In this document: piece after piece, positions 1 through 64,000 of the stretch | Layout: each line of letters begins with the position of its first letter | Position numbering within the stretch: position 1 is the first letter of the stretch | From: Bradymonadia bacterium | GTDB lineage: Bacteria; Myxococcota_A; Bradymonadia; UBA7976; UBA1532 | Length of the DNA: 64,000 bases | Assembly (NCBI GenBank): GCA_046290225.1 | Contig: JBKAGE010000034.1 | Span: forward strand, 64,001-128,000 | Direction of reading: 5' to 3' | The notes under the pieces: generated by a model | What the model was told of the DNA's origin: nothing | The model's input: only the letters and a program-made list of their open reading frames with translations | The model's database searches: none | Made by a program: the position numbers and the translations under genes

Positions 1-302
1 TTCACCATGCCCTTGCGACACAAGAACCATGTGCCCATGGCGTCGAAGATGCCAAAGCCCGCCACGACGTCGAGGGCGAGCCGTCGATCAGGGGGCACGA
101 AGTCTTCGATGCCGAAGAGCCCGAAAACCCTCGGCAGCAGCATCAGCGTGCCCCAAATCGCGCATGCAGTGAGGGCGGCGATGGCCAGCCGCCTCGACAT
201 GGTGGACTCGACGTCGGGGGGCAGGCTGTTGCGCGCGGCGGTGATGCCGCCGGTGAGGGTGGTGGCCTGCTCGAGCTGCTTGAACAGTGCGGTGTCAGAC
301 AC
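1..302 (-). CDS. 5' part of a membrane protein, probably a membrane-anchored Ser/Thr kinase (runs off the window edge)
   Basis: Not in the ORF track. Manual translation from GTG at 302: VSDTALFKQLEQATTLTGGITAARNSLPPDVESTMSRRLAIAALTACAIWGTLMLL...WFLCRKGMV, open to position 1. Resembles the N-terminus of the kinase at 7525-9186. Confidence 0.6.
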   Translation of the reverse strand, partial: MSDTALFKQLEQATTLTGGITAARNSLPPDVESTMSRRLAIAALTACAIWGTLMLLPRVFGLFGIEDFVPPDRRLALDVVAGFGIFDAMGTWFLCRKGMV

Positions 303-412
303 CTGAGGTGACTCCCGAGGCCGCGACGTGCCCATACCTCAAGGGCCAACCCCCCTGAGGCTTTGTTTGTGACGAGACGCACCCCCTCAGTCAAGGGGCA
401 CGCCTCTGATCC

Positions 413-1108
413 TCAAGGGGTGCCGGCGAGATCGTAAATCTTCAAGTTGTCGAAGGTGGTGGGCGACTCCCAGTTGCCGAACCCGAAGTGCTCCGGCACC
501 CCCGACGGATGATATGGATAGGTCAACATCAGAGCGCCGTCCACATACCACCTCACGGTGTCGTCGGTGCGCTCAATGGTCCAGTGATAGTCGAGGCCAG
601 GCACGACACACTGGGTCTTGCCCCCGGGCTGAGCACAGGGCCGGTTGTCGACCTTGCGATCCTCGCTGTGCTCGTCGTTGTGGGCCAGGGTGATGATCTT
701 GTTGCTCCACCCACCGTAGATGAAGATGTAGCCACTCTGGTGCATGCGGCCGTCACCGAAGGCCTCCACCTTGAGATCGCCCTTGTCGCCTTCGGCGCGC
801 ACATCGACCTCGATGCGCACCTTCTCCGGGAGAGGCTTCTGGAGCCAGAGGGTGGCGTTGTGGATCCCCTGCCCTTTCAGGCGGCCGTTCTCGATGATCC
901 AGGTGCCGGCTTCCCAGCCCTGGTCAGCCTTCGCAGGCAGGTAGTCTCCACCCACCTCTCCGCGCTCGAAGGCATCCTCGAAGACGAGCTGCCCCCGAGG
1001 TTCGGGGGTGGGATCCTGAGCATAGCGCGCCCACACGAGGCCGCTGAGCGCACCGACGAAGCCCAGCCAGCCGAGGGGCACGAGCACTTTCCGTGGAACC
1101 TTGGCCAT
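413..1108 (-). CDS. Membrane-anchored ConA-like (lectin/glucanase beta-sandwich) protein
   Basis: N-terminal TM segment, then VFEDAFER...WIIENGRL...VRWYVDG...FDNLKIY pattern typical of DUF1080/ConA-like domains. Confidence 0.6.
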   Translation of the reverse strand: MAKVPRKVLVPLGWLGFVGALSGLVWARYAQDPTPEPRGQLVFEDAFERGEVGGDYLPAKADQGWEAGTWIIENGRLKGQGIHNATLWLQKPLPEKVRIEVDVRAEGDKGDLKVEAFGDGRMHQSGYIFIYGGWSNKIITLAHNDEHSEDRKVDNRPCAQPGGKTQCVVPGLDYHWTIERTDDTVRWYVDGALMLTYPYHPSGVPEHFGFGNWESPTTFDNLKIYDLAGTP

Positions 1109-1113
1109 TGGGC

Positions 1114-2985
1114 TCAGTCACCCTCTCCAGGGCTCCGGCGTCCAGTACGGCTGAGCTTCACCGTAGAGGGCCCTTCACGGCCTTCGCTCGGGGACGAGAG
1201 TGTGGGCAACGGGTTGGTGTCGGCGCTCACCGAGGGCTCGGCCACCAGGGTCGCAGCCCCTTCTCCATCTGAAGGCGGTGGCGCCAACGAGGGCAGACCT
1301 TCGTCGTCGTCTTCGATGATCTCCTCGATGTCCTCAGCTTCGATCTCTTCGTCGATGGAAGACGTGTCGGTGCCGTCGAGGGTCTCCTCCGCCATGAGTG
1401 CGTCTCGGCGATCCTCATCGGGATCTTCCATCACCGTGGAGCCGTCCTCGGGCAGCTCGTCGACGCTGCTCATGCTCGACGACGCTCCTGAGCTCGACGC
1501 AGCACCATCAGAAGGCGCAGGCGTGAGATCTTCCAGCCCGGGCCGTGCATCCATGTCTACGTGCCCTGCAGCGGCGTGCTCGTCGATGCGCATCAGCGGA
1601 TCGGTGTTGCGCGCGTTCTCCGCGAAGAGGAAGCCGGGGATCAGCTCGTCGGTGACCCCCACCGGCAAGGCAGCGACGGCGGCGATGGCGGGATCCATCT
1701 CCGGCATGGCCACCTGTGAGGCCTGGCCGGTGCCCTTCTGCTTGAGCACGTCGATGGTCTCTCGGGCGCTGAGCAGCTCGCTGTTGGTCATGCGCAGGCG
1801 CGTGTTGAGCACCTGGATGAAGCTCCAGAGCAGCTTCACTGCCATCACGGCGTCTTTACGCATCAGCTCATAGAACTGCTGTCGCTGGATCACGAGGCAG
1901 TGGGTGTCGGAGAGCGTGCGGGCGGAGGCCGATCGGGGCGACTTGTCCACCATGGCCATCTCGCCGAAGTGACCCCCTTCGCCCAGCTCGGCGAGCTGTA
2001 CGCCCCCCTTCTCGATGCGGATGCGCCCTTGCAACACGATGAAGAAGGTGTCCCCTCGGGTGCCCTCTTCGAAGATGAGGGTGTTCTGAGGGAACGCCCT
2101 GGTCTCGGTGATGTTCATCACCTTCACCAGGCTCTTGTAGCCGAGGTACTTGAACAACGGGATGGACCGCAGCGTGTCGAGCTTGTGACGCACCTCTTCG
2201 GTGGCGTCGTCTCGGCGATCGGCCTCGTCGGGGGCCATGCGAATGACGATGGCGGTGATGTTGTCCTTGCCACCACACTCATTCGCCAGTCGGATGAACC
2301 GCTCAGGCAGCTCTTTGATCTCCTGCCCTTTGAGGATGTCCCGAGTGATGTCGTCGTCGATGTAACAGCTCAGGCCGTCTGAGCAGATGAGGAAGTCATC
2401 CCCGGGGAGCACGTCGAAGTCGAGGGTGTCCACTTCAACGTCGGGGTACACCCCAACGGCCCGGGTCACGGCGTTCTTGTAGGGGCTGTCGAAGACATCG
2501 CCGGGCTTCAGGCGGCCCCGCTTGATCAGCTCGTTCACCAGGGAGTGGTCCTCGGTGAGCTGATGCACCTGATTGTTGCGCAGCATGTAGATGCGGCTGT
2601 CGCCCACATGGGCGATGAAGCCCCGACGGCCACTCACCAGCATCAGGCTGGTGGTGGTGCCCATGCCTCGTCGATCAGGGTTCTCTTCGGCGAGCTCATG
2701 GATTCGAGCACACGCCTGCTTGATGGACTTCTCCAGCAGGCTGAGCAACGCTGCCCGGTCGTCGGCAGATTGAGACTTCTGATACTGGTCGATGACGTCG
2801 CGGTGCTCAGCCACCACCCGTCTGACCTCGCGGACCGCCACTGAGGAGGCGATCTCACCCGCGGCGTGCCCCCCCATCCCATCGGCGACGATGAAGAGGT
2901 TCAGCTTCTTGTCCACGAGGAAGTTGTCCTCGTTGTGATCTCGGGTGCGGCCAACATCGGTGGCGGCCCAGAACCGAACCTCCAT
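1114..2985 (-). CDS. PP2C-type Ser/Thr phosphatase with cyclic-nucleotide-binding domain and acidic tail
   Basis: TDVGRTRDHNED, VADGMGGH, HVGDSR, CSDGL, GGKDNIT motifs; cNMP domain FGEMAM...PRSASA. Start moved to ATG 2985 (MEVRFW). Confidence 0.92.
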   Translation of the reverse strand: MEVRFWAATDVGRTRDHNEDNFLVDKKLNLFIVADGMGGHAAGEIASSVAVREVRRVVAEHRDVIDQYQKSQSADDRAALLSLLEKSIKQACARIHELAEENPDRRGMGTTTSLMLVSGRRGFIAHVGDSRIYMLRNNQVHQLTEDHSLVNELIKRGRLKPGDVFDSPYKNAVTRAVGVYPDVEVDTLDFDVLPGDDFLICSDGLSCYIDDDITRDILKGQEIKELPERFIRLANECGGKDNITAIVIRMAPDEADRRDDATEEVRHKLDTLRSIPLFKYLGYKSLVKVMNITETRAFPQNTLIFEEGTRGDTFFIVLQGRIRIEKGGVQLAELGEGGHFGEMAMVDKSPRSASARTLSDTHCLVIQRQQFYELMRKDAVMAVKLLWSFIQVLNTRLRMTNSELLSARETIDVLKQKGTGQASQVAMPEMDPAIAAVAALPVGVTDELIPGFLFAENARNTDPLMRIDEHAAAGHVDMDARPGLEDLTPAPSDGAASSSGASSSMSSVDELPEDGSTVMEDPDEDRRDALMAEETLDGTDTSSIDEEIEAEDIEEIIEDDDEGLPSLAPPPSDGEGAATLVAEPSVSADTNPLPTLSSPSEGREGPSTVKLSRTGRRSPGEGD

Positions 2986-3046
2986 GACACGCCTTTCGCT
3001 GCCCTCGGAGGGGCCTCGCTGTGTGTAGGTGCTTGTTAGCGGTCTA

Positions 3047-4822
3047 TCACCGCCTTCGATCCTCGTCCAGCCCGTTGCGGTCTTCGATCCCCGCGGCGAG
3101 TTCGAGGAGCCACTGATCTTTCGGTGCGATTTTGAGGGCTTGCTTGAGGTGCCAGCGCGCTCGGGCCCTGGCCTGCGGCGCCCCCCGAGCGATCCACGGC
3201 AGCTCCGCGAGGGCGCTCTGACCATGGGACAAGGCCCACATCCGCCGGCCATCGAGATCGGCAGGTGGAGCACCGAGGACCGCATGTGCCTTCACCATGG
3301 CTTCGAGGCTCACGGGCGGGCCCCCTGCAGAGAGAGTGATCCCCCACGCCGCCGGTGGGATGGACATCTCGTCGATCTTCACCCCCGACTCGATGGCCAC
3401 GAACCAGCCCGCCTCGACGGCCCGTTGTGGGAAGTCTTCTACGAGGGGCGCCACCTCTGGGTAGGCCGCGGCCACGCGCTCTCGGGACCAGGGGGTGTGC
3501 ATGCGCCCGCGAAAGAGCGGCGCCACGTCAGGGCGCCGACCCTCGATGGCCCGGGCCCACCCATCGAGGAACCAGGCAGAGTAGTCGCTGTAGGCGATGA
3601 TGCTGTCTGGAGGCAAGGGCTCGAGGCGTGCCCGAGCGAGCAGCGTGGCGGAGCGCGCCCCCATGTGATGATGGGTGTCCACCTGAGGTAGCCAGATCAC
3701 GGCGAGGGCAGGCAGCACGGCCCAGCTGACTCTGCGGGTCGCAGAAGAAAGGGTGTCACAGGCAAGCCACGCCACGGCCCAGCCTGCGAGCACCGCGGGA
3801 GCGAGGTACCCGCCGATGTCGGGGTTCAGCCGATCGAAGGCGTAAGTGAACTTGGTGTAGAGCACGGGCAATGACACCGCCATTGCCCCTCCGATCACCC
3901 ACCATCGACCACGATCTCGAAGCAGCATCAGGGCTGCGCCTGCGATGCACAGCAAAATGACCCCACCCCCGATGGGCCCCACCTGATCGAGCCACCAGGA
4001 GAACAGATGAAACACCTGGTCGAGCGGCTCGGGCGATTCGATCTCCGTAAGACTGCTGGTGCGCCATGCGTGACCGCTGATGACCCGCCAGAACCGATCC
4101 AGCGTGTCTGGGGCCCCCCACCCCACGACGCCGCCCGCCCGGGCCCGGATCACGAGATGAGCATACAGACCCAGGCTGAGGATACCGGCAATCTCGGCGG
4201 GCAGGATGACGCGGGGGTGACGCTTCACCGCAGGCACCACGGCCCACAACGCCAGGGGCAACATACACAGGGCGAGCAAGGTGTGATTCGCCCCGGCGAT
4301 GCCGAGGAGCATCGACAGCTCCACCACCACTCGGCTGTCCATCGAGGATCGCAGGTGTGCCGCGGCGACCCGCTCCACCATGATCACCGTGAGCAACAAC
4401 TGCAGGGCGTACACCTCGGCCCGCACACCCTGAAGCCACAGCGTCGGCAGGGACAACGGCACCAGGGCCACCACAGCTGTGAGCCACCGGGGGGCTGACG
4501 GCGAGATGTGGCGCAGGATCAACGAGAACCACCCCATGGCTCCGGCGAGGGGCAGCACGCTGCCGAGGTTGGCCCGGAACCCTCCGCCGGCGAAGGGCAG
4601 CTGCATGATCCCGTGGGTGAGCTGCGTGTGGGCGGGGTGCCCCGGTGGGTGGGCGAGGCTCAGGCGGCGAGCGACAGCGCCGAACTCCCCGGTGTCGTGC
4701 CAGTGGGCCTCGGGGAGCGCGGTCCACGCGAGGGCCGCGCCGGCGAGGGCGGTGACCACCCAGGCCCAGGTCAGATCAGAGGCTCGCTGATCGGCGTTTC
4801 GATGTGCGCGACTCATAGACAC
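3047..4822 (-). CDS. DUF2723/TMEM260-like GT-C glycosyltransferase (protein O-mannosyltransferase-like)
   Basis: DTGEF...AHPPGHP, RAEVYAL, ANH and WG-P motifs; many TM helices. Confidence 0.8.
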   Translation of the reverse strand: MSMSRAHRNADQRASDLTWAWVVTALAGAALAWTALPEAHWHDTGEFGAVARRLSLAHPPGHPAHTQLTHGIMQLPFAGGGFRANLGSVLPLAGAMGWFSLILRHISPSAPRWLTAVVALVPLSLPTLWLQGVRAEVYALQLLLTVIMVERVAAAHLRSSMDSRVVVELSMLLGIAGANHTLLALCMLPLALWAVVPAVKRHPRVILPAEIAGILSLGLYAHLVIRARAGGVVGWGAPDTLDRFWRVISGHAWRTSSLTEIESPEPLDQVFHLFSWWLDQVGPIGGGVILLCIAGAALMLLRDRGRWWVIGGAMAVSLPVLYTKFTYAFDRLNPDIGGYLAPAVLAGWAVAWLACDTLSSATRRVSWAVLPALAVIWLPQVDTHHHMGARSATLLARARLEPLPPDSIIAYSDYSAWFLDGWARAIEGRRPDVAPLFRGRMHTPWSRERVAAAYPEVAPLVEDFPQRAVEAGWFVAIESGVKIDEMSIPPAAWGITLSAGGPPVSLEAMVKAHAVLGAPPADLDGRRMWALSHGQSALAELPWIARGAPQARARARWHLKQALKIAPKDQWLLELAAGIEDRNGLDEDRRR

Positions 4823-4882
4823 CTAAAGCGCCACCCTTATGCGGCCCGATGAAGAGATGACGCCCACCATGCGAGAGATCAG

Positions 4883-6022
4883 ATGGACGCCTCGAACGCC
4901 GTCACTGAAGCCCACGCCCCTCCAATTTTGGAAGACATCCGGCTGAAGATGCGCCGCGACTGGGATCGACGGGCCCAAGTGGATGCTCAGTACTGGGTCG
5001 CCGCCACAGCAGAGGCCGACGCCTCCAGCTATGATGCCTCGGCTCGACGCGACGTCAATGAGCTGGTCGGACATTTCTCCGGCAGGCTGGAGCTGCCCCG
5101 CAGCAACATCCTCGATCTGGGGTGTGGGATCGGGCGCCTGTCCGCCCCGCTCTCAGGGCTGTGCCGCTCGGTCACCGGGGTCGACGTCTCCGACAAGATG
5201 ATCGCCGAAGCCAGGCGTTTGCATGGTGGGGTGAGCAATCTCGATTTCATCACCACTTCAGGCGCAGATCTCCAACCGCTCGCCAACGGGACCTTCGACG
5301 CGGTCTTCAGCTTCTCGGTGTTGCCTCACCTGCCGCCGGACGTCGTCAGTTGCTACTTCACTGAGGCAAACCGTGTGCTCCGCGAGGGTGGATGGTTCAT
5401 TTATCAGTTCTGGGTGGGTCCGGAGCGGCCAGCGGCAGAGAACGACACGCTCACCATCAGGGTGTACAGCGAAGAGCAGCTCGACAAACTGCACAGCGAC
5501 AACGGCTTCGTCATCGACACCATCATGCAGATGGACTACTTCGATCCGGTCCTCGAGTTGCACCCCGTCTGGATCCTGTCTCGCAAGACCCGCCGGTCCG
5601 AGGCTGCCCTTCTCTTCAACCCCATGCGCCCCGCAGAGGCCTCCGAGACCGAGCAGAACCTCGAATCGGGCCTGCTGGTCTATCTCGCGGTGAAACATGG
5701 AGAGCGGGGCGAGATCCACGCCGCAGAGAAAGCCCTGGCCAAGGCCCTGGAGCTCGATCCCAAACGAGGCGAGGCCTACATCCAATGGGCAGGGCATCGA
5801 CTCGACGCCGGCGATCTCGAGGGGGCCTTCGATCTCTTCGAGCGCATGGTGCGGGTGTTGCCTGACATTCCCGTGGGCTGGCTCTATCGTGCCGAGGCCG
5901 CCCTGGCCCTGGGCAAACGCTCGCTCGCTCAGGCTTCGCTGGACCAGCTGTTCTCCATGAAAGATTTGCCCGGAGACGTGAAGGCCCACGGAGAGCGCAT
6001 CCAGATCAGGATCGAGGGTTAG
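4883..6022 (+). CDS. Class I SAM-dependent methyltransferase with C-terminal TPRs
   Basis: ILDLGCGIGR, GVDVS, FDAVFS, RVLREGG motifs; TPR-like helices (ALELDP). Confidence 0.85.
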   Translation: MDASNAVTEAHAPPILEDIRLKMRRDWDRRAQVDAQYWVAATAEADASSYDASARRDVNELVGHFSGRLELPRSNILDLGCGIGRLSAPLSGLCRSVTGVDVSDKMIAEARRLHGGVSNLDFITTSGADLQPLANGTFDAVFSFSVLPHLPPDVVSCYFTEANRVLREGGWFIYQFWVGPERPAAENDTLTIRVYSEEQLDKLHSDNGFVIDTIMQMDYFDPVLELHPVWILSRKTRRSEAALLFNPMRPAEASETEQNLESGLLVYLAVKHGERGEIHAAEKALAKALELDPKRGEAYIQWAGHRLDAGDLEGAFDLFERMVRVLPDIPVGWLYRAEAALALGKRSLAQASLDQLFSMKDLPGDVKAHGERIQIRIEG

Positions 6023-7473
6023 CGGGCAGCGAGGGCATCCAGCGTGCGTTGGTGGATGCCGCCAAAGCCACTCGACGACATGAACACCACGACATCCCCT
6101 GCCTGCGCATGCTCCACAAGATGCTCGATGATCTCCTCGACTGTGGCGCGGTAGATCGCTGATGCACCCCGCGACTCGATGTCGGCCACGAGCTGATCAA
6201 CGTCGAGCTTCTCTTCGTCAGCCAGATTGTCCTTCTTGATGTAAGGCCTCGCGAACACGACCTGGTCCGCGGCATCGAATGCCTCTGCGTAGGCCTGCTG
6301 GTGCACATTTCGGCGGGCGGTATTGCTCTTGGCCTCGTAGATGGCCCACAGGCGCCTGCCGGCATAGCGGGCCTTCAGAGCACGAAGAGTCTCGGCGATG
6401 GCCGTGGGGTGATGGGCGTAGTCGTCCACCACCAGCACACCCGAAGCCTCCCCCTTCTCCTCCTGGCGCTTTTTAACCCCGGTGAACCCCGCCAGGGCCT
6501 GGGAGAGCTGTGCCACACTCAAGCCCAGCTCCAAGCCCACACCAAAGGCAGCCAGGGTGTTCCAGATGTTGTGGCGCCCCGCGAGAGGCGAGACGATGCG
6601 GCCAAGCTCGCGGTTGTCCTTGACCAGGGTGAAGGCAAAACCAGCGCCTTCGGGGGCTTCATCCACGGCCCGCAGGCTGGCACCGGGCCCGAAACCGTAA
6701 TAAGTCACCCGGCCACGGGCGAGCTGAGCCCGCTCCACCACCAGCGGATCATCGACATTGGCGAGCAGGTGGGTGCGGGGGCCGAGCTGCCCCATCAGCC
6801 GCTCGAAGTTCTCAATGATCTCAGCGAGATCGTCATAGATGTCTGCATGATCAAATTCGATGTTGTTCAGCACACACGTCTGGGCGCGGTAGTGCAGAAA
6901 CTTTGGGCCCTTGTCGAACCACGCCGTGTCGTACTCGTCGCCTTCCACCACAAAGGGGCCACCCTCGCTGCCGATCAGATAGGTGGCATCGAAGTTGTGG
7001 GTCACACCGCCGACGAGCATGCCTGGCTGAAGACCCCCAGCGTGCAACAGCCACGTCGTGAGCGCTGTGGTGGTGGTCTTTCCATGCGTGCCCGAGATCA
7101 CCACCGGGTGCCGGCTTCGGAGAAACAAATCGCTGAGCGCTTGTGGGAAGGACACGGTGGCCAGTCCACCCTCGTGGGCGGCGACGGACTCCGGGTTGTC
7201 TCGCCGACAGACGTTGCCCACGATGACGAGATCAGGACCCCAGCCGAGATGGTCAGCGTGCCAGCCTTCGAACCAGCTGATGCCCCGGCTACGGAGCACA
7301 TCGCTCATGGGTGGGTAGACGTTGAGATCAGACCCTCTGACCTCGAACCCCGCTTCCTGAAGCATGCAGGCGAAGGCCCCCATTCCTGCCCCGGCCACAC
7401 CGATCAGATGGACCTTCTGCACGTCAGTGGGCATTTCTCGACGGATGTACCAGGGCTGGTGTGGCTTGGTCAT
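6019..7473 (-). CDS. mpl: UDP-MurNAc:L-Ala-gamma-D-Glu-mDAP ligase (murein peptide ligase)
   Basis: GVAGAGMG, SDLNVYPPMS, GTHGKTTTT, EGDEYDTAWFDKGPKFLHY, EFDHADIY, DDYAHHPTAI, MSSSGFGG. Confidence 0.93.
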   Translation of the reverse strand: MTKPHQPWYIRREMPTDVQKVHLIGVAGAGMGAFACMLQEAGFEVRGSDLNVYPPMSDVLRSRGISWFEGWHADHLGWGPDLVIVGNVCRRDNPESVAAHEGGLATVSFPQALSDLFLRSRHPVVISGTHGKTTTTALTTWLLHAGGLQPGMLVGGVTHNFDATYLIGSEGGPFVVEGDEYDTAWFDKGPKFLHYRAQTCVLNNIEFDHADIYDDLAEIIENFERLMGQLGPRTHLLANVDDPLVVERAQLARGRVTYYGFGPGASLRAVDEAPEGAGFAFTLVKDNRELGRIVSPLAGRHNIWNTLAAFGVGLELGLSVAQLSQALAGFTGVKKRQEEKGEASGVLVVDDYAHHPTAIAETLRALKARYAGRRLWAIYEAKSNTARRNVHQQAYAEAFDAADQVVFARPYIKKDNLADEEKLDVDQLVADIESRGASAIYRATVEEIIEHLVEHAQAGDVVVFMSSSGFGGIHQRTLDALAAR

Positions 7474-7524
7474 GGGGCTCCTCGAGGTGGGTGATGAACG
7501 GCCTCGAGGGGCATTATCACCGCA

Positions 7525-9186
7525 TCATCCCCAAGGACCTATTCTTTGCCCTTCGACCTCCCGCGAGGTCGGCAGCCCGATCGGCTTATGGGGGGTGGCC
7601 TCGACCTGAAACAGCTCGTCGGTGCTGTTTTCCTGTGCAGGAAGATGGTGACTCCACCAGCGCTCGGCAGCACGCTCCGACCAGGTGAGCTTGAGGGCCT
7701 CGAGCGCGCTGCCGAGGGCCCGCACACTGGCGAACCGCTCTGCAGGATCCTTGGCGAGGCACCTTCCGATGATCTCATCCAGAGCCTGAGGCATCTCGAA
7801 TTCGCTGAACTCAGAAGCCTTTGGAGGCTCAAGCTTCATGTGCTGGCTGATGAGCTCCATGGCGCTCCGACCTTCGAAGACAGGCCGACCTGTGAGCATG
7901 AAGAAGGCCACACACCCGAGGGCGTAGATGTCGACTGAGGGGCGAATCACCCCTTCGAGGGCCAGCTCTGGGGCCATATAGGTCGGGGTGCCGATGACCG
8001 CCCCTTCCTGAGTGAGTCGCACGTCGCTCTGCAAAGCCTGCTCTGCCTCGAGACCCACGAGGCCAAAGTCGAGGACCTTTGCGAAGTCGTGAGCCCCACC
8101 ATATCGGCACACGAAGATGTTCGCGGGCTTGACGTCGCGATGCACGAGGTTGCGGTGATGCGCCTCGGCGAGTGAGCGGCAGACTTGCGCGAGTATGTGC
8201 ACCGCTCGGGCCGGAGGCACTGGGCCATAACGGTTGATCAAAGTCTCGAGATCGAGGCCGTCGAGCAGCTCCATCACGTAGTAGAACCGCCCATCGGAGA
8301 CCCCGAAGTCGTACAACGCCACCGTGTGGGGGCTCTGCAGCGCCGCCGTAGCCTGGGCCTCACGCTCGAAGCGCCGCAATAGGGCGGCGTTGGCCAGGGA
8401 GCCCCCCTTCTCCGGTCGAATGAGCTTCACCGCCGCCGGCCGGGCGAGGAACCGATGGCTCGCCCGCCAGACCTCACCCATGCCGCCCTCTCCGAGCTTC
8501 TCTTCGAGGCGATAGCTGCCCATCTCGCTCACCACGGTGAGCTGCACCCCCATGCGATACACCATGCGGGAGAGCACGAGGCTGGTGAAGAGGATGGGGA
8601 TGAGAGGTACGAGACGATCCATCAACGCCGCCTCGGCGGGCATGGGCATGCCGAGCTGTACGTGCACCCAAATCGCCAGCGGATCTGCGGCGAGAGTGAG
8701 TGTGGTGGCGATCATCATCTTGAGGGGCGGTCCGGGGATCACCAGCGCGAAGATGAGGGCCCACAGAGCCGCTGGGGTGAAGCCTGGCAGAATGACGTCG
8801 GGCCACGGCCCGGCGTTGGTCAAGAAGGCCACCTGCATGGCCCCGAGCACCTGGTAGATGTAGCCGAGGTCGAGCACCCGGGCATGGCTCAGGCGGTCGG
8901 TCCGGCTCAGGCGATACAGCGCAAAGCCCGCCACGAGCGTGAAGACATGAGCCCCCACGTGCATCGGACCGAGATCCAGATGACGGGCCGCGGCGATGCG
9001 GTGCATGAAAGGGTTGCCGAAGATGGCGAACCCCAAGATGAACGCCGCTTTGATGATGATGGAGATCAGGCACACCGAGCCAAGCCGGTGGACGGCCTTC
9101 TGCATCAAGTCGGGCGACCACGAGCCGGTGAGGCCGGTGATGCGGGCAGTGGCCGCCAGCACAGGTTTGATGCCAGAGTTGCTCAT
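7525..9186 (-). CDS. Multi-TM membrane-anchored Ser/Thr protein kinase
   Basis: About 6 N-terminal TM segments; GEGGMGEV, AAVKLI, HRDVKPAN, DFGL, GTPTYMAPE. Confidence 0.93.
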   Translation of the reverse strand: MSNSGIKPVLAATARITGLTGSWSPDLMQKAVHRLGSVCLISIIIKAAFILGFAIFGNPFMHRIAAARHLDLGPMHVGAHVFTLVAGFALYRLSRTDRLSHARVLDLGYIYQVLGAMQVAFLTNAGPWPDVILPGFTPAALWALIFALVIPGPPLKMMIATTLTLAADPLAIWVHVQLGMPMPAEAALMDRLVPLIPILFTSLVLSRMVYRMGVQLTVVSEMGSYRLEEKLGEGGMGEVWRASHRFLARPAAVKLIRPEKGGSLANAALLRRFEREAQATAALQSPHTVALYDFGVSDGRFYYVMELLDGLDLETLINRYGPVPPARAVHILAQVCRSLAEAHHRNLVHRDVKPANIFVCRYGGAHDFAKVLDFGLVGLEAEQALQSDVRLTQEGAVIGTPTYMAPELALEGVIRPSVDIYALGCVAFFMLTGRPVFEGRSAMELISQHMKLEPPKASEFSEFEMPQALDEIIGRCLAKDPAERFASVRALGSALEALKLTWSERAAERWWSHHLPAQENSTDELFQVEATPHKPIGLPTSREVEGQRIGPWG

Positions 9187-9291
9187 GGACTCAGACTAGC
9201 GCCACCTGCCCTTCACCCCCAGGGCGGTTCACACGAGTTCACAATCGAATTGGCGGGGTGCGCCTGCGATGTGTGGCGTGCAGGCGCGCGC

Positions 9292-10161
9292 TCAGCGTTT
9301 CAGGGTGGTGCGACGCAACAACTGCTTCAAACCCTCTCGGTGCTGGCTCAGCTCGGCTTGTTCCGGGTGGGTGCTCTCCAACGCACGCAGCTGTGCGAGG
9401 TCATCTTGGAGCTTCCCTCTCGCCTCGTCGCTTTCACCAAAGCGCAGGTACATATACGTCCGATGGCGGATCGTGTTGACGAGGCTCGCGGTGAGGCGGC
9501 GCTGCCCGGGCCACTTCGTGACCAGCTCCGTCTTCAACCTGACCGCCTCGGCGAAGGCCGTCACAGCAGCCTCGCGATCTCCCAGACGGCCAGCAGCCCG
9601 GCCCAACCGGTGGAGCGAGCGGGCCAGGCCATGCTGGTACATACGGGTCGGGCCCTCCTCATCGACGAGCTGAAGTCGGATCTTCTCGGCGGCTTCCGCA
9701 TGTTCGAGGGCCAGATCGTTCTTCCGCGCCTTCAGCGCCAGATCTGCGAGGTGATCACATGTGTCGGCGAGCTCATGACGCGCCCTGGGCCCAGGCTCCT
9801 CGCTGAGGAGGTCACGGGCCTCGGTGTAGTGCGTCCGAGCGTCTTCGAGGTGTCCCATGCGCGAGGCTGCGTGTCCGAGGGCGTTGAGTGCCCTGGCGCG
9901 CTGTCGATGGGCTTCGAGGGAGCCCTCGTCGGCGTAGAACGTCTCCGCCAGATCGACAGCATCCTGGCCTGCCACGAGGGCGGACTCCAGCTCACCGGCC
10001 TTCCGGGCAGAGATGCTCTCGCTGACAAGGGCTCTGATCGATGCCCGAGTGTCGGTCTCTATCTCAGGCGCTGCGAGGGCCACAGTGGCCACGCCAGCGG
10101 TCATCCCCAACGTGAGTGCCCACGTTCGCAGAGAAGAACGACGGGTGATGTGCATCGGCAT
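9292..10161 (-). CDS. Secreted TPR-like helical repeat protein
   Basis: Signal peptide (VALA|AP) and TPR-like repeats; ATG 10161 follows a GGAG RBS. Confidence 0.65.
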   Translation of the reverse strand: MPMHITRRSSLRTWALTLGMTAGVATVALAAPEIETDTRASIRALVSESISARKAGELESALVAGQDAVDLAETFYADEGSLEAHRQRARALNALGHAASRMGHLEDARTHYTEARDLLSEEPGPRARHELADTCDHLADLALKARKNDLALEHAEAAEKIRLQLVDEEGPTRMYQHGLARSLHRLGRAAGRLGDREAAVTAFAEAVRLKTELVTKWPGQRRLTASLVNTIRHRTYMYLRFGESDEARGKLQDDLAQLRALESTHPEQAELSQHREGLKQLLRRTTLKR

Positions 10162-10440
10162 GATCTCTCCTGAGCAGTGCAAGGCCGTAGATGAATCAAT
10201 CGGCGCGATGGCCCTCACTTTGAAGTGACCAAGCCACCTTCGTGATGAGCCTCTGGTCAAGTGTTGTCAAGATGGTGCCCCGAAGGCGCAGGCCAGATCA
10301 TCTACCACAAGAGAAGAAACCTTCGCTCTGCAGGGATGTCGTTGTCCTGCGAGCAGGTTTCGCCGCCTTCTGGGAAAGTCGTTGCGCAGCGTGGGTAGAC
10401 TCGGCACCATCACTGGCATTTCCACCAACGGCCTGAACCC

Positions 10441-13428
<2,988 letters not shown>

Positions 13429-13461
13429 GGCTACGAAGGCTCACCAGCCCATCGGCACCGG

Positions 13462-13827
13462 TCAGCCCCCCGTGAACTGCTTCACCAGCGGCTCACCGGT
13501 CTGCTCTTCGAGGGCCTTGAAGTGCTGGATAAGATACCAGACATCGATGGGTTTGAGGGCGCCGAAGGCCACGCCGAGCCCTGTCGACTCGGTGCCACTG
13601 GCTCGACCCCATCGCACCTCCCCTTCTCCACGGACCGTCATGCCCGTGGTGGGCAGCTCGATCTCGAAGTCGACGTGGGTGCCGAAGTCGAGGACCAGGG
13701 GGGTGTCGAGGGACATCCCCCCCATGCCCAGATCACGCGTTCGGCACGCGTGGCTTTCTCCGGAGTAATTCAGCCGAACGTGCAAATCACTGGGGAGTCG
13801 ATTGAATCTTCGTCTCTCGTCGCTCAT
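13462..13827 (-). CDS. Stand-alone PilZ-domain protein
   Basis: ERRRFNR (RxxxR), DLGMGG, GEVRW, GLGVAF. Confidence 0.85.
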   Translation of the reverse strand: MSDERRRFNRLPSDLHVRLNYSGESHACRTRDLGMGGMSLDTPLVLDFGTHVDFEIELPTTGMTVRGEGEVRWGRASGTESTGLGVAFGALKPIDVWYLIQHFKALEEQTGEPLVKQFTGG

Positions 13828-13851
13828 GCGCCTTCCTCTGCCGCTCGCGCG

Positions 13852-14436
13852 TCATGGACTCACCGTCTCACGGGCCTGACGCGTCTGACGTGCGTCTTCG
13901 AGGATCTGCCGGACGGCCCGACGATCATCAGCCCGTGGAAACAGCTCGAACAAACGGTAGCCTGACTCTGGATCGACGATCCTGGGGATGAGGAGTCGGG
14001 CTGCCTCGATCTGCTCCCTGCTGAATGCGAATCGTCCGACGATCTCTCCAACTTGAGCCACAGTGAACGCTGACTCTGCAGCTGCCTCGGAGAGCACCCT
14101 CAAACGGGCCCGATCTTCCGGCGCTTGATCGAGGGCGTCGTACAATGCCTCGAAGCCCTCTTCGCCCAACGCTGGCGGCAGTTTGGTCGTGGCCGAAGGC
14201 ACCCCCATCCAGCGCCCGACCCGGCGCCTCAAACGCTGCAGCCGCCTCATGGTCGAGGTCTTCCGGGACCCCCTCAGGCGAGCGATGTCTCCCTCGAGGG
14301 CCTCCAGATCCGCATAGAGCTGCTGCACGTCTCCCCGAGTCGGGGGCGCAGCGCTGGCTTCGCCGATGTGGCCGAGGGCAAGGGACAAGGCCACTGCGCA
14401 ACACAGGTTGAGGGCGAAATTCTGGTGAGCGTGCAT
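13852..14436 (-). CDS. Secreted DUF4476-like protein
   Basis: Signal peptide; FTVAQV..IV..F.FS.EQIEA..L.PRIVDP pattern; GGAGG RBS before ATG 14436. Confidence 0.65.
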   Translation of the reverse strand: MHAHQNFALNLCCAVALSLALGHIGEASAAPPTRGDVQQLYADLEALEGDIARLRGSRKTSTMRRLQRLRRRVGRWMGVPSATTKLPPALGEEGFEALYDALDQAPEDRARLRVLSEAAAESAFTVAQVGEIVGRFAFSREQIEAARLLIPRIVDPESGYRLFELFPRADDRRAVRQILEDARQTRQARETVSP

Positions 14437-14525
14437 CCTGGCGCCTCCGGTCCGTTGCACCTATCTTTCGTCGAGTTCTACAATCCGCCGGAATTTTTCT
14501 GTCGGCCCCATCTGAAAGATCTGCT

Positions 14526-17063
14526 GTGAGCAAGCATCCCATGCCCACCCGCGCCCACCGCTGCCTGCCCGTTCTCTGCCTGCTGATGTGGGCACTGCTC
14601 GGGACCACCGGGTGCGCCACCTCTGACGACGCCTCGGCATCAGGGGCCGACGCCAGGGCCCCCCGTGGCACGGCAGATGCCGGCGGCCGCACCTGTGAAG
14701 GCGACGGTGACTGTGAGGGTGGTGTCTGCCTGCCCTCGGGTCGGTGTCAGTTTCCAGGAGGCGCCTGTGCCTCCGAGGGGGACTGCATTGCCGGGGAGCG
14801 TTGCCTCGATGGTGTGTGCACCCCGCTGGCGGTGGGCTGTCAGACCGGCACGCCCTGCGCTGACGGCACCTACTGCGACACCTCTACAGGTGACTGCCTG
14901 CCCTTTGGCGCCCCACCCTGCACACCGTGTGAGGCCGATGGCGACTGTGGTGACGGCACAGACCGCTGCATCGAGCTCGCCGAGGGCCGGTTCTGTGGCG
15001 CGCGGTGTGATGCCAGCACACCCTGTGACGCAGGCTTCACGTGTGATCCGATCAGCGAGCAGTGCCGGCCGTCGAATGATCGATGCACACCGGTGAACCC
15101 ATGTGACGACATCACCTGCGCCGAGGGTCAGGTGTGCGATCCTCTGGTGGCCCGCTGCGTGCCAGCGTGTGATCCCGCCGACGATCGCTGCCCTGCGCCT
15201 ACGCGATGTCAGGCCGACACGGGCCTTTGTCGTGAGTGTGCTGGAGATGAGGACTGCGTGGCACCAGCGACCTGTGATCCGGTCCGCGGTCGCTGCCGAC
15301 AGTGCATCGCTGACGCAGACTGCCCTCAAGGCTTCACCTGCGATACGGCTCGGGCCCTCTGCATTCAGTGCGACGAAGACACCGACTGCGCCGAGGGCGT
15401 GTGCAACCCGGTGACCTCTACCTGTGTGCAATGTGTCAGCGACGACGAGTGTCAAGAAGGCGTCTGCGAGCCGGAGCAGAACATCTGTGTGCAGTGCCGC
15501 AGCCGGGCTCAGTGCCCCAACGGCCAGGTCTGTGATCCGGCGCGCAACCTCTGCGTGGCCTGTGTCATGGACGGCGACTGCCCTGGAGGCAATGTCTGCG
15601 ATGGTGGTGAGTGTGTGGGTTGCCGCGGCCCCGAGGACTGTGGGGGCCGTCCCTGTGACCTCAACACCCGCTCCTGCGTGGCCTGCACCACCGATCAGGA
15701 CTGCCCGGCGATGAACGGCGCCGCTGGCCGCTGTGACCCGGCCCGAAGCGCGTGCGTCCCCTGTCTCGAAGACGACGATTGCGCAGCCATGGGCGGTGGC
15801 CCGGGCCGGTGCACACCGGATCGTCGATGTGTCGCCTGCGGGAACGACAACGACTGCCCTGGCGTCTGTCTCGACCAGACCTGCGTGGACTGTCGCGTCG
15901 ACGACGACTGTCCGGGAGACACGCAGTGCAACGCCGAGCGCCGGTGTGTGGGCTGTGCGGACGATGACGACTGCCCCAACGGCCGCCGCTGCCGGGACAT
16001 GCAATGCCTCGACTGCCTCGCCGACAATGATTGCCCCAACGGCCGCTGTGACGTGGATCAGGGCCGGTGCGTGGCGTGCATCGCTGACGCTGACTGCCAA
16101 CGGCCGGGCTCTCCTGGCCCCCGATGTGACGTCGCCGCTGGGGCGTGTGTCACCTGCCTCGCCGATGCTGACTGCCCTGGGACTGACGGGGGCGTGGGCC
16201 GCTGCACCCCCGAGCGCACCTGCGTGCCTTGCCTCGGGGACGATGACTGTCCCAATGGTCGGTGTCGGCTCGAGGACAACCGCTGTGTGGATTGCCTCGA
16301 AGACGCCCACTGCCCCGCAGGCAATGGGGGCCGGGGGCGCTGTGATCCCAACCAGCAATGCGTGGTGTGCCTCGGCCCCGGGGATTGCTCTCCAGGCTTG
16401 CTGTGTGATCGAGCCCTCGATCAGTGTGTGGCCTGCATCACCAACGATGACTGCCCCGGCGCCTGTGATCCCGACGTTCGGGTGTGCCGCAACTGCTTCG
16501 CCGATTCAGACTGCCCAGGGGCTCAGCGCTGCGATCGGGAGCGTGACCGCTGTGTAGAGTGCCTCTCGGACCAACAGTGCGACGAAGATGACGCCCCCTA
16601 TTGCGATCTCAATGCGGGCCGATGTGAGCGCTGTGTCGTGGACCAGCACTGCCCAGGTGGTGTCTGCTCTGATGAAGACCGCATCTGCGTCGGATGCGAG
16701 ATCGATCAGGACTGCCCAGCCCAGCGCCCCTACTGTCTGGACGCCTTCCTGAGCTGTGTCGAGTGTCGCGCCGACGGTGACTGTGGTGGTGGTCGGGTCT
16801 GCAACGAGCTGGCGGGCATCTGTGTGCTGCCTGGAGACATTTGTCGGGCTGACGCCGACTGTGGTGAGGGGCGGACCTGCGATGATCTCTTGCAGCGTTG
16901 TCACAGCGCCGACGGCAGCTGCGTCACCGACGCGGACTGCAGGCCCAACCACGCCTGCAACCCCATCTTGCGGGTTTGCACGGGGTGTGGGCTCCTGCCC
17001 TTGCCTCTCCTGTTCTGCCCGGACAGCCAGATCTGTCTGTTCGACATCTGCGCTCCCCTGTAG
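14526..17063 (+). CDS. Cys-rich tandem-repeat lipoprotein (Dickkopf-like/myxobacterial Cys repeats)
   Basis: Lipobox LLGTTG|C; more than 20 repeats of CxxC..D.DC....C......C. Confidence 0.85.
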   Translation: MSKHPMPTRAHRCLPVLCLLMWALLGTTGCATSDDASASGADARAPRGTADAGGRTCEGDGDCEGGVCLPSGRCQFPGGACASEGDCIAGERCLDGVCTPLAVGCQTGTPCADGTYCDTSTGDCLPFGAPPCTPCEADGDCGDGTDRCIELAEGRFCGARCDASTPCDAGFTCDPISEQCRPSNDRCTPVNPCDDITCAEGQVCDPLVARCVPACDPADDRCPAPTRCQADTGLCRECAGDEDCVAPATCDPVRGRCRQCIADADCPQGFTCDTARALCIQCDEDTDCAEGVCNPVTSTCVQCVSDDECQEGVCEPEQNICVQCRSRAQCPNGQVCDPARNLCVACVMDGDCPGGNVCDGGECVGCRGPEDCGGRPCDLNTRSCVACTTDQDCPAMNGAAGRCDPARSACVPCLEDDDCAAMGGGPGRCTPDRRCVACGNDNDCPGVCLDQTCVDCRVDDDCPGDTQCNAERRCVGCADDDDCPNGRRCRDMQCLDCLADNDCPNGRCDVDQGRCVACIADADCQRPGSPGPRCDVAAGACVTCLADADCPGTDGGVGRCTPERTCVPCLGDDDCPNGRCRLEDNRCVDCLEDAHCPAGNGGRGRCDPNQQCVVCLGPGDCSPGLLCDRALDQCVACITNDDCPGACDPDVRVCRNCFADSDCPGAQRCDRERDRCVECLSDQQCDEDDAPYCDLNAGRCERCVVDQHCPGGVCSDEDRICVGCEIDQDCPAQRPYCLDAFLSCVECRADGDCGGGRVCNELAGICVLPGDICRADADCGEGRTCDDLLQRCHSADGSCVTDADCRPNHACNPILRVCTGCGLLPLPLLFCPDSQICLFDICAPL

Positions 17064-17082
17064 TCCCCCGCTGAGGATTGCA

Positions 17083-17931
17083 TCAGCGAGGCGCTCTACG
17101 TCGCCGCATCAAGCCCATGAGCGCGAGCACACCCACCACGCTGCCCGTGCCACCACTCTGACCACAGAGGCCCTGATTCACGGGCGCCTCGATGTCGGTG
17201 AAGTCACCTGCTGGCGCTTGATTAGCACAGGCATCTCCCCCTGCCGTCGATGCAGGGTAGATGGCGCAGATGCCATCGATGTCGTCTTGATGCAGATCGC
17301 GCTTGTGCGTCTCACCGGGCTCCTGCGTATCGTGCATCGTGGCCTCGGGCTCCGTGGAGTGGGCGAGCCCCAGAAAGTGGCCGAACTCGTGGGCAGCGGT
17401 GGACTGCAAATCCATGGCGCCTGATGAAGACTGGTCGCCGGTGAAGAAGGTGTAGTTCACCCCGTTGAACTCGATGTCCACATCGACCAGGGCACCGTGA
17501 AACGGGCACGCCGAGCTGGTGCCCTCGGGATCCAAGCAATAGGTCGTCGTGGCGAGGGCGATGGCCGAGGTGGAGTGGATCCAGCTGCCAGGCTCTTCTC
17601 TGAAGACTGCGACGTTGGCATTGGCGCCCGAGGCGTTGAAGCCAGTCTCGCTCCGCGCGGTCAGACCATCGTAGAGAAAGGCCAGATCACTACAGCTGAC
17701 CTGATTCCAGGCTTCAGTGGCCAGGATCAGAGTCTCTTGCAGCGTGGTCATGTCGACGTCGTCGCTGCCCAGCTCGTTGAGGCGCCACGTCAGGCATCGC
17801 TGAGGCCACTCGATGGGGGTCCCATCTTCATGGGTGGTGGTTTGAGTGTAGGCGCTGGCGTCGAACGATGCAGAGAGGGTGATCACCGCACCGCTCATCA
17901 ACCCCCGCCAGGCGGGCGACCTTACGCTCAT
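17083..17931 (-). CDS. Matrixin (M10-like) metalloprotease with MYXO-CTERM-like tail
   Basis: HEFGHFLGLAH, Met-turn ATMH, LHQDDIDG; ends Cys-Gly/Ser, TM, RRRR. Confidence 0.88.
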   Translation of the reverse strand: MSVRSPAWRGLMSGAVITLSASFDASAYTQTTTHEDGTPIEWPQRCLTWRLNELGSDDVDMTTLQETLILATEAWNQVSCSDLAFLYDGLTARSETGFNASGANANVAVFREEPGSWIHSTSAIALATTTYCLDPEGTSSACPFHGALVDVDIEFNGVNYTFFTGDQSSSGAMDLQSTAAHEFGHFLGLAHSTEPEATMHDTQEPGETHKRDLHQDDIDGICAIYPASTAGGDACANQAPAGDFTDIEAPVNQGLCGQSGGTGSVVGVLALMGLMRRRRAPR

Positions 17932-17947
17932 GCACACTCCCCTCTCA

Positions 17948-18808
17948 TCAGCGACGTCTGCGCCGACACAGGCCCAATACGGAGATCAGGGCGAGCAGCG
18001 CGCTGCCCGTGCCCCCGCTCTGTTCACAGGAGCCCGAGGCTTGCTCTGGTGGATTGTCCGGCTCATCTCCGGGCTCTTTCCCAAAGCAGGCGTCGCCATT
18101 GCTGCCCACGGGTGTGGGGTACACCGCACACAGGCCGTCGATGTCGTCCTGATGCAGGTCTCGCTTGAGGCGCTCTCTCGCCTCGGCGGTGGCGAACATG
18201 GTGGCGTCGGACTCCGGCGTGTGGTCGAGGCCGATCACGTGGCCGATCTCGTGGGCTGCGGTGTTCCACACGTCGAAGGTGGGCCGCACGAGCCGCTCGG
18301 TGACCGTGAAGGGAAACTGTTCGCCGTTGAACTCGATGTCGGCGTCGAGGATCGCCCCCTTGAACTGGCAGGCGCCTCGAGTCTCCAGGCAGAACGTCAC
18401 CGTGGCCAGGGCGATGACTGCGCCTTCGTGCGGCCAGCTGCCAGGGGCGTCGTGGAAGACGATGATGTTGCTGTTCCCACCGCTGTTGGAATAGCCCACG
18501 CTCTCACTCGACGTGGTGCCCTCGTACAAGAACGCCACGTCGCTGCAATCCTCGTCCTGCCAGACCGCGAAGGCGTTCTGCAGTGAAGTGAGCAGGTCAT
18601 CGAAGGGGATCGCAGCGCTGCCGCGCTCGTTCAGTCGCCAGCGCACGCACCGATCGGGCCACTCGATGGGTGTGCCATCGCCCTCGATCCGCGTGCGCTC
18701 GAAGGCCTCGGCCTCTCCTCCGAGGCCCAGCACGGACGCCCCCGCGGCCATCCATACGCCAGCGCTCAGCACGCAGAGGGGTTTCGCTCGACCGTTGATG
18801 ATGCTCAC
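17948..18808 (-). CDS. Matrixin (M10-like) metalloprotease with MYXO-CTERM-like tail (paralog of the downstream gene)
   Basis: HEIGHVIGLDH, ATMF, LHQDDIDG; ends GSC...LLALISVLGLCRRRRR. GTG 18808 overlaps the upstream stop (GTGA). Confidence 0.88.
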   Translation of the reverse strand: MSIINGRAKPLCVLSAGVWMAAGASVLGLGGEAEAFERTRIEGDGTPIEWPDRCVRWRLNERGSAAIPFDDLLTSLQNAFAVWQDEDCSDVAFLYEGTTSSESVGYSNSGGNSNIIVFHDAPGSWPHEGAVIALATVTFCLETRGACQFKGAILDADIEFNGEQFPFTVTERLVRPTFDVWNTAAHEIGHVIGLDHTPESDATMFATAEARERLKRDLHQDDIDGLCAVYPTPVGSNGDACFGKEPGDEPDNPPEQASGSCEQSGGTGSALLALISVLGLCRRRRR

Positions 18809-19881
18809 ACCAGTTCTCCATTCTTCGCCCGGCAGCGCCGCAGGCGCCGATGGGGCCCCAGCAGATACAATCCGGTCATCCAGGCCCCCCACACGGCGAG
18901 GCTCGAAGTCTCACTTCGCGCCCGCGAGCGGGCAGCGCTGCAGCTTCCGCCGCCATCTTCCGCAGGCGGCGCCACTTCGGCGTCGCCCTGCTCTGCGCCC
19001 ATGTCGAACGCCAACCCGGCATCCAACTCAGGCTCGAAGGCCTCCAGCGTGCTGGAGGCGCCTTGGCCTTCTTCGCTCCACACCACGACGAAATCACCCG
19101 TCGCAGCGTTGAAGGTGCCGCCCTCGCGAGAGGCATCACTCAGCACACCAGAGCGCCCCACGTAGATCACATCTGCGTGTTCACTCTCGTCGCCGATCGT
19201 CCATCGCTCCATCTCGATTTGAGCGGACACCACGACGGGGACCAGCCGCTGACCCTCGATGTTGAGGACCTCGGAGATGCCTGTCTCGTCATCCGCATTG
19301 GGCTCGCGGGCTGCAGCCCCTGGAGTCACTGTGGGAAACATGGCCGCGGTGCGTTGGGGATCAGTGGCCTCGAGGCTGTCGCACCGCGGCGCGTCACCAT
19401 CTCCGCAGCTGTGGCCCAGCCCCAGAGCGTGGCCCACCTCGTGCACGAGGACCGGGTACAGCCCGAAGGCCCCTGGTGTCTCCTCGGCACCAAAGAGAAA
19501 CCGCCCGCTGTTGAGCAACACCTCGGCGCGGGTCAGCGCACCGTCTTCTACGGTGATGAGGGTAAAGGCCACCAGATCAGGATCGCCCACGAGGTCGGCC
19601 CAGGCGGCTTGCTCGTCCACCACGGCGAGGGTGATCTCTTCAGGCGCCCCGTGCACGGGCGTGAGGGCCACAGGAGGCCTGCTGGACCACACAGCGAGGG
19701 CACGATGCCAGTCGATGGGCCCGGTGCTCACAGTCAGCGGGCTGCTCCGTGGCGCCCACTGCGCCGGCGCCCCTGCTTCATCAACGATGGGTTGCCACGC
19801 CATGGCTCGACCCGGGCCCGCCAGCAGCGCAGCGACAGCGGCGACACCGGCGGTCGCTCGGGTCATGGACCAGAGCCTCAC
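18805..19881 (-). CDS. Matrixin-family metalloprotease with GGGSC sorting-like tail
   Basis: HEVGHALGLGH, AAMFP, DDETG; signal peptide; DGGGSCS followed by a hydrophobic then basic C-terminus. Confidence 0.85.
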   Translation of the reverse strand: MRLWSMTRATAGVAAVAALLAGPGRAMAWQPIVDEAGAPAQWAPRSSPLTVSTGPIDWHRALAVWSSRPPVALTPVHGAPEEITLAVVDEQAAWADLVGDPDLVAFTLITVEDGALTRAEVLLNSGRFLFGAEETPGAFGLYPVLVHEVGHALGLGHSCGDGDAPRCDSLEATDPQRTAAMFPTVTPGAAAREPNADDETGISEVLNIEGQRLVPVVVSAQIEMERWTIGDESEHADVIYVGRSGVLSDASREGGTFNAATGDFVVVWSEEGQGASSTLEAFEPELDAGLAFDMGAEQGDAEVAPPAEDGGGSCSAARSRARSETSSLAVWGAWMTGLYLLGPHRRLRRCRAKNGELV

Positions 19882-20504
19882 GGGGTCGACACCTCGGGTT
19901 GTTGCACACGCTGAGCATCGACGATCTGCACCAGCTCTTTGACGAAGCTCTGGAGAGACTGCCGTTGAGCGAGCACAGGAGGCACCTCCTGCAGCGCGCC
20001 TCCTGCTTGCCGCTGCACGGTGGTCAGGCCGGTGAGATCCCGCACCACCATGGGGCCATCGAGGGTGGGCTCTACCCGCAGCTTGCCCTGGCTGAGGCCC
20101 ACGACAGTGTGCACCTGTGGCTCGACCTTGCCTGCGGCGAGGAACATGACCACCTGCTCTGCCTCGACGAGCTGGCTCACCCCGGCCACCTTCTGACCGA
20201 TGCCGTCGATGACCCCACCGGGGATCTCCACCACCACCTCATTGACCTCTACCCCCTTGATCACCGCGTCGCAGGCGATGGTGTGCCGCGTGATGATCCG
20301 GCCGCCCACCCATCGCGGCTCCGAGCGCATCACCTTGCCGGTGACGATGAGATCAGCATCGGCCACCAGGCCCTGCAGATCGTACCTCAGGACCACGGCC
20401 CCATGGGCCGTATGGCCCCCGGCGACGAGGACTGTGCTGCCGAGGCCTGCGCAGAGCAACAGGCGCAGAGTGGAGCGGAGAAAGCGGGTGGGCGCGTAAG
20501 GCAT
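19878..20504 (-). CDS. Secreted protease-associated protein (OB/NTR-like fold suspected)
   Basis: Signal peptide; LVADADLIVTGKV...IPGG..DG...VAG...VVMFL...VGLSQGK pattern; translationally coupled to the matrixin genes. Confidence 0.65.
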   Translation of the reverse strand: MPYAPTRFLRSTLRLLLCAGLGSTVLVAGGHTAHGAVVLRYDLQGLVADADLIVTGKVMRSEPRWVGGRIITRHTIACDAVIKGVEVNEVVVEIPGGVIDGIGQKVAGVSQLVEAEQVVMFLAAGKVEPQVHTVVGLSQGKLRVEPTLDGPMVVRDLTGLTTVQRQAGGALQEVPPVLAQRQSLQSFVKELVQIVDAQRVQQPEVSTP

Positions 20505-20514
20505 GGGGAGCAGA

Positions 20515-20548
20515 TCTCTCTGTGAGCAGGGTCTCTCTGTGAGCCGGG
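20515..20548. repeat. 17-bp tandem duplication TCTCTCTGTGAGC(A/C)GGG
   Basis: Two adjacent copies (20515-20531, 20532-20548) with one mismatch, directly upstream of the matrixin operon start. Confidence 0.8.
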
Positions 20549-20748
20549 CCGAATCATGCTAGCGGGGATGGGATCGACGTCGCAACGCGCCACCGACCGC
20601 CCCGAGCTCATTTATGTTCGGTCACTGACGCTTCTCACCAAAAAACTTCGAGAGAAAAAAAGTCTCTTCAAAAAAAAGCGACCCCTCGTGGTGTGCAGAG
20701 CCTGGGTGGACCGCCCGGAGGCACCGGGCACAACACGGAGGAAGTCAC

Positions 20749-22326
20749 ATGAAGCGCCATCTGCCCTGGCTGCTCTGCTCGCTCGCAGCATGCAACTCGA
20801 CACCGGAGACCCCCAGCACAGAGGGACCCGCCACTGGAGCCACGGGCATCGCCCTGAGGTCCGACATTCTCGCCGACACCGACGTCGCCGGTATGCAGTA
20901 CACCCTCACCCCCGTCGACTGCGACACTGGGGCGCCCAACGATCCCGACGGGGTGATCTCGGTCACTCGGGATCTCGAGGACATCCTGCTCCCCGGCGGG
21001 CACCCCGGGTTCCAGGACGGGCCCTTCGATGCCGCCTCGGGGCACCTGTTCACCGACGCTTTCCAGGCTGTGCCTGCGGGCTGCTACGACGTGCTGGCCC
21101 AGCCCATCGACATCGACGGCGAGCTCTCGGAGGACTGCGCCGCCGCCAGCGAAGCCAACGTGCCGGTGCAGGATGGCGAGGTCACCGAAATCGTGCTGGT
21201 AAGCCAGTGCGTGGGTGACGGCAGCCTCGGTGCGGTGGACGCGGTGGTGGCCCTGAACCACCCGCCCCAGCTCGTGGACGCCTACTACGACCCGAGCAAG
21301 TTCACCTGCCAGAACACCACCACGCTGTGTGTGGTGGCAGAAGATCCCGACAACGATCCGATGGTGCTCACGCCAAGGGCGCCTGAGGGTGTGCTCATCA
21401 CCATGCAGGTCCCGGTCGTGAACGATCTCGGACAGCTGGTGCAGTGCATCGAGGTGGAGGTGCCCGGTCCTGGCCAGTATCCGATCACGCTCACGGTGCA
21501 GGACCAGATGGTGGGGCCCGAAGGGCAGCTGATCCCCATCGAGTCCATCCTCGACGAGGGCATCCTCTCGAGCGACCAGATCACCATGCCCGTGCACGCG
21601 ATGTCTCAGGACGCCTGTGTGTGTGACTGCCCCGAAGGGTTCACCCTGAACGCCGCCGGCGACGCCTGCGAGCAGTTCACTCAGGCCGACGCGGTGCTCA
21701 ACGGCGAGCCCCTCTCGGTCTGTGAGGGCGACGATCGCGACGAGTACGGCGCCCTGGGTGCTCAGTTCCCCGACGGCCTCGTGGTGCAGAACAGCTTCTT
21801 CGGCGACGGCTTCGACAATGGCGACGGCCGCCTGAACGCCATCGGCATCTGGGCCTGTGACGGCGCGCTCCGCCAGTGGATCGGCTTCAGCACCTGCATC
21901 AACGTCGAGGAAGAGGGCGAGTACGTGTTGGGCATCGCCGGTGACGATCAGACCCGCATCTTCGTCGACGGCCAGCTGGTCTTCGAGCAGGTGGGCAACC
22001 AGCAGTTCCGGACCTGGTGGATGACCCCGATTCAGCTCAGCCCCGGGCCCCATGTCATCGAGATGGAGGGCTACGACCAAGGCGTCTCCGCCACCCTCGG
22101 CGCCGAGATCTACGGGCCCTTCCCCGCAGGCTCCACGGTGGACGATCAGACCATGGCCGGCCTGGACTACCCCAACAACATCTTCTGGTCCACGGGCGAC
22201 GAGCTCGGTGGCGTCTTCGACCTGGGCGAGAACAACGGCTACAGCTGCCCCGATGGCACCAGCCTGAACCTCTGCGGCGACGCCCCCACCTGCACGGGCT
22301 ACGAGCAGGTGGCTTGCGGGGAGTAA
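20749..22326 (+). CDS. Acidic, Cys-containing lipoprotein with a C-terminal PA14-like domain
   Basis: Lipobox SLAA|C; GEYVLGIAGDD..RIFVDGQLV..L.PGPHVIEME is PA14-like; GGAGGA RBS. Confidence 0.7.
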   Translation: MKRHLPWLLCSLAACNSTPETPSTEGPATGATGIALRSDILADTDVAGMQYTLTPVDCDTGAPNDPDGVISVTRDLEDILLPGGHPGFQDGPFDAASGHLFTDAFQAVPAGCYDVLAQPIDIDGELSEDCAAASEANVPVQDGEVTEIVLVSQCVGDGSLGAVDAVVALNHPPQLVDAYYDPSKFTCQNTTTLCVVAEDPDNDPMVLTPRAPEGVLITMQVPVVNDLGQLVQCIEVEVPGPGQYPITLTVQDQMVGPEGQLIPIESILDEGILSSDQITMPVHAMSQDACVCDCPEGFTLNAAGDACEQFTQADAVLNGEPLSVCEGDDRDEYGALGAQFPDGLVVQNSFFGDGFDNGDGRLNAIGIWACDGALRQWIGFSTCINVEEEGEYVLGIAGDDQTRIFVDGQLVFEQVGNQQFRTWWMTPIQLSPGPHVIEMEGYDQGVSATLGAEIYGPFPAGSTVDDQTMAGLDYPNNIFWSTGDELGGVFDLGENNGYSCPDGTSLNLCGDAPTCTGYEQVACGE

Positions 22327-22347
22327 CCCCCACACCTCAGGTGTGAT

Positions 22348-22387
22348 ACGTCTCTCTTCCAGTGTGCCTTCCATGGAGGAGAGACGT
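22348..22387 (+). promoter_or_regulatory. 14-bp stem-loop covering the pfkA Shine-Dalgarno sequence and start codon
   Basis: ACGTCTCTCTTCCA (22348-22361) pairs with TGGAGGAGAGACGT (22374-22387) with one G-U pair. Confidence 0.6.
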
Positions 22388-23510
22388 GATCCCCAGACGC
22401 ATCGGCATCAGCACCGGGGGCGGTGACTGCCCCGGCCTCAACGCGGTCATCCGCGCCTTCGTCAAGACCGCCCGACGCCGCTACGGCATCGAGGTGGTGG
22501 GCATCGAAGATGGCCTGCTCGGCCTCATCGACCCCAGCCTGCAGAACATCACCCTCGACTTCGCCCATGTGCGGGGCATCCTGAGTCAGGGGGGCACGAT
22601 TCTGGGCACCACCAACCGCGGAAACCCCTTCAAATTCGCAGTGAAAGACGAAGCCACCGGCGAGATGGTGGAGCGCGACATCTCCGACGACATCGTCCTC
22701 GGCGCCCAGCGCCTGGGCCTCGATGGCGTGGTGATGGTGGGGGGTGACGGCACGCTGGAGATCGGCCGCCGGCTCATGGAGAAGGGCCTCAACGTCATCG
22801 GGGTGCCCAAGACCATCGACAACGACTTGTCGGCGACGGACGTGACCTTCGGCTTCGACACCGCCGTGGGCATCGCCATGGAGGGTCTCGACCGCCTGGC
22901 CACCACCGCGGCGAGCCACGATCGGGTGATGTTGTTGGAGGTGATGGGTCGCCACGCAGGCTGGATCGCGCTCCACGCGGGCCTCGCTGGAGGCGCCGAC
23001 TTCATCGCCATCCCCGAGATCCCCTACTCCGTGGACGCCTTCCTTGAAGCCATCAACAACCGGCAATCATCAGGCAGCCACTTCGCTCTCGGGGTGGTGG
23101 CGGAGGGGGCCATCCCCCTAGATGGAGAGACCAGCTACATCGAGGCGGCAAAGGCCGGCGGCGTGGCCCGCCTCGGGGGCGCAGCCCACCGACTGATGGA
23201 GGCCATGGTGGCTCGAGGCTGCGAGCTGGACGGCCGCGTGACGGTGTTGGGTCACCTGCAACGGGGCGGCTCGCCCTCGGCCTTCGATCGCATCCTGGGC
23301 ACGCGCTTTGGTGCGGCAGCTGCGGATCTGGTGGCCAAAGACGCCTGGGGTCAGATGGTCTGCCTGAAGGGGCAGTCGATCACCTCGGCCCCACTGGAGG
23401 CGGCGCTTCAGCCAAATCGCGTGGATCCTGAGGGTGAGCTGGTGCAGCAAGCGGAGAGCATTGGGGTGTGTATGGGTCGCCCGCTCACAGAGGCTGTGCT
23501 CAAGGGCTGA
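22386..23510 (+). CDS. pfkA: 6-phosphofructokinase (PfkA family, group III-like)
   Basis: TGGGDCPGLNAVIR, GGDGT, PKTIDND, TFGFDTA, EVMGRHAGWIA, LGHLQRGG; GTG at 22386 after GGAGGA. Confidence 0.95.
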   Translation: MIPRRIGISTGGGDCPGLNAVIRAFVKTARRRYGIEVVGIEDGLLGLIDPSLQNITLDFAHVRGILSQGGTILGTTNRGNPFKFAVKDEATGEMVERDISDDIVLGAQRLGLDGVVMVGGDGTLEIGRRLMEKGLNVIGVPKTIDNDLSATDVTFGFDTAVGIAMEGLDRLATTAASHDRVMLLEVMGRHAGWIALHAGLAGGADFIAIPEIPYSVDAFLEAINNRQSSGSHFALGVVAEGAIPLDGETSYIEAAKAGGVARLGGAAHRLMEAMVARGCELDGRVTVLGHLQRGGSPSAFDRILGTRFGAAAADLVAKDAWGQMVCLKGQSITSAPLEAALQPNRVDPEGELVQQAESIGVCMGRPLTEAVLKG

Positions 23511-23618
23511 GCCAACGAGGCCCTTGCCCTAGCAGAATGGGTACATCGGCACACAAAAAATGAACATCCGAGCAACACTCTCCCACCCCACTTCAATGAA
23601 ATAGCGGTATTTCTCATT

Positions 23619-23634
23619 TGGCATTCCTCCTGCT
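23619..23634 (+). promoter_or_regulatory. Putative sigma54 (-24/-12) promoter
   Basis: TGGCATTCCTCCTGCT has GG-N10-GC spacing, 40 nt upstream of ATG 23674, preceded by an AT-rich tract. Confidence 0.6.
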
Positions 23635-23673
23635 CTAGCGATGGCCAGGTCATCCGAGAGGCAGGAGTGCCAG

Positions 23674-25593
23674 ATGAAATACCTCGCAAAGATTCGCCCC
23701 GGAGAGCTGCTCTTGCTCTCCGTTCTGGTCTTGGCCGTGGTCCTGACGCTCTTCGGAGGGCCAGGAGCCGATCCAAGGCTGATGGCGTCACTCCAGCTCC
23801 ATGGCGGCCTCGCCCTGGGCTTCGGCGCGGTGCTCTTCGTCAGCGCCAAGGGACTGCTCGGCGGGCTGTCCAACGTGCGCCTCTTCGCCAGTGTTGGCCT
23901 CATCGCCGGGCTCTACACCAGCCTCGGAAAGTTGGGGTTCGCACTCTGGCCGTCCACCGCCGATGCCACCCTGGCCGCAGCTGACGTCGCCGTCTTCGGC
24001 GCCTCCCCTGCCCTGGTCGTCGCCGAACAGATCACCCCATGGGGCACTGAATTCTTCAGCGCCGTCTATCTGCTGCACATCGCCGCGCTCTACTTCACGT
24101 TGTTGCTGGAAGTGCTCCGCGGTGAGCGGCTGACCAGGGAGTCGTTCCTCTTTGGGCTGACCCTCACATATGTCATCGGATACGTGGTCTATCTGCTCGC
24201 CCCAGCCCATGGGCCCATCTGGTTCTACGCTGAGCAGCTGTCGCCGCTGCCCTCCGGCCCTGTATTCGAGGCCATGACCCACGCTGTGGAGGGGGCCGGT
24301 GGGGCCATCGGCGCCTTCCCGAGCTTGCATGTAGGAGCGGCCGTCTACCTGTGCCTCTTCAACCTGAAGCATCGCCGGATGCGGGGTCTCACCTACATCC
24401 CCTGGGTAGTCCTCATCGCCGTGAGCACCGTCTACCTGCGCCACCACTACTGGATAGACTGGATCGGAGGCCTCGCCGCGGCAGCCGTAGCGGCCTGGGC
24501 AACACCGAGGGTGATGCGTGTGTGGGGCTTCGAGGCGCCGGCGCCCAGGATCGAGCGTGCCCTCACGTCAGCGCCGAGCTTTTATCGAGGGTTTCGGGCA
24601 GCCAGCAGAGCGGCGCTGTCGGGCTTCTTCCACCAGCGTCGGATCACCGGGGCCCACAACGTGCCTGCACAGGGCCCGGTCCTCCTCGTGGCCAACCACA
24701 CGAATGGTCTGGTGGATCCTCTGGTCATCATGTCTGCCCTCGATCGCCACTTGACGATGACGGGCAAGCAGACGCTCACGGAGAAGCCGCTCCTCAGGTG
24801 GATGTTCAACCGCCTCGGCGTGGTCTGGCTCCGGCGACGACGCGACGCTGATCCGCGTGCCCTCCGGCGGGCCCACAATGACGCAGCTCTCGCAGGCCTT
24901 GGCACAGCGTTGGACGACGGCGGCGCTGTGCTCATCTTCCCTGAGGGTCGAAGTCACTCGCGCCCTACGCTCGATCGCTTCAAGACCGGGGCTGCACGCC
25001 TCGCCTTGACCCAGCTCGCCCGGGGGCAGCGATTGACAGTCATCCCTGTGGGTCTGCGGTTCGACGGCAAGGGCCATGTGGGCGGTGCCGTCGAGGTGGT
25101 CTTCGGCGATGCGCTCCCCCTCGATCCGAAGGAAAGCGCTCAGGCGCTCACGGATCGGATGTCCCACGCGGTGGACGCTCTCCTCGAGCCTCGGCCCGAG
25201 GTCGCCACAGGTCGGCGCCAGCGGGTGGCCAGCGCCCTCGAAGCCATGGAGACATTCGTGCTCGGTGGGCCGCTGGCGGCCTTTGGCCTGCTCGCCAACC
25301 TGGTGCCCTTCACGCTGCTGGCGGCGCTGGTGCGCAAGGGGGCCCAGGATCCGGATCACCCCGCCACCTTCGCGGTCTACGGGGCAATGTTCATCTGCCC
25401 AGCCATCTATCTGCTGCAGGGCGCAGCCCTTCTGACGCTTTTGGGTCCGTGGTGGGCCCTGGGCCTCTCAGCGCTCTTTACGCCCGCGGGCATCTACGCC
25501 TTGCGCTGGCTCACGTCTCTCTTCGGACCCTTTTCTCTGATTTCCAAGTCCTCTCTCACGGAGTCTGCACATGTTCGCCTCCCCTCTCGTTGA
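23674..25593 (+). CDS. Fusion of Aur1/IPC-synthase-like PAP2 domain and PlsC-type acyltransferase
   Basis: APAHGP, AFPSLH and HHYWID (PAP2_3 motifs) in a multi-TM domain; NHTNGLVD (HX4D) and FPEGRS; AGGAG RBS before ATG 23674. Confidence 0.85.
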   Translation: MKYLAKIRPGELLLLSVLVLAVVLTLFGGPGADPRLMASLQLHGGLALGFGAVLFVSAKGLLGGLSNVRLFASVGLIAGLYTSLGKLGFALWPSTADATLAAADVAVFGASPALVVAEQITPWGTEFFSAVYLLHIAALYFTLLLEVLRGERLTRESFLFGLTLTYVIGYVVYLLAPAHGPIWFYAEQLSPLPSGPVFEAMTHAVEGAGGAIGAFPSLHVGAAVYLCLFNLKHRRMRGLTYIPWVVLIAVSTVYLRHHYWIDWIGGLAAAAVAAWATPRVMRVWGFEAPAPRIERALTSAPSFYRGFRAASRAALSGFFHQRRITGAHNVPAQGPVLLVANHTNGLVDPLVIMSALDRHLTMTGKQTLTEKPLLRWMFNRLGVVWLRRRRDADPRALRRAHNDAALAGLGTALDDGGAVLIFPEGRSHSRPTLDRFKTGAARLALTQLARGQRLTVIPVGLRFDGKGHVGGAVEVVFGDALPLDPKESAQALTDRMSHAVDALLEPRPEVATGRRQRVASALEAMETFVLGGPLAAFGLLANLVPFTLLAALVRKGAQDPDHPATFAVYGAMFICPAIYLLQGAALLTLLGPWWALGLSALFTPAGIYALRWLTSLFGPFSLISKSSLTESAHVRLPSR

Positions 25594-28006
25594 TCACACC
25601 CCCAGCCACCTCGACATCCTGCCGCTGAGCACCACCGACGCCCGTGGACTCGACCCCCGGCACGTGGGCGGCAAAGGCGCGGGGCTGATCCGGCTCGTGG
25701 TCGCGGGCCTCCCAGTGCCGCCTGGGTTCGTGTTGTCCGCGACCATGTATCGCCAATGGCGCGAGCACCCCGATGGGCTCGCCTCTCACCACGAGGCCAT
25801 CATCGAGCACGCCCGTGCCCTTGGCGGCCTCGTCTCAGTGCGCTCCTCGGCGAGCACGGAAGATCTCGGCGGGGGGGCCTGCGCAGGCCAGCACGAGACC
25901 TTCCTCGGCCTGCGGCCCGAGCAGGTGCCTGAGGCCATCGCGAAGTGCTATGCCTCGCTGACGTCGAGCCGCGCCACACGCTACCGGGATCGCATGGGCA
26001 TCGACGAAGACGCCACGGAGATGGCGGTGGTGGTGCAAAGGATGGTCCCCGCGGCCTCTGCGGGGGTGGCATTCACTGTCGACCCGGTCTCCGGTGATCC
26101 GAACGTTCTGGTGGTGGAGTCAGCCTTTGGCCTCGGTGAGTCTGTCGTGGCAGGCGTCGAGGCCACCGACACCTGGAGGCTGAATCGACGGTCACTCGAC
26201 ATCGAGGCGCACACTGAGGGCGCACAGGGCACGCGGCTCCTCTGTGGTGATGACGGCGTAGAATCCCACCCCGCCCCGAGCGGCCCCTCGCTCACCGAAG
26301 ACCAGGTCCGAGGCGTCGCCGCATTGGCCCGCGCCGTGGAGGCCGGAGCCGGTGTGCCTCAGGACGTGGAGTGGGCCCTCGACGAGACCGGCGAGCTGTT
26401 TCTGTTGCAGGCCCGCCCCGTGACGGCCCTCCCCCCGCGCTGGACCCGAGACGAATCCGCAGAGCGGTTCCCGGGAGTGATGAGCCCCCTGGGCTGGGAC
26501 TTCTCCGAAGGCGGATTCCACACCTCGCTGAAGGCCTCCCTGGAGCTCATGGGCCTGCCAGCCTTCGATGGTAAGTGGTTTGGGCGCTTCGGCCACTTCA
26601 TCTACGGCAACGAGACTGCGGTGAAGCTCTACCTGACCGATCGCGCCGAGGGCACCGAGCTCGACCCGTTCGCCTCGATCCATGCCTTCGGCGAGCGCTT
26701 CGGCCAGTGGCGCGCGCGCCACGCCTGGATGCCGAGACTGCTGACACAGTGGGACAGCCACTTGAGCACCTTCATCTTCCAGTTGGGGCGACTGGACGCC
26801 CAAGCAGCGCCGGAGACCGTAGCCGAGGCCTGGCAACGCCTGCTCGATCTGGAGGCCATCGGCACGCGGTACTTCCTGCCGAACATCGCCATCTCCATCG
26901 GACATGGCATCACCTGGAGGGCGCTGCACCGAGCACTCACCTTGTTCTGCGGAGAAGAAGAGGCCCACGCCCTCGCCGCGGCGCTCACCGCGGACGACAC
27001 GATCGCCACCAAGACGGTCCAGCGCGATCTCGCTCAGTTCGCTGCGACGATCGTCCGGTGTGGTGTCGATCCGTCCACCCTCGCTGGAGACGATCTCGCC
27101 GCGCGATGGGACGCCCTGCTCGACACCGACGAGGTCATCTCAGAGGCCGCAGCGAGCTTTCTGGAGCGTCATGGCCACTGCACCCTCGACCCCGACGCGA
27201 TGATCCCGTGCTGGGCCGCAGCGCCGGGCCAGCTGTTGGGTTTGCTCGAATCAATGCTCGCCGCCCGGGGCGCCGCCCCCGCACGAGACGCTGCAGAGGC
27301 TAGATTTGCGGCCGAGAGTACTGTGAGGGACATCGCCGGGGAGCACGCCTCGGCGGTGTTGCATCTCGCGGCCCTGGCCCGAGGCTTCCAGCGACTCGAC
27401 GACGTGGAGCACTATCAGACCACCCGCCTGCACGCGGCCTTCCGGCCTCTGGCGCTCAACCTCGGCGACCACCTGGTCAAAGCGGGCGCGCTGGATTGTG
27501 CGGGGGATGTCTTCTTCGCTCACAAGGCCACCCTCGAGGATCTGATCTCCGGCGAGTCGAGCGCCCGTCAGGGTGGCCTCGCCGCAGAGGTGGCCGAGAA
27601 CAAACGCGGGATGGCCGAGGCGAGGCAACATGAGGCGCCCTGGTCCCTCGACGAGGAAGACAACACCTCGATCGCCCTCGACGCAGAGGGCACGCTCCGA
27701 GGACAACCCGGTGCAGCAGGTACAGTGACCGCCCCCGTGTGCATCATCGAAGGTCCCGAGGATTTTCACCGCTTCGTGCCCGGCAGCATCCTCGTGGCCC
27801 GGACCACCCACCCCACGTGGACGCCGCTCTTCTACTCAGCGGCCGGAGTCATCACCGAGTCTGGAGGCCCCCTGTCTCACGGCGCAGTCACCGCCCGCGA
27901 GTTGGGCTTGCCTGCGGTGATGGGGGTGCGTGGGGTGATGACCGAGCTGGTCGACGGTCAGCAGGTGACGCTGAATGGTGGTGAGGGTTGGGTCACGGAC
28001 GCATGA
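25571..28006 (+). CDS. PEP-utilising dikinase-like phosphotransferase (ATP-grasp / substrate domain / phospho-His swivel)
   Basis: VGGKG, VRSSASTED..AGQHET, VVVQRMV, AGVAFT, GLGESVV, DVEWA..LLQARP; C-terminal GGPLSHGAVTARELGLPAV. Confidence 0.9.
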   Translation: MFASPLVDHTPSHLDILPLSTTDARGLDPRHVGGKGAGLIRLVVAGLPVPPGFVLSATMYRQWREHPDGLASHHEAIIEHARALGGLVSVRSSASTEDLGGGACAGQHETFLGLRPEQVPEAIAKCYASLTSSRATRYRDRMGIDEDATEMAVVVQRMVPAASAGVAFTVDPVSGDPNVLVVESAFGLGESVVAGVEATDTWRLNRRSLDIEAHTEGAQGTRLLCGDDGVESHPAPSGPSLTEDQVRGVAALARAVEAGAGVPQDVEWALDETGELFLLQARPVTALPPRWTRDESAERFPGVMSPLGWDFSEGGFHTSLKASLELMGLPAFDGKWFGRFGHFIYGNETAVKLYLTDRAEGTELDPFASIHAFGERFGQWRARHAWMPRLLTQWDSHLSTFIFQLGRLDAQAAPETVAEAWQRLLDLEAIGTRYFLPNIAISIGHGITWRALHRALTLFCGEEEAHALAAALTADDTIATKTVQRDLAQFAATIVRCGVDPSTLAGDDLAARWDALLDTDEVISEAAASFLERHGHCTLDPDAMIPCWAAAPGQLLGLLESMLAARGAAPARDAAEARFAAESTVRDIAGEHASAVLHLAALARGFQRLDDVEHYQTTRLHAAFRPLALNLGDHLVKAGALDCAGDVFFAHKATLEDLISGESSARQGGLAAEVAENKRGMAEARQHEAPWSLDEEDNTSIALDAEGTLRGQPGAAGTVTAPVCIIEGPEDFHRFVPGSILVARTTHPTWTPLFYSAAGVITESGGPLSHGAVTARELGLPAVMGVRGVMTELVDGQQVTLNGGEGWVTDA

Positions 28007-28062
28007 GGTCTACATAAGGGGTACTCCCACTGATCACCGGGCCCAGCGACACAGGAGCTCTG

Positions 28063-28929
28063 ATGGACCTGACCGAGTACCTAACAGATGAGGGCGACGT
28101 CCCTCCTCCATGGACCCGGTTCCCTGAATACTATCGGGGTTGTCTGGGCTGGCGGATGGGCTCTGGAGAAGAGTGGATGTGGGCTTTCCAAGACTTTCTT
28201 AACCACCTACCCACAGACGAAGGCACGCGGCGAGCCTATCTCAAACGCCATCCTCCGGCGCCGATGAGTTGGGCCGACGTGGTCTGGTCGACCCTGTTCC
28301 CGGATTCGGAGGCCCTCATTCAGTCATCCGACCACCAGGGCGTGCCTCGCAACACACGACGACGCAAACGCGTCGCTCGACAGATCCGACACCTGCGACA
28401 GTCGGGTCTGATCGCCAGCGACATCGCCTTTCGCACGTGGCTCGAGCTCAACCCGCACGCCGAGGACACTTCACGCTGGATGCTCAAGGATATGCCTTGG
28501 ACTGCCGCTCGACATCAAACCCGCAGTCTCTGGTTCTGGTCCAGGGCGCTTCATGGGCCATGGTCTGAAAGGCGCCCTGATCCCGCCCACGCGTCCAATG
28601 ACTGGCAGGGGTTCCTCTCTGCCCTCCGAGCAAACCCACCCCAGTGGCATCCGGAGTCAGGCCTCAAAACCCTCGCGCTCATGATCGCCACTGGCAATGT
28701 GCTCCCCCCCTGGGCGCTCGATTGCGAGCTCACAGCGTTTCGAGACACCTGGGAGCAAGATATGGGCTATGTCGACGCGTGGAGGCTGTGGGGATACACC
28801 GTGGTCGACGATCTGGACCAGCTGCGTGACCTCTCGTGCCTGGATGAGGCGCCCGATGAAGGATGGAGGACCTTCATTCGGACTCAGTTCACCCCCCCGT
28901 CACTGCAGTTGATTCATGGAATCGTTTGA
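28063..28929 (+). CDS. Hypothetical Trp/Pro-rich protein with PPW...GWRMGxGE motif
   Basis: AGGAG RBS; 288-aa ORF with visibly more A/T third positions than its neighbours. Confidence 0.7.
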   Translation: MDLTEYLTDEGDVPPPWTRFPEYYRGCLGWRMGSGEEWMWAFQDFLNHLPTDEGTRRAYLKRHPPAPMSWADVVWSTLFPDSEALIQSSDHQGVPRNTRRRKRVARQIRHLRQSGLIASDIAFRTWLELNPHAEDTSRWMLKDMPWTAARHQTRSLWFWSRALHGPWSERRPDPAHASNDWQGFLSALRANPPQWHPESGLKTLALMIATGNVLPPWALDCELTAFRDTWEQDMGYVDAWRLWGYTVVDDLDQLRDLSCLDEAPDEGWRTFIRTQFTPPSLQLIHGIV

Positions 28930-28936
28930 AGGCTCG

Positions 28937-30256
28937 TCAGAGGATGTTCGACGCCAGCTCCGCCAGCTCTGAGCGCTCGCCCTTGGTCAAGGTGACCGTG
29001 CCGGCGAGCTTCTGATCTTTGAAGCGGTTCACGAGGTGGATCAGGCCGTTGGTGTTGGCGTCCACGTAGGGGTTGTCGATCTGGTAGGGGTCGCCGGTGA
29101 ACACCACCTTGGTGCCGTGGCCCGAGCGAGTGAGGATCGTCTTCACCTCGTGGGGCGTGAGGTTCTGGGCCTCATCTACGATCATGTACTGCTGCGGGAT
29201 CGAGCGCCCGCGGATGTAGGTCAGCGGTTCGATTTCGAGGATCCCCATGTCGATGAGCTCTTCGGGGCCGCGGCCTTCCTTTACATCTCGGGAGGTGAGG
29301 CCCATGAGCAGCTCGACGTTGTCGAAGATGGGCTTCATCCAGGGGTTGAGCTTCTCTTCCAGGGTGCCCGGCAGGTAGCCGATGTCACGGCCCAGAGGGA
29401 AGATCGGCCGGCTCACCAGCACCCGCTGGTAGTGATCCACCTCAGTGACCTGATGCAGGCCCGCGGCGATGGCCAGCAGGGTCTTGCCGGTGCCCGCCTT
29501 GCCCACGATGGTCACCAGCTTGATCTTGTCGTCGAGCAGCAGATCGAGGGCGAACTGCTGCTCGCGGTTCCGGGGCTTGATGCCCCAGATCGGATCCTTC
29601 TTGCCCGAGAGCGTGCGGACCATGGCCCGCTCCTGGTCGTATCGAGCCAGGGCGGTGTGGTTGGGCCGGCTCTCGTTCACCAGCGTCACGTACTCGTTGG
29701 GGTGCAGCTCCGCCTCGGCCATCACCAGGCGGCCCTGGAAGGCCATCTCGAGCTGCTCCGGGCTCACCATCAGCTCCCGGTGACCCTGGTAGAGCTCGGT
29801 GATGTCCCGCTTCTCCGGATCGTAGTCCACGGCCTTGATGCCCAGAGCATCTGCCCGGACCCGCAGGTTCGTATCCTTGGTCACCAGGATGACCTGGTGA
29901 TCGTCTTCGGAGTTCTGCTGAATTTCCCAGGCGCACGACAAGATCAGGCTGTCGATCTGGTTGCGCTTGCCCAGGAAGCGGTCCTCGTGCTGCTGCGGGT
30001 GCTCCACAGACATGATCCGCAGCTCGCCGCCGCTCTCGAGGTCGATGCCCCCCTTGAGGCTGCCCTGCTCGCGCAGCTTGTCGAGCAGACGAGAGAACTC
30101 GCGGGCGTTGCGGCCCAGCTCGGAGACGTCTCGCTTGAACTGATCGACTTCTTCGACGGCGTAGATGGGCACCACCACGCGGTTGTCTTGGAAGTTGAAG
30201 AGCGCGCGGGGCTCGTGGAGCATGACGTTGGTGTCGAGGACGAACGTTTTCTTCAT
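28937..30256 (-). CDS. PIN-PhoH protein (PhoH2/YlaK-type RNase-ATPase)
   Basis: VLDTNV and TKDTNLR (PIN); GKAGTGKT, GYLPG, YIRGRS, VDEAQNLT, GDPYQID, RSELA (PhoH). Confidence 0.93.
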   Translation of the reverse strand: MKKTFVLDTNVMLHEPRALFNFQDNRVVVPIYAVEEVDQFKRDVSELGRNAREFSRLLDKLREQGSLKGGIDLESGGELRIMSVEHPQQHEDRFLGKRNQIDSLILSCAWEIQQNSEDDHQVILVTKDTNLRVRADALGIKAVDYDPEKRDITELYQGHRELMVSPEQLEMAFQGRLVMAEAELHPNEYVTLVNESRPNHTALARYDQERAMVRTLSGKKDPIWGIKPRNREQQFALDLLLDDKIKLVTIVGKAGTGKTLLAIAAGLHQVTEVDHYQRVLVSRPIFPLGRDIGYLPGTLEEKLNPWMKPIFDNVELLMGLTSRDVKEGRGPEELIDMGILEIEPLTYIRGRSIPQQYMIVDEAQNLTPHEVKTILTRSGHGTKVVFTGDPYQIDNPYVDANTNGLIHLVNRFKDQKLAGTVTLTKGERSELAELASNIL

Positions 30257-30270
30257 GAACACTCCCGGGC

Positions 30271-32517
30271 TCAGGCCCGTGTCTCGGCGACCGACGCCTC
30301 CCCTTGCTGCAGGGTGAGAGCGGACACCGCGCGGTTCCTGCCGCTGTGCTTCGCGTGGTACAGGGCCTCGTCGGCCCTGGCGATGAGATCAGCCTTCTCC
30401 ACCCCGCTGGCGGGATAGGCGGCGACCCCTAGAGACAAGGTGACTTTCACCGGCTTGCCTTCGAAGTCGAAGGTGAGGGACTCCACCTCCTGGCGGATGC
30501 GCTCCGCGAGGAGCATGCCGCCCTCGGCTCCGGTGTCTTCGAGCAGCAGCGCGAACTCCTCACCACCATAGCGGGCGGCGAGATCGACTTTGCGTACCGC
30601 TCTGCCGAGCACCTTGGCCACGCCCTTGAGCACAACGTCTCCAAAGGGGTGGCCATAGGTGTCGTTCACGCTCTTGAAACGATCGATGTCAGTGAGGAGC
30701 ACGCACACGGGGTGCCCCCCACGGACCGATCGCGCGAGCATGTTGTCGAAGGCCTGCTGGAACACCCGGTGGTTGGCGAGCCCCGTGAGACCATCGAGGG
30801 TGGCCATCTCCCGGATCTGCTCGTGGGCCTGGGCGAGATCGAGCTTGATGGCCACCTGATCGGCCACCAGCTCCACCATGTCCCGGCGGCGGCCGTCATA
30901 GGCCCCTTCGTCGGTGGCCCCCACCACGAGGGCGCCGAGGGGCGGCTGCCCGGGGGCGGCCCCCTTCTTGATGAGAGGCACCACCATGAGGGCCTTGAGG
31001 GCAGACAGCTGATCATCGGCGGTGAAGATGGGCTGATGACCTCGCCAGGGGCCCTCAGCAGGCAACACTGCCCGTGTGGAGATCGCCTGGCCCACCAGGC
31101 CCTCGTCGGATGTGAACGCCAGCCCGGTGATGCTGTCGGCGTCGAGGCCCCGCACCATGGCCACCTTGTGCAGCTCTCCGCTGGTGGTGACGATGGCGCC
31201 AAAATCGAAGGGCACCAGGGCAGCTACGGCGTCGAGGGCTGCGCCAGCGACCTCTTCGAGGCCCAGGACCCCGTTGAGCGCTCTGAGACCAGCACAGAAA
31301 CGGTTGATGTCCCGCCGGCCCCGATCGGTATCGGTGAGCGTACGCCCAGTCTCTACGTCGAGGGCGATCTTACGGGCCGTGAGCCGCAGAATCTGCCGCT
31401 CCACCTCGGACCAGGGTCGCGGATCAGCCCGATCGACACACAGCACCCCCAGAGGCATGGCCTCGCTGGGCGAGCCCGGCTCGGGGTTGAGCAGCGCGAT
31501 GGCAAAGAAAGCCCCCACCCCGGCGCCGTCACGATAGTACGGCGGAGCGCCTCGGCCATTGGCAGAAGTCACCGCGAGCTCCGACGTCTCCCGGAACACC
31601 GCAGCGATGGGCCCTCGATCCATGGAGAACGGGCCGTCGAGGAGATCATTGCGGGCCGTGGAGCACCCACGCACCTTGAGCACGTGCCCCTCTGCCCCAC
31701 GCCACAGCACGGTGGCCGTCATCAGCCCCAGAGTCTGCCGCAGCAAATCGAGGTGGATGGCGAAGGAGGTCTCGAGGAAGTCGAGCGTGATCCGCCCCAT
31801 GGTGGGCGTCGCCTCGAGCTTGCTCAAGGCGGGCAGGGTCCGAATCGGAGCAGCCTGGGCCGTAAGCAGACCGAAGTCGCCGGCGGCGGAGTCTACATCT
31901 GAGTCGAAAGGCACTTCAGTGGCCAGCGCCACAGGATCTGGACCGGTGATGACCGGAGAGCCCGCGGTCCCGTGGGGCGACATGGTTCGAACGCCCTGGC
32001 TGCGATTGGGGCGCATGTACTTCCGGGCCCCCCAGGCGAGGGCCGCGGTGATCAGCACGTGAATCCAGAGCACGGCGCCGGGCTGACGGCCAGAGAGCGT
32101 GAGACCCAGCTCGAGGGCCACGGCGTAGAGCACTGGTACGCCCCAGGCACCAGAAGGTCGGGTGGCGATGAGCCAGGCCACCAGAGCCGCCGGGGCCACC
32201 CACAGGTGACCGGCGTAGTCACCGGCGAGACGCGTGACGATGAAGGCTCCGGTGATCCACAACAAGGGGCCCTCAATGGCCCCAAAGGGGTGTCGGGTAA
32301 AGCCCTCGCGACGAACGCTCCAGTCCCTCACGCCGGCGGCGATGAGGCCGATGATGAGCACCGCCGGCCAGAGCCACCCGCTGCCCGAAACGTCGAACAC
32401 GCCGGCCACGAGGGAGGCGCCCGCGAGGGCACACAGCCCGATCATCCACCAGCCTTGAACGATCTCGAAGGCCACCTCGGCCTGCTCACCCCTCCGTGGG
32501 GCGCCTGCAGTCTTCAT
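30271..32517 (-). CDS. dmxA: TM-GAF-GAF-GGDEF diguanylate cyclase, DmxA-like
   Basis: N-terminal TM helices, two GAF-like regions, DGLTGL, DIDRFKSVNDTYGH, RKVD I-site, RYGGEEF; lies directly downstream of ftsB as in Myxococcus. Confidence 0.8.
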   Translation of the reverse strand: MKTAGAPRRGEQAEVAFEIVQGWWMIGLCALAGASLVAGVFDVSGSGWLWPAVLIIGLIAAGVRDWSVRREGFTRHPFGAIEGPLLWITGAFIVTRLAGDYAGHLWVAPAALVAWLIATRPSGAWGVPVLYAVALELGLTLSGRQPGAVLWIHVLITAALAWGARKYMRPNRSQGVRTMSPHGTAGSPVITGPDPVALATEVPFDSDVDSAAGDFGLLTAQAAPIRTLPALSKLEATPTMGRITLDFLETSFAIHLDLLRQTLGLMTATVLWRGAEGHVLKVRGCSTARNDLLDGPFSMDRGPIAAVFRETSELAVTSANGRGAPPYYRDGAGVGAFFAIALLNPEPGSPSEAMPLGVLCVDRADPRPWSEVERQILRLTARKIALDVETGRTLTDTDRGRRDINRFCAGLRALNGVLGLEEVAGAALDAVAALVPFDFGAIVTTSGELHKVAMVRGLDADSITGLAFTSDEGLVGQAISTRAVLPAEGPWRGHQPIFTADDQLSALKALMVVPLIKKGAAPGQPPLGALVVGATDEGAYDGRRRDMVELVADQVAIKLDLAQAHEQIREMATLDGLTGLANHRVFQQAFDNMLARSVRGGHPVCVLLTDIDRFKSVNDTYGHPFGDVVLKGVAKVLGRAVRKVDLAARYGGEEFALLLEDTGAEGGMLLAERIRQEVESLTFDFEGKPVKVTLSLGVAAYPASGVEKADLIARADEALYHAKHSGRNRAVSALTLQQGEASVAETRA

Positions 32518-33005
32518 GGTTGCTCGCGGCCTGTTCTGGCGTGGCCGGACCGCCCCTGACGCTTCGAGCGCACGTGCGTGTCGGACGATTTCCGAGGGCG
32601 TTTTTTGCTCGGCGACCGCTCGACGAACTGATACACCCGCTCACCAGGGCGAATCATACCGAGATTGCCATGGGCGTATCGCTCGATTGAGGGGCCGCCC
32701 TGCTTGAGATCCTTGATCTCCACCTGAAGTCGGTCCACTTCAGCCTGTAGCACCTTGTTGCCGGCCTCCAGCGCCTCGAGGTGGGCAGCGAGACGACGCC
32801 CGCGGCTGGCCTGCTCGGGGTTGGTGGACAACCACACCGTGAGACCGATGAGCGCACTCACCGCCACCACCGCCGCCAGGGAGAGCGCCCTGGACCACAC
32901 GCTGGACTGCGGATAAGTGTCGACAGCCTCTGGGGAAATGCCCACAGCCTCGGCCTCCACAGTGGGGCCGTGATCAGTCAAATTCTGGTTGAGACGGGTA
33001 TTCAT
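32514..33005 (-). CDS. ftsB: FtsB/DivIC septum formation initiator
   Basis: Single TM, coiled coil, IERYAHGNLGMIRPGERVY; start uncertain. Confidence 0.8.
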   Translation of the reverse strand: MNTRLNQNLTDHGPTVEAEAVGISPEAVDTYPQSSVWSRALSLAAVVAVSALIGLTVWLSTNPEQASRGRRLAAHLEALEAGNKVLQAEVDRLQVEIKDLKQGGPSIERYAHGNLGMIRPGERVYQFVERSPSKKRPRKSSDTHVRSKRQGRSGHARTGREQP

Positions 33006-33104
33006 GAGACACAGCGAAGGCGGTGGACATCCGCCGACATACTCGCTGTACCATTCATCGGGCTCGGCGTCCAAAAACCGGCCTGTGGTGGGCGTCAGCG
33101 CAGA

Positions 33105-33524
33105 TCAGCCTCCATTGCGGTACACCACGCTCACTTGAAGGCTCAACGCCTTGGCCATACCCATCACCTGTACCACCTTGCCATATGAGACCTCTTGATC
33201 ACCGCGGATCAGCACCACGGTGTCGGGGCTCTCGTTCGCCGCGCGGGTGAGCATCACCTCAAGCTCGGCGATGCCCACAGGCTGCTCCTCCTCACCGGCG
33301 ACGAGGGTGCCATCGGCCTGGATGGTGATGGTGAAGTTCTTCTGGGGGGCCGAGGGAGCCTCCACAGCGGCGCTGGGCAGATCGACGTCCATGCTCGGCG
33401 CCTGGTTGTTCACATAGCTCGACGTGAGCACGAAGAAGATGAGCAGCTGGAACACCACGTCGACGAGGGCAGTGAGATCCACCACGGTGGAGTTGCGCTT
33501 CTTGAGGCCCTCTTGGAAGTTCAT
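33105..33524 (-). CDS. exbD: ExbD/TolR biopolymer transporter
   Basis: DLTALVDVVFQLLIFF, VDLP, LIRGD..V.YG.VV.VM. Confidence 0.9.
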   Translation of the reverse strand: MNFQEGLKKRNSTVVDLTALVDVVFQLLIFFVLTSSYVNNQAPSMDVDLPSAAVEAPSAPQKNFTITIQADGTLVAGEEEQPVGIAELEVMLTRAANESPDTVVLIRGDQEVSYGKVVQVMGMAKALSLQVSVVYRNGG

Positions 33525-34213
33525 CCCGCAGCCTCCGACGGCTGGGTCTCCGTCGCAGGAGCCTCTGCGACAGGCTCGCCAGCAGGCTCTTCGACGGTCA
33601 TGAGGTTGAGCAGGTCGAGGGTGACCTCTTCCATCTCGAGGGCCAGGCGCTCCACCCTGCTCGAGAGGAACTTGTAGGCCACGAAGGTGGGCACCGCCAC
33701 CACCAGCCCCGCTGCAGTGGTGTAGAGGGCCAGTGAGATGCCGTTGGCCAGGCTGCCCGGATCGACGGCCCCTTCTGTGGCCACCTGACCGGCCACGAGC
33801 GTGTCGAACATCTTGATCATGCCGATCACCGTCCCGAGCAGGCCCAGGAGCGGCGCGATGGCGGCGATGGTGCCCAACACCTCGACAAAGCGGTTGAGGG
33901 CGCTCACCTCGAGCCGCCCCACCTCTTCGAAGGCTTCTTTCACCACGCTGCGACTGCGACCGGAGAGCTTGAGCCCTGCCGCGGCGACGGCGCTCACAGG
34001 TGACGGGTTGCCCTCACACAATGTGAGGGCCTCGTCTGCCCGACCAGCGACGATCTTCTTCCGAAGAAGCTGCACGAAGGGCATCGGGATCACCCGGCCC
34101 CGCTGCAGGGTGTAAAGGCGCTCCAGGAACACCGCCAGCCCGACGACGAGCAGGATGATGATGGGGTACATCAACAACCCGCCCTTCTCGAGGAAGTCTT
34201 GAATCTCGGTCAT
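33521..34213 (-). CDS. exbB: ExbB/TolQ/MotA proton channel
   Basis: GG.LMYPI, APLLGLLGTVIGMI, GIS.ALYTTAAGL.VAVP. Confidence 0.9.
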   Translation of the reverse strand: MTEIQDFLEKGGLLMYPIIILLVVGLAVFLERLYTLQRGRVIPMPFVQLLRKKIVAGRADEALTLCEGNPSPVSAVAAAGLKLSGRSRSVVKEAFEEVGRLEVSALNRFVEVLGTIAAIAPLLGLLGTVIGMIKMFDTLVAGQVATEGAVDPGSLANGISLALYTTAAGLVVAVPTFVAYKFLSSRVERLALEMEEVTLDLLNLMTVEEPAGEPVAEAPATETQPSEAAG

Positions 34214-34767
34214 CTGGCCCTCGCTGGGATCAGCTCCTGTGCTCGCCGGCGAATGTACCCCAGGGGGGTCATGCCGACGAAGGTGTCAACGTGTCGGCCG
34301 TCGGCATCCACCAGGAATGCCGCGGGGATGGTGCGGACCGTGCCGAAGGGGGTGTCCCCTCTGAGCATGCCCTCGTCGGCGAGCAGCACCGGGTATTGAA
34401 TACCCATGAACTCGACGAATTGCTCCACCAGCTGTCTGGGATTCAAATCGAGCGAGATGGCGACAACCTTGAAGCCTTCGATGGCCGTGGGGCCGTCCAC
34501 CATGTCGTTGAGGGCAGGAATTTCGGCGATGCAGGGGTCGCACCACGTGGTGAAGAAGGTCACCAGGACCACCTGCCCCCGAAAATCAGAGAGGGACACC
34601 CGGCCACCTTTGATGTCGTCGAGGCTGAAGTTGACGGTGGTGGCGAGCTTGCCGCCGGGACCCGAGATCGGAGGCTTGACGCCATTGTTTCGGGCTCTGG
34701 GGCCACCGCCACAGCCGACGGAGAGCAGCAGAGCCAGAGCCGCGAGGCATTTGATTGGGCTGATCAT
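34210..34767 (-). CDS. TlpA-family thioredoxin-like lipoprotein
   Basis: Lipobox LSVG|C, SLSDFRGQVVLVTFFTTWCDPC, IP. Real start ATG 34767; the rest of the 443-aa ORF is a shadow of the opposite gene. Confidence 0.88.
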   Translation of the reverse strand: MISPIKCLAALALLLSVGCGGGPRARNNGVKPPISGPGGKLATTVNFSLDDIKGGRVSLSDFRGQVVLVTFFTTWCDPCIAEIPALNDMVDGPTAIEGFKVVAISLDLNPRQLVEQFVEFMGIQYPVLLADEGMLRGDTPFGTVRTIPAAFLVDADGRHVDTFVGMTPLGYIRRRAQELIPARAR

Positions 34768-34812
34768 GGCCGCCGAGTATGCCCAGGGAGGCCGAGGGAG
34801 TAAACTCGGCCC

Positions 34813-35655
34813 ATGCGCACTTTCGAAACGAAGATCTTCATCGGACTCACTTGCCTGCTCACGGGCTGCCTCGACGCCGACGTTCGTCGCGGCGATCACG
34901 CCCTCGGGGCGGGCGAGTATCAAGCCGCCATCGCTTTCTACGAGCTCGCTCGGGAAAGATTGCCCGAGGCCGAGGTGCCTGTGACGCGGCTGGCGTCGGC
35001 ACATCGCGCCCTCGCCACCCACCATCTCGAGAAAGATGCCTGCGCCGAGGGGCGCACACACTTCGCCGAGGCTGAGGCCCTCACTCGACCGCTCCTGCCC
35101 GATCGGGAGGCGATTCATGCGTGCTTGCGACGTACGAACGCCCCGGAGGCCGACCGGGTCGTCGCCCTCAAGGCCATGGTCGAGGCAGGCGATCAACGCA
35201 CCAGCACGCTGCTCTCGCTCCTCCGCGGGCACTTGTCCCTCGGAGAAGACGAGGCGGCAGTGGCGCTGCGGCCCACCTTGATCGAACGTCACGGCATCAC
35301 CCCTGAGGACCAGCGTCAGCTGGCCATGGCTTTCATCAGACTTCAGCGTTTGCAAGATGCTCGAGCAGACCTCGAAGTAGCGGTGACGCACCACCCTGAA
35401 GACGCCTTGCTCAGACTGAAACTCGGCGAACTCTACGAACAATCCCAGGACCTGCCCCGGGCAGAGCAGGTGTATCGCGATCTCACTCGAGATTTTCCCC
35501 GCAACCCCTTGATTCATCAAAGGTTGGGCGCCTGCCTGCACAAGCAGGGGAAACTTCAGGAAGCGGCAGACGCCGAGGCCGCAGTGCGACGCCTGAGAGG
35601 TCAGACGGCCCCGCCCAAGCGCAAATTGAGGCCACTGCGAAAGAGTCGACGCTGA
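34813..35655 (+). CDS. TPR lipoprotein
   Basis: Lipobox LLTG|C; TPR repeats; basic C-terminus RKLRPLRKSRR. Confidence 0.75.
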   Translation: MRTFETKIFIGLTCLLTGCLDADVRRGDHALGAGEYQAAIAFYELARERLPEAEVPVTRLASAHRALATHHLEKDACAEGRTHFAEAEALTRPLLPDREAIHACLRRTNAPEADRVVALKAMVEAGDQRTSTLLSLLRGHLSLGEDEAAVALRPTLIERHGITPEDQRQLAMAFIRLQRLQDARADLEVAVTHHPEDALLRLKLGELYEQSQDLPRAEQVYRDLTRDFPRNPLIHQRLGACLHKQGKLQEAADAEAAVRRLRGQTAPPKRKLRPLRKSRR

Positions 35656-35703
35656 GTGATGATTTAAGAGGTCCGCGCATCATGGCGGACCCTCGAGAGG
35701 ATC

Positions 35704-36600
35704 TCACGGCAGGTTGGCGGAGACCTTTTCTGGTGGAGAAGACCGCACGAGGGTGCCGTTCTTGTCGATGCGGCCGCCCACACGGGCCCGCCAGTCCAGG
35801 GCGTTGGGTGCCAGGTCGAGCGGGCAGTCCCGCTCGTGGCGACCATCCACCTCGGCCCAGGGGCCGTCGAAGGTATTGCAGCCGACGACGAGGGCGCTCC
35901 GGCGGGCTCTGACACCCACCTCCATCCCCACAAAGCGGTTGTCGGCCACCCGGCCCTCGGCGTCCAGCTCCAGCACCGCTACGCGGGTGGAAGGCAGCCG
36001 GCCGAGGTAGGTGATCGTGTTGCCCGTGATCTCTGCTGGCCCTTCTGCGGAGACGAAGACCGCGGAGGTCCCCGATCCCGGCAGCACCCTCAGAGTAGAC
36101 TCGGCGATGTGTACCTTGCCCGGCACATCGCGGATCACCATGGCCAGCTCTCCTGCTTCAACGTGCAGGTCGGCGAGATCCACCGACTCCGCCCCTTGCA
36201 CCCAGATGCCGGTGCCAGGCGCCATGACCGACACCTTGGTGCCTCGGATTGGACCTGCCTGGTGAACGTGCACCCCGTCGATGCCCGCCCTCAGGCGGAG
36301 GGCCTGCAACTCGGCGTGGCCGATCTTCTCGAGGTGTAGTGCTGCCCCGGTAGATCTGACGTCGAGGGTGCTGATCGTCACCGAGGGTGCTCTCTCTACA
36401 GCTAGGTCTCCCTCGATTCGGGTGCCCTCTCCCCCTTCGATCTTCACCCCATGACTTGAGGTGATCTTCACTTGCTCTCGATAGGTGCACTGCGGGGCAA
36501 GGCGGATGTGCACCGGGCTGTCGAACTCACCAGAGATTGTGCCGCCACATGGCACGTCTACCGGCGAAAAGGTCATCAGAATGGTCAACAGTGCATACAC
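35704..36600 (-). CDS. Right-handed parallel beta-helix protein
   Basis: Repeating GI.V / I.GNTI beta-helix rungs; GAGGAGG RBS. Confidence 0.6.
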   Translation of the reverse strand: MYALLTILMTFSPVDVPCGGTISGEFDSPVHIRLAPQCTYREQVKITSSHGVKIEGGEGTRIEGDLAVERAPSVTISTLDVRSTGAALHLEKIGHAELQALRLRAGIDGVHVHQAGPIRGTKVSVMAPGTGIWVQGAESVDLADLHVEAGELAMVIRDVPGKVHIAESTLRVLPGSGTSAVFVSAEGPAEITGNTITYLGRLPSTRVAVLELDAEGRVADNRFVGMEVGVRARRSALVVGCNTFDGPWAEVDGRHERDCPLDLAPNALDWRARVGGRIDKNGTLVRSSPPEKVSANLP

Positions 36601-36683
36601 CGGCGCCTCCTCGGGGTTGGGCCGTCCCCTGGAGTACGGTGTGCAGGTGGGGGCTCTTGAGGAGCGGGTCCGGGCCCTGGGTC

Positions 36684-39602
36684 TCAGGGCTGCTCGATCA
36701 CCTCAGGCTCGGGGCCTGCGTTGAAGGTGAGGCTGTAGACGCTGTAGCTCGTCTGGAAGGTTCCAAAGAGTTCGTTGTAGGTGAAATCTTCGTAATCGAA
36801 GCGCCCCTCAGAGAGGAACGGCACGATGGTCAGGAACAAGGTGCCCTGCTCCGGCAAGCCCACCTCACCGAGGGCTTCGGGGAGCGGTGGCAGCGTGATC
36901 TCGGTCACAGGCCCGGGGGTCACCACCGTCCACAGCGTGCGGCCCCCCTGATTGACGATGCGGACCACGGTGGCGTCGGCGGGCTCGATGGGACCACTCA
37001 CGCCGTCGTGGAACCTCCAGGAGAAGGTGCGGCCGAAGCCCAGGGGATTGTCTTCGCTCGGCGTGAGGGGCACGGGGGTACCCACAAAGGGCCCGATGTC
37101 CACCCCTGCGGCCCAGTCCTCGCTGTCCTCGAAGGCCACCGAATACGGGTAGGGCGAGACAGGCAGCCCTTCTTCGTCACGGGCTGGGGGCCGGGCGTCG
37201 GCGATCCACGTGACCTCGATGTCGGCATCCATCGCCTGAGCATCGGGCATGTAAGGCACCAACATCAGAGGAGATCTACCCTCTGCGCCGGTATCGAGCT
37301 GCCAGAACCCCTCGCTGCCGAGGTTCAGATAGGGTTGCGCGGTGTAGACCTCGGGCGCGCCTGGCTCACCCCCGGGGGGGTTGAGCAAAGTGATGGGCAC
37401 CTCGACGTCACAGGGGATGTTCACGGGGATCTGGATCTCCGCGAGCTCCTCCCCGGGGCTGAGGCTGAGGAACCGCTGGAAACCGAGCGCGATGGGGGTA
37501 AAGCTGCCCCGCATGCCCCAATAGTCGATGAGGCCGTCGGTGTAGGCCCGCAACGCCGAGCGGCTCAAGTAGCCTGCGCTCACCACCACGGCCAGCTCAC
37601 CTGGGCGGGTGAGGATGTCGAACTCACCATCCTCGAACAAGATGCCATTGGGTGAGGGCGCTGCCTGGAAGGCCCGGTTGCCCTGAGCGGTATGGCTCGT
37701 GTCGACGAAGGCGACGAGCAACAGGCTCTCGTCGAGGGGCTTCTCCAAATCGGCCATGCCGGTCACCCGCCCAGTGACCCGACCGGGGAGAATCGGCTCC
37801 TGAGGCCCGCCGCCCCCACCCTCTGGGAGTTGGAACGGCCGCAGGTACATGGTGACGTTCTCAGTGGTGATGCGATCGAAGGTGTTGGCCTCGTAGCCTG
37901 CCGCCACCCCAGTGGCCCGCATGGGCGCCCGCAGACCCCACTGAGAGAGAGTGGCCTGCCCCTGAACGTCGGTGAAGGCGGAAAGTGGCGGGCCCTGAAG
38001 CTCATCGAAGGGCTCACCGATGACCGTGGCCCCCTCGATGGGCTCGCCGGTGTAGAAGTCGAGCAGGGTGAAGTTCACCGAGCCGTTGATGGTGTCCCCC
38101 CAGATGCCCCCGAGGCGGCTGGTGGGGTTGAAGTACTCAAAGGCCTCTTGAAGCAGCGCCGAGCTGGTGCCGTTGTCGGCGATGAGGTCGACGGCCCCGG
38201 GCTGGCCCGGGGGGATCACCGCCCGGAGCGTGCTGTCGTCGATGACCTCGATGACCCGCATGTCCTGCCCGTCGAGGGTGAGGGTGATGCGATCGTCGAA
38301 GCCCGCCCCCACCACCTGTACGACGGCGCCACCAGAGACCGCACCACGGGGCGGATCGACGTTGAAGACCTGGACCTGGGTGTAGAAGGTCAGCGCCCCC
38401 GGCCGATCGACGCGCCGATCGCCGTCGACGATGCTCACCGTGGCGGCCCCCTCGGGGTGAGGGCCCGCTTCACAGGCCAGCACCTGGGGGGCTTCCAGGA
38501 GGCAGGGCGTCTGAGCGCCGTCCACCTCGACCTGGGTGGTCTCGCCAAAGCCGGCGCCGATGACCCAGAAGGGCCCGCCGAAGGTGGGCAGCTGCTCGGG
38601 GATCACCCCCTCGAGGGTGAAGCCTTCAGCGGTGCCGTCCACGTAGAAGAAGGCGTCTTCAGCGGCCCACTCGCCGTTGATGTTGGTCACCGACACCGAG
38701 GTGGGCCCCACCCCAGCCCCAGCGGGGGTCTCAACGATGAGCCGGCTTCGGCCCGGATCGCCCTCAAGCACCACGGCCTGCTGGCCGCCGAAGCGCACCT
38801 CTGACCCCAGGCTCAGGCCAGAGCCCTGCAGGGTCACAGTGTCTCCCCCGGCGAGGAACCCCCACCGCGGGCGAATCTGCTGCACCGAGAGGGCCTCGGT
38901 GTAGGCGAAGGCCTCGGGCATGCGGAGCTGGCCGTTGGCGTTGCTCACCACCACGTCGTACACCCCAGGCTCTGCAGGGGGCGCCTGAGCGATGATGCGG
39001 TTGCTGTCGGTCACCGTGACCGAGAGTGCCGGGGCATCGCCAAAACGGACCTGAGTGGGGTCGAGGAAGCCGCGACCTTCGATGGAAACCTGAATGCCTC
39101 CACTCGCTGGGGCCCGGTCAGGAGAGATCGAGTTCACCTCGAGGGGCTCGAAGTAGGTGAAGGCGTCTTCAGCCCGAGAGGGGGCGCCGCCCACTGGCCA
39201 GCGCACAAAGACGCTCACAGACCCCGCGATCTCTACAGGTGGGGTGGTGCACAGAATGTGGTTCTCGCTCTCCACCACCGGATCGGTGCACGCCTGGCCG
39301 CCGATCTGCACCGAGGTGCCCTCGATGAACTGCTGGCCGACGATCCGCACACGGGTGCCGCCGTCGATGGGCCCTCGAGCGGGGATGATGGAGTTGACGA
39401 TGGGGCCATCCGGATCCTCCATCGATGCATCTGGGATCACCCGGGCGTCTGGCTCGGGCGCCGGTACACCGCGGTCGAACTCATCCACCGAGCGGTTGAG
39501 ATCGCGCTGGCCTCCACCCCCTTCACAGCCGGTCGCCGCCCAGGAGAGGGCCACGATGCCCAGGGCGGTCAGCAGAGAGCGCAGGCGATGCGGTGAGATC
39601 AT
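36684..39602 (-). CDS. IPT/TIG-repeat lipoprotein
   Basis: Lipobox AATG|C; about 5 repeats of the type I.P.RG...GGT.V.I.G..F...AFTY. Confidence 0.85.
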   Translation of the reverse strand: MISPHRLRSLLTALGIVALSWAATGCEGGGGQRDLNRSVDEFDRGVPAPEPDARVIPDASMEDPDGPIVNSIIPARGPIDGGTRVRIVGQQFIEGTSVQIGGQACTDPVVESENHILCTTPPVEIAGSVSVFVRWPVGGAPSRAEDAFTYFEPLEVNSISPDRAPASGGIQVSIEGRGFLDPTQVRFGDAPALSVTVTDSNRIIAQAPPAEPGVYDVVVSNANGQLRMPEAFAYTEALSVQQIRPRWGFLAGGDTVTLQGSGLSLGSEVRFGGQQAVVLEGDPGRSRLIVETPAGAGVGPTSVSVTNINGEWAAEDAFFYVDGTAEGFTLEGVIPEQLPTFGGPFWVIGAGFGETTQVEVDGAQTPCLLEAPQVLACEAGPHPEGAATVSIVDGDRRVDRPGALTFYTQVQVFNVDPPRGAVSGGAVVQVVGAGFDDRITLTLDGQDMRVIEVIDDSTLRAVIPPGQPGAVDLIADNGTSSALLQEAFEYFNPTSRLGGIWGDTINGSVNFTLLDFYTGEPIEGATVIGEPFDELQGPPLSAFTDVQGQATLSQWGLRAPMRATGVAAGYEANTFDRITTENVTMYLRPFQLPEGGGGGPQEPILPGRVTGRVTGMADLEKPLDESLLLVAFVDTSHTAQGNRAFQAAPSPNGILFEDGEFDILTRPGELAVVVSAGYLSRSALRAYTDGLIDYWGMRGSFTPIALGFQRFLSLSPGEELAEIQIPVNIPCDVEVPITLLNPPGGEPGAPEVYTAQPYLNLGSEGFWQLDTGAEGRSPLMLVPYMPDAQAMDADIEVTWIADARPPARDEEGLPVSPYPYSVAFEDSEDWAAGVDIGPFVGTPVPLTPSEDNPLGFGRTFSWRFHDGVSGPIEPADATVVRIVNQGGRTLWTVVTPGPVTEITLPPLPEALGEVGLPEQGTLFLTIVPFLSEGRFDYEDFTYNELFGTFQTSYSVYSLTFNAGPEPEVIEQP

Positions 39603-39652
39603 GTTCGTTCCTTCTCTGACGTCTTCGGCGCGCACTGCACCTCAGAAGCAAG

Positions 39653-40624
39653 TCACAGGCCAGCGCTCGGTGTTCGCTGAATGCACGCCCAGAGGTGAAG
39701 GTGCATCTGAAGATAGCGAATCACCGGCTCCGGCACAGGACGCCCTTCTTCGAGCCACTTGTCGGCGAGCCCTCGAGCCCCCTGCCACACCTCAGGCAAT
39801 TGCGCAGCGCCATCGAGCCATGCCTCCATGACCGGTTCGAGGTCTGCGCCCAGCACCCGGCGACACTGGGACACAGCCCAGTGGTGATCCCGACGCCGAG
39901 GTTGCATCCCCAAGGCCAAATGCATCTGCCGTTTCAGGCTGCTCAGGTGAAGTCGCCCCTTGGGCACGCTCCGCCAGAGAGACCGGGACTGAAGCCCCCA
40001 CGAGAGCGCGTGGGCCCTCAGCAAGTGCACGACCTCATCATCTTCATCGGCGTGTCGGAGCCCTGCACTGAGCACACACCGACCCAGAAAATCTACGCAG
40101 CGGAGAGGGTCCTGCAACATCCGCTCGTCCGTGGCAGGCACTCCAGGCCAATGCTGCAGCGCCCCTTCGGCGAAGAGACCCGGACCCGTGCCCACGACGA
40201 CACGCTCATCGTGGCCGGACCACCTCGGGATCGCCGAGAGCCCGCAACTCGGAGACTTGGACTTCAAGACGAGCCCGTCGATGTGCCCATGGAGTCGATG
40301 TGCTCGGGCGGTGATCAGCGAGGTCGTCCAGTCTCTCCCATGGATGTCGATCATGGCCACACCCGCGGCGTCGACGTGTAGATTCACCGGCGGCCGGGGG
40401 ATCGGCATCCCCGCCTCGACCTCGGGGCAGATCGCCACGACGGTGGCCACAGACTCGAGGGCTGCCTTCAGCCCTGGCTGTTGCTTGTGATCGCCGTCGT
40501 AACGCACGGGATCACCCAGTAGACAGCGGCTCACCATCACCCGTGGTCGCGGCAGCCCAGCGATCTCCCCAGCGATCTCTCCTGGCGACCGCCCGTCGGG
40601 TCGCTGTGTCGCCTCCATCTCCAC
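39653..40624 (-). CDS. DUF523 (2-thiouracil desulfurase-like Fe-S) protein with degenerate C-terminal domain
   Basis: SRCLLGDPVRYDG, CPEVEAGM..PR, LKSKSPSCG, G.GLFA. Confidence 0.85.
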   Translation of the reverse strand: MEMEATQRPDGRSPGEIAGEIAGLPRPRVMVSRCLLGDPVRYDGDHKQQPGLKAALESVATVVAICPEVEAGMPIPRPPVNLHVDAAGVAMIDIHGRDWTTSLITARAHRLHGHIDGLVLKSKSPSCGLSAIPRWSGHDERVVVGTGPGLFAEGALQHWPGVPATDERMLQDPLRCVDFLGRCVLSAGLRHADEDDEVVHLLRAHALSWGLQSRSLWRSVPKGRLHLSSLKRQMHLALGMQPRRRDHHWAVSQCRRVLGADLEPVMEAWLDGAAQLPEVWQGARGLADKWLEEGRPVPEPVIRYLQMHLHLWACIQRTPSAGL

Positions 40625-40686
40625 CTCGCGCCTGCCCTCTCTTCGCCTTGCACCAGAGTCTGACGGCGGTCATCATGCGCCCCGTG

Positions 40687-43152
40687 ATGACACACGTACA
40701 ACTCCCTGAAAAAACCGCCCATGACTTGCAATGGCCTCGGGTGCTCGGGCACCTGAGCGAGCGCTGCCGAGGCCCAGTGGCCCAGCAGATGGCCCTCGCC
40801 CTCACCCCCACCGGTGACGTGGCCGAGGTCGATCGACGACAGCGCCTCACCACCGAAGCCCGAGCGCTCATCGATCGAGGCATGCTGCCACCCTTATCGC
40901 ACCTCGCCGACGTGCGGCGCCCTGTGGGGATCGCTGCACGAGGCGGGGTGCTCGACCCGGAAGACCTCTACGCCGTCGGCGGGCTGCTGGAGACCGCCTG
41001 GCGTTGCCGAGGCTTCTTCAGCCGTCAGGAAGGCGAAGCCCCCGCTCTGGAGGCCATCGCGTACCAGCTGGCCGATTTGCCCGACCTCGCCCGTCAGTTG
41101 CTCGAGAGCTTCGACGAGCGTGGCGACGTCGTCGACTCCGCGAGCCCCGAGCTCGCGGGCCTGCGCACCCGCGTCACCCGTCTGCATGAGCATCTCAAAG
41201 AGGAGGTACACGGCCTGCTCGGCAACGACGAGTACACGGGGCTGCTGCAGGACGACTACTACACCATCCGAGACGATCGATATGTGCTGCCCATCCGGGC
41301 CGGCCACAAACGACACGTACCGGGCATCATCCACGGCTGGTCCTCCTCGGGGCAGACGGTCTACATCGAGCCTCAGCCTGTCGTCGAGGCTAACAACCGG
41401 CTGCTCCTGGCTCAGGCGGAGGTGGATCGCGAGATCAGGCGGCTGCTCACCGAGCTCTCCGAGAAGGTGGGTGAGCACGCGGCAGCCATCGCCGAGACGG
41501 TGGACCACCTCGCGGTGCTCGATCTCTTCATGGCCCAGGGCGAGCTGTCTCAGGTGCTCAGCGGGGCTCAACCGCAGTTCACTGACGCCCCTCGCCTCGT
41601 GCTCCCCGAAGCCCGTCACCCACTCCTCGTGCTCTCGGGCATCGAGGTGGTGCCCAACCGCATCGAGCTCGATGACGGCCGGATGGGTCTGGTGATCACG
41701 GGGCCGAACACCGGCGGCAAGACCGTGACCTTGAAGACCGCGGGGCTGTGCATCCTCATGGCCCTCTCCGGTCTACACATCCCTGCCACCGACAAGGCCG
41801 TAGTGCCTCGGGTGCCCGGGGTGTACTCCGACATCGGCGACGAGCAGAGCATCGATCGGGCGCTGTCCACATTCAGCGGCCACATCACCAACATCGTGGA
41901 GATCCTCAGCCAGATCGCCCCTGGCAGCCTCGTGCTGCTCGACGAGCTGGTCGTGGGCACCGACCCCATTCAGGGCGCGGCGCTGGCCCAGTCGATCCTC
42001 GAGCACCTCGCGAGCCGCAAGATGCTCACGCTGGTGACCACGCACTACGAGTCGCTCAAGGCCCTGCCCTTCAGCGACGAGCGCTTCCGAAACGGCGCCG
42101 TGGGCTTCGACCCTGATCGCCAGGTGCCCACCTACACGCTCCGGATGGACGTGCCGGGGGCCTCTTCGGCCTTCCGCACCGCCCGTCGGCTCGGGGTGAA
42201 CAGCGGCATTGTCGATCGCGCTGCAGAGCTCGCCGGCGGGGCCCAGAACAGCCTCGACGCCCTCATCCAGCGCCTCGACGCCGAAACCGCTGCGGCGGAG
42301 ACGGCCCGTAGGGAGCTGGAGAAGGAGCGCAACCGACTCGCCTCGGCAAAGGCCCGGGTGGAGCAGACGGAGCGGGCCCTCAAGGCGCGCCTCAAGGAGG
42401 CGGTGAGCAAAGAAGAAGACGCCGCGTTGCGAGAGGCCCGCACCCTCCGCGAGGAGATCGTGGCCCTCAAGAAGCGGCTCAAGGGCGCCCGCAAGGACGC
42501 CTCTGCCCTCGAGGCAGGCCGCAAGCAGCTCGCCGAGGTCTCCGACAAGATCCACGCGGCCAAGGCTGCTCGGGCCCGCGCCGAAGCGGGGGATCCAATC
42601 ACTCAGGATCGCATCAAGCCCGGCAGCAGGGTCTTCGTGATCTCCCTCGGGGCCGAGGCCGAGGTGCTCTCCACGCCTGACGATCAAGGCAAGGTCGAAG
42701 TACGGGCCGGGGCCCTCACGGCCCGGTTCCCCATCGACGATCTGCGGCCCCCGGGGCTCAAGGGTCGCGCGGAAGCCAAGGGCCGCACGGGTGGCAGCAA
42801 GCCCGCTCAGAAGGCCCGCAGGGGTGACAACCGCCAGAGCAAAGCCCCCTCCCCCACGGGGGCGGGCCGTCACGACGACATCACGTGGGACTCGGCGCCC
42901 CCTCAGGTACCCGACAACACCGTGGACATCCGTGGCATGCGGGTGGAAGAAGGCGTCGAGCGGGCGGAGCGGTTCCTCGACACCCTCGTGGAGCGGGGCG
43001 TGCCCATCGCCTTCATCATCCACGGCCACGGCACCGGGGCCCTCAAGCGAGAGATCCGCAACTACCTGCGGCACTCTCGTTACGCTCGCTCGCAACGACC
43101 GGGACAACGACACGAAGGGGGTGACGGCGTCACCGCCGTGCTCCTCGCCTGA
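40687..43152 (+). CDS. mutS2: Endonuclease MutS2 (Smr-domain, ribosome-collision factor)
   Basis: SSSGQTVYIEP, ARHPLL, ITGPNTGGKT, DIGDEQSI..LSTFS, DELVVGTDP, TTHY, coiled coil, KOW-like region, Smr IIHGHGTG.L...GGDGVT. Confidence 0.95.
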   Translation: MTHVQLPEKTAHDLQWPRVLGHLSERCRGPVAQQMALALTPTGDVAEVDRRQRLTTEARALIDRGMLPPLSHLADVRRPVGIAARGGVLDPEDLYAVGGLLETAWRCRGFFSRQEGEAPALEAIAYQLADLPDLARQLLESFDERGDVVDSASPELAGLRTRVTRLHEHLKEEVHGLLGNDEYTGLLQDDYYTIRDDRYVLPIRAGHKRHVPGIIHGWSSSGQTVYIEPQPVVEANNRLLLAQAEVDREIRRLLTELSEKVGEHAAAIAETVDHLAVLDLFMAQGELSQVLSGAQPQFTDAPRLVLPEARHPLLVLSGIEVVPNRIELDDGRMGLVITGPNTGGKTVTLKTAGLCILMALSGLHIPATDKAVVPRVPGVYSDIGDEQSIDRALSTFSGHITNIVEILSQIAPGSLVLLDELVVGTDPIQGAALAQSILEHLASRKMLTLVTTHYESLKALPFSDERFRNGAVGFDPDRQVPTYTLRMDVPGASSAFRTARRLGVNSGIVDRAAELAGGAQNSLDALIQRLDAETAAAETARRELEKERNRLASAKARVEQTERALKARLKEAVSKEEDAALREARTLREEIVALKKRLKGARKDASALEAGRKQLAEVSDKIHAAKAARARAEAGDPITQDRIKPGSRVFVISLGAEAEVLSTPDDQGKVEVRAGALTARFPIDDLRPPGLKGRAEAKGRTGGSKPAQKARRGDNRQSKAPSPTGAGRHDDITWDSAPPQVPDNTVDIRGMRVEEGVERAERFLDTLVERGVPIAFIIHGHGTGALKREIRNYLRHSRYARSQRPGQRHEGGDGVTAVLLA

Positions 43153-45797
43153 TGACAGAACGCCAACCCAGGAAGATCTCCATGGCCAGAGTTCGCCCCG
43201 GGGCCTCCGGGCTCACCCTCAGCGTCCTCGCGACGTTGGCTCTGCTCCCCTCGGCTCACGGCCAGGGCACCACCATCGCGCCGACCCGGCCGGGGCAGGG
43301 TCTGCTCCTGCCCACCTCAGACATCGCCGCCAACGATCGGGCGGAGTCGATGGAGGACAACCCTGCCGGGGTGGGCTTCGGGCAAGGCTTCGATCTCACG
43401 CTGACCTATGTGGACAGCACGCAGGATCGAGCCGGTGAGGGCTTCGGCCTCTTCACCGCCTTCCCCCTCGTGGGCCCCTACCACACCGGCCTCGGTCTGC
43501 AGCTGCTCGAATCCAGCGGCCCTCAACAGAACAATGATCCGGTGAAGGTCACCTGGGCCCACGCCCTGCGCCTCGGCTCGAACCTGAGCCTCGGTGTCGC
43601 GTGGCACACCTTCGTCGCCGACGACGATCGCGCCCTCGACGACTACTCCACCTGGGATCTGGGCCTTCAGCTGCGGCTGTCCCGCTGGTTGGCCATGGGG
43701 CTCTCGATCACCGATCTCAGCACCCCCCGCCTCGGCCTCGATCCCGTAGAACGCGCCTGGCAACCCGCCCTCGCCATCCGCCCGGGGACCGAGCGCATGA
43801 CCCTCACCGCCACGGCGCGGTTCCCCGAGGATGGCGATGGTCCTCGAAGCGCCGGTGGCCGCCTGAACTGGAACTTCTGGGGTCCGCTGGCCTTCACTGG
43901 CCGCTACGACTACACCGAGGGCGTGGGCGAGGCTGACGCCACGCATCAGGTGATGGCCGGCTTGAGCACCCAGTTCAGCGGCTTCGACAGCGCTGGTCTC
44001 TACGCCTACAGCCCCGATGCTGCTGGCGACGATCCGAGCTGGGGTGCCGCCTTCGTGAGTCGGATCTCGTCGTCACGGGATCCCTACCGGATGCGGCGGC
44101 GATCCAACCTCGTGGTGGAGCTCGATCTGCGCGGCGCCTTGGAGGAGTACGGGACTGGGGGCTTCTTCTCTTCTCGCCCGCGTACCCCCTTCCTCAACAC
44201 GCTCCGCGTCATCCGGGCCTTGAGCGAGGCCCCTGAGGTGGCCGGTCTGCTGGTGGCTGTACCCAATGGCGGTTATGGCTGGGCCCGCGCGGCAGAGCTC
44301 CGCCAGGCCCTCGGCGCCTTCAAGGCCACAGGGAAGAAGGTCTACGCCTACGTGCCTGTGCCCGACACCCGGGCGTACATGGTGGCCACCGTCGCCGACA
44401 AGATCTACACGGCCCCCTCTGGGGGTCTCCTCACCACGGGCCTCCGAGGTCAGATGACGTTCTACACCTCGGCCATGAACCGGCTGGGCATTCGCGTCGA
44501 CGCAGTGGCCATCGGTCAGTACAAGAGCGCCCCGGAAGCCTTCACCCGCACCGAGCCCTCGGAGCCGGCACGGGAGAACGAAGACGCCCTCCTCGATGAT
44601 CTCTATGCCCACGTGGTGAACCACATCGCCGATGGCCGAGGGATGACCGCCGAGGTGGTGAAGGGCCACATCAACGAGGCCCCCTACACCGCGGAGGAGG
44701 CCAAGGCCCGCAAGCTGGTCGACGGCGTGATTCACTACGACCAGTTCGAAGATGTGGTGCGCAAGGATCTCGGCCCCTGGGTCCGCTTCGCAGGCCCTGA
44801 GGCCATCCTCGGCGACCGCCTCGTGCGGTGGGGCAACAAGCCCCAGGTGGGCGTGCTCTACGCCACGGGCACCATCACCGACGGCGAGTCCGTGGCAAAC
44901 CCCCTCACGGGATCCATGAGCGTGGGCGCCGACACCTTCGTGAAGTCCGCCCGCCGCATGCGGGACGATCCCAGCATCCGGGCGGTGGTGCTGCGCGTAG
45001 ACAGCCCTGGCGGCTCGGTCACAGCCTCCGACGTCATGTGGCGCGAGCTGGCGCTCCTCGCTGAGGAGAAGCCCCTCATCGTGAGCATGGGTGACGTCGC
45101 TGCCTCGGGCGGTTACTACATCGCCGCTCCGGGTCGTGAGATCTTCGCCATGCCGGAGACGATCACGGGCAGCATCGGCATCTTCACCCTCAAGTTCGAT
45201 CTGTCAGGCCTGTACTGGCTGTTCGGGGTGAAGAAGACCGATTTCAAGCGCGGCGATCGCTCCGACTTCATGAGCGACGCCCGTGGTTGGACCGACGAGG
45301 AGCGCGCCGTGGCCAAGAAGGGCATGGAGGCGCTGTACGAGGTGTTCCTCAGCCGCGTCGCCGCCGGCCGTAAGGGCCTGGATCGGGATCGCGTCGACGC
45401 CCTGGCCCAGGGCCGGGTGTGGACTGGCGCTCAAGCCAAGGCTTGCGGCCTGGTGGATCGACCCATGGGGCTGCTCGCCGCCGTGGATCAGGCCGCCGCC
45501 CTCGCTGGCCTCGGCACGGATGACTACTCGGTCTTCGCGGGTCCGCCGAGCGAAGGCTTTGGTGGATTGCCCAGCAGCCCCTTCGGCGCCCTGCTTCAGC
45601 CGGAGACCGAAGGGGTGGTCGACCCCTACATCGCCGCCATAGCCGTCGCCCTCGCCACGCCTGCGGCGGCCCCCCTCCCCCCTGCGGTGGAGGCGCTCGC
45701 CCCCCACCTCGCAGGCCTCGCGGCTCTCCCCGTGGTGCGCTTCACCAGCGGCGAGCCTCTGGCCCTGCTGCCCTTCCAGTTGAACTGGGCACGTTGA
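43152..45797 (+). CDS. sppA: Signal peptide peptidase SppA with N-terminal beta-strand-rich (barrel-like) domain
   Basis: GQYKSA, VLRVDSPGGS, SMGDVAASGGY, TGSIGI, AQGRVWTG; TGATG overlap with mutS2. Confidence 0.9.
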   Translation: MTERQPRKISMARVRPGASGLTLSVLATLALLPSAHGQGTTIAPTRPGQGLLLPTSDIAANDRAESMEDNPAGVGFGQGFDLTLTYVDSTQDRAGEGFGLFTAFPLVGPYHTGLGLQLLESSGPQQNNDPVKVTWAHALRLGSNLSLGVAWHTFVADDDRALDDYSTWDLGLQLRLSRWLAMGLSITDLSTPRLGLDPVERAWQPALAIRPGTERMTLTATARFPEDGDGPRSAGGRLNWNFWGPLAFTGRYDYTEGVGEADATHQVMAGLSTQFSGFDSAGLYAYSPDAAGDDPSWGAAFVSRISSSRDPYRMRRRSNLVVELDLRGALEEYGTGGFFSSRPRTPFLNTLRVIRALSEAPEVAGLLVAVPNGGYGWARAAELRQALGAFKATGKKVYAYVPVPDTRAYMVATVADKIYTAPSGGLLTTGLRGQMTFYTSAMNRLGIRVDAVAIGQYKSAPEAFTRTEPSEPARENEDALLDDLYAHVVNHIADGRGMTAEVVKGHINEAPYTAEEAKARKLVDGVIHYDQFEDVVRKDLGPWVRFAGPEAILGDRLVRWGNKPQVGVLYATGTITDGESVANPLTGSMSVGADTFVKSARRMRDDPSIRAVVLRVDSPGGSVTASDVMWRELALLAEEKPLIVSMGDVAASGGYYIAAPGREIFAMPETITGSIGIFTLKFDLSGLYWLFGVKKTDFKRGDRSDFMSDARGWTDEERAVAKKGMEALYEVFLSRVAAGRKGLDRDRVDALAQGRVWTGAQAKACGLVDRPMGLLAAVDQAAALAGLGTDDYSVFAGPPSEGFGGLPSSPFGALLQPETEGVVDPYIAAIAVALATPAAAPLPPAVEALAPHLAGLAALPVVRFTSGEPLALLPFQLNWAR

Positions 45798-45856
45798 GCG
45801 CCCGGATAGGCGCTCAGACAAACATGCACTGTTGGTATCGAGATTGGATTTGGGCA

Positions 45857-46378
45857 GTGACGGTTGTTGTGGCTGGGCCTTTGTAGGCAGTCATCGCTGC
45901 GCTCTGCCTGCGTAGGCGCCGGGCCTTCGGTCGCCCTTCGGGCAACCTCGTCAGGCGCGTACACGTCGGCACGCTCGCTGTCGCGAGCAGGCCTCCGGGT
46001 AGGCAGGGTCGCTCAATGCTGACGCATTATTCGCTCGCTCCCCTGCGTAAAGAGTTTCTTCTGTATCTCGTTGCTGAACCCCGCCGGGATTCGACCTACC
46101 GCGAACCTGCAAGCCTCAGAGTGTGAACGTTGGGCGTAAGCCCCAACAACATTGGAAGCACCCTGAAGCCACACCAGAACTGACTTTTTACGCAGGGGAG
46201 CGAGCAAACAAGGCGAAGCCTTGAGCGACCCTGCTTACCCGGAAGGGTGTCCGCGCAAGCGGATGCCCGAACGTGTACGCAACTCCAAGGCGGGCCGAAG
46301 GCCGGCCGCCGGCAGTTGCCTACGCAGGCAGAGCGCAGCGATGACTGCCTACAAAGGCCCAGCCATAACCGCCGTCAC
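45857..46378. repeat. Inverted pair of ~200-nt structured units (45857-46055 and 46183-46378) around a 127-nt spacer
   Basis: Inverted blocks match 58/61 (45857-45917 vs 46318-46378), 10/10 (45957-45966 vs 46271-46280), 22/23 (45994-46016 vs 46221-46243) and 22/23 (46033-46055 vs 46183-46205), separated by copy-specific hairpins. Confidence 0.95.
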
Positions 46379-46403
46379 AACCTCATAAGAATCTGATGAA
46401 GCC

Positions 46404-49205
46404 TCAGAACGAGACCCGAGTATGTTTGCCCGGAGCGATCTCAACGAGGCGCACGGCGCTGCGGTTGCTCTTGTCACCGCCGTAACACACGTGCACCCGG
46501 TAGCGACCCTCAGAGAGCTTGAACTTCACCATGGGCGTCTCTCGGGCCACCTGGCGGCCATCGACGAAGACCGTGCCCCAGGGCTGTGACTGAACACTGA
46601 GGAAGCCCTCTCCGCCGCCACGGGGCGGTGGCGGTGGTACATCCTGCACAGGAGGGCGCCTGAAGTCGCCTCGCCGATCATCTCTGCGATCGTCCCTGCG
46701 GTTGTTGCTCACCGCTCGGCGGGAGACCGTGCGACGGGGCGGCTTTCGACGTTGGGTCGACGCCCGCCGACGTGTGGGCGTCTTATTCACGAGAGTGGGC
46801 GGATCTGCAGAGAGCGGCTCGAGCACGGCCACGACCTGGGCTTCACGTGTGCCCCCCCACTCCACAGAGCGCTCATAGGGCTTGAAGCCTGGCTTGCTCA
46901 CCCTGACGCGGGTCACCCCTTTCATGGACACCCCCGACTGCGTGATGGGGGTGGTGCCCAGGGCCTGCTCGTTCACGTAGACCTGGGCGCCGATGGGCTC
47001 TGAGCGCACCACCAGCGTACCCTGACGCTCCACGAGGCGCGCCTCCAGCAAACGCTCTTCACCAGGCTTCAGGGTCAGGGTCTGCTCGAAGGCCTCATAG
47101 CCATCACCGAGGGAGACCTGCACACGGATCGGTTTGCCAGGAGGCACAGCGACGTTCGTCGGCGTGCCACCGAGCATCACCATATCGTCCACCTTCACCT
47201 GGGCGCCACGAGCCGGGAAGGAGTCGATCTTGAGGACCGCCTTCTCTGCGGAGTTCACTGCGCCCACCTGCGTCGGATCAGAGGGCCCGTCGCCACCGCC
47301 GGCATTTTGTTCGGCGTTCTGGCCGATGGTGGCCGTGGTGGGCTCGGGATCGTCATCGCTGATGATCCAACGCGTGAGCAGCGCGGTGCTGATGGCCGCC
47401 AGGGCTGCCAGAGCGATGAAGCTCACCCGCTCCCGAGTGAAAAAGCCGCCACCACGACGGTGGGTCGTGGCCCGGGCGGCGGGGGCGCTCGGCTGAGGCT
47501 CTGGTGACCGCTGACTGGGCGTCACGGGCTCCAGACGCAGGTCAGTCGGTCGCCGCATACGACCCGATCGTCGTGGCGGGGGCGCTTGCGGCGCAGCCTG
47601 CTTCTGCTCCTCTTCCATGGCCACGATGACCGTGGGCCGGCGGTTGAAGTTCTGCCCGCTCTGCCCTTCGGCGGCAGGGGCCGGTGATCGTTGTGGCTCA
47701 CCGAAGTTGGGCCGCCTCACTTGCCCCGAACGACCCGGGACCGGCGTCGAGCGCCTGCGAGATGACGGCTGTGGCTCCGGTGTGGGCGTTGCCGAGAACT
47801 CCACGGGCATCTGCGTCGACAACGAGGCTGGCGGCCCCAATGGTTTGCGCTGTCCGTGCTGCCCTCGGGGAGAAGGCGCCGGAGGCGCTGAGACGTCAGG
47901 CAGCGCCTCTGTGGGCTTGAGCGGGCGATCGAAAGCTCGAGTCTCTTCTTCCTCGAAGAAGTCTTCCACGAGGCCGCCACGGGCCTTGAAGCCCGAGACA
48001 TCGATCGAGTCGAAGGGCTCGGGGCGTCTGGCGCCGTCGTGGTTGATCGTCTCTTCCTCGTCTTCGACCAGCTCCAGTTCGCCGGAGTCGAGCTCGAAGA
48101 GCTCGCTCTCCACGCCAGGATCCTGAAAGCCCGACGACATGCGATGCTTGTTGCTCTGCATCTCGGTGGCGTCGTCCTCAAAAGAGAGCGGTGCCCCGGC
48201 CATGGAGATGACTGAACCGCCGTCCTGCACCCAGTCGTCGCGGTGCATGGCCACCGACTCGTCGAGGGGCATCTCGGTGTTCGTATCGGTCTCTTCGAAC
48301 AGCTCGGTCATCAACCGCCGCAGCTGCACCTTGCCGAAGACCGCCGCCGATGTGCGCAGGAAGTTGGCCAGATCTTTCTGGAAGTGCCGTGCCGTGGGGT
48401 AGCGCGCCTCGCGGTCCTTCGACAGAGCCCGCATCACGATCTGCTCGAGCATGGGCGGCACGTCGGGCCTCAAGCGGCTCGGCGGCTCGATGTCGGCGCG
48501 ACGCACCCGGCTGAGCAAGGTGACGTCGTCGTCATCTTTGTAGAGCAGGTCACCCGTGAGCATCTCGTACATGACGATGCCCAGGCTGAAGATGTCGGTC
48601 CGGTGGTCCAGGGCCTCGCCCTTCGCCTGCTCCGGCGACATGTAATAGAACTTGCCCTTGATGATGCCCGCTTCGGTCTCGTAGGCCCGCGAGGCGGCCT
48701 TGGCGATGCCAAAGTCGACGAGCTTCACCTCCCCCTCGAGAGACAACAGCACGTTCTGGGGGCTCACATCACGGTGGATGATGTTGAGCCTGCGCCCCTT
48801 GCTGTCACGCTTGCGGTGGGCGTAGTCGAGGCCCGCACAGCACTCCATGCCCACATAGGCCGCAGCCTCTACGGGTAAGGGGCTGCGACGTTCCCGCACC
48901 TTCTTCATCACCCGGTACAGGTCGCGACCTTCGATGTACTCCATGGCGATGTAGTAGTGGTCCTCGTGACGCCCCAGGTCGAAGATCTGCCCGATGTTGC
49001 TGTGTGACAGCTCCACGGTGATCTTCGCCTCGTCGATGAGCATCTCGATGAAGTCGGCATCCTGGCTGTAGCGGGGGTGTAGCCGCTTGATGGCGAGTAT
49101 CTTCTCGAAACCGCCCAGGCCCTGGGCCTTGGCTCTGAAGATCTCGGCCATGCCTCCGATGGCGATGCGGTCGAGAAGGATGTATCGGCCGAACTGCTCC
49201 TGCAT
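46404..49205 (-). CDS. Ser/Thr protein kinase with TM and PEGA domains
   Basis: GGMAEIF, AIKRL, HRDVSPQN, DFGIAK, GKFYYMSPEQ; TM segment; PEGA repeats (SEPIGAQVYVN, SQPWGTVFVDG). Confidence 0.95.
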   Translation of the reverse strand: MQEQFGRYILLDRIAIGGMAEIFRAKAQGLGGFEKILAIKRLHPRYSQDADFIEMLIDEAKITVELSHSNIGQIFDLGRHEDHYYIAMEYIEGRDLYRVMKKVRERRSPLPVEAAAYVGMECCAGLDYAHRKRDSKGRRLNIIHRDVSPQNVLLSLEGEVKLVDFGIAKAASRAYETEAGIIKGKFYYMSPEQAKGEALDHRTDIFSLGIVMYEMLTGDLLYKDDDDVTLLSRVRRADIEPPSRLRPDVPPMLEQIVMRALSKDREARYPTARHFQKDLANFLRTSAAVFGKVQLRRLMTELFEETDTNTEMPLDESVAMHRDDWVQDGGSVISMAGAPLSFEDDATEMQSNKHRMSSGFQDPGVESELFELDSGELELVEDEEETINHDGARRPEPFDSIDVSGFKARGGLVEDFFEEEETRAFDRPLKPTEALPDVSAPPAPSPRGQHGQRKPLGPPASLSTQMPVEFSATPTPEPQPSSRRRSTPVPGRSGQVRRPNFGEPQRSPAPAAEGQSGQNFNRRPTVIVAMEEEQKQAAPQAPPPRRSGRMRRPTDLRLEPVTPSQRSPEPQPSAPAARATTHRRGGGFFTRERVSFIALAALAAISTALLTRWIISDDDPEPTTATIGQNAEQNAGGGDGPSDPTQVGAVNSAEKAVLKIDSFPARGAQVKVDDMVMLGGTPTNVAVPPGKPIRVQVSLGDGYEAFEQTLTLKPGEERLLEARLVERQGTLVVRSEPIGAQVYVNEQALGTTPITQSGVSMKGVTRVRVSKPGFKPYERSVEWGGTREAQVVAVLEPLSADPPTLVNKTPTRRRASTQRRKPPRRTVSRRAVSNNRRDDRRDDRRGDFRRPPVQDVPPPPPRGGGEGFLSVQSQPWGTVFVDGRQVARETPMVKFKLSEGRYRVHVCYGGDKSNRSAVRLVEIAPGKHTRVSF

Positions 49206-49319
49206 GGGGACGAATCCTAGTGTTCATCTGCTGATCATGCCAGTCGCTTGACTGCTGTTCCTCGCCGCGGCCTGCCAGCGAGGTTGACGCCCCTGGGCTG
49301 CCGACGCACACTGAGCCGC

Positions 49320-50735
49320 ATGGCCCAGAAGAAGTTTCCTGATTACGTCCCCCCCACCCAAGTCGCCTATCGCCCCTCGGGTACGACACTGCACTTGCGC
49401 AAGTGCAGGATCGCTCTGGAGCGTGGGGGTGAGTGGGAAGAGCGCATCTTCGACCAGGCGGTCATCACCGTGGGCGCCATGGACGACAACGACATCGTGC
49501 TCGACGACGACACGGTGAGTCGCTACCACTGCCGCATCTACCAGGAAGATGACGCATACGTGTTGCAGGACCTCGGCAGCACCAACGGCACCTTCATCAA
49601 CAACGTGCGGGTGAAAGAGGGTTACCTGACCCCAGGCTGCACCATCACCCTCGGCAAGACAGCCATGGTGTTTCACGCCGTGGACGAGCGCGTGGAGATC
49701 CGCCCCTCGGACAGCGAGCGGTTTGGCAGCATCATCGGCACCAACGTCAAAATGCGGGAGCTCTTCGGCATCCTGGAGAAGATCGCCCCTACGAGCACCA
49801 CGGTGGTGATCGAGGGCGAGACCGGGACCGGCAAAGAGGTCGTGGCACAGACGATCCACCAGAAGTCCACCCGGGCCGAGAAGCCCTTCGTGGTCTTCGA
49901 CTGCTCGGCGGTGCCCGAGAACCTCATCGAGTCGGAGCTGTTCGGCCACGAGAAAGGATCCTTCACCGGGGCCATCATGGCCCGGCAAGGGGTCTTCGAG
50001 ATGGCGAATGGCGGCACCATCTTCCTCGACGAGCTCGGTGAGCTGTCACTGGAACTGCAGCCAAAGCTCCTCCGAGTCCTCGAGACCCGAGAGGTCCGTC
50101 GGGTGGGTGGTACCCGCGCGGCGAAGGTCGACGTCCGGGTCATCGCAGCGACGAACCGCCACCTCGAAGACGAGGTCCGCGCCGGTCGCTTCCGTGAAGA
50201 TCTGTTCTACCGCCTGAGCGTGGTCCGGCTGTTCCTGCCCGCGCTCCGCGAGCGCAAGGAAGACGTGCCCCTTCTGGTCAAGCACTTCCTCAGCGAGGGT
50301 CAGTTCAACAAGGCCATCGACGGCAGCCAGCGCCTCAAGGGCACCACCTCAGAAGCCCTAGAAGCCCTGGTGGGCTATGACTGGCCTGGCAACGTCCGCG
50401 AGCTGCTCAACGTGATGGAGCGGGCCTGCAGTTTCGCCGAGACGGATCTGATCCGCCCCGAGGATCTGCCCCAACACATCCTGGGCTCGGGTCACGTGCA
50501 CCGCCTGAACACCCTCAAGCCTCAGCTCCTGCCCGACGCCGAGGCCGACGTGACCGATCTGGGCACGTTCAAAGAGGCCAAGGAGCAGTGGGTGGCCACC
50601 TTCGAGCGGGATTACATCCTCAACCTGCTCAAGCAGAACGACTTCAACATCAGTCACGCAGCCCGCGCTGCGGAGATCGACCGCAAGTACTTCCGCAAAC
50701 TCATGAAGAAGTACGGCATCCAACACGACGACTGA
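49320..50735 (+). CDS. FHA-domain sigma54-dependent enhancer-binding protein
   Basis: FHA (VSRYH, STNGT); GETGTGKE, ESELFGHEKGSFTGA, FLDE, FREDLFYRL, WPGNVREL; Fis-type HTH. Confidence 0.95.
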   Translation: MAQKKFPDYVPPTQVAYRPSGTTLHLRKCRIALERGGEWEERIFDQAVITVGAMDDNDIVLDDDTVSRYHCRIYQEDDAYVLQDLGSTNGTFINNVRVKEGYLTPGCTITLGKTAMVFHAVDERVEIRPSDSERFGSIIGTNVKMRELFGILEKIAPTSTTVVIEGETGTGKEVVAQTIHQKSTRAEKPFVVFDCSAVPENLIESELFGHEKGSFTGAIMARQGVFEMANGGTIFLDELGELSLELQPKLLRVLETREVRRVGGTRAAKVDVRVIAATNRHLEDEVRAGRFREDLFYRLSVVRLFLPALRERKEDVPLLVKHFLSEGQFNKAIDGSQRLKGTTSEALEALVGYDWPGNVRELLNVMERACSFAETDLIRPEDLPQHILGSGHVHRLNTLKPQLLPDAEADVTDLGTFKEAKEQWVATFERDYILNLLKQNDFNISHAARAAEIDRKYFRKLMKKYGIQHDD

Positions 50736-50741
50736 TCCTTT

Positions 50742-50765
50742 GCTCCGCCGCCGTAGCGGCGGAGC
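50742..50765. terminator. GC-rich hairpin between convergent genes (possible terminator)
   Basis: GCTCCGCCGC-CGTA-GCGGCGGAGC, perfect 10-bp stem; no clear U-tract. Confidence 0.55.
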
Positions 50766-52670
50766 CTAAAAGGAATGACGTAGGGTGGAGACCTGGCCTG
50801 CCTTGATGGTCACCGTGCGCATCTCAGTGCGGCCATCCGCCGTCTTGAGACGGATGCGGTGCTTGCCAGGGGGCAGCGGGTGTCGGATCAAGGGAGTATT
50901 CTTGTTCAGGTTCTTGCCATCTACACTCACCCATGACCAGGGCAAGGTGCTCACGTTCAAGAACCCGGGCTTGCCCGCGACGGGAGCCTCTGGAGACTTC
51001 ACGCGGCGCTTGCGACGCCGTTGGGGCCGCTTCACCGAAGTCGTCGCCACCCCCTTCTTCACCACCTCGCTCTTCGCAGTGGCCGTACCTGCATCAGGCG
51101 TCGAAGTGGCGAGCACCTCAGGATCAGGCTGAGGCGGCTCGACCGCCCCAGCATCAGGGCTCGTCTCTGCCACCATCTCCGCATCAGGACTGTCGGCCAC
51201 CGGCACGACAACCTCCGTGGATGGTAGAGGCTTGTCTTGCTGATCTTTGGGCCCACCGGCAGCGAGCAGAGGGGCCTCAGGCGGCGCCGTCTTCACCACG
51301 TGATTGCCTTCGCCGCCCCCTGGGCCAGAGAAGACAAAAGCCAACACCGCCCCGGCGATCAACGCGGCTGCGATGCCGAACCAGACCAGACCTTTTCGGC
51401 GGGGCTTGCTCTCTGGTTGGGGGAACGGGTGGCTGCCCTTCGCCGCGAGATCGAGACTGCCCGTGCCGTTGGAGAGGTGGGTGAGGCGATCGATTTGCGG
51501 ATCGAAGTGCCCACTCGGCAACGAAGCCGCAGAAGACACCTCACCGGAGAAGTCCAAATCGTCGTCGCCGTCGGGGCTCGCTGCGACCAGGCCTTTCGGG
51601 GGCGCCTCCCGAGCGAGGAAGCGGGCCAGATCTCGAGGGCCGAACTGCGGGCTGAGCTCTTTGAGTGCCACCACCAGCAGTTTCGAAAACTCACGGGCGC
51701 TCTGAAAACGCCCTGCGGGATCCTTGCGCAGCGCCCGCATCACGATGGCGTCCACCCTTGGGGGGATGCCCGGGACGATCTTGCTCGGAGGCGCCGCCTG
51801 CTTCCTGAGAATCTGCTCGTAGACCTGAAACTCGTTCTGCCCGCGGAAAGGCAGGCGCCCCGTGAGCATCTTGTAGAGCGTCAGCCCGAGGCTGAAGACG
51901 TCGGAGCGCGGATCCACCGGCTTGGCCAGGGCCTGCTCCGGGCTCATGTACTGGAGCTTGCCTTTGATCACACCGCTGCGGGTAGAGGCCTGATTGTGAG
52001 AGGCCTTGGCCACACCGAAGTCGGTGAGCTTCACCGCACCGTTCCAACCCACCAGGATGTTGTGGGGGCTCACGTCGCGGTGGATGATGTGGAGCGGCTC
52101 GCCTGATGCGTCTTCTTGGATGTGTGCAGCGTGGAGCCCGTCGGCGATGCACCGGGCTACATAGAGCGCCGAGGGCAACGACATCGCCTTGCCCCGATCG
52201 CGCAGCGTGCGGAGCACGTCGGACAGATCGACGCCGTCGATGTATTCCATGGCGATGAAGTGGAGCCCGTCGGCCTCGCCCTGGTCGTACACGCGGGCCA
52301 CGTGCGGGTGATCGATGGCCGAGGCGATCTGCGCCTCGTCTCGGAGCATGCGCACGAAGTTCTGGTCTTCAGCGTGGTGCGGCAAGATCCGCTTGAGCGC
52401 CATCACATCCGGATGGCCCTCTGGTGGAGATGCCTCTGCTCGACGCGCGAGGAAGACCTCGGCCATGCCCCCCTTCCCGAGGGCGCGGGTCAGTTGATAA
52501 GGGCCGAACCGCTCCCCATCTGCCGCAGCCTGCTGCTCACTCTCGTCGTCGAGCAGTAGGTCTTCCAGTGCCACCTCTTCGATCTCCTCGAAAGCCTCGT
52601 CGGCCTCGATGACCTCGGGCGGCAGGACAGGTGGTATCGAGTTGGGGGTGGAGGAATCGCTCACGTACAC
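50766..52670 (-). CDS. Ser/Thr protein kinase with TM and C-terminal PEGA domain
   Basis: GKGGMAEV, ALKRIL, HRDVSPHN, DFGVAK, GKLQYMSPEQ; STLPWSWVSVDG; start uncertain (52664-52700). Confidence 0.93.
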   Translation of the reverse strand: MYVSDSSTPNSIPPVLPPEVIEADEAFEEIEEVALEDLLLDDESEQQAAADGERFGPYQLTRALGKGGMAEVFLARRAEASPPEGHPDVMALKRILPHHAEDQNFVRMLRDEAQIASAIDHPHVARVYDQGEADGLHFIAMEYIDGVDLSDVLRTLRDRGKAMSLPSALYVARCIADGLHAAHIQEDASGEPLHIIHRDVSPHNILVGWNGAVKLTDFGVAKASHNQASTRSGVIKGKLQYMSPEQALAKPVDPRSDVFSLGLTLYKMLTGRLPFRGQNEFQVYEQILRKQAAPPSKIVPGIPPRVDAIVMRALRKDPAGRFQSAREFSKLLVVALKELSPQFGPRDLARFLAREAPPKGLVAASPDGDDDLDFSGEVSSAASLPSGHFDPQIDRLTHLSNGTGSLDLAAKGSHPFPQPESKPRRKGLVWFGIAAALIAGAVLAFVFSGPGGGEGNHVVKTAPPEAPLLAAGGPKDQQDKPLPSTEVVVPVADSPDAEMVAETSPDAGAVEPPQPDPEVLATSTPDAGTATAKSEVVKKGVATTSVKRPQRRRKRRVKSPEAPVAGKPGFLNVSTLPWSWVSVDGKNLNKNTPLIRHPLPPGKHRIRLKTADGRTEMRTVTIKAGQVSTLRHSF

Positions 52671-52872
52671 TCTCTCGCGCGGCGCGCGGGCAATCAGCAA
52701 AAGACCGAATCCGGAGATCCTTCGCTCACTTCGAGCCCACAGCGTACTCGCGGGCCAACATAGAAATAACAGAACAGCCGCCCAAGTACCAGCAGGGGTC
52801 AGAAGGACTAAGCGGCCAGATATACCATCAGCCCACTTGCCCTGAGCGCTGATTCGTGCGAATCAACCGCCC

Positions 52873-53409
52873 GTGATCGAGCCACTCACCAGAAAACGAC
52901 CCGCCGCCCAGCCTCGCACCAACGAGGGTGAGGCTCCTACGGCCTATGTCTTCCAGGATGTCCTGGAGGAGATCAGGTTCAATGGGGGCTACAGCCCGCG
53001 TCAGATCGCCGGGGGCCTGCTCTTCGGCCGCCACTTCAAGTGCGACGAATGGGGCAGCAGCTATGTTGAGGTCGCCGGCTTCGTCGCTGCGACCCACTGT
53101 GGCGATGTCCCGGGGTTCATCAACCACTTCCGCACCCAGTGGAAGTCCGCTGGCGCAACCCTGCGGTACCAATTTCCCGATGACGAGGTCGTCGGGTGGT
53201 TCCTCGCAGCGCCCGAGGGTTTCACCCCGGAGAGCACAGAGCAGATGGACCAGGACGTCTACCTGCTCCACAGCACCTTCCTTCAGCAGCCCTGGCAGGT
53301 GGGCCTCTGGGTGCAGGGCAAAGAGAGCCCTCCCCTTGCGTTGAGCCGCATGAGTGGTCGACTGCACAGCATCGAGGCCGCCCTCGTTCGCCGGATTCCC
53401 ACCCCTTGA
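52873..53409 (+). CDS. Hypothetical protein, degenerate JAB/MPN-like
   Basis: GGLLFG...YVEV...EVVGWF...D..LH..F..PWQV pattern, but the JAMM HxH is absent. Confidence 0.55.
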   Translation: MIEPLTRKRPAAQPRTNEGEAPTAYVFQDVLEEIRFNGGYSPRQIAGGLLFGRHFKCDEWGSSYVEVAGFVAATHCGDVPGFINHFRTQWKSAGATLRYQFPDDEVVGWFLAAPEGFTPESTEQMDQDVYLLHSTFLQQPWQVGLWVQGKESPPLALSRMSGRLHSIEAALVRRIPTP

Positions 53410-53514
53410 TTGACAGCATGGGGCTGTCGGGATAAGACACCGGCCAGTCCATCGAACCCGCGTCGTGGTGCGTGTAGAGCACACCCACGACGTCCTCACC
53501 ACACGGAGATCTCG

Positions 53515-53874
53515 ATGATCGGTCCCGGCACCACCGTCCGCGGCAACATCTCTGGCGCAGAAGACCTCACCGTCGAGGGACGCGTCGAGGGCAGCATTCG
53601 CCTCGACGCCGATCTCACCGTGGCCAACGGCGCTCATCTCGCCGCCGACATCGACGCCCACAAGGTCGACGTCTCGGGGCGCATCGAAGGTGCCGTGAAC
53701 GCATCTGATTCGATCACCATCGATCGCGACGCTGTGGTCGTCGGTGACGTGACCACCAAGCGGCTGGTCATCGAAGAGGGCGCCCGGTTCAAGGGCCGCA
53801 TCACCATGGACGTCGACATCCCCGGCCTCGAGGCCCGCGGTGATGCCCGCGCCACCGGCGGCCGTCGCCGCTGA
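53515..53874 (+). CDS. Bactofilin (BacN-like)
   Basis: IGPGTTVRGNISGAEDLTVEGRVEGSI...VIEEGARFKGRITM; GGAG RBS. Confidence 0.9.
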   Translation: MIGPGTTVRGNISGAEDLTVEGRVEGSIRLDADLTVANGAHLAADIDAHKVDVSGRIEGAVNASDSITIDRDAVVVGDVTTKRLVIEEGARFKGRITMDVDIPGLEARGDARATGGRRR

Positions 53875-53907
53875 TCCTGACACCATTTACCGGAGAGCAG
53901 TAACACC

Positions 53908-54228
53908 ATGGCGAACACCGTGATCGGCAGCTCCATCGTCATCGATGGTGAGATGACCAGCAGCGAGACCCTCGTGGTCCAGGGCACCATCAAGGGCAAG
54001 GTTCAGACCAGCGAAGGGGTGTTCATCGAGAACTCCGCTCGGGTCGACGCCGACGTCGAAGCCGAAAACGTCGAGATCGGCGGCGAGCTCACCGGCAACG
54101 TGAGCGCCGGCGGCAGGGTCGAGATCAAGGCTGAGGGCAAGATGGTGGGCGACGTCCGCTCCCCCCGCATCCTCATCGCCGACGGGGCCCTCTTCAAGGG
54201 CAACATCGACATGGATGTGGAGCGCTGA
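53908..54228 (+). CDS. Bactofilin (BacO-like)
   Basis: MANTVIGSSIVIDGE...IADGALFKGNIDM. Confidence 0.92.
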   Translation: MANTVIGSSIVIDGEMTSSETLVVQGTIKGKVQTSEGVFIENSARVDADVEAENVEIGGELTGNVSAGGRVEIKAEGKMVGDVRSPRILIADGALFKGNIDMDVER

Positions 54229-54230
54229 TT

Positions 54231-54815
54231 ATGGCGGGCGCTTCTACCGTCATTGCCTCCGGGACCGAAATCAACGGTCAGATCGAAGGCGCTGAAGACA
54301 TCGACGTCCAGGGCACCGTGCGCGGCAGCATCCGCCTCGACGCCAACCTCGTCGTATTCGCCGAAGGCCGTGTCGAGGCCGACGTCGAGGCTCACGCCGT
54401 CACCGTGCACGGCATTCTCGCCGGCAATGTCACCGCCCGTGACGTCGTCGAGCTCACCGCCGGTGCCAAGGTACTCGGCGATCTCACTGCCCCCACCATC
54501 ATCCTCGAAGAGGGCGCGGCCTACGCCGGTCTCCTCGACACGGGGAACGTCGATGACGAGGGTGGCCGCAGCACAAGCAGTCGCAGCTCCAGTGGTCGAG
54601 GCAACCGCAGCTCCAGCAGCCGCAGCAGTCGTGCTCCCGAGCGCGCCCCTGTACGTGCGCCGGAGCCGGAGCCCGAGCCAGAGGCCGAGAAAGAGCCTGT
54701 GCCGCCGAAGCCCAGCCGCGTCTCGAAGAGCAAAGGCAAGGACAAGGCCGCCGAAGAGCCTGAGTTGCCGGCAACTGCCACCAAGAAAAAAGTCAACGTC
54801 AAGAAGCGCTCATGA
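54231..54815 (+). CDS. Bactofilin with Ser/Pro/Lys-rich tail (BacP-like)
   Basis: Bactofilin domain followed by a disordered tail ending KKKVNVKKRS. Confidence 0.9.
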   Translation: MAGASTVIASGTEINGQIEGAEDIDVQGTVRGSIRLDANLVVFAEGRVEADVEAHAVTVHGILAGNVTARDVVELTAGAKVLGDLTAPTIILEEGAAYAGLLDTGNVDDEGGRSTSSRSSSGRGNRSSSSRSSRAPERAPVRAPEPEPEPEAEKEPVPPKPSRVSKSKGKDKAAEEPELPATATKKKVNVKKRS

Positions 54816-55384
54816 GCCTGCCCTCCCCTGATCGGCAGCGACTGCTCGAGCTGCTCAAGGCACTCTCCTTCGCTCGCCGAGATGTGGTGCTGGCCTCAGG
54901 GCAGTCGAGCAACGTCTACATCGACTGCAAGCAGACTGCGCTGCACCCTGAGGGTGCATGGCACCTCGGCGGCCTCATGCTCGAGGCAGTACAGGGCATC
55001 GAGGCCCGCACGGGGCTCACCGCTGGCGCAGTAGGCGGGATGACCCTCGGGGCTGATCCCCTCGCCACCGCCGTGAGCCTGGCAGGCTTCCGCGCTGGGC
55101 GACACCTCCCTGCCTTCATCGTACGCAAGACCCAAAAGGGCCACGGCACCGACCAGTGGCTCGAGGGTCAAAAGAACATGCCGGCGGACGGTGGAGTCGT
55201 TTTGCTCGAAGATGTGGTCACCACTGGGGGCAGCACGCTGTCCGCTTTGGAACGTTGTCGCGTTTCGGGCTTGAAACCCTTCGGAGTCGTCGCCATCGTC
55301 GATCGCGGTGCCGGCGGCATCGAGCGTCTCGCTGAAGAGGGGCTCGACGTGCAGGCGTTGTATCGGCTCAGCGACTTCGAATGA
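54812..55384 (+). CDS. pyrE: Orotate phosphoribosyltransferase
   Basis: LASGQ.S..YIDCK, GGMTLGADP, VRK..KGHG, LEDVVTTGGS, IVDR. Confidence 0.95.
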   Translation: MSLPSPDRQRLLELLKALSFARRDVVLASGQSSNVYIDCKQTALHPEGAWHLGGLMLEAVQGIEARTGLTAGAVGGMTLGADPLATAVSLAGFRAGRHLPAFIVRKTQKGHGTDQWLEGQKNMPADGGVVLLEDVVTTGGSTLSALERCRVSGLKPFGVVAIVDRGAGGIERLAEEGLDVQALYRLSDFE

Positions 55385-56028
55385 TGCATCCCCTCAGTGG
55401 TTTTCTGCCGTCGAGAGCGTGTCCCCAACGGGTGGCGCCCGCTCGACCCCTCCTCGCGGCGCTCGTGGCCCTGACACTCTCTGCATGTGGCAGTGCCCCC
55501 ACACCTCAGTGGTCACCTGGTGAAGCCAGGGTCGAGAGCTACGACACCGCCTACCATCAGTGGACCCGTGAAGGGGTGCACTACAACCAGCTCGACGCCA
55601 AAGCCACGGCCTACGCCACATATCTGTCGCCGAGTTTCATGGCCGCCCTGGTGGATCACCAGGCTGAGGTCGAGGCGCTGACCAGCTCTGCGCGGCAGGC
55701 TCGGCGGACGGCGGCAGTGGGCGAGGCAGAAGCCAAGGCCCAGTTCATGTTGAGCATCTCCACTCAGGAGATGCAGTGGGACGATCTCGATCTGCCCAAC
55801 AACACGCTGCGGGTGGTGTTGCTCGAAGGCGACAAAGAGGTGAAGTACAGCGAGTTGAGGCGTCTCGGTCGGCGTGAGGCCACCGTCATGCGCATCTACT
55901 ATCCGCACTTCAGCCCACTGACCAACGCCTACGTCGTCACCTTCCCCGCCCCCACGAACCCCAAGGACGTCACACTGCGGATCGCTGGCCCGCCGGGCCA
56001 CATCGATTTGCGCTGGAAGAGCCGATGA
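55381..56028 (+). CDS. Hypothetical lipoprotein
   Basis: Lipobox LSA|C; coupled to pyrE and the hydrolase by ATGA overlaps. Confidence 0.7.
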   Translation: MMHPLSGFLPSRACPQRVAPARPLLAALVALTLSACGSAPTPQWSPGEARVESYDTAYHQWTREGVHYNQLDAKATAYATYLSPSFMAALVDHQAEVEALTSSARQARRTAAVGEAEAKAQFMLSISTQEMQWDDLDLPNNTLRVVLLEGDKEVKYSELRRLGRREATVMRIYYPHFSPLTNAYVVTFPAPTNPKDVTLRIAGPPGHIDLRWKSR

Positions 56029-56939
56029 CCACCACCTCAGAGTCTGCCGCCAGCCCCGTGATCTCTCGCAGCGCCAAAGCCAATGACGGCACGACGCTGC
56101 GCTACACCGTCACTGGTGAAGGGCCCATCGACATCCTGCTCTGCGACGGCATCGGCTGCTCGGGTTTCATCTGGCGGTTCCTCGCCCCTCACCTTCGTGA
56201 AGGGGCTCGCGTCCTCCATCCCCATATGCGGGGGCACGGCGACAGCGACGCCCCGATGGATCCTCTGGCTTACTCCATCGCCGGGGTCGCCGATGATCAG
56301 GCGCTGATTCTCGATCAAGAGGGTGTGGAGTCTGCTTGGGTGCTCGGCCACAGCATGGGGGTTCAGGTGGCCCTAGAGCTCTGGTACCGGCACCGACACC
56401 GGGTCAAAGGCTTGATCCTGATTTGTGGCAGCTACGAGAACCCCGTGGCCACGTTCCACAACCAGGGTGCGCTCAACAAGATGATGCCGTGGATCAGGTT
56501 GCTGGCGCCCCGGGTGCACAAACCCCTCAAAGCGTTCTGGCAGACCATGCTGCCCACGGAACTCTCGCTGAAGTTCGCCCTGGCCACAGAGATCGATGGC
56601 GACCGTGTCGATCGGGACGACGTGATGCGCTACCTGCGCGATCTGTCTCAGATCGACCCGGTGGTCTTCCTGCATATGTTGGGGGGGGCCGAGGGGCACT
56701 CAGCGGCGGCCTATCTCGGACAGATCGATGTGCCCGTGATGGTCATCGCCGGTGATCAAGACAAGTTCACACCGGCCTGGCTCTCTCGCCAGATGGCCCA
56801 GCGCATTCCCACTTCGACCTACCATGAGATAGAGGGTGGTACGCACACCGCGCCGGTGGAGCAGCCTGAGCTCTTCGAGCAGCTCATCGACACTTTCATG
56901 GGCGATGTGGAGCGAGCGGGTCAAGGCATCGAGGCCTGA
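56025..56939 (+). CDS. Alpha/beta-fold hydrolase
   Basis: RGHGDS, GHSMG nucleophile elbow, GDQD, GGTH. Confidence 0.92.
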   Translation: MTTTSESAASPVISRSAKANDGTTLRYTVTGEGPIDILLCDGIGCSGFIWRFLAPHLREGARVLHPHMRGHGDSDAPMDPLAYSIAGVADDQALILDQEGVESAWVLGHSMGVQVALELWYRHRHRVKGLILICGSYENPVATFHNQGALNKMMPWIRLLAPRVHKPLKAFWQTMLPTELSLKFALATEIDGDRVDRDDVMRYLRDLSQIDPVVFLHMLGGAEGHSAAAYLGQIDVPVMVIAGDQDKFTPAWLSRQMAQRIPTSTYHEIEGGTHTAPVEQPELFEQLIDTFMGDVERAGQGIEA

Positions 56940-56943
56940 GTCC

Positions 56944-57321
56944 TCAATCGTCGTAGAACAGGCTGTCTCGCAGCTGCTCGATGAATCGATCGATGCGGCT
57001 CTGCGTGTGGGGATCGAGATCGATGAACTGGATCCCCATGCCACAGGGCATGTCGTCGGTGAACTCGTTGAGCTCACGGACCCACCGCACCTTCCCCTTC
57101 ACCAAAATCGGCTCCGGATCAGGGTGGAGCGTGAACTTGAACTCCAGAATCGACCCCATGTCGATGATCTGCGAGGTGGCGATGAAGAGCCCACCTTCAG
57201 AGATGTTCCGGGTGAAGCCGGTGTAGAAGTTGTGCTCGCTGTTGATGTCGACCTCGATCTGCAAATCGAGGCGCGCGTGCTGCCTACCCTCGAGGGCTGC
57301 CTGGGCTGCCTGACTGCTCAT
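56944..57321 (-). CDS. PilZ-domain protein (TIGR02266 myxobacterial type)
   Basis: RQHAR, NFYTGFTRNISEGGLFIAT, VRWVR, GMGIQF; start ATG 57321. Confidence 0.88.
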   Translation of the reverse strand: MSSQAAQAALEGRQHARLDLQIEVDINSEHNFYTGFTRNISEGGLFIATSQIIDMGSILEFKFTLHPDPEPILVKGKVRWVRELNEFTDDMPCGMGIQFIDLDPHTQSRIDRFIEQLRDSLFYDD

Positions 57322-57506
57322 AACACCGCTCCACTGCGGCAGCGTCGCGATGCGCCTCGGAAATGAGATCGCACCTGGCGCCACCTTGGTTCGCTTACGT
57401 CGATCGAAACGGCCGTTGAGGGGGTGTGCTTGAGATATGGGGGGTATGGAACACCCGGGGGTACGAGAAGACCCGGGAGTCGCTGGATACCTCTCCAGAC
57501 AGTGAC

Positions 57507-58802
57507 TCAGTAGCCGTCGGCTTCGAGCTCGATCTTGAACAGCTGCTGGCCGAGGAGGATGAGATCTCCACCGGTGAGGGAGAACTCTTCGCGGATGCGC
57601 AGGTAGGTGCCGTTGCTGCTGCCAAGGTCGAGCAGCCACGCAGCGGCTTCACGCCAGGAGAGGCGACAGTGGGTGCCGCTGATGAAGCCATCTTCTGGGA
57701 AGATGATGTCACCCCGCTCCCGACCGAGGATCTCCTCAGGCTGGTGCAGAGTCCACACACCGGCGGTGGTATCCACAGCCACCAGGGCGGAGATGCGACC
57801 CCATGCGCCTCTGAGGGGCGAGCCCAGGACCGTGGTGCCATCACCGGCGCCGGGGAGGATGGGCAGCACCTTGGACATCTCCTCGAAGCAGAAGAGCTCC
57901 TGTCCGATGCGGAACTGATCACCGTGGATCAGCTGCACCTCGCTCTTGATGCGCACGAAGACGCCATTGAGGCTGTCTTCGTCCCGAACCGAGAGGCCCT
58001 TTGCCCCGATCGTGAACGTGGCATGCCGAGGCGACAGGAACGGATCCTGCGAGAAGATGAGGGAGCTGTGACCCCGCCCCACGGTGATCTCGGGACCATC
58101 GAGGGGAAAGACGTCTCCCTGGCTGCCATCGGGACGAATCACCACCAGGCGCGCCATCGGGGTGCCGCCCACAGCGGTGGGCGTGGGCTCGATGGGGGCA
58201 GCTGGGGCCTCTCCACCGGGGGCTCGGGCGCCACAGACACCACAGAACCGGAAACCCTCGGGCACGATGGCTCCACACTGATGGCACGGCCGACCGCCAG
58301 CGGCCCCTTCAGAAGACGCCGACGACTCTGGTGATGCAGCCTCTGCCCCAGGTGACAGATCGAGCAGATCATCGTTGAAAGGACTCTCGTCCTCAGCAGT
58401 CACTGGAGGGGCGATGTCGAACCCGTTTTCCCCCACCGGCAACGGCTGAGCAGCGGGAGGCGCGACTTGCGGCACGGGGGCCGGCTGAGGCACTGGAGCA
58501 GGTGGGGGCATTTCGAGCGCCTTGGCGTTGGCCTGGCTCACCCGCGCTTGCACCACCACCGAGGGTACGGCGGCTGTGGTGATCGCCGAAACTTCAGGCT
58601 CGACGACTGTGGCACTGGGGGTCGCATTGGGGATGGCCTTGGGCAATGCCGTGGGCACAGGCGTCGCCTTGGGCAGCGCCGTGGGCAGAGGAGTACCAGG
58701 CTTGCCGGGCACCCGGGAGGAGGCCGACAGCTCGGTGCCGCACCCCAAGCAGAACTTGTAGTGATCTTCGTTCTCACGATCACAGTTGGGGCAGATGATC
58801 AA
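57507..58802 (-). CDS. Zinc-ribbon plus tandem FHA-domain protein
   Basis: CPNC..FCLGC and CHQC..FCGVC ribbons; Pro/Ala linker; two FHA domains (GR..SPRHA..SLNG; GR..SGTH..SSNGT); TTG start. Confidence 0.88.
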   Translation of the reverse strand: MIICPNCDRENEDHYKFCLGCGTELSASSRVPGKPGTPLPTALPKATPVPTALPKAIPNATPSATVVEPEVSAITTAAVPSVVVQARVSQANAKALEMPPPAPVPQPAPVPQVAPPAAQPLPVGENGFDIAPPVTAEDESPFNDDLLDLSPGAEAASPESSASSEGAAGGRPCHQCGAIVPEGFRFCGVCGARAPGGEAPAAPIEPTPTAVGGTPMARLVVIRPDGSQGDVFPLDGPEITVGRGHSSLIFSQDPFLSPRHATFTIGAKGLSVRDEDSLNGVFVRIKSEVQLIHGDQFRIGQELFCFEEMSKVLPILPGAGDGTTVLGSPLRGAWGRISALVAVDTTAGVWTLHQPEEILGRERGDIIFPEDGFISGTHCRLSWREAAAWLLDLGSSNGTYLRIREEFSLTGGDLILLGQQLFKIELEADGY

Positions 58803-58872
58803 AGCGCTCTCCGGTGCATCACCCCCAGGAGGGGCTCAGAGTTGGGACCGTGGATCGACCGCATGAGCGTAC

Positions 58873-59649
58873 TCACGCGGCGAACTCCACCCTCAAAAGT
58901 TGCCTGCCGAGGAAGACATAGTCGCCGTTCACCAGCTCCCGCTCTCCCTTGACCCGTACGTAGGTACCGTTGCGCGACTGCAGATCGGTGACCACCACCC
59001 GCTGTCGGGTGAAGTCCACCTTGCAGTGGCGACCGCTGATGAACCGATCGTCGGGGAAGTTAAGATCACAGGCCTCACGGCCGATGACCACCGAATCCTG
59101 GCGGGCCATATAACACAGCCCAGCCCGGCCACCCTCGAAGACCTGGCGAATCCGATAGGGCCGCGCTGCACGAGGGCTGGCGAAGAAGTGGGTGTTGTCG
59201 GCGCCCACCGTGTCGCCTGTGAGCTCGCTCATCTCAACTTGCAGCAGCTCTTCGCCGGCAAGGAACTGATCGCCATCCCGAAGCTCTATCGGCGCGCGGA
59301 TCCGGATGTAGACACCGTTGAGGGAGCCCTCGTCACGGACCATCAAGCGACCCGCGCTGTAGAAGAAGTTGGCGTGGCGCGGCGACAGATAATGATCTTC
59401 GGGGAACAGAATCGCCCCCGTCCGTCGTCCGGCGTGATGCTCGGCGGCGTTGAGGTGATAGCTCACCCCGTCGAGACCCTCACCACGAATCAGGACCAGG
59501 CGGGCCCGGCCCTCCGGAGGCGGCTGCTCCGCCGTGGCGGGCGCCTGAGGCCGAGGCACGTCGCCCATGGGATAGCCGCATTTGCCACAGAATTTGTGGT
59601 GGGGCGCCACATCGGCGCTGCAGCTGGGGCACACCAGCATTCCAGACAT
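58873..59649 (-). CDS. Zinc-ribbon plus tandem FHA-domain protein (paralog)
   Basis: CPSC..FCGKC; GR..SPRHA..SLNG; GR..SGRH..SRNGT; start ATG 59649. Confidence 0.88.
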   Translation of the reverse strand: MSGMLVCPSCSADVAPHHKFCGKCGYPMGDVPRPQAPATAEQPPPEGRARLVLIRGEGLDGVSYHLNAAEHHAGRRTGAILFPEDHYLSPRHANFFYSAGRLMVRDEGSLNGVYIRIRAPIELRDGDQFLAGEELLQVEMSELTGDTVGADNTHFFASPRAARPYRIRQVFEGGRAGLCYMARQDSVVIGREACDLNFPDDRFISGRHCKVDFTRQRVVVTDLQSRNGTYVRVKGERELVNGDYVFLGRQLLRVEFAA

Positions 59650-59782
59650 CGAGCACTCCTTGATCCGGCACCTGTGAGAGCGCGTCTTCGGGCCGAATGT
59701 TTCCCCTGTAATAGCGTTGGTGGGCCCTTGAGACAACTCAAGGCTTGTCACGCCGGCCGACTCCTGGCATACGCTCGCCTCC

Positions 59783-61603
59783 ATGAGTGCACCAAACCTG
59801 AGAAACATCGCCATCATCGCCCACGTGGATCACGGCAAGACCACCCTCGTCGACGGGCTGCTCAAGCAGTCCGGAACGGTCGCCGGCCACCAGCGCATGC
59901 AAGAGAGGGCGATGGATCGCCTCGATCTCGAGCAGGAGCGGGGTATCACCATTCTGTCGAAGAACACCGCGATTAAATATCGCGACACGTTGATCAACAT
60001 CGTCGACACCCCCGGACACAGCGACTTCGGCGGCGAGGTGGAGCGGGTGCTCCACATGGTCGACTCGGTGCTGTTGCTCGTGGACGCCTTCGAGGGGCCC
60101 ATGCCCCAGACGCGCTTCGTGCTGCGCAAGGCCCTCGGCCACGGCCTTCGGCCCATCGTGGTGATCAACAAGGTGGATCGCCCTGAGGCCCGCCCCGACG
60201 AGGTGCTCGACATGGTCTTCGACCTGTTCGGCGCCCTCGACGCCACTGACGAGCAGCTCGATTTCCCGGTCATCTACGCCTCGGCGAAGCAGGGCTGGGC
60301 GGTGAACGAGCTCGAGGACGAGCGCGAAGACCTGACCCCCCTCTTCGAGATGATCCTCGATCGAGTCCCCTCGCCAGAGGTGGACCTCGATGGTCCGTTC
60401 CAGATGCAGGTGGCCACCATCGGCTACAACGACTTCGTGGGTCGAATCGCCGTGGGCCGTATCGCCCGGGGCAAGGTGCTCAAGAACACGCAGGTGGCCG
60501 CCGTCGATCATGAGGGCAAGGTCCGCCGGGCCCGCATCAGTCGGCTGAACGGCTTCGTGGGCCTCGAGCAGGTGGAGATCGACGAGGCCAGCGCCGGTGA
60601 CGTCGTGGGCATCGCCGGGGTGGTGGACGCCCTCCCCGGTGAGACCTTCTGCGATCCGGCCCACATCGACGGGTTGCCCCCCATCGCCGTGGACGAGCCC
60701 ACCATCTCCATGGACTTCATGGCCAACACCGGGCCCTTCTCCGGCAAGGAAGGCCAGCACGTCACCAGCCGCAAGGTCCGCGATCGCCTGGAGAAGGAGC
60801 TGCAGTCCAATGTGGCGCTGCGCATGGAGCAGGGCGAAGAGGCCGACACCTTCCGGGTCTCTGGCCGCGGTGAGCTGCACCTGGCCATCCTCTTGGAGAC
60901 CATGCGCCGTGAGGGCTACGAGCTGATGGTGTCGATGCCCCGGGTCATCTTCCGGGACGGCCCTGACGGCAAGCGCGAAGAGCCCTACGAAGATGTCACC
61001 GTCGACTGCGGAGAGGACTTCTCTGGCACGGTGATCCAGGAGCTGAACAACCGCGGCGGTGAGATGCGGGAGATGACCCAGGCCGGTGACGGCCAGACCC
61101 GCCTCGAGTACACCATCCCCAGCCGTGGCCTCATCGGGTACCGGGGCGTGTTCCTCACCCAGACCCGCGGTACAGGCAACCTGTACAGCACCTTCTCGGG
61201 GTATGGCCCCTACCGCGGCGCCATGCAGCGCCGGGCCAGCGGGGTGATGATCGCCCAGGAGAACGGCAAGGTCACCAGCTACGCCATGGAAACGCTCCAG
61301 GAGCGTGGTGTGCTCTTCGTCGAGCCTGGCGATCAGGTCTACGCCGGCATGCTCGTAGGCGAGTGCGCCCGGGGCAAGGATCTGGTGGTGAACCCCTGCA
61401 AGGCCAAGAAGCTCGACAACATGCGTTCGGCCTTCAAAGACGTGGACACGCGCCTCAACGCCGTGCGCAAGCTCACCTTGGAAGAGGCCCTGGAGTTTAT
61501 CAACCCCGACGAGTGGGTAGAGATCACCCCCAAGGCCATCCGCGTCCGCAAGCGTCTGCTTGACCACAACGAGCGCAAACGCCTGGAGAAGAAGGGCGAG
61601 TAG
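59783..61603 (+). CDS. typA: Translational GTPase TypA/BipA
   Basis: [63 protein letters not shown]. Confidence 0.98.
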
Positions 61604-61621
61604 CTCGAACAGGCAAGCCTG

Positions 61622-63187
61622 CTACAAGGCTCGCTGTCGACGGCGAGCCATCTCCACCAGAGCTTGATGTACATCGGGCCACTGAGTGATCACCCGCTCG
61701 ACGTCCACCACGTCGAGCACCTGAATCAGACAGTCTGTAGACGCCTCAGCAGTGGCGGCGAGAGGATCCCGGGTGAGGGTGGACACCACCCCGAGGAGAT
61801 CACCTTCGCCGAGGACGGCGAGTGAGTGACCTCCACGGTTCACCTGCACCCTGCCCTCACAGACGATCCAGATGCCCCCGGGCCGATCCCCCTGCTTGAA
61901 CAAGGTCTCTCCCCGGCTCAGGGCCCGAGCATGGAACCGCTGGGACAAGTGGGCCCGCTCGTCCACCGGCAGCCGGTGAAACAGCGGGCTGATGGCGAGG
62001 AAGCGCGCCACCAGGCGGGTCTCGTAGAATCGGGTGAGCGTGCGGTTCACTACGGGGTAGCGCTGGCGGAGCGTCTCGAGCAGCTCACCTCTGATCACGA
62101 AGACCTCGGTGGGGGCTGCGGCGGTCACCGTGGCGCGACGAACCTGCCCCGAGAGCAGGGCGATCTCTCCAAAGAAGGCCCCCGGCTCGAGCTCGGCGAG
62201 CACCACCATCCGCGCCCCGACCCCCGTGTGCACGCGCACCTTGCCGGAGAGCACGATGTAGATGGCGTCCCCGGGCTCGCCCTCTCGTACGAGCACCTCA
62301 CGGGGCGCCGCGGTGTGGCGCTCCGCGAGGGCGATGAGCTCCACAAAGGCGCGGTGAGGCAGCGACGACAACAACGGGATGTCGGGCAGCCCACGGGGAT
62401 CAGGGTTGGACTCTGGAAGGAGACTGCCTAAGCCATCGTCGATGGTGAGGCCCGAAGCAAGCTCGTCGGGGAAGACCGCCCTGGAGACATCGGCGAAGTC
62501 TGCTTCGTCTTCGATGTGCAGGGCGGGCTGATCATCTTGAGAGCGAATCAGCTCCATGAGGGCCTGGGTCCGCGGGTCCTGGACCGCAGGTCGCCCTCTC
62601 ACCTGAGTGACCAGATGAGGATCGGCGGCTTCGACGGCTCGGGGCAACCAGTCGTCCACCTCTTCGATGTCCACATCTTCGATGTTGAGCGAGATCGTCG
62701 AGGGCGCCATGGGATCACGAGGCAGGCTGGGGCCCGCACCCGGAGCCACCTCACTCACCTCCAAGTCTGCCGGGGCTCTCACCGCCATCAGGCTCGCAGC
62801 ATCCACAGGCTCGCTCTGAGGCTCTGGAGCCATATCTACGGAGGCCCCTGCAGGCGGCGGCGTGGCCACAGTGGCCGAGAGGCCCTGGCGATGCGCCAGC
62901 TCAGGGGCCTGAGCGTACAGGCGCGCCAAGTAGAGGGCCACCTCACTGCGACCCGGATCGGCAGCGATGATCTCGTTGCACAGCCGGATCGACTCCAGAT
63001 AGTCCCCCACCCTGGCGCGGGCCTTGGCCACCATGGAGAGCTGCTTGAGGCCGAGGGTGTCCTGACCGGTGAGCAAGTAGAGGCGTCCCAGAGTCTCTCG
63101 CAGGGAGAGGTCATGGGGCATGCGCTCGAGATCTTGACGGACCTGTCGGATGCGTGCGCGCACCTGTCGGGCTTCCTGGGGATCCAT
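61622..63187 (-). CDS. TPR plus tandem cyclic-nucleotide-binding domain protein
   Basis: N-terminal TPR-like helices; FFGEIALL...RRATVTA; second degenerate cNMP domain. Confidence 0.85.
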   Translation of the reverse strand: MDPQEARQVRARIRQVRQDLERMPHDLSLRETLGRLYLLTGQDTLGLKQLSMVAKARARVGDYLESIRLCNEIIAADPGRSEVALYLARLYAQAPELAHRQGLSATVATPPPAGASVDMAPEPQSEPVDAASLMAVRAPADLEVSEVAPGAGPSLPRDPMAPSTISLNIEDVDIEEVDDWLPRAVEAADPHLVTQVRGRPAVQDPRTQALMELIRSQDDQPALHIEDEADFADVSRAVFPDELASGLTIDDGLGSLLPESNPDPRGLPDIPLLSSLPHRAFVELIALAERHTAAPREVLVREGEPGDAIYIVLSGKVRVHTGVGARMVVLAELEPGAFFGEIALLSGQVRRATVTAAAPTEVFVIRGELLETLRQRYPVVNRTLTRFYETRLVARFLAISPLFHRLPVDERAHLSQRFHARALSRGETLFKQGDRPGGIWIVCEGRVQVNRGGHSLAVLGEGDLLGVVSTLTRDPLAATAEASTDCLIQVLDVVDVERVITQWPDVHQALVEMARRRQRAL

Positions 63188-63393
63188 CTCCGTGGGGCTC
63201 CTGCATCTGCGTCTTGTGCTCTTTTTACCTACCCCGAAGGCAGATGTGAATCATCGGGATCATTGACGTCGCCTCTGCCCATGGTTACCAGTACGCTCGA
63301 AAACCGCTCGACGGGCCACCGTCGGCGACACAGCTCAACTTGTGGGCCCCCAGCGACGATAGGCGGGGTGCCCCGTAACGGGAGATGGCAAAG

Positions 63394-63696
63394 ATGGAAA
63401 CCGAGTCGAAATACCTGTGCTGGAGCTGCGGTCACGAGATCGACATGACCACCAAGGTCTCTCGACGGGACGACTGCCCGGCGTGTGGGGCAGATCTGCA
63501 CGTCTGCAAGAACTGCAAGTTCTGGGATCCGAGCTATCACAACGAGTGTCGTGAGAACATCAGCCACTACATTCGTGATCGCGAGAAGGCGAACTTCTGC
63601 ATGTCCTTCACTTTCAAGGGCACCACGGAGTTCGACGGCCAGGAGGCCGATGACGCCCGCTCGAAGCTGGAAGCGCTCTTCAAGAACCTGAAGTAG
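63394..63696 (+). CDS. Small Cys-rich (zinc-binding) hypothetical protein
   Basis: CWSC, CPAC..LH.C.NC, C..NFC; GGAG RBS favours ATG 63394. Confidence 0.75.
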   Translation: METESKYLCWSCGHEIDMTTKVSRRDDCPACGADLHVCKNCKFWDPSYHNECRENISHYIRDREKANFCMSFTFKGTTEFDGQEADDARSKLEALFKNLK

Positions 63697-63707
63697 AAAG
63701 GGTCTCG

Positions 63708-64000
63708 ATGGCTCGCCCTCTCCAGATGCCTCTCCGGGCGCTGACGCTCGGGATCTTCGTCGCCCTGCCGTGGACCGCGCTGGGGCAGGGCCGCCCCATC
63801 AGCCTCGCCGAAGAGGCCGCCCGAAAGGCCCAACGGGCCGTGGTAGATGGCGTGACCCAGCTGGCCATCAAAGAGCGGCTGCTCGCCCATCGGCCCGAGA
63901 CCTTTCACCTCGCCTCCAACAGCCTCGACAAGCCCGCCATCGAGGTGATGATCGACCTGATGGTCCTCGACGTGGCGTTGAGCATCACCGAGTACGGGGG
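63708..64000 (+). CDS. 5' part of a secreted hypothetical protein (runs off the window edge)
   Basis: Manual translation MARPLQMPLRALTLGIFVALPWTALG|QGRP..., open to the window end. Confidence 0.5.
   Translation, partial: MARPLQMPLRALTLGIFVALPWTALGQGRPISLAEEAARKAQRAVVDGVTQLAIKERLLAHRPETFHLASNSLDKPAIEVMIDLMVLDVALSITEYG

What the first reader, a model, noticed from the sequence alone, without database searches (positions are those of the whole stretch)
45857..46378. Unannotated ~520-bp intergenic element: two inverted ~200-nt units with conserved scaffold and covarying hairpins
Seen: the 600-bp gap between convergent sppA and the kinase contains two head-to-head copies of one unit. Four blocks are nearly identical (58/61 including a 48-nt perfect run, 10/10, 22/23, 22/23). 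The three intervening segments differ in sequence but each still folds. GTAG-GCGCC...GGCGC-GTAC corresponds to GTAG-GCAACT...AGTTGC-GTAC. GCTCGC-TGTC-GCGAGC corresponds to GGGTGTCCGC-GCAA-GCGGATGCCC. AATGC-TGAC-GCATT corresponds to CAAGGC-GAA-GCCTTG. Inference: such compensatory replacement implies selection on secondary structure, not a recent simple duplication. No transposase or credible ORF lies inside. Candidates are a new REP/REPIN/BIME-like non-autonomous element or a pair of structured ncRNAs.
Basis: partly seen in the sequence, partly recalled or inferred. Interest (0 to 1): 0.85.

Follow-up and report, generated by a model that had tools for sequence, protein, structure and literature searches.

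The report
Shuffled DNA-hairpin repeat, empty gene cassette
This 0.6-kb mirror-image stretch is one of 36 full copies of a non-coding repeat found mostly behind gene ends in one bacterium, built from small hairpin motifs mixed differently in every copy examined; it is likely the empty form of a cassette that elsewhere carries a small gene of unknown function, and it may spread without any known transposase.

Summary
It is one of 36 full copies (54 loci) in this genome: arm, conserved 135-nt core, inverted arm. Each arm is constant blocks plus four hairpin modules. The modules are alleles from a family pool: 64 of 64 arms differ, and linkage is gone beyond 25-50 nt. Mini-hairpin motifs lie on one strand of each arm (382 vs 27), which favours folded single-stranded DNA over a pair of RNAs. 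Copies sit behind stop codons. One copy holds a frameshifted four-helix-bundle (S23p/Avd-like) gene in place of the core. The genome's only other such gene lies between the arms of another repeat family, and across phyla 54 of 67 such genes have inverted arms (controls 2 of 234). No RAYT, IS110, IS630 or IS91 transposase was found; no Rfam match; no homologue in other species. Best reading: a gene-less relative of a four-helix-bundle cassette; the mobilising enzyme is unknown. Main rival: an orphaned REPIN-like family. The scan had already noted this family on other DNA of this genome, and the cassette in other genomes.

The parts
45829..45874 (+). Left outer end: eroded part of the terminal inverted repeat (family consensus runs about 46-48 nt beyond the constant block)
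   Evidence: Consensus support falls from about 90% to 40% outward. An HMM of this zone hits 32 of 32 times at family loci. Stop-codon register at -46. The exact outer base is inferred.
45875..46051 (+). Left arm: constant blocks at 45875-45890, 45908-45915, 45957-45965, 45995-46016 and 46033-46051, with hairpin modules 0-3 between them
   Evidence: Alignment of 36 copies; block coordinates
45896..46025 (-). Mini-hairpin motifs of the left arm, on the strand whose 3' end points outward (first bases 45902, 45930, 45941, 45984, 45998, 46025)
   Evidence: family-wide 382 outward vs 27 inward, about 26 expected
46052..46186 (+). Conserved asymmetric core, homologous to the core of a second repeat family (S) that has different arms; shared boxes at 46096-46106 and 46133-46144; replaced by a four-helix-bundle gene in the copy at G000:C77:107006-107858
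   Evidence: (nhmmer E 8e-10)
46187..46360 (-). Right arm, inverted; the same constant blocks with different module alleles; mini-hairpin motifs on the + strand at 46213, 46239, 46253, 46295, 46333
46361..46406 (-). Right outer end, reaching the kinase stop codon (46404-46406)
   Evidence: stop codon 44 nt from the constant block
43152..45797 (+). Flanking host gene, SppA-type peptidase; ends 78 nt from the left constant block
46404..49205 (-). Flanking host gene, Ser/Thr protein kinase, convergent

Best explanation
This is one of 36 full copies of a non-coding fold-back repeat whose arms are strings of mini-hairpin motifs mixed differently in every copy examined, and it is likely the gene-less form of a hairpin-armed cassette that carries a four-helix-bundle (S23p/Avd-like) gene. 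Shown: the dispersed family; the strand-specific mini-hairpin motifs; the position behind stop codons; module shuffling; left-right symmetry of locus-specific outer bases; and the gene between the same arms in one copy. Inferred (about 0.3 for these steps): when the DNA is single-stranded, the strand running 3'-outward folds into mini-hairpins; the ring-shaped four-helix-bundle protein would bind them as a non-catalytic adaptor; a host nicking or priming enzyme would then copy the unit to gene 3' ends with no long target duplication. Also inferred: once inserted, copies are inherited vertically; recombination between copies swaps modules; template switching inside the fold-back copies outer-arm changes from one arm to the other; and unlike inner modules keep the palindrome imperfect enough to survive replication.
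For: Family: 54 loci, 36 full; mean identity 85%, 208 of 493 columns invariant. DNA-type folding: 382 vs 27 motifs; G..A loops in 29 of 60 distinct hairpins, T..C loops in 0. These motifs are far more stable in DNA than in RNA and bind SSB poorly (PMC13037366, passages). Gene link: both PF05635/TIGR02436 genes of the genome lie between long inverted arms, one between these arms and one between those of family H. Three of four modules on each arm of the gene-bearing copy are identical to alleles in other copies. Across phyla 54 of 67 such genes have inverted arms vs 2 of 234 control positions. Arms of such genes also occur without the gene in three relatives. Mosaicism: 64 of 64 arms distinct; r2 falls from 0.35 to 0.04 and the four-gamete test is failed by about 90% of site pairs beyond 25 nt. 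Outer symmetry: 160 shared non-consensus bases vs 81 in permutations, maximum 112 of 3000. Unlike arms: Fisher P 0.003, 0.048, 0.024 for modules 1-3. Seven centre-deleted derivatives fit fold-back in vivo. Context: 16 of 36 between convergent genes vs 985 of 5925 (P 8e-5); 13 of 42 near stop codons lie 43-47 nt from the constant block.
Against: Only one of 54 loci carries the gene; it is frameshifted and 51% GC against 64% for the genome, so it could be a passenger that entered an existing repeat. The core shows no trace of being a decayed gene (bits equal to shuffles). Arms around these genes in other phyla are mostly 7-base arrays with no mini-hairpin strand bias (60 vs 65), so the protein cannot be reading one shared sequence. 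No catalytic activity is known for the family (PMC4990558, passages). No empty site or movement was observed. TnpB-only elements show that a Y1 transposase once acted here or is unassembled. The negative association between arms can also come from simple inversions. GTAG sits at the foot of three stems per arm, as in REPs.
Confidence: 0.5

Rival explanations
1. An orphaned REPIN/TIR-type family: an HUH tyrosine transposase (RAYT or TIRYT) spread it through single-stranded DNA and was then lost or not assembled. The four-helix-bundle gene is a separate element that homes into hairpins.
For: Inverted doublet, extragenic, GTAG 5' of three stems per arm, no long target duplication. RAYT-like genes can be flanked by long TIRs and REPtrons can be deleted (PMC3733652, passages). 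Four TnpB genes with no Y1 partner. Y1-like genes occur in 12 of 30 relatives of the order.
Against: No PF01797 or NF047646 match in a 99%-complete assembly. An HMM from 20 relatives' Y1-like frames gives best E 0.04 and no HUH protein. Only 1 of 15 scorable Y1-like genes of relatives has an inverted flank scoring 14 or more, and none resembles these arms. REPINs decay without RAYT (bioRxiv 2021.07.10.451892, passages), yet the constant blocks here are nearly invariant. REPINs are about 100 bp; this unit is about 580 bp.
Confidence: 0.25
2. The element works as RNA. Read-through transcripts fold the arms into a long stem that RNase III cuts, as with 23S rRNA intervening sequences, and a reverse transcriptase helped by the Avd-like protein copies it to new 3' ends.
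For: 49 of 72 ends face a gene 3' end, so read-through is likely. The core has a GNAA loop. S23p-bearing IVS are excised by RNase III from a terminal stem (PMC4990558, passages). Avd binds RNA and supports reverse transcription (PMC6182149, passages). The genome has two RTs with a collapsed copy between them.
Against: Loops are triloops and GNYA, not RNA motifs. Both RTs are type XIII retrons with their own SWIM partners, and their locus shows no likeness to arms or core beyond that remnant. No Rfam match. No bAvd match in the genome. Core orientation relative to transcription is unbiased (10 vs 7).
Confidence: 0.1
3. A classical MITE mobilised by a DDE transposase that targets TA (IS630-like), which would place it at TAG/TAA stop codons.
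For: Long terminal inverted repeats. 6 of 7 stop codons at the modal register are TAG or TAA, against 1172 of 6007 genome-wide. Most bacterial MITEs end in TA (PMC2229807, passages).
Against: The ends are the least conserved part, the opposite of a transposase-bound TIR. No DDE_3/IS630. The only IS4-like gene is a single passenger inside an H core. The element is GC-rich and about 580 bp. TAG + A at the register is present in only 8 of 72 arms.
Confidence: 0.07
4. A domesticated host structure: old, immobile copies kept by selection and gene conversion because the mini-hairpins serve as priming or restart sites, or buffer colliding transcription between convergent genes.
For: Eroded ends with invariant inner blocks. 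Two insertions shared with a related strain. Mini-hairpins mark primase sites in phage G4 and RSF1010 (PMC13037366, passages). Enrichment between convergent genes.
Against: Confined to one lineage. Several repeat families of this design coexist. Frequent collapse to 50-330-bp remnants. It does not explain the gene link or the origin. It is compatible with the best explanation as a later role.
Confidence: 0.08

Closest known systems
REPINs and GTAG-tagged REPs with RAYT, and TIRtrons (PMC3116915, PMC3733652, bioRxiv 2021.07.10.451892; passages read)
   Same: Extragenic inverted doublet predicted to fold as single-stranded DNA, conserved spacer length, compensatory changes, GTAG at the foot of stems, lineage-restricted, no long target duplication.
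   Different: About 580 bp with four interchangeable hairpin modules per arm, against about 100 bp with one 20-40-bp REP per side. Conserved asymmetric core shared with a second family. No RAYT found. The only gene found between the arms is a four-helix-bundle gene.
ORF-bearing intervening sequences of 23S rRNA (S23p / PF05635 / TIGR02436; PMC4990558, passages read)
   Same: The same protein family enclosed by terminal inverted repeats; gene decaying in some copies; heptamer repeats next to the ORF in the published case; mobility proposed but unproven.
   Different: Here the unit lies behind protein-coding genes, not in rRNA. The arms are about 220 nt of DNA-type mini-hairpins, not a 28-bp RNA stem. 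Dozens of gene-less copies exist.
Bacterial MITEs such as RUP, Correia, YPAL (PMC2229807, passages read)
   Same: Non-coding dispersed units with terminal inverted repeats; possible TA at the ends.
   Different: Longer than 200 bp, GC-rich, ends eroded, no transposase with matching ends, no detectable duplication above 2-4 bp.
Diversity-generating retroelements: Avd and the GRNA-loop DNA hairpin (PMC3240598, PMC6182149; passages read)
   Same: A pentameric four-helix accessory protein that binds nucleic acid, and a short DNA hairpin with a G..A loop as cis signal. Many homologues of the C77 protein carry both PF05635 and PF22296 (bAvd) marks.
   Different: No DGR-type RT among the genome's two RTs; no template/variable repeat was looked for; no bAvd match in this genome.

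Membership tests
REPIN-RAYT | Two inverted palindromic units with a spacer of conserved length, forming a hairpin, in extragenic space | tested here: met
   36 copies of 460-490 nt between anchors, none overlapping a called gene; fold z -19
REPIN-RAYT | Built from short (20-40 bp) REPs, total about 100 bp | tested here: not met
   Arms about 220 nt with four modules; total about 580 bp
REPIN-RAYT | Unpaired GTAG tag at one end of the palindrome | tested here: inconclusive
   GTAG precedes three stems in each arm but is internal and repeated, not terminal
REPIN-RAYT | A cognate RAYT gene in the genome, flanked by the repeat | tested here: not met
   0 matches to PF01797, NF047646 or a custom Y1 HMM; the assembly has 83 contigs, 99.4% complete by markers
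REPIN-RAYT | Excision intermediates or RAYT cleavage | not testable with these tools
   Only low-depth contigs were available
Bacterial MITE | Terminal inverted repeats, non-coding, dispersed | tested here: met
Bacterial MITE | Target-site duplication or terminal TA | tested here: inconclusive
   Longest flanking direct repeat 5.5 within vs 5.4 between loci; a 2-bp TA duplication cannot be seen by this test; TAG/TAA in 6 of 7 stop codons at the modal register
Bacterial MITE | Transposase in the genome with matching ends | tested here: not met
   IS630 DDE_3 0, IS110 0, IS91 0; single IS4-like and four TnpB elements without likeness to the arms. IS3, IS21, IS256 and site-specific recombinases were not searched.
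ORF-bearing 23S rRNA IVS | S23p/PF05635 ORF between inverted repeats | tested here: met
   Met for the sister copy C77:107006-107858 only; the window copy has no ORF
ORF-bearing 23S rRNA IVS | Located in a helix of an rRNA gene | tested here: not met
   All 36 full copies lie between protein-coding genes; no rRNA match at this locus
ORF-bearing 23S rRNA IVS | Excised from RNA by RNase III | not testable with these tools
   No RNA holder listed
Diversity-generating retroelement | DGR-type RT with Avd | tested here: not met
   Both RTs are type XIII retrons; PF22296 0 matches in the genome
Known Rfam RNA family | Score at the gathering threshold of a covariance model | tested here: not met
   Best matches 14-24 bits against thresholds 39-106, two of three inside the flanking genes

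The most novel reading that the evidence does not exclude
Four-helix-bundle genes and their inverted arms form a widespread class of mobile DNA that has no transposase of its own. A ring-shaped adaptor protein marks folded single-stranded arms for copying by host enzymes. In this lineage the arms have evolved into a combinatorial kit of mini-hairpins that recombines like a population and whose end is set at host stop codons.
Probability: 0.3. Interest if true: 0.85.

Novelty: new variant of a known kind. Interest (0 to 1): 0.6.

Why it matters
It ties an abundant protein family of unknown function (PF05635/TIGR02436, kin of the DGR factor Avd) to families of bacterial palindromic repeats whose origin is unexplained, and it supplies a defined substrate and an intact protein from the same genome for a binding test. 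If the link is causal, bacteria have a mode of repeat spread outside the RAYT and DDE models. The family is also a clean natural case of selection on single-stranded DNA mini-hairpins, and of a long palindrome staying imperfect inside while its outer stems are made alike. I found no paper describing the pairing outside rRNA IVS in six searches of an open-access library; subscription papers are not covered.

Tried and rejected
Core as a decayed four-helix-bundle gene: six-frame scores of 32 M, 19 S and 10 H cores against a 106-sequence HMM equal shuffles; best DNA match E 0.5-0.6. Rejected as undetectable. Insertion into an older palindromic target: the outer-zone HMM has 0 of 32 hits away from family loci. 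Homologues elsewhere: 40 relatives, one 31-nt chance match inside a gene; 112 genomes of the class, three matches of 22-31 nt at E 0.001-0.007, not followed up; core pattern 0 in the species-genome collection and 1 in metagenomes, without arms; arm 19-mer 0 in viral contigs. These exact patterns would miss diverged families. tRNA/tmRNA none in the window; promoter and terminator scans 0. A consensus RNA structure for the core gave no two-sided covariation. Retron, TnpB, IS4-like and GIY-YIG genes as mobilisers: no likeness of ends or flanks for the first three; the one GIY-YIG match lies in a 625-aa frame and was not examined further. A tblastn match of 56 aa to one Y1-like query frame at C34:407399 was not followed up. 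Expression: no RNA holder listed, which is no evidence either way. Empty sites: three low-depth runs laid on two stretches gave none for the window copy and one unresolved joint at another copy. No covariance model, R-scape test, structure prediction or complex prediction was run. Gene context rests on a home-made caller (6007 genes). Supplements were not opened; Additional files 4-5 of PMC3733652 (REPtron and TIRtron lists) may bear on the first rival.

Full report
1. The observation. The gap between sppA (43152-45797, +) and a Ser/Thr kinase (46404-49205, -) holds two inverted arms. The first block matches at 58 of 61 with a 48-nt run; the other blocks and the quoted hairpins are present. 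The region folds far better than shuffles (z -19), mainly through arm-to-arm pairing; one arm alone gives z -1.4 and -2.2. There is no Rfam family, tRNA, or promoter- or terminator-like site.

2. It is a dispersed family. The genome is 8.58 Mb in 83 contigs, 64% GC, 99.4% complete by markers. BLASTN finds 54 loci. 36 are full length. The other 18 are two with a larger middle, four cut by contig ends, five one-armed and seven centre-deleted. The middle is a conserved, asymmetric 135-nt core. Full copies are 85% identical on average (76-97%), with 208 of 493 columns invariant. No true homologue was found in 40 relatives, 112 genomes of the class, the species-genome collection, metagenomes (one armless match) or viral contigs; these searches would miss diverged families. 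A seawater run holds a close strain (genes 98-100% alike in the listed long pieces) with arm pieces whose 30-nt flanks equal those of two loci here (compared), so at least these insertions are shared between strains.

3. Anatomy. Each arm is five constant blocks and four modules. Modules have 15-37 distinct alleles that fall into a few types. In the 32 copies where all modules parsed (4 dropped), 64 of 64 arms differ. Linkage among 115 biallelic sites falls from r2 0.35 (10 nt or less) to 0.07 (25-50 nt) and 0.04 beyond; about 90% of pairs beyond 25 nt show all four gametes. Stem positions do swap pair type with almost no broken pair (module 2: CG 30/TA 4, CG 17/TA 17, TA 12/CG 21/AA 1; module 3: TA 7/GC 13, AT 10/GC 9/GT 1), but the independent events are few. 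Beyond the first block a consensus continues for about 46-48 nt, fading from 90% to 40%. It occurs only at family loci (32 of 32 HMM hits), so it is an eroded part of the element. This puts the window copy at about 45829-46406.

4. DNA or RNA. On the strand whose 3' end points outward, 29 of 60 distinct hairpins have G..A loops and none has the complementary T..C loop; tetraloops are GNYA 10, GNRA 3. Motifs of the form (G/C)CG-N1-2-AG(C/G) number 382 on that strand and 27 on the other, with about 26 expected. These are the mini-hairpins that are very stable in DNA (Tm 70-76 C), much less so in RNA (39 C for the 8-mer), bind SSB poorly and mark priming sites (PMC13037366, passages). Against a clean verdict: energy models favour the outward strand for modules 2 and 3 under both parameter sets, and RNA parameters favour the inward strand for modules 0 and 1. 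I infer that selection acts on folded single-stranded DNA.

5. Two opposite trends inside each copy. Outer bases that depart from consensus are often the same on both arms: 160 against 81 in permutations (maximum 112 of 3000), and module 0 is more alike within copies (P 0.006). Inner modules tend to differ between the arms (Fisher P 0.003, 0.048, 0.024 in 34 copies). The first trend fits template switching in a fold-back. The second fits either inversions of the interior or selection against a long perfect palindrome (established knowledge of SbcCD and palindrome instability, recalled); I could not separate these.

6. Position. With a home-made gene caller, 16 of 36 copies lie between convergent genes vs 985 of 5925 pairs (P 8e-5), 17 tandem, 3 divergent; 49 of 72 ends face a 3' end. 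Of 42 stop codons within 95 nt, 13 lie 43-47 nt from the first block and 7 at exactly 46; 6 of those 7 are TAG or TAA in a genome where 80% are TGA. The element's end thus often coincides with the host stop codon. No duplication longer than chance flanks the copies (5.5 vs 5.4 nt); a TA duplication is not excluded.

7. The partner gene. At C77:107006-107858 the same arms enclose, in place of the core, a four-helix-bundle gene (PF05635 E 1e-24; TIGR02436 E 2e-26). It is frameshifted near its start and 51% GC. Modules 0, 2 and 3 of both its arms are identical to alleles in 2-18 other arms; module 1 is unique. The genome's only other such gene, intact, lies between the arms of family H. A third family, S, shares the core but not the arms (E 8e-10). 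In family relatives 7 of 12 such genes have inverted flanks. In 79 loci from many phyla, 67 had enough flank; 54 of these score 14 or more for an inverted flank vs 2 of 234 shifted controls, mostly arrays of 7-base repeats. Arms of such genes occur without the gene in three relatives: none of 13 loci checked has the gene and 8 show inverted pairs. The solved relative is XCC0516 (2gsc, E 1e-37), a homopentameric ring of unknown function (PMC4990558, passages). Many homologues also carry the bAvd mark; Avd is a positively charged pentamer that binds RNA and has a non-catalytic or auxiliary role with its RT (PMC6182149, passages). Results against the link: one locus in 54, a broken gene, no gene trace in the core, and no mini-hairpin bias in flanks from other phyla (60 vs 65).

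8. Mobilisers. Not found in the assembly: Y1/RAYT, IS110, IS630-type, IS91-type, bAvd. Found but unlike the element: one IS4-like passenger, four TnpB genes, two type XIII retron RTs. One GIY-YIG domain in a long protein was not examined. The TnpB-only elements weaken the absence argument, since their Y1 enzyme is missing too. Other IS families and recombinases were not searched.

9. Mechanism. I commit to the gene-less-cassette reading (0.5). Shown: family, strand bias, shuffling, symmetry, context, gene between the arms, and the general gene-arm association. Inferred: folding as ssDNA, binding by the ring protein, copying by a host enzyme to gene ends, and later upkeep by recombination and template switching. 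Rivals: orphaned REPIN-like family (0.25), RNA/RT route (0.1), domesticated host structure (0.08), TA-targeting MITE (0.07).

10. Comparison and novelty. It works most like a REPIN but fails two defining tests (size, cognate RAYT). It shares protein and layout with ORF-bearing rRNA IVS but fails the location test. Papers seen as passages only: PMC3733652, PMC3116915, PMC4990558, PMC3240598, PMC13037366, PMC6182149, PMC2229807, PMC4692102 (heptamer repeats near stop codons; no mention of helix bundle or intervening sequences) and bioRxiv 2021.07.10.451892. Six searches found no description of the gene-arm pairing outside rRNA. The scan had noted this family, its two sisters and the gene link on other DNA of this genome, and heptamer-armed cassettes in at least 57 genomes. 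I reached the gene link before looking (notes) and took two paper leads and the stop-codon emphasis from those notes. Verdict: real; new variant of a known kind; interest 0.6.

Noticed in passing
G000:C72:82266-83361 (L014) and about 45 two-armed loci: Family H: arms with runs of a 6-base repeat around a different core. One copy holds the genome's only intact four-helix-bundle gene between arms of 316 nt at 96% identity.
   Followed up: partly
G000, e.g. C9:16209-16564, C4:15005-15356: Family S: arms are tandem 12-bp units with variable hairpins around a core homologous to the one here; mini-hairpin bias 136 vs 29 in 19 copies.
   Followed up: partly
G000:C79:176700-183400 (L041): Two convergent type XIII retron operons (SWIM protein plus RT) with a collapsed remnant of this element between the two RT stop codons.
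   Followed up: partly
G000:C35:142955, C64:11737, C35:40094, C45:37185: Four TnpB genes, three with related IS605-type ends, and no Y1 transposase in the assembly.
   Followed up: partly
G000:C81:47840-47990 and about 62 loci; one motif match at window 50747: A fourth repeat family, apparently one-armed and set at stop codons, which abuts truncated copies of this element at C81 and C46.
   Followed up: partly
G000:C50:55640-56900 (L027): Single-copy IS4-like transposase gene (403-aa frame) inserted in an H core.
   Followed up: yes
G000:C34:360950-361140 (L012:962-1137): A 175-bp element with 20-nt inverted ends nested in the core of one copy.
   Followed up: no
L042:17632-18107 (G000:C9:29631-30106): One contig of run X3 (depth 3.3) joins the two flanks of another copy, skipping 474 nt, with the letters between unknown: possibly a collapsed or empty allele.
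   Followed up: partly
G005:C49:39297-39605 (L124); G019 and G041 (L135-L150): Gene-less copies of the arms that flank four-helix-bundle genes in three family relatives.
   Followed up: partly
window 40543-43152 and 43152-45797: An 869-aa ORF that reads like MutS2 (recalled from its motifs, not searched) directly precedes sppA.
   Followed up: no
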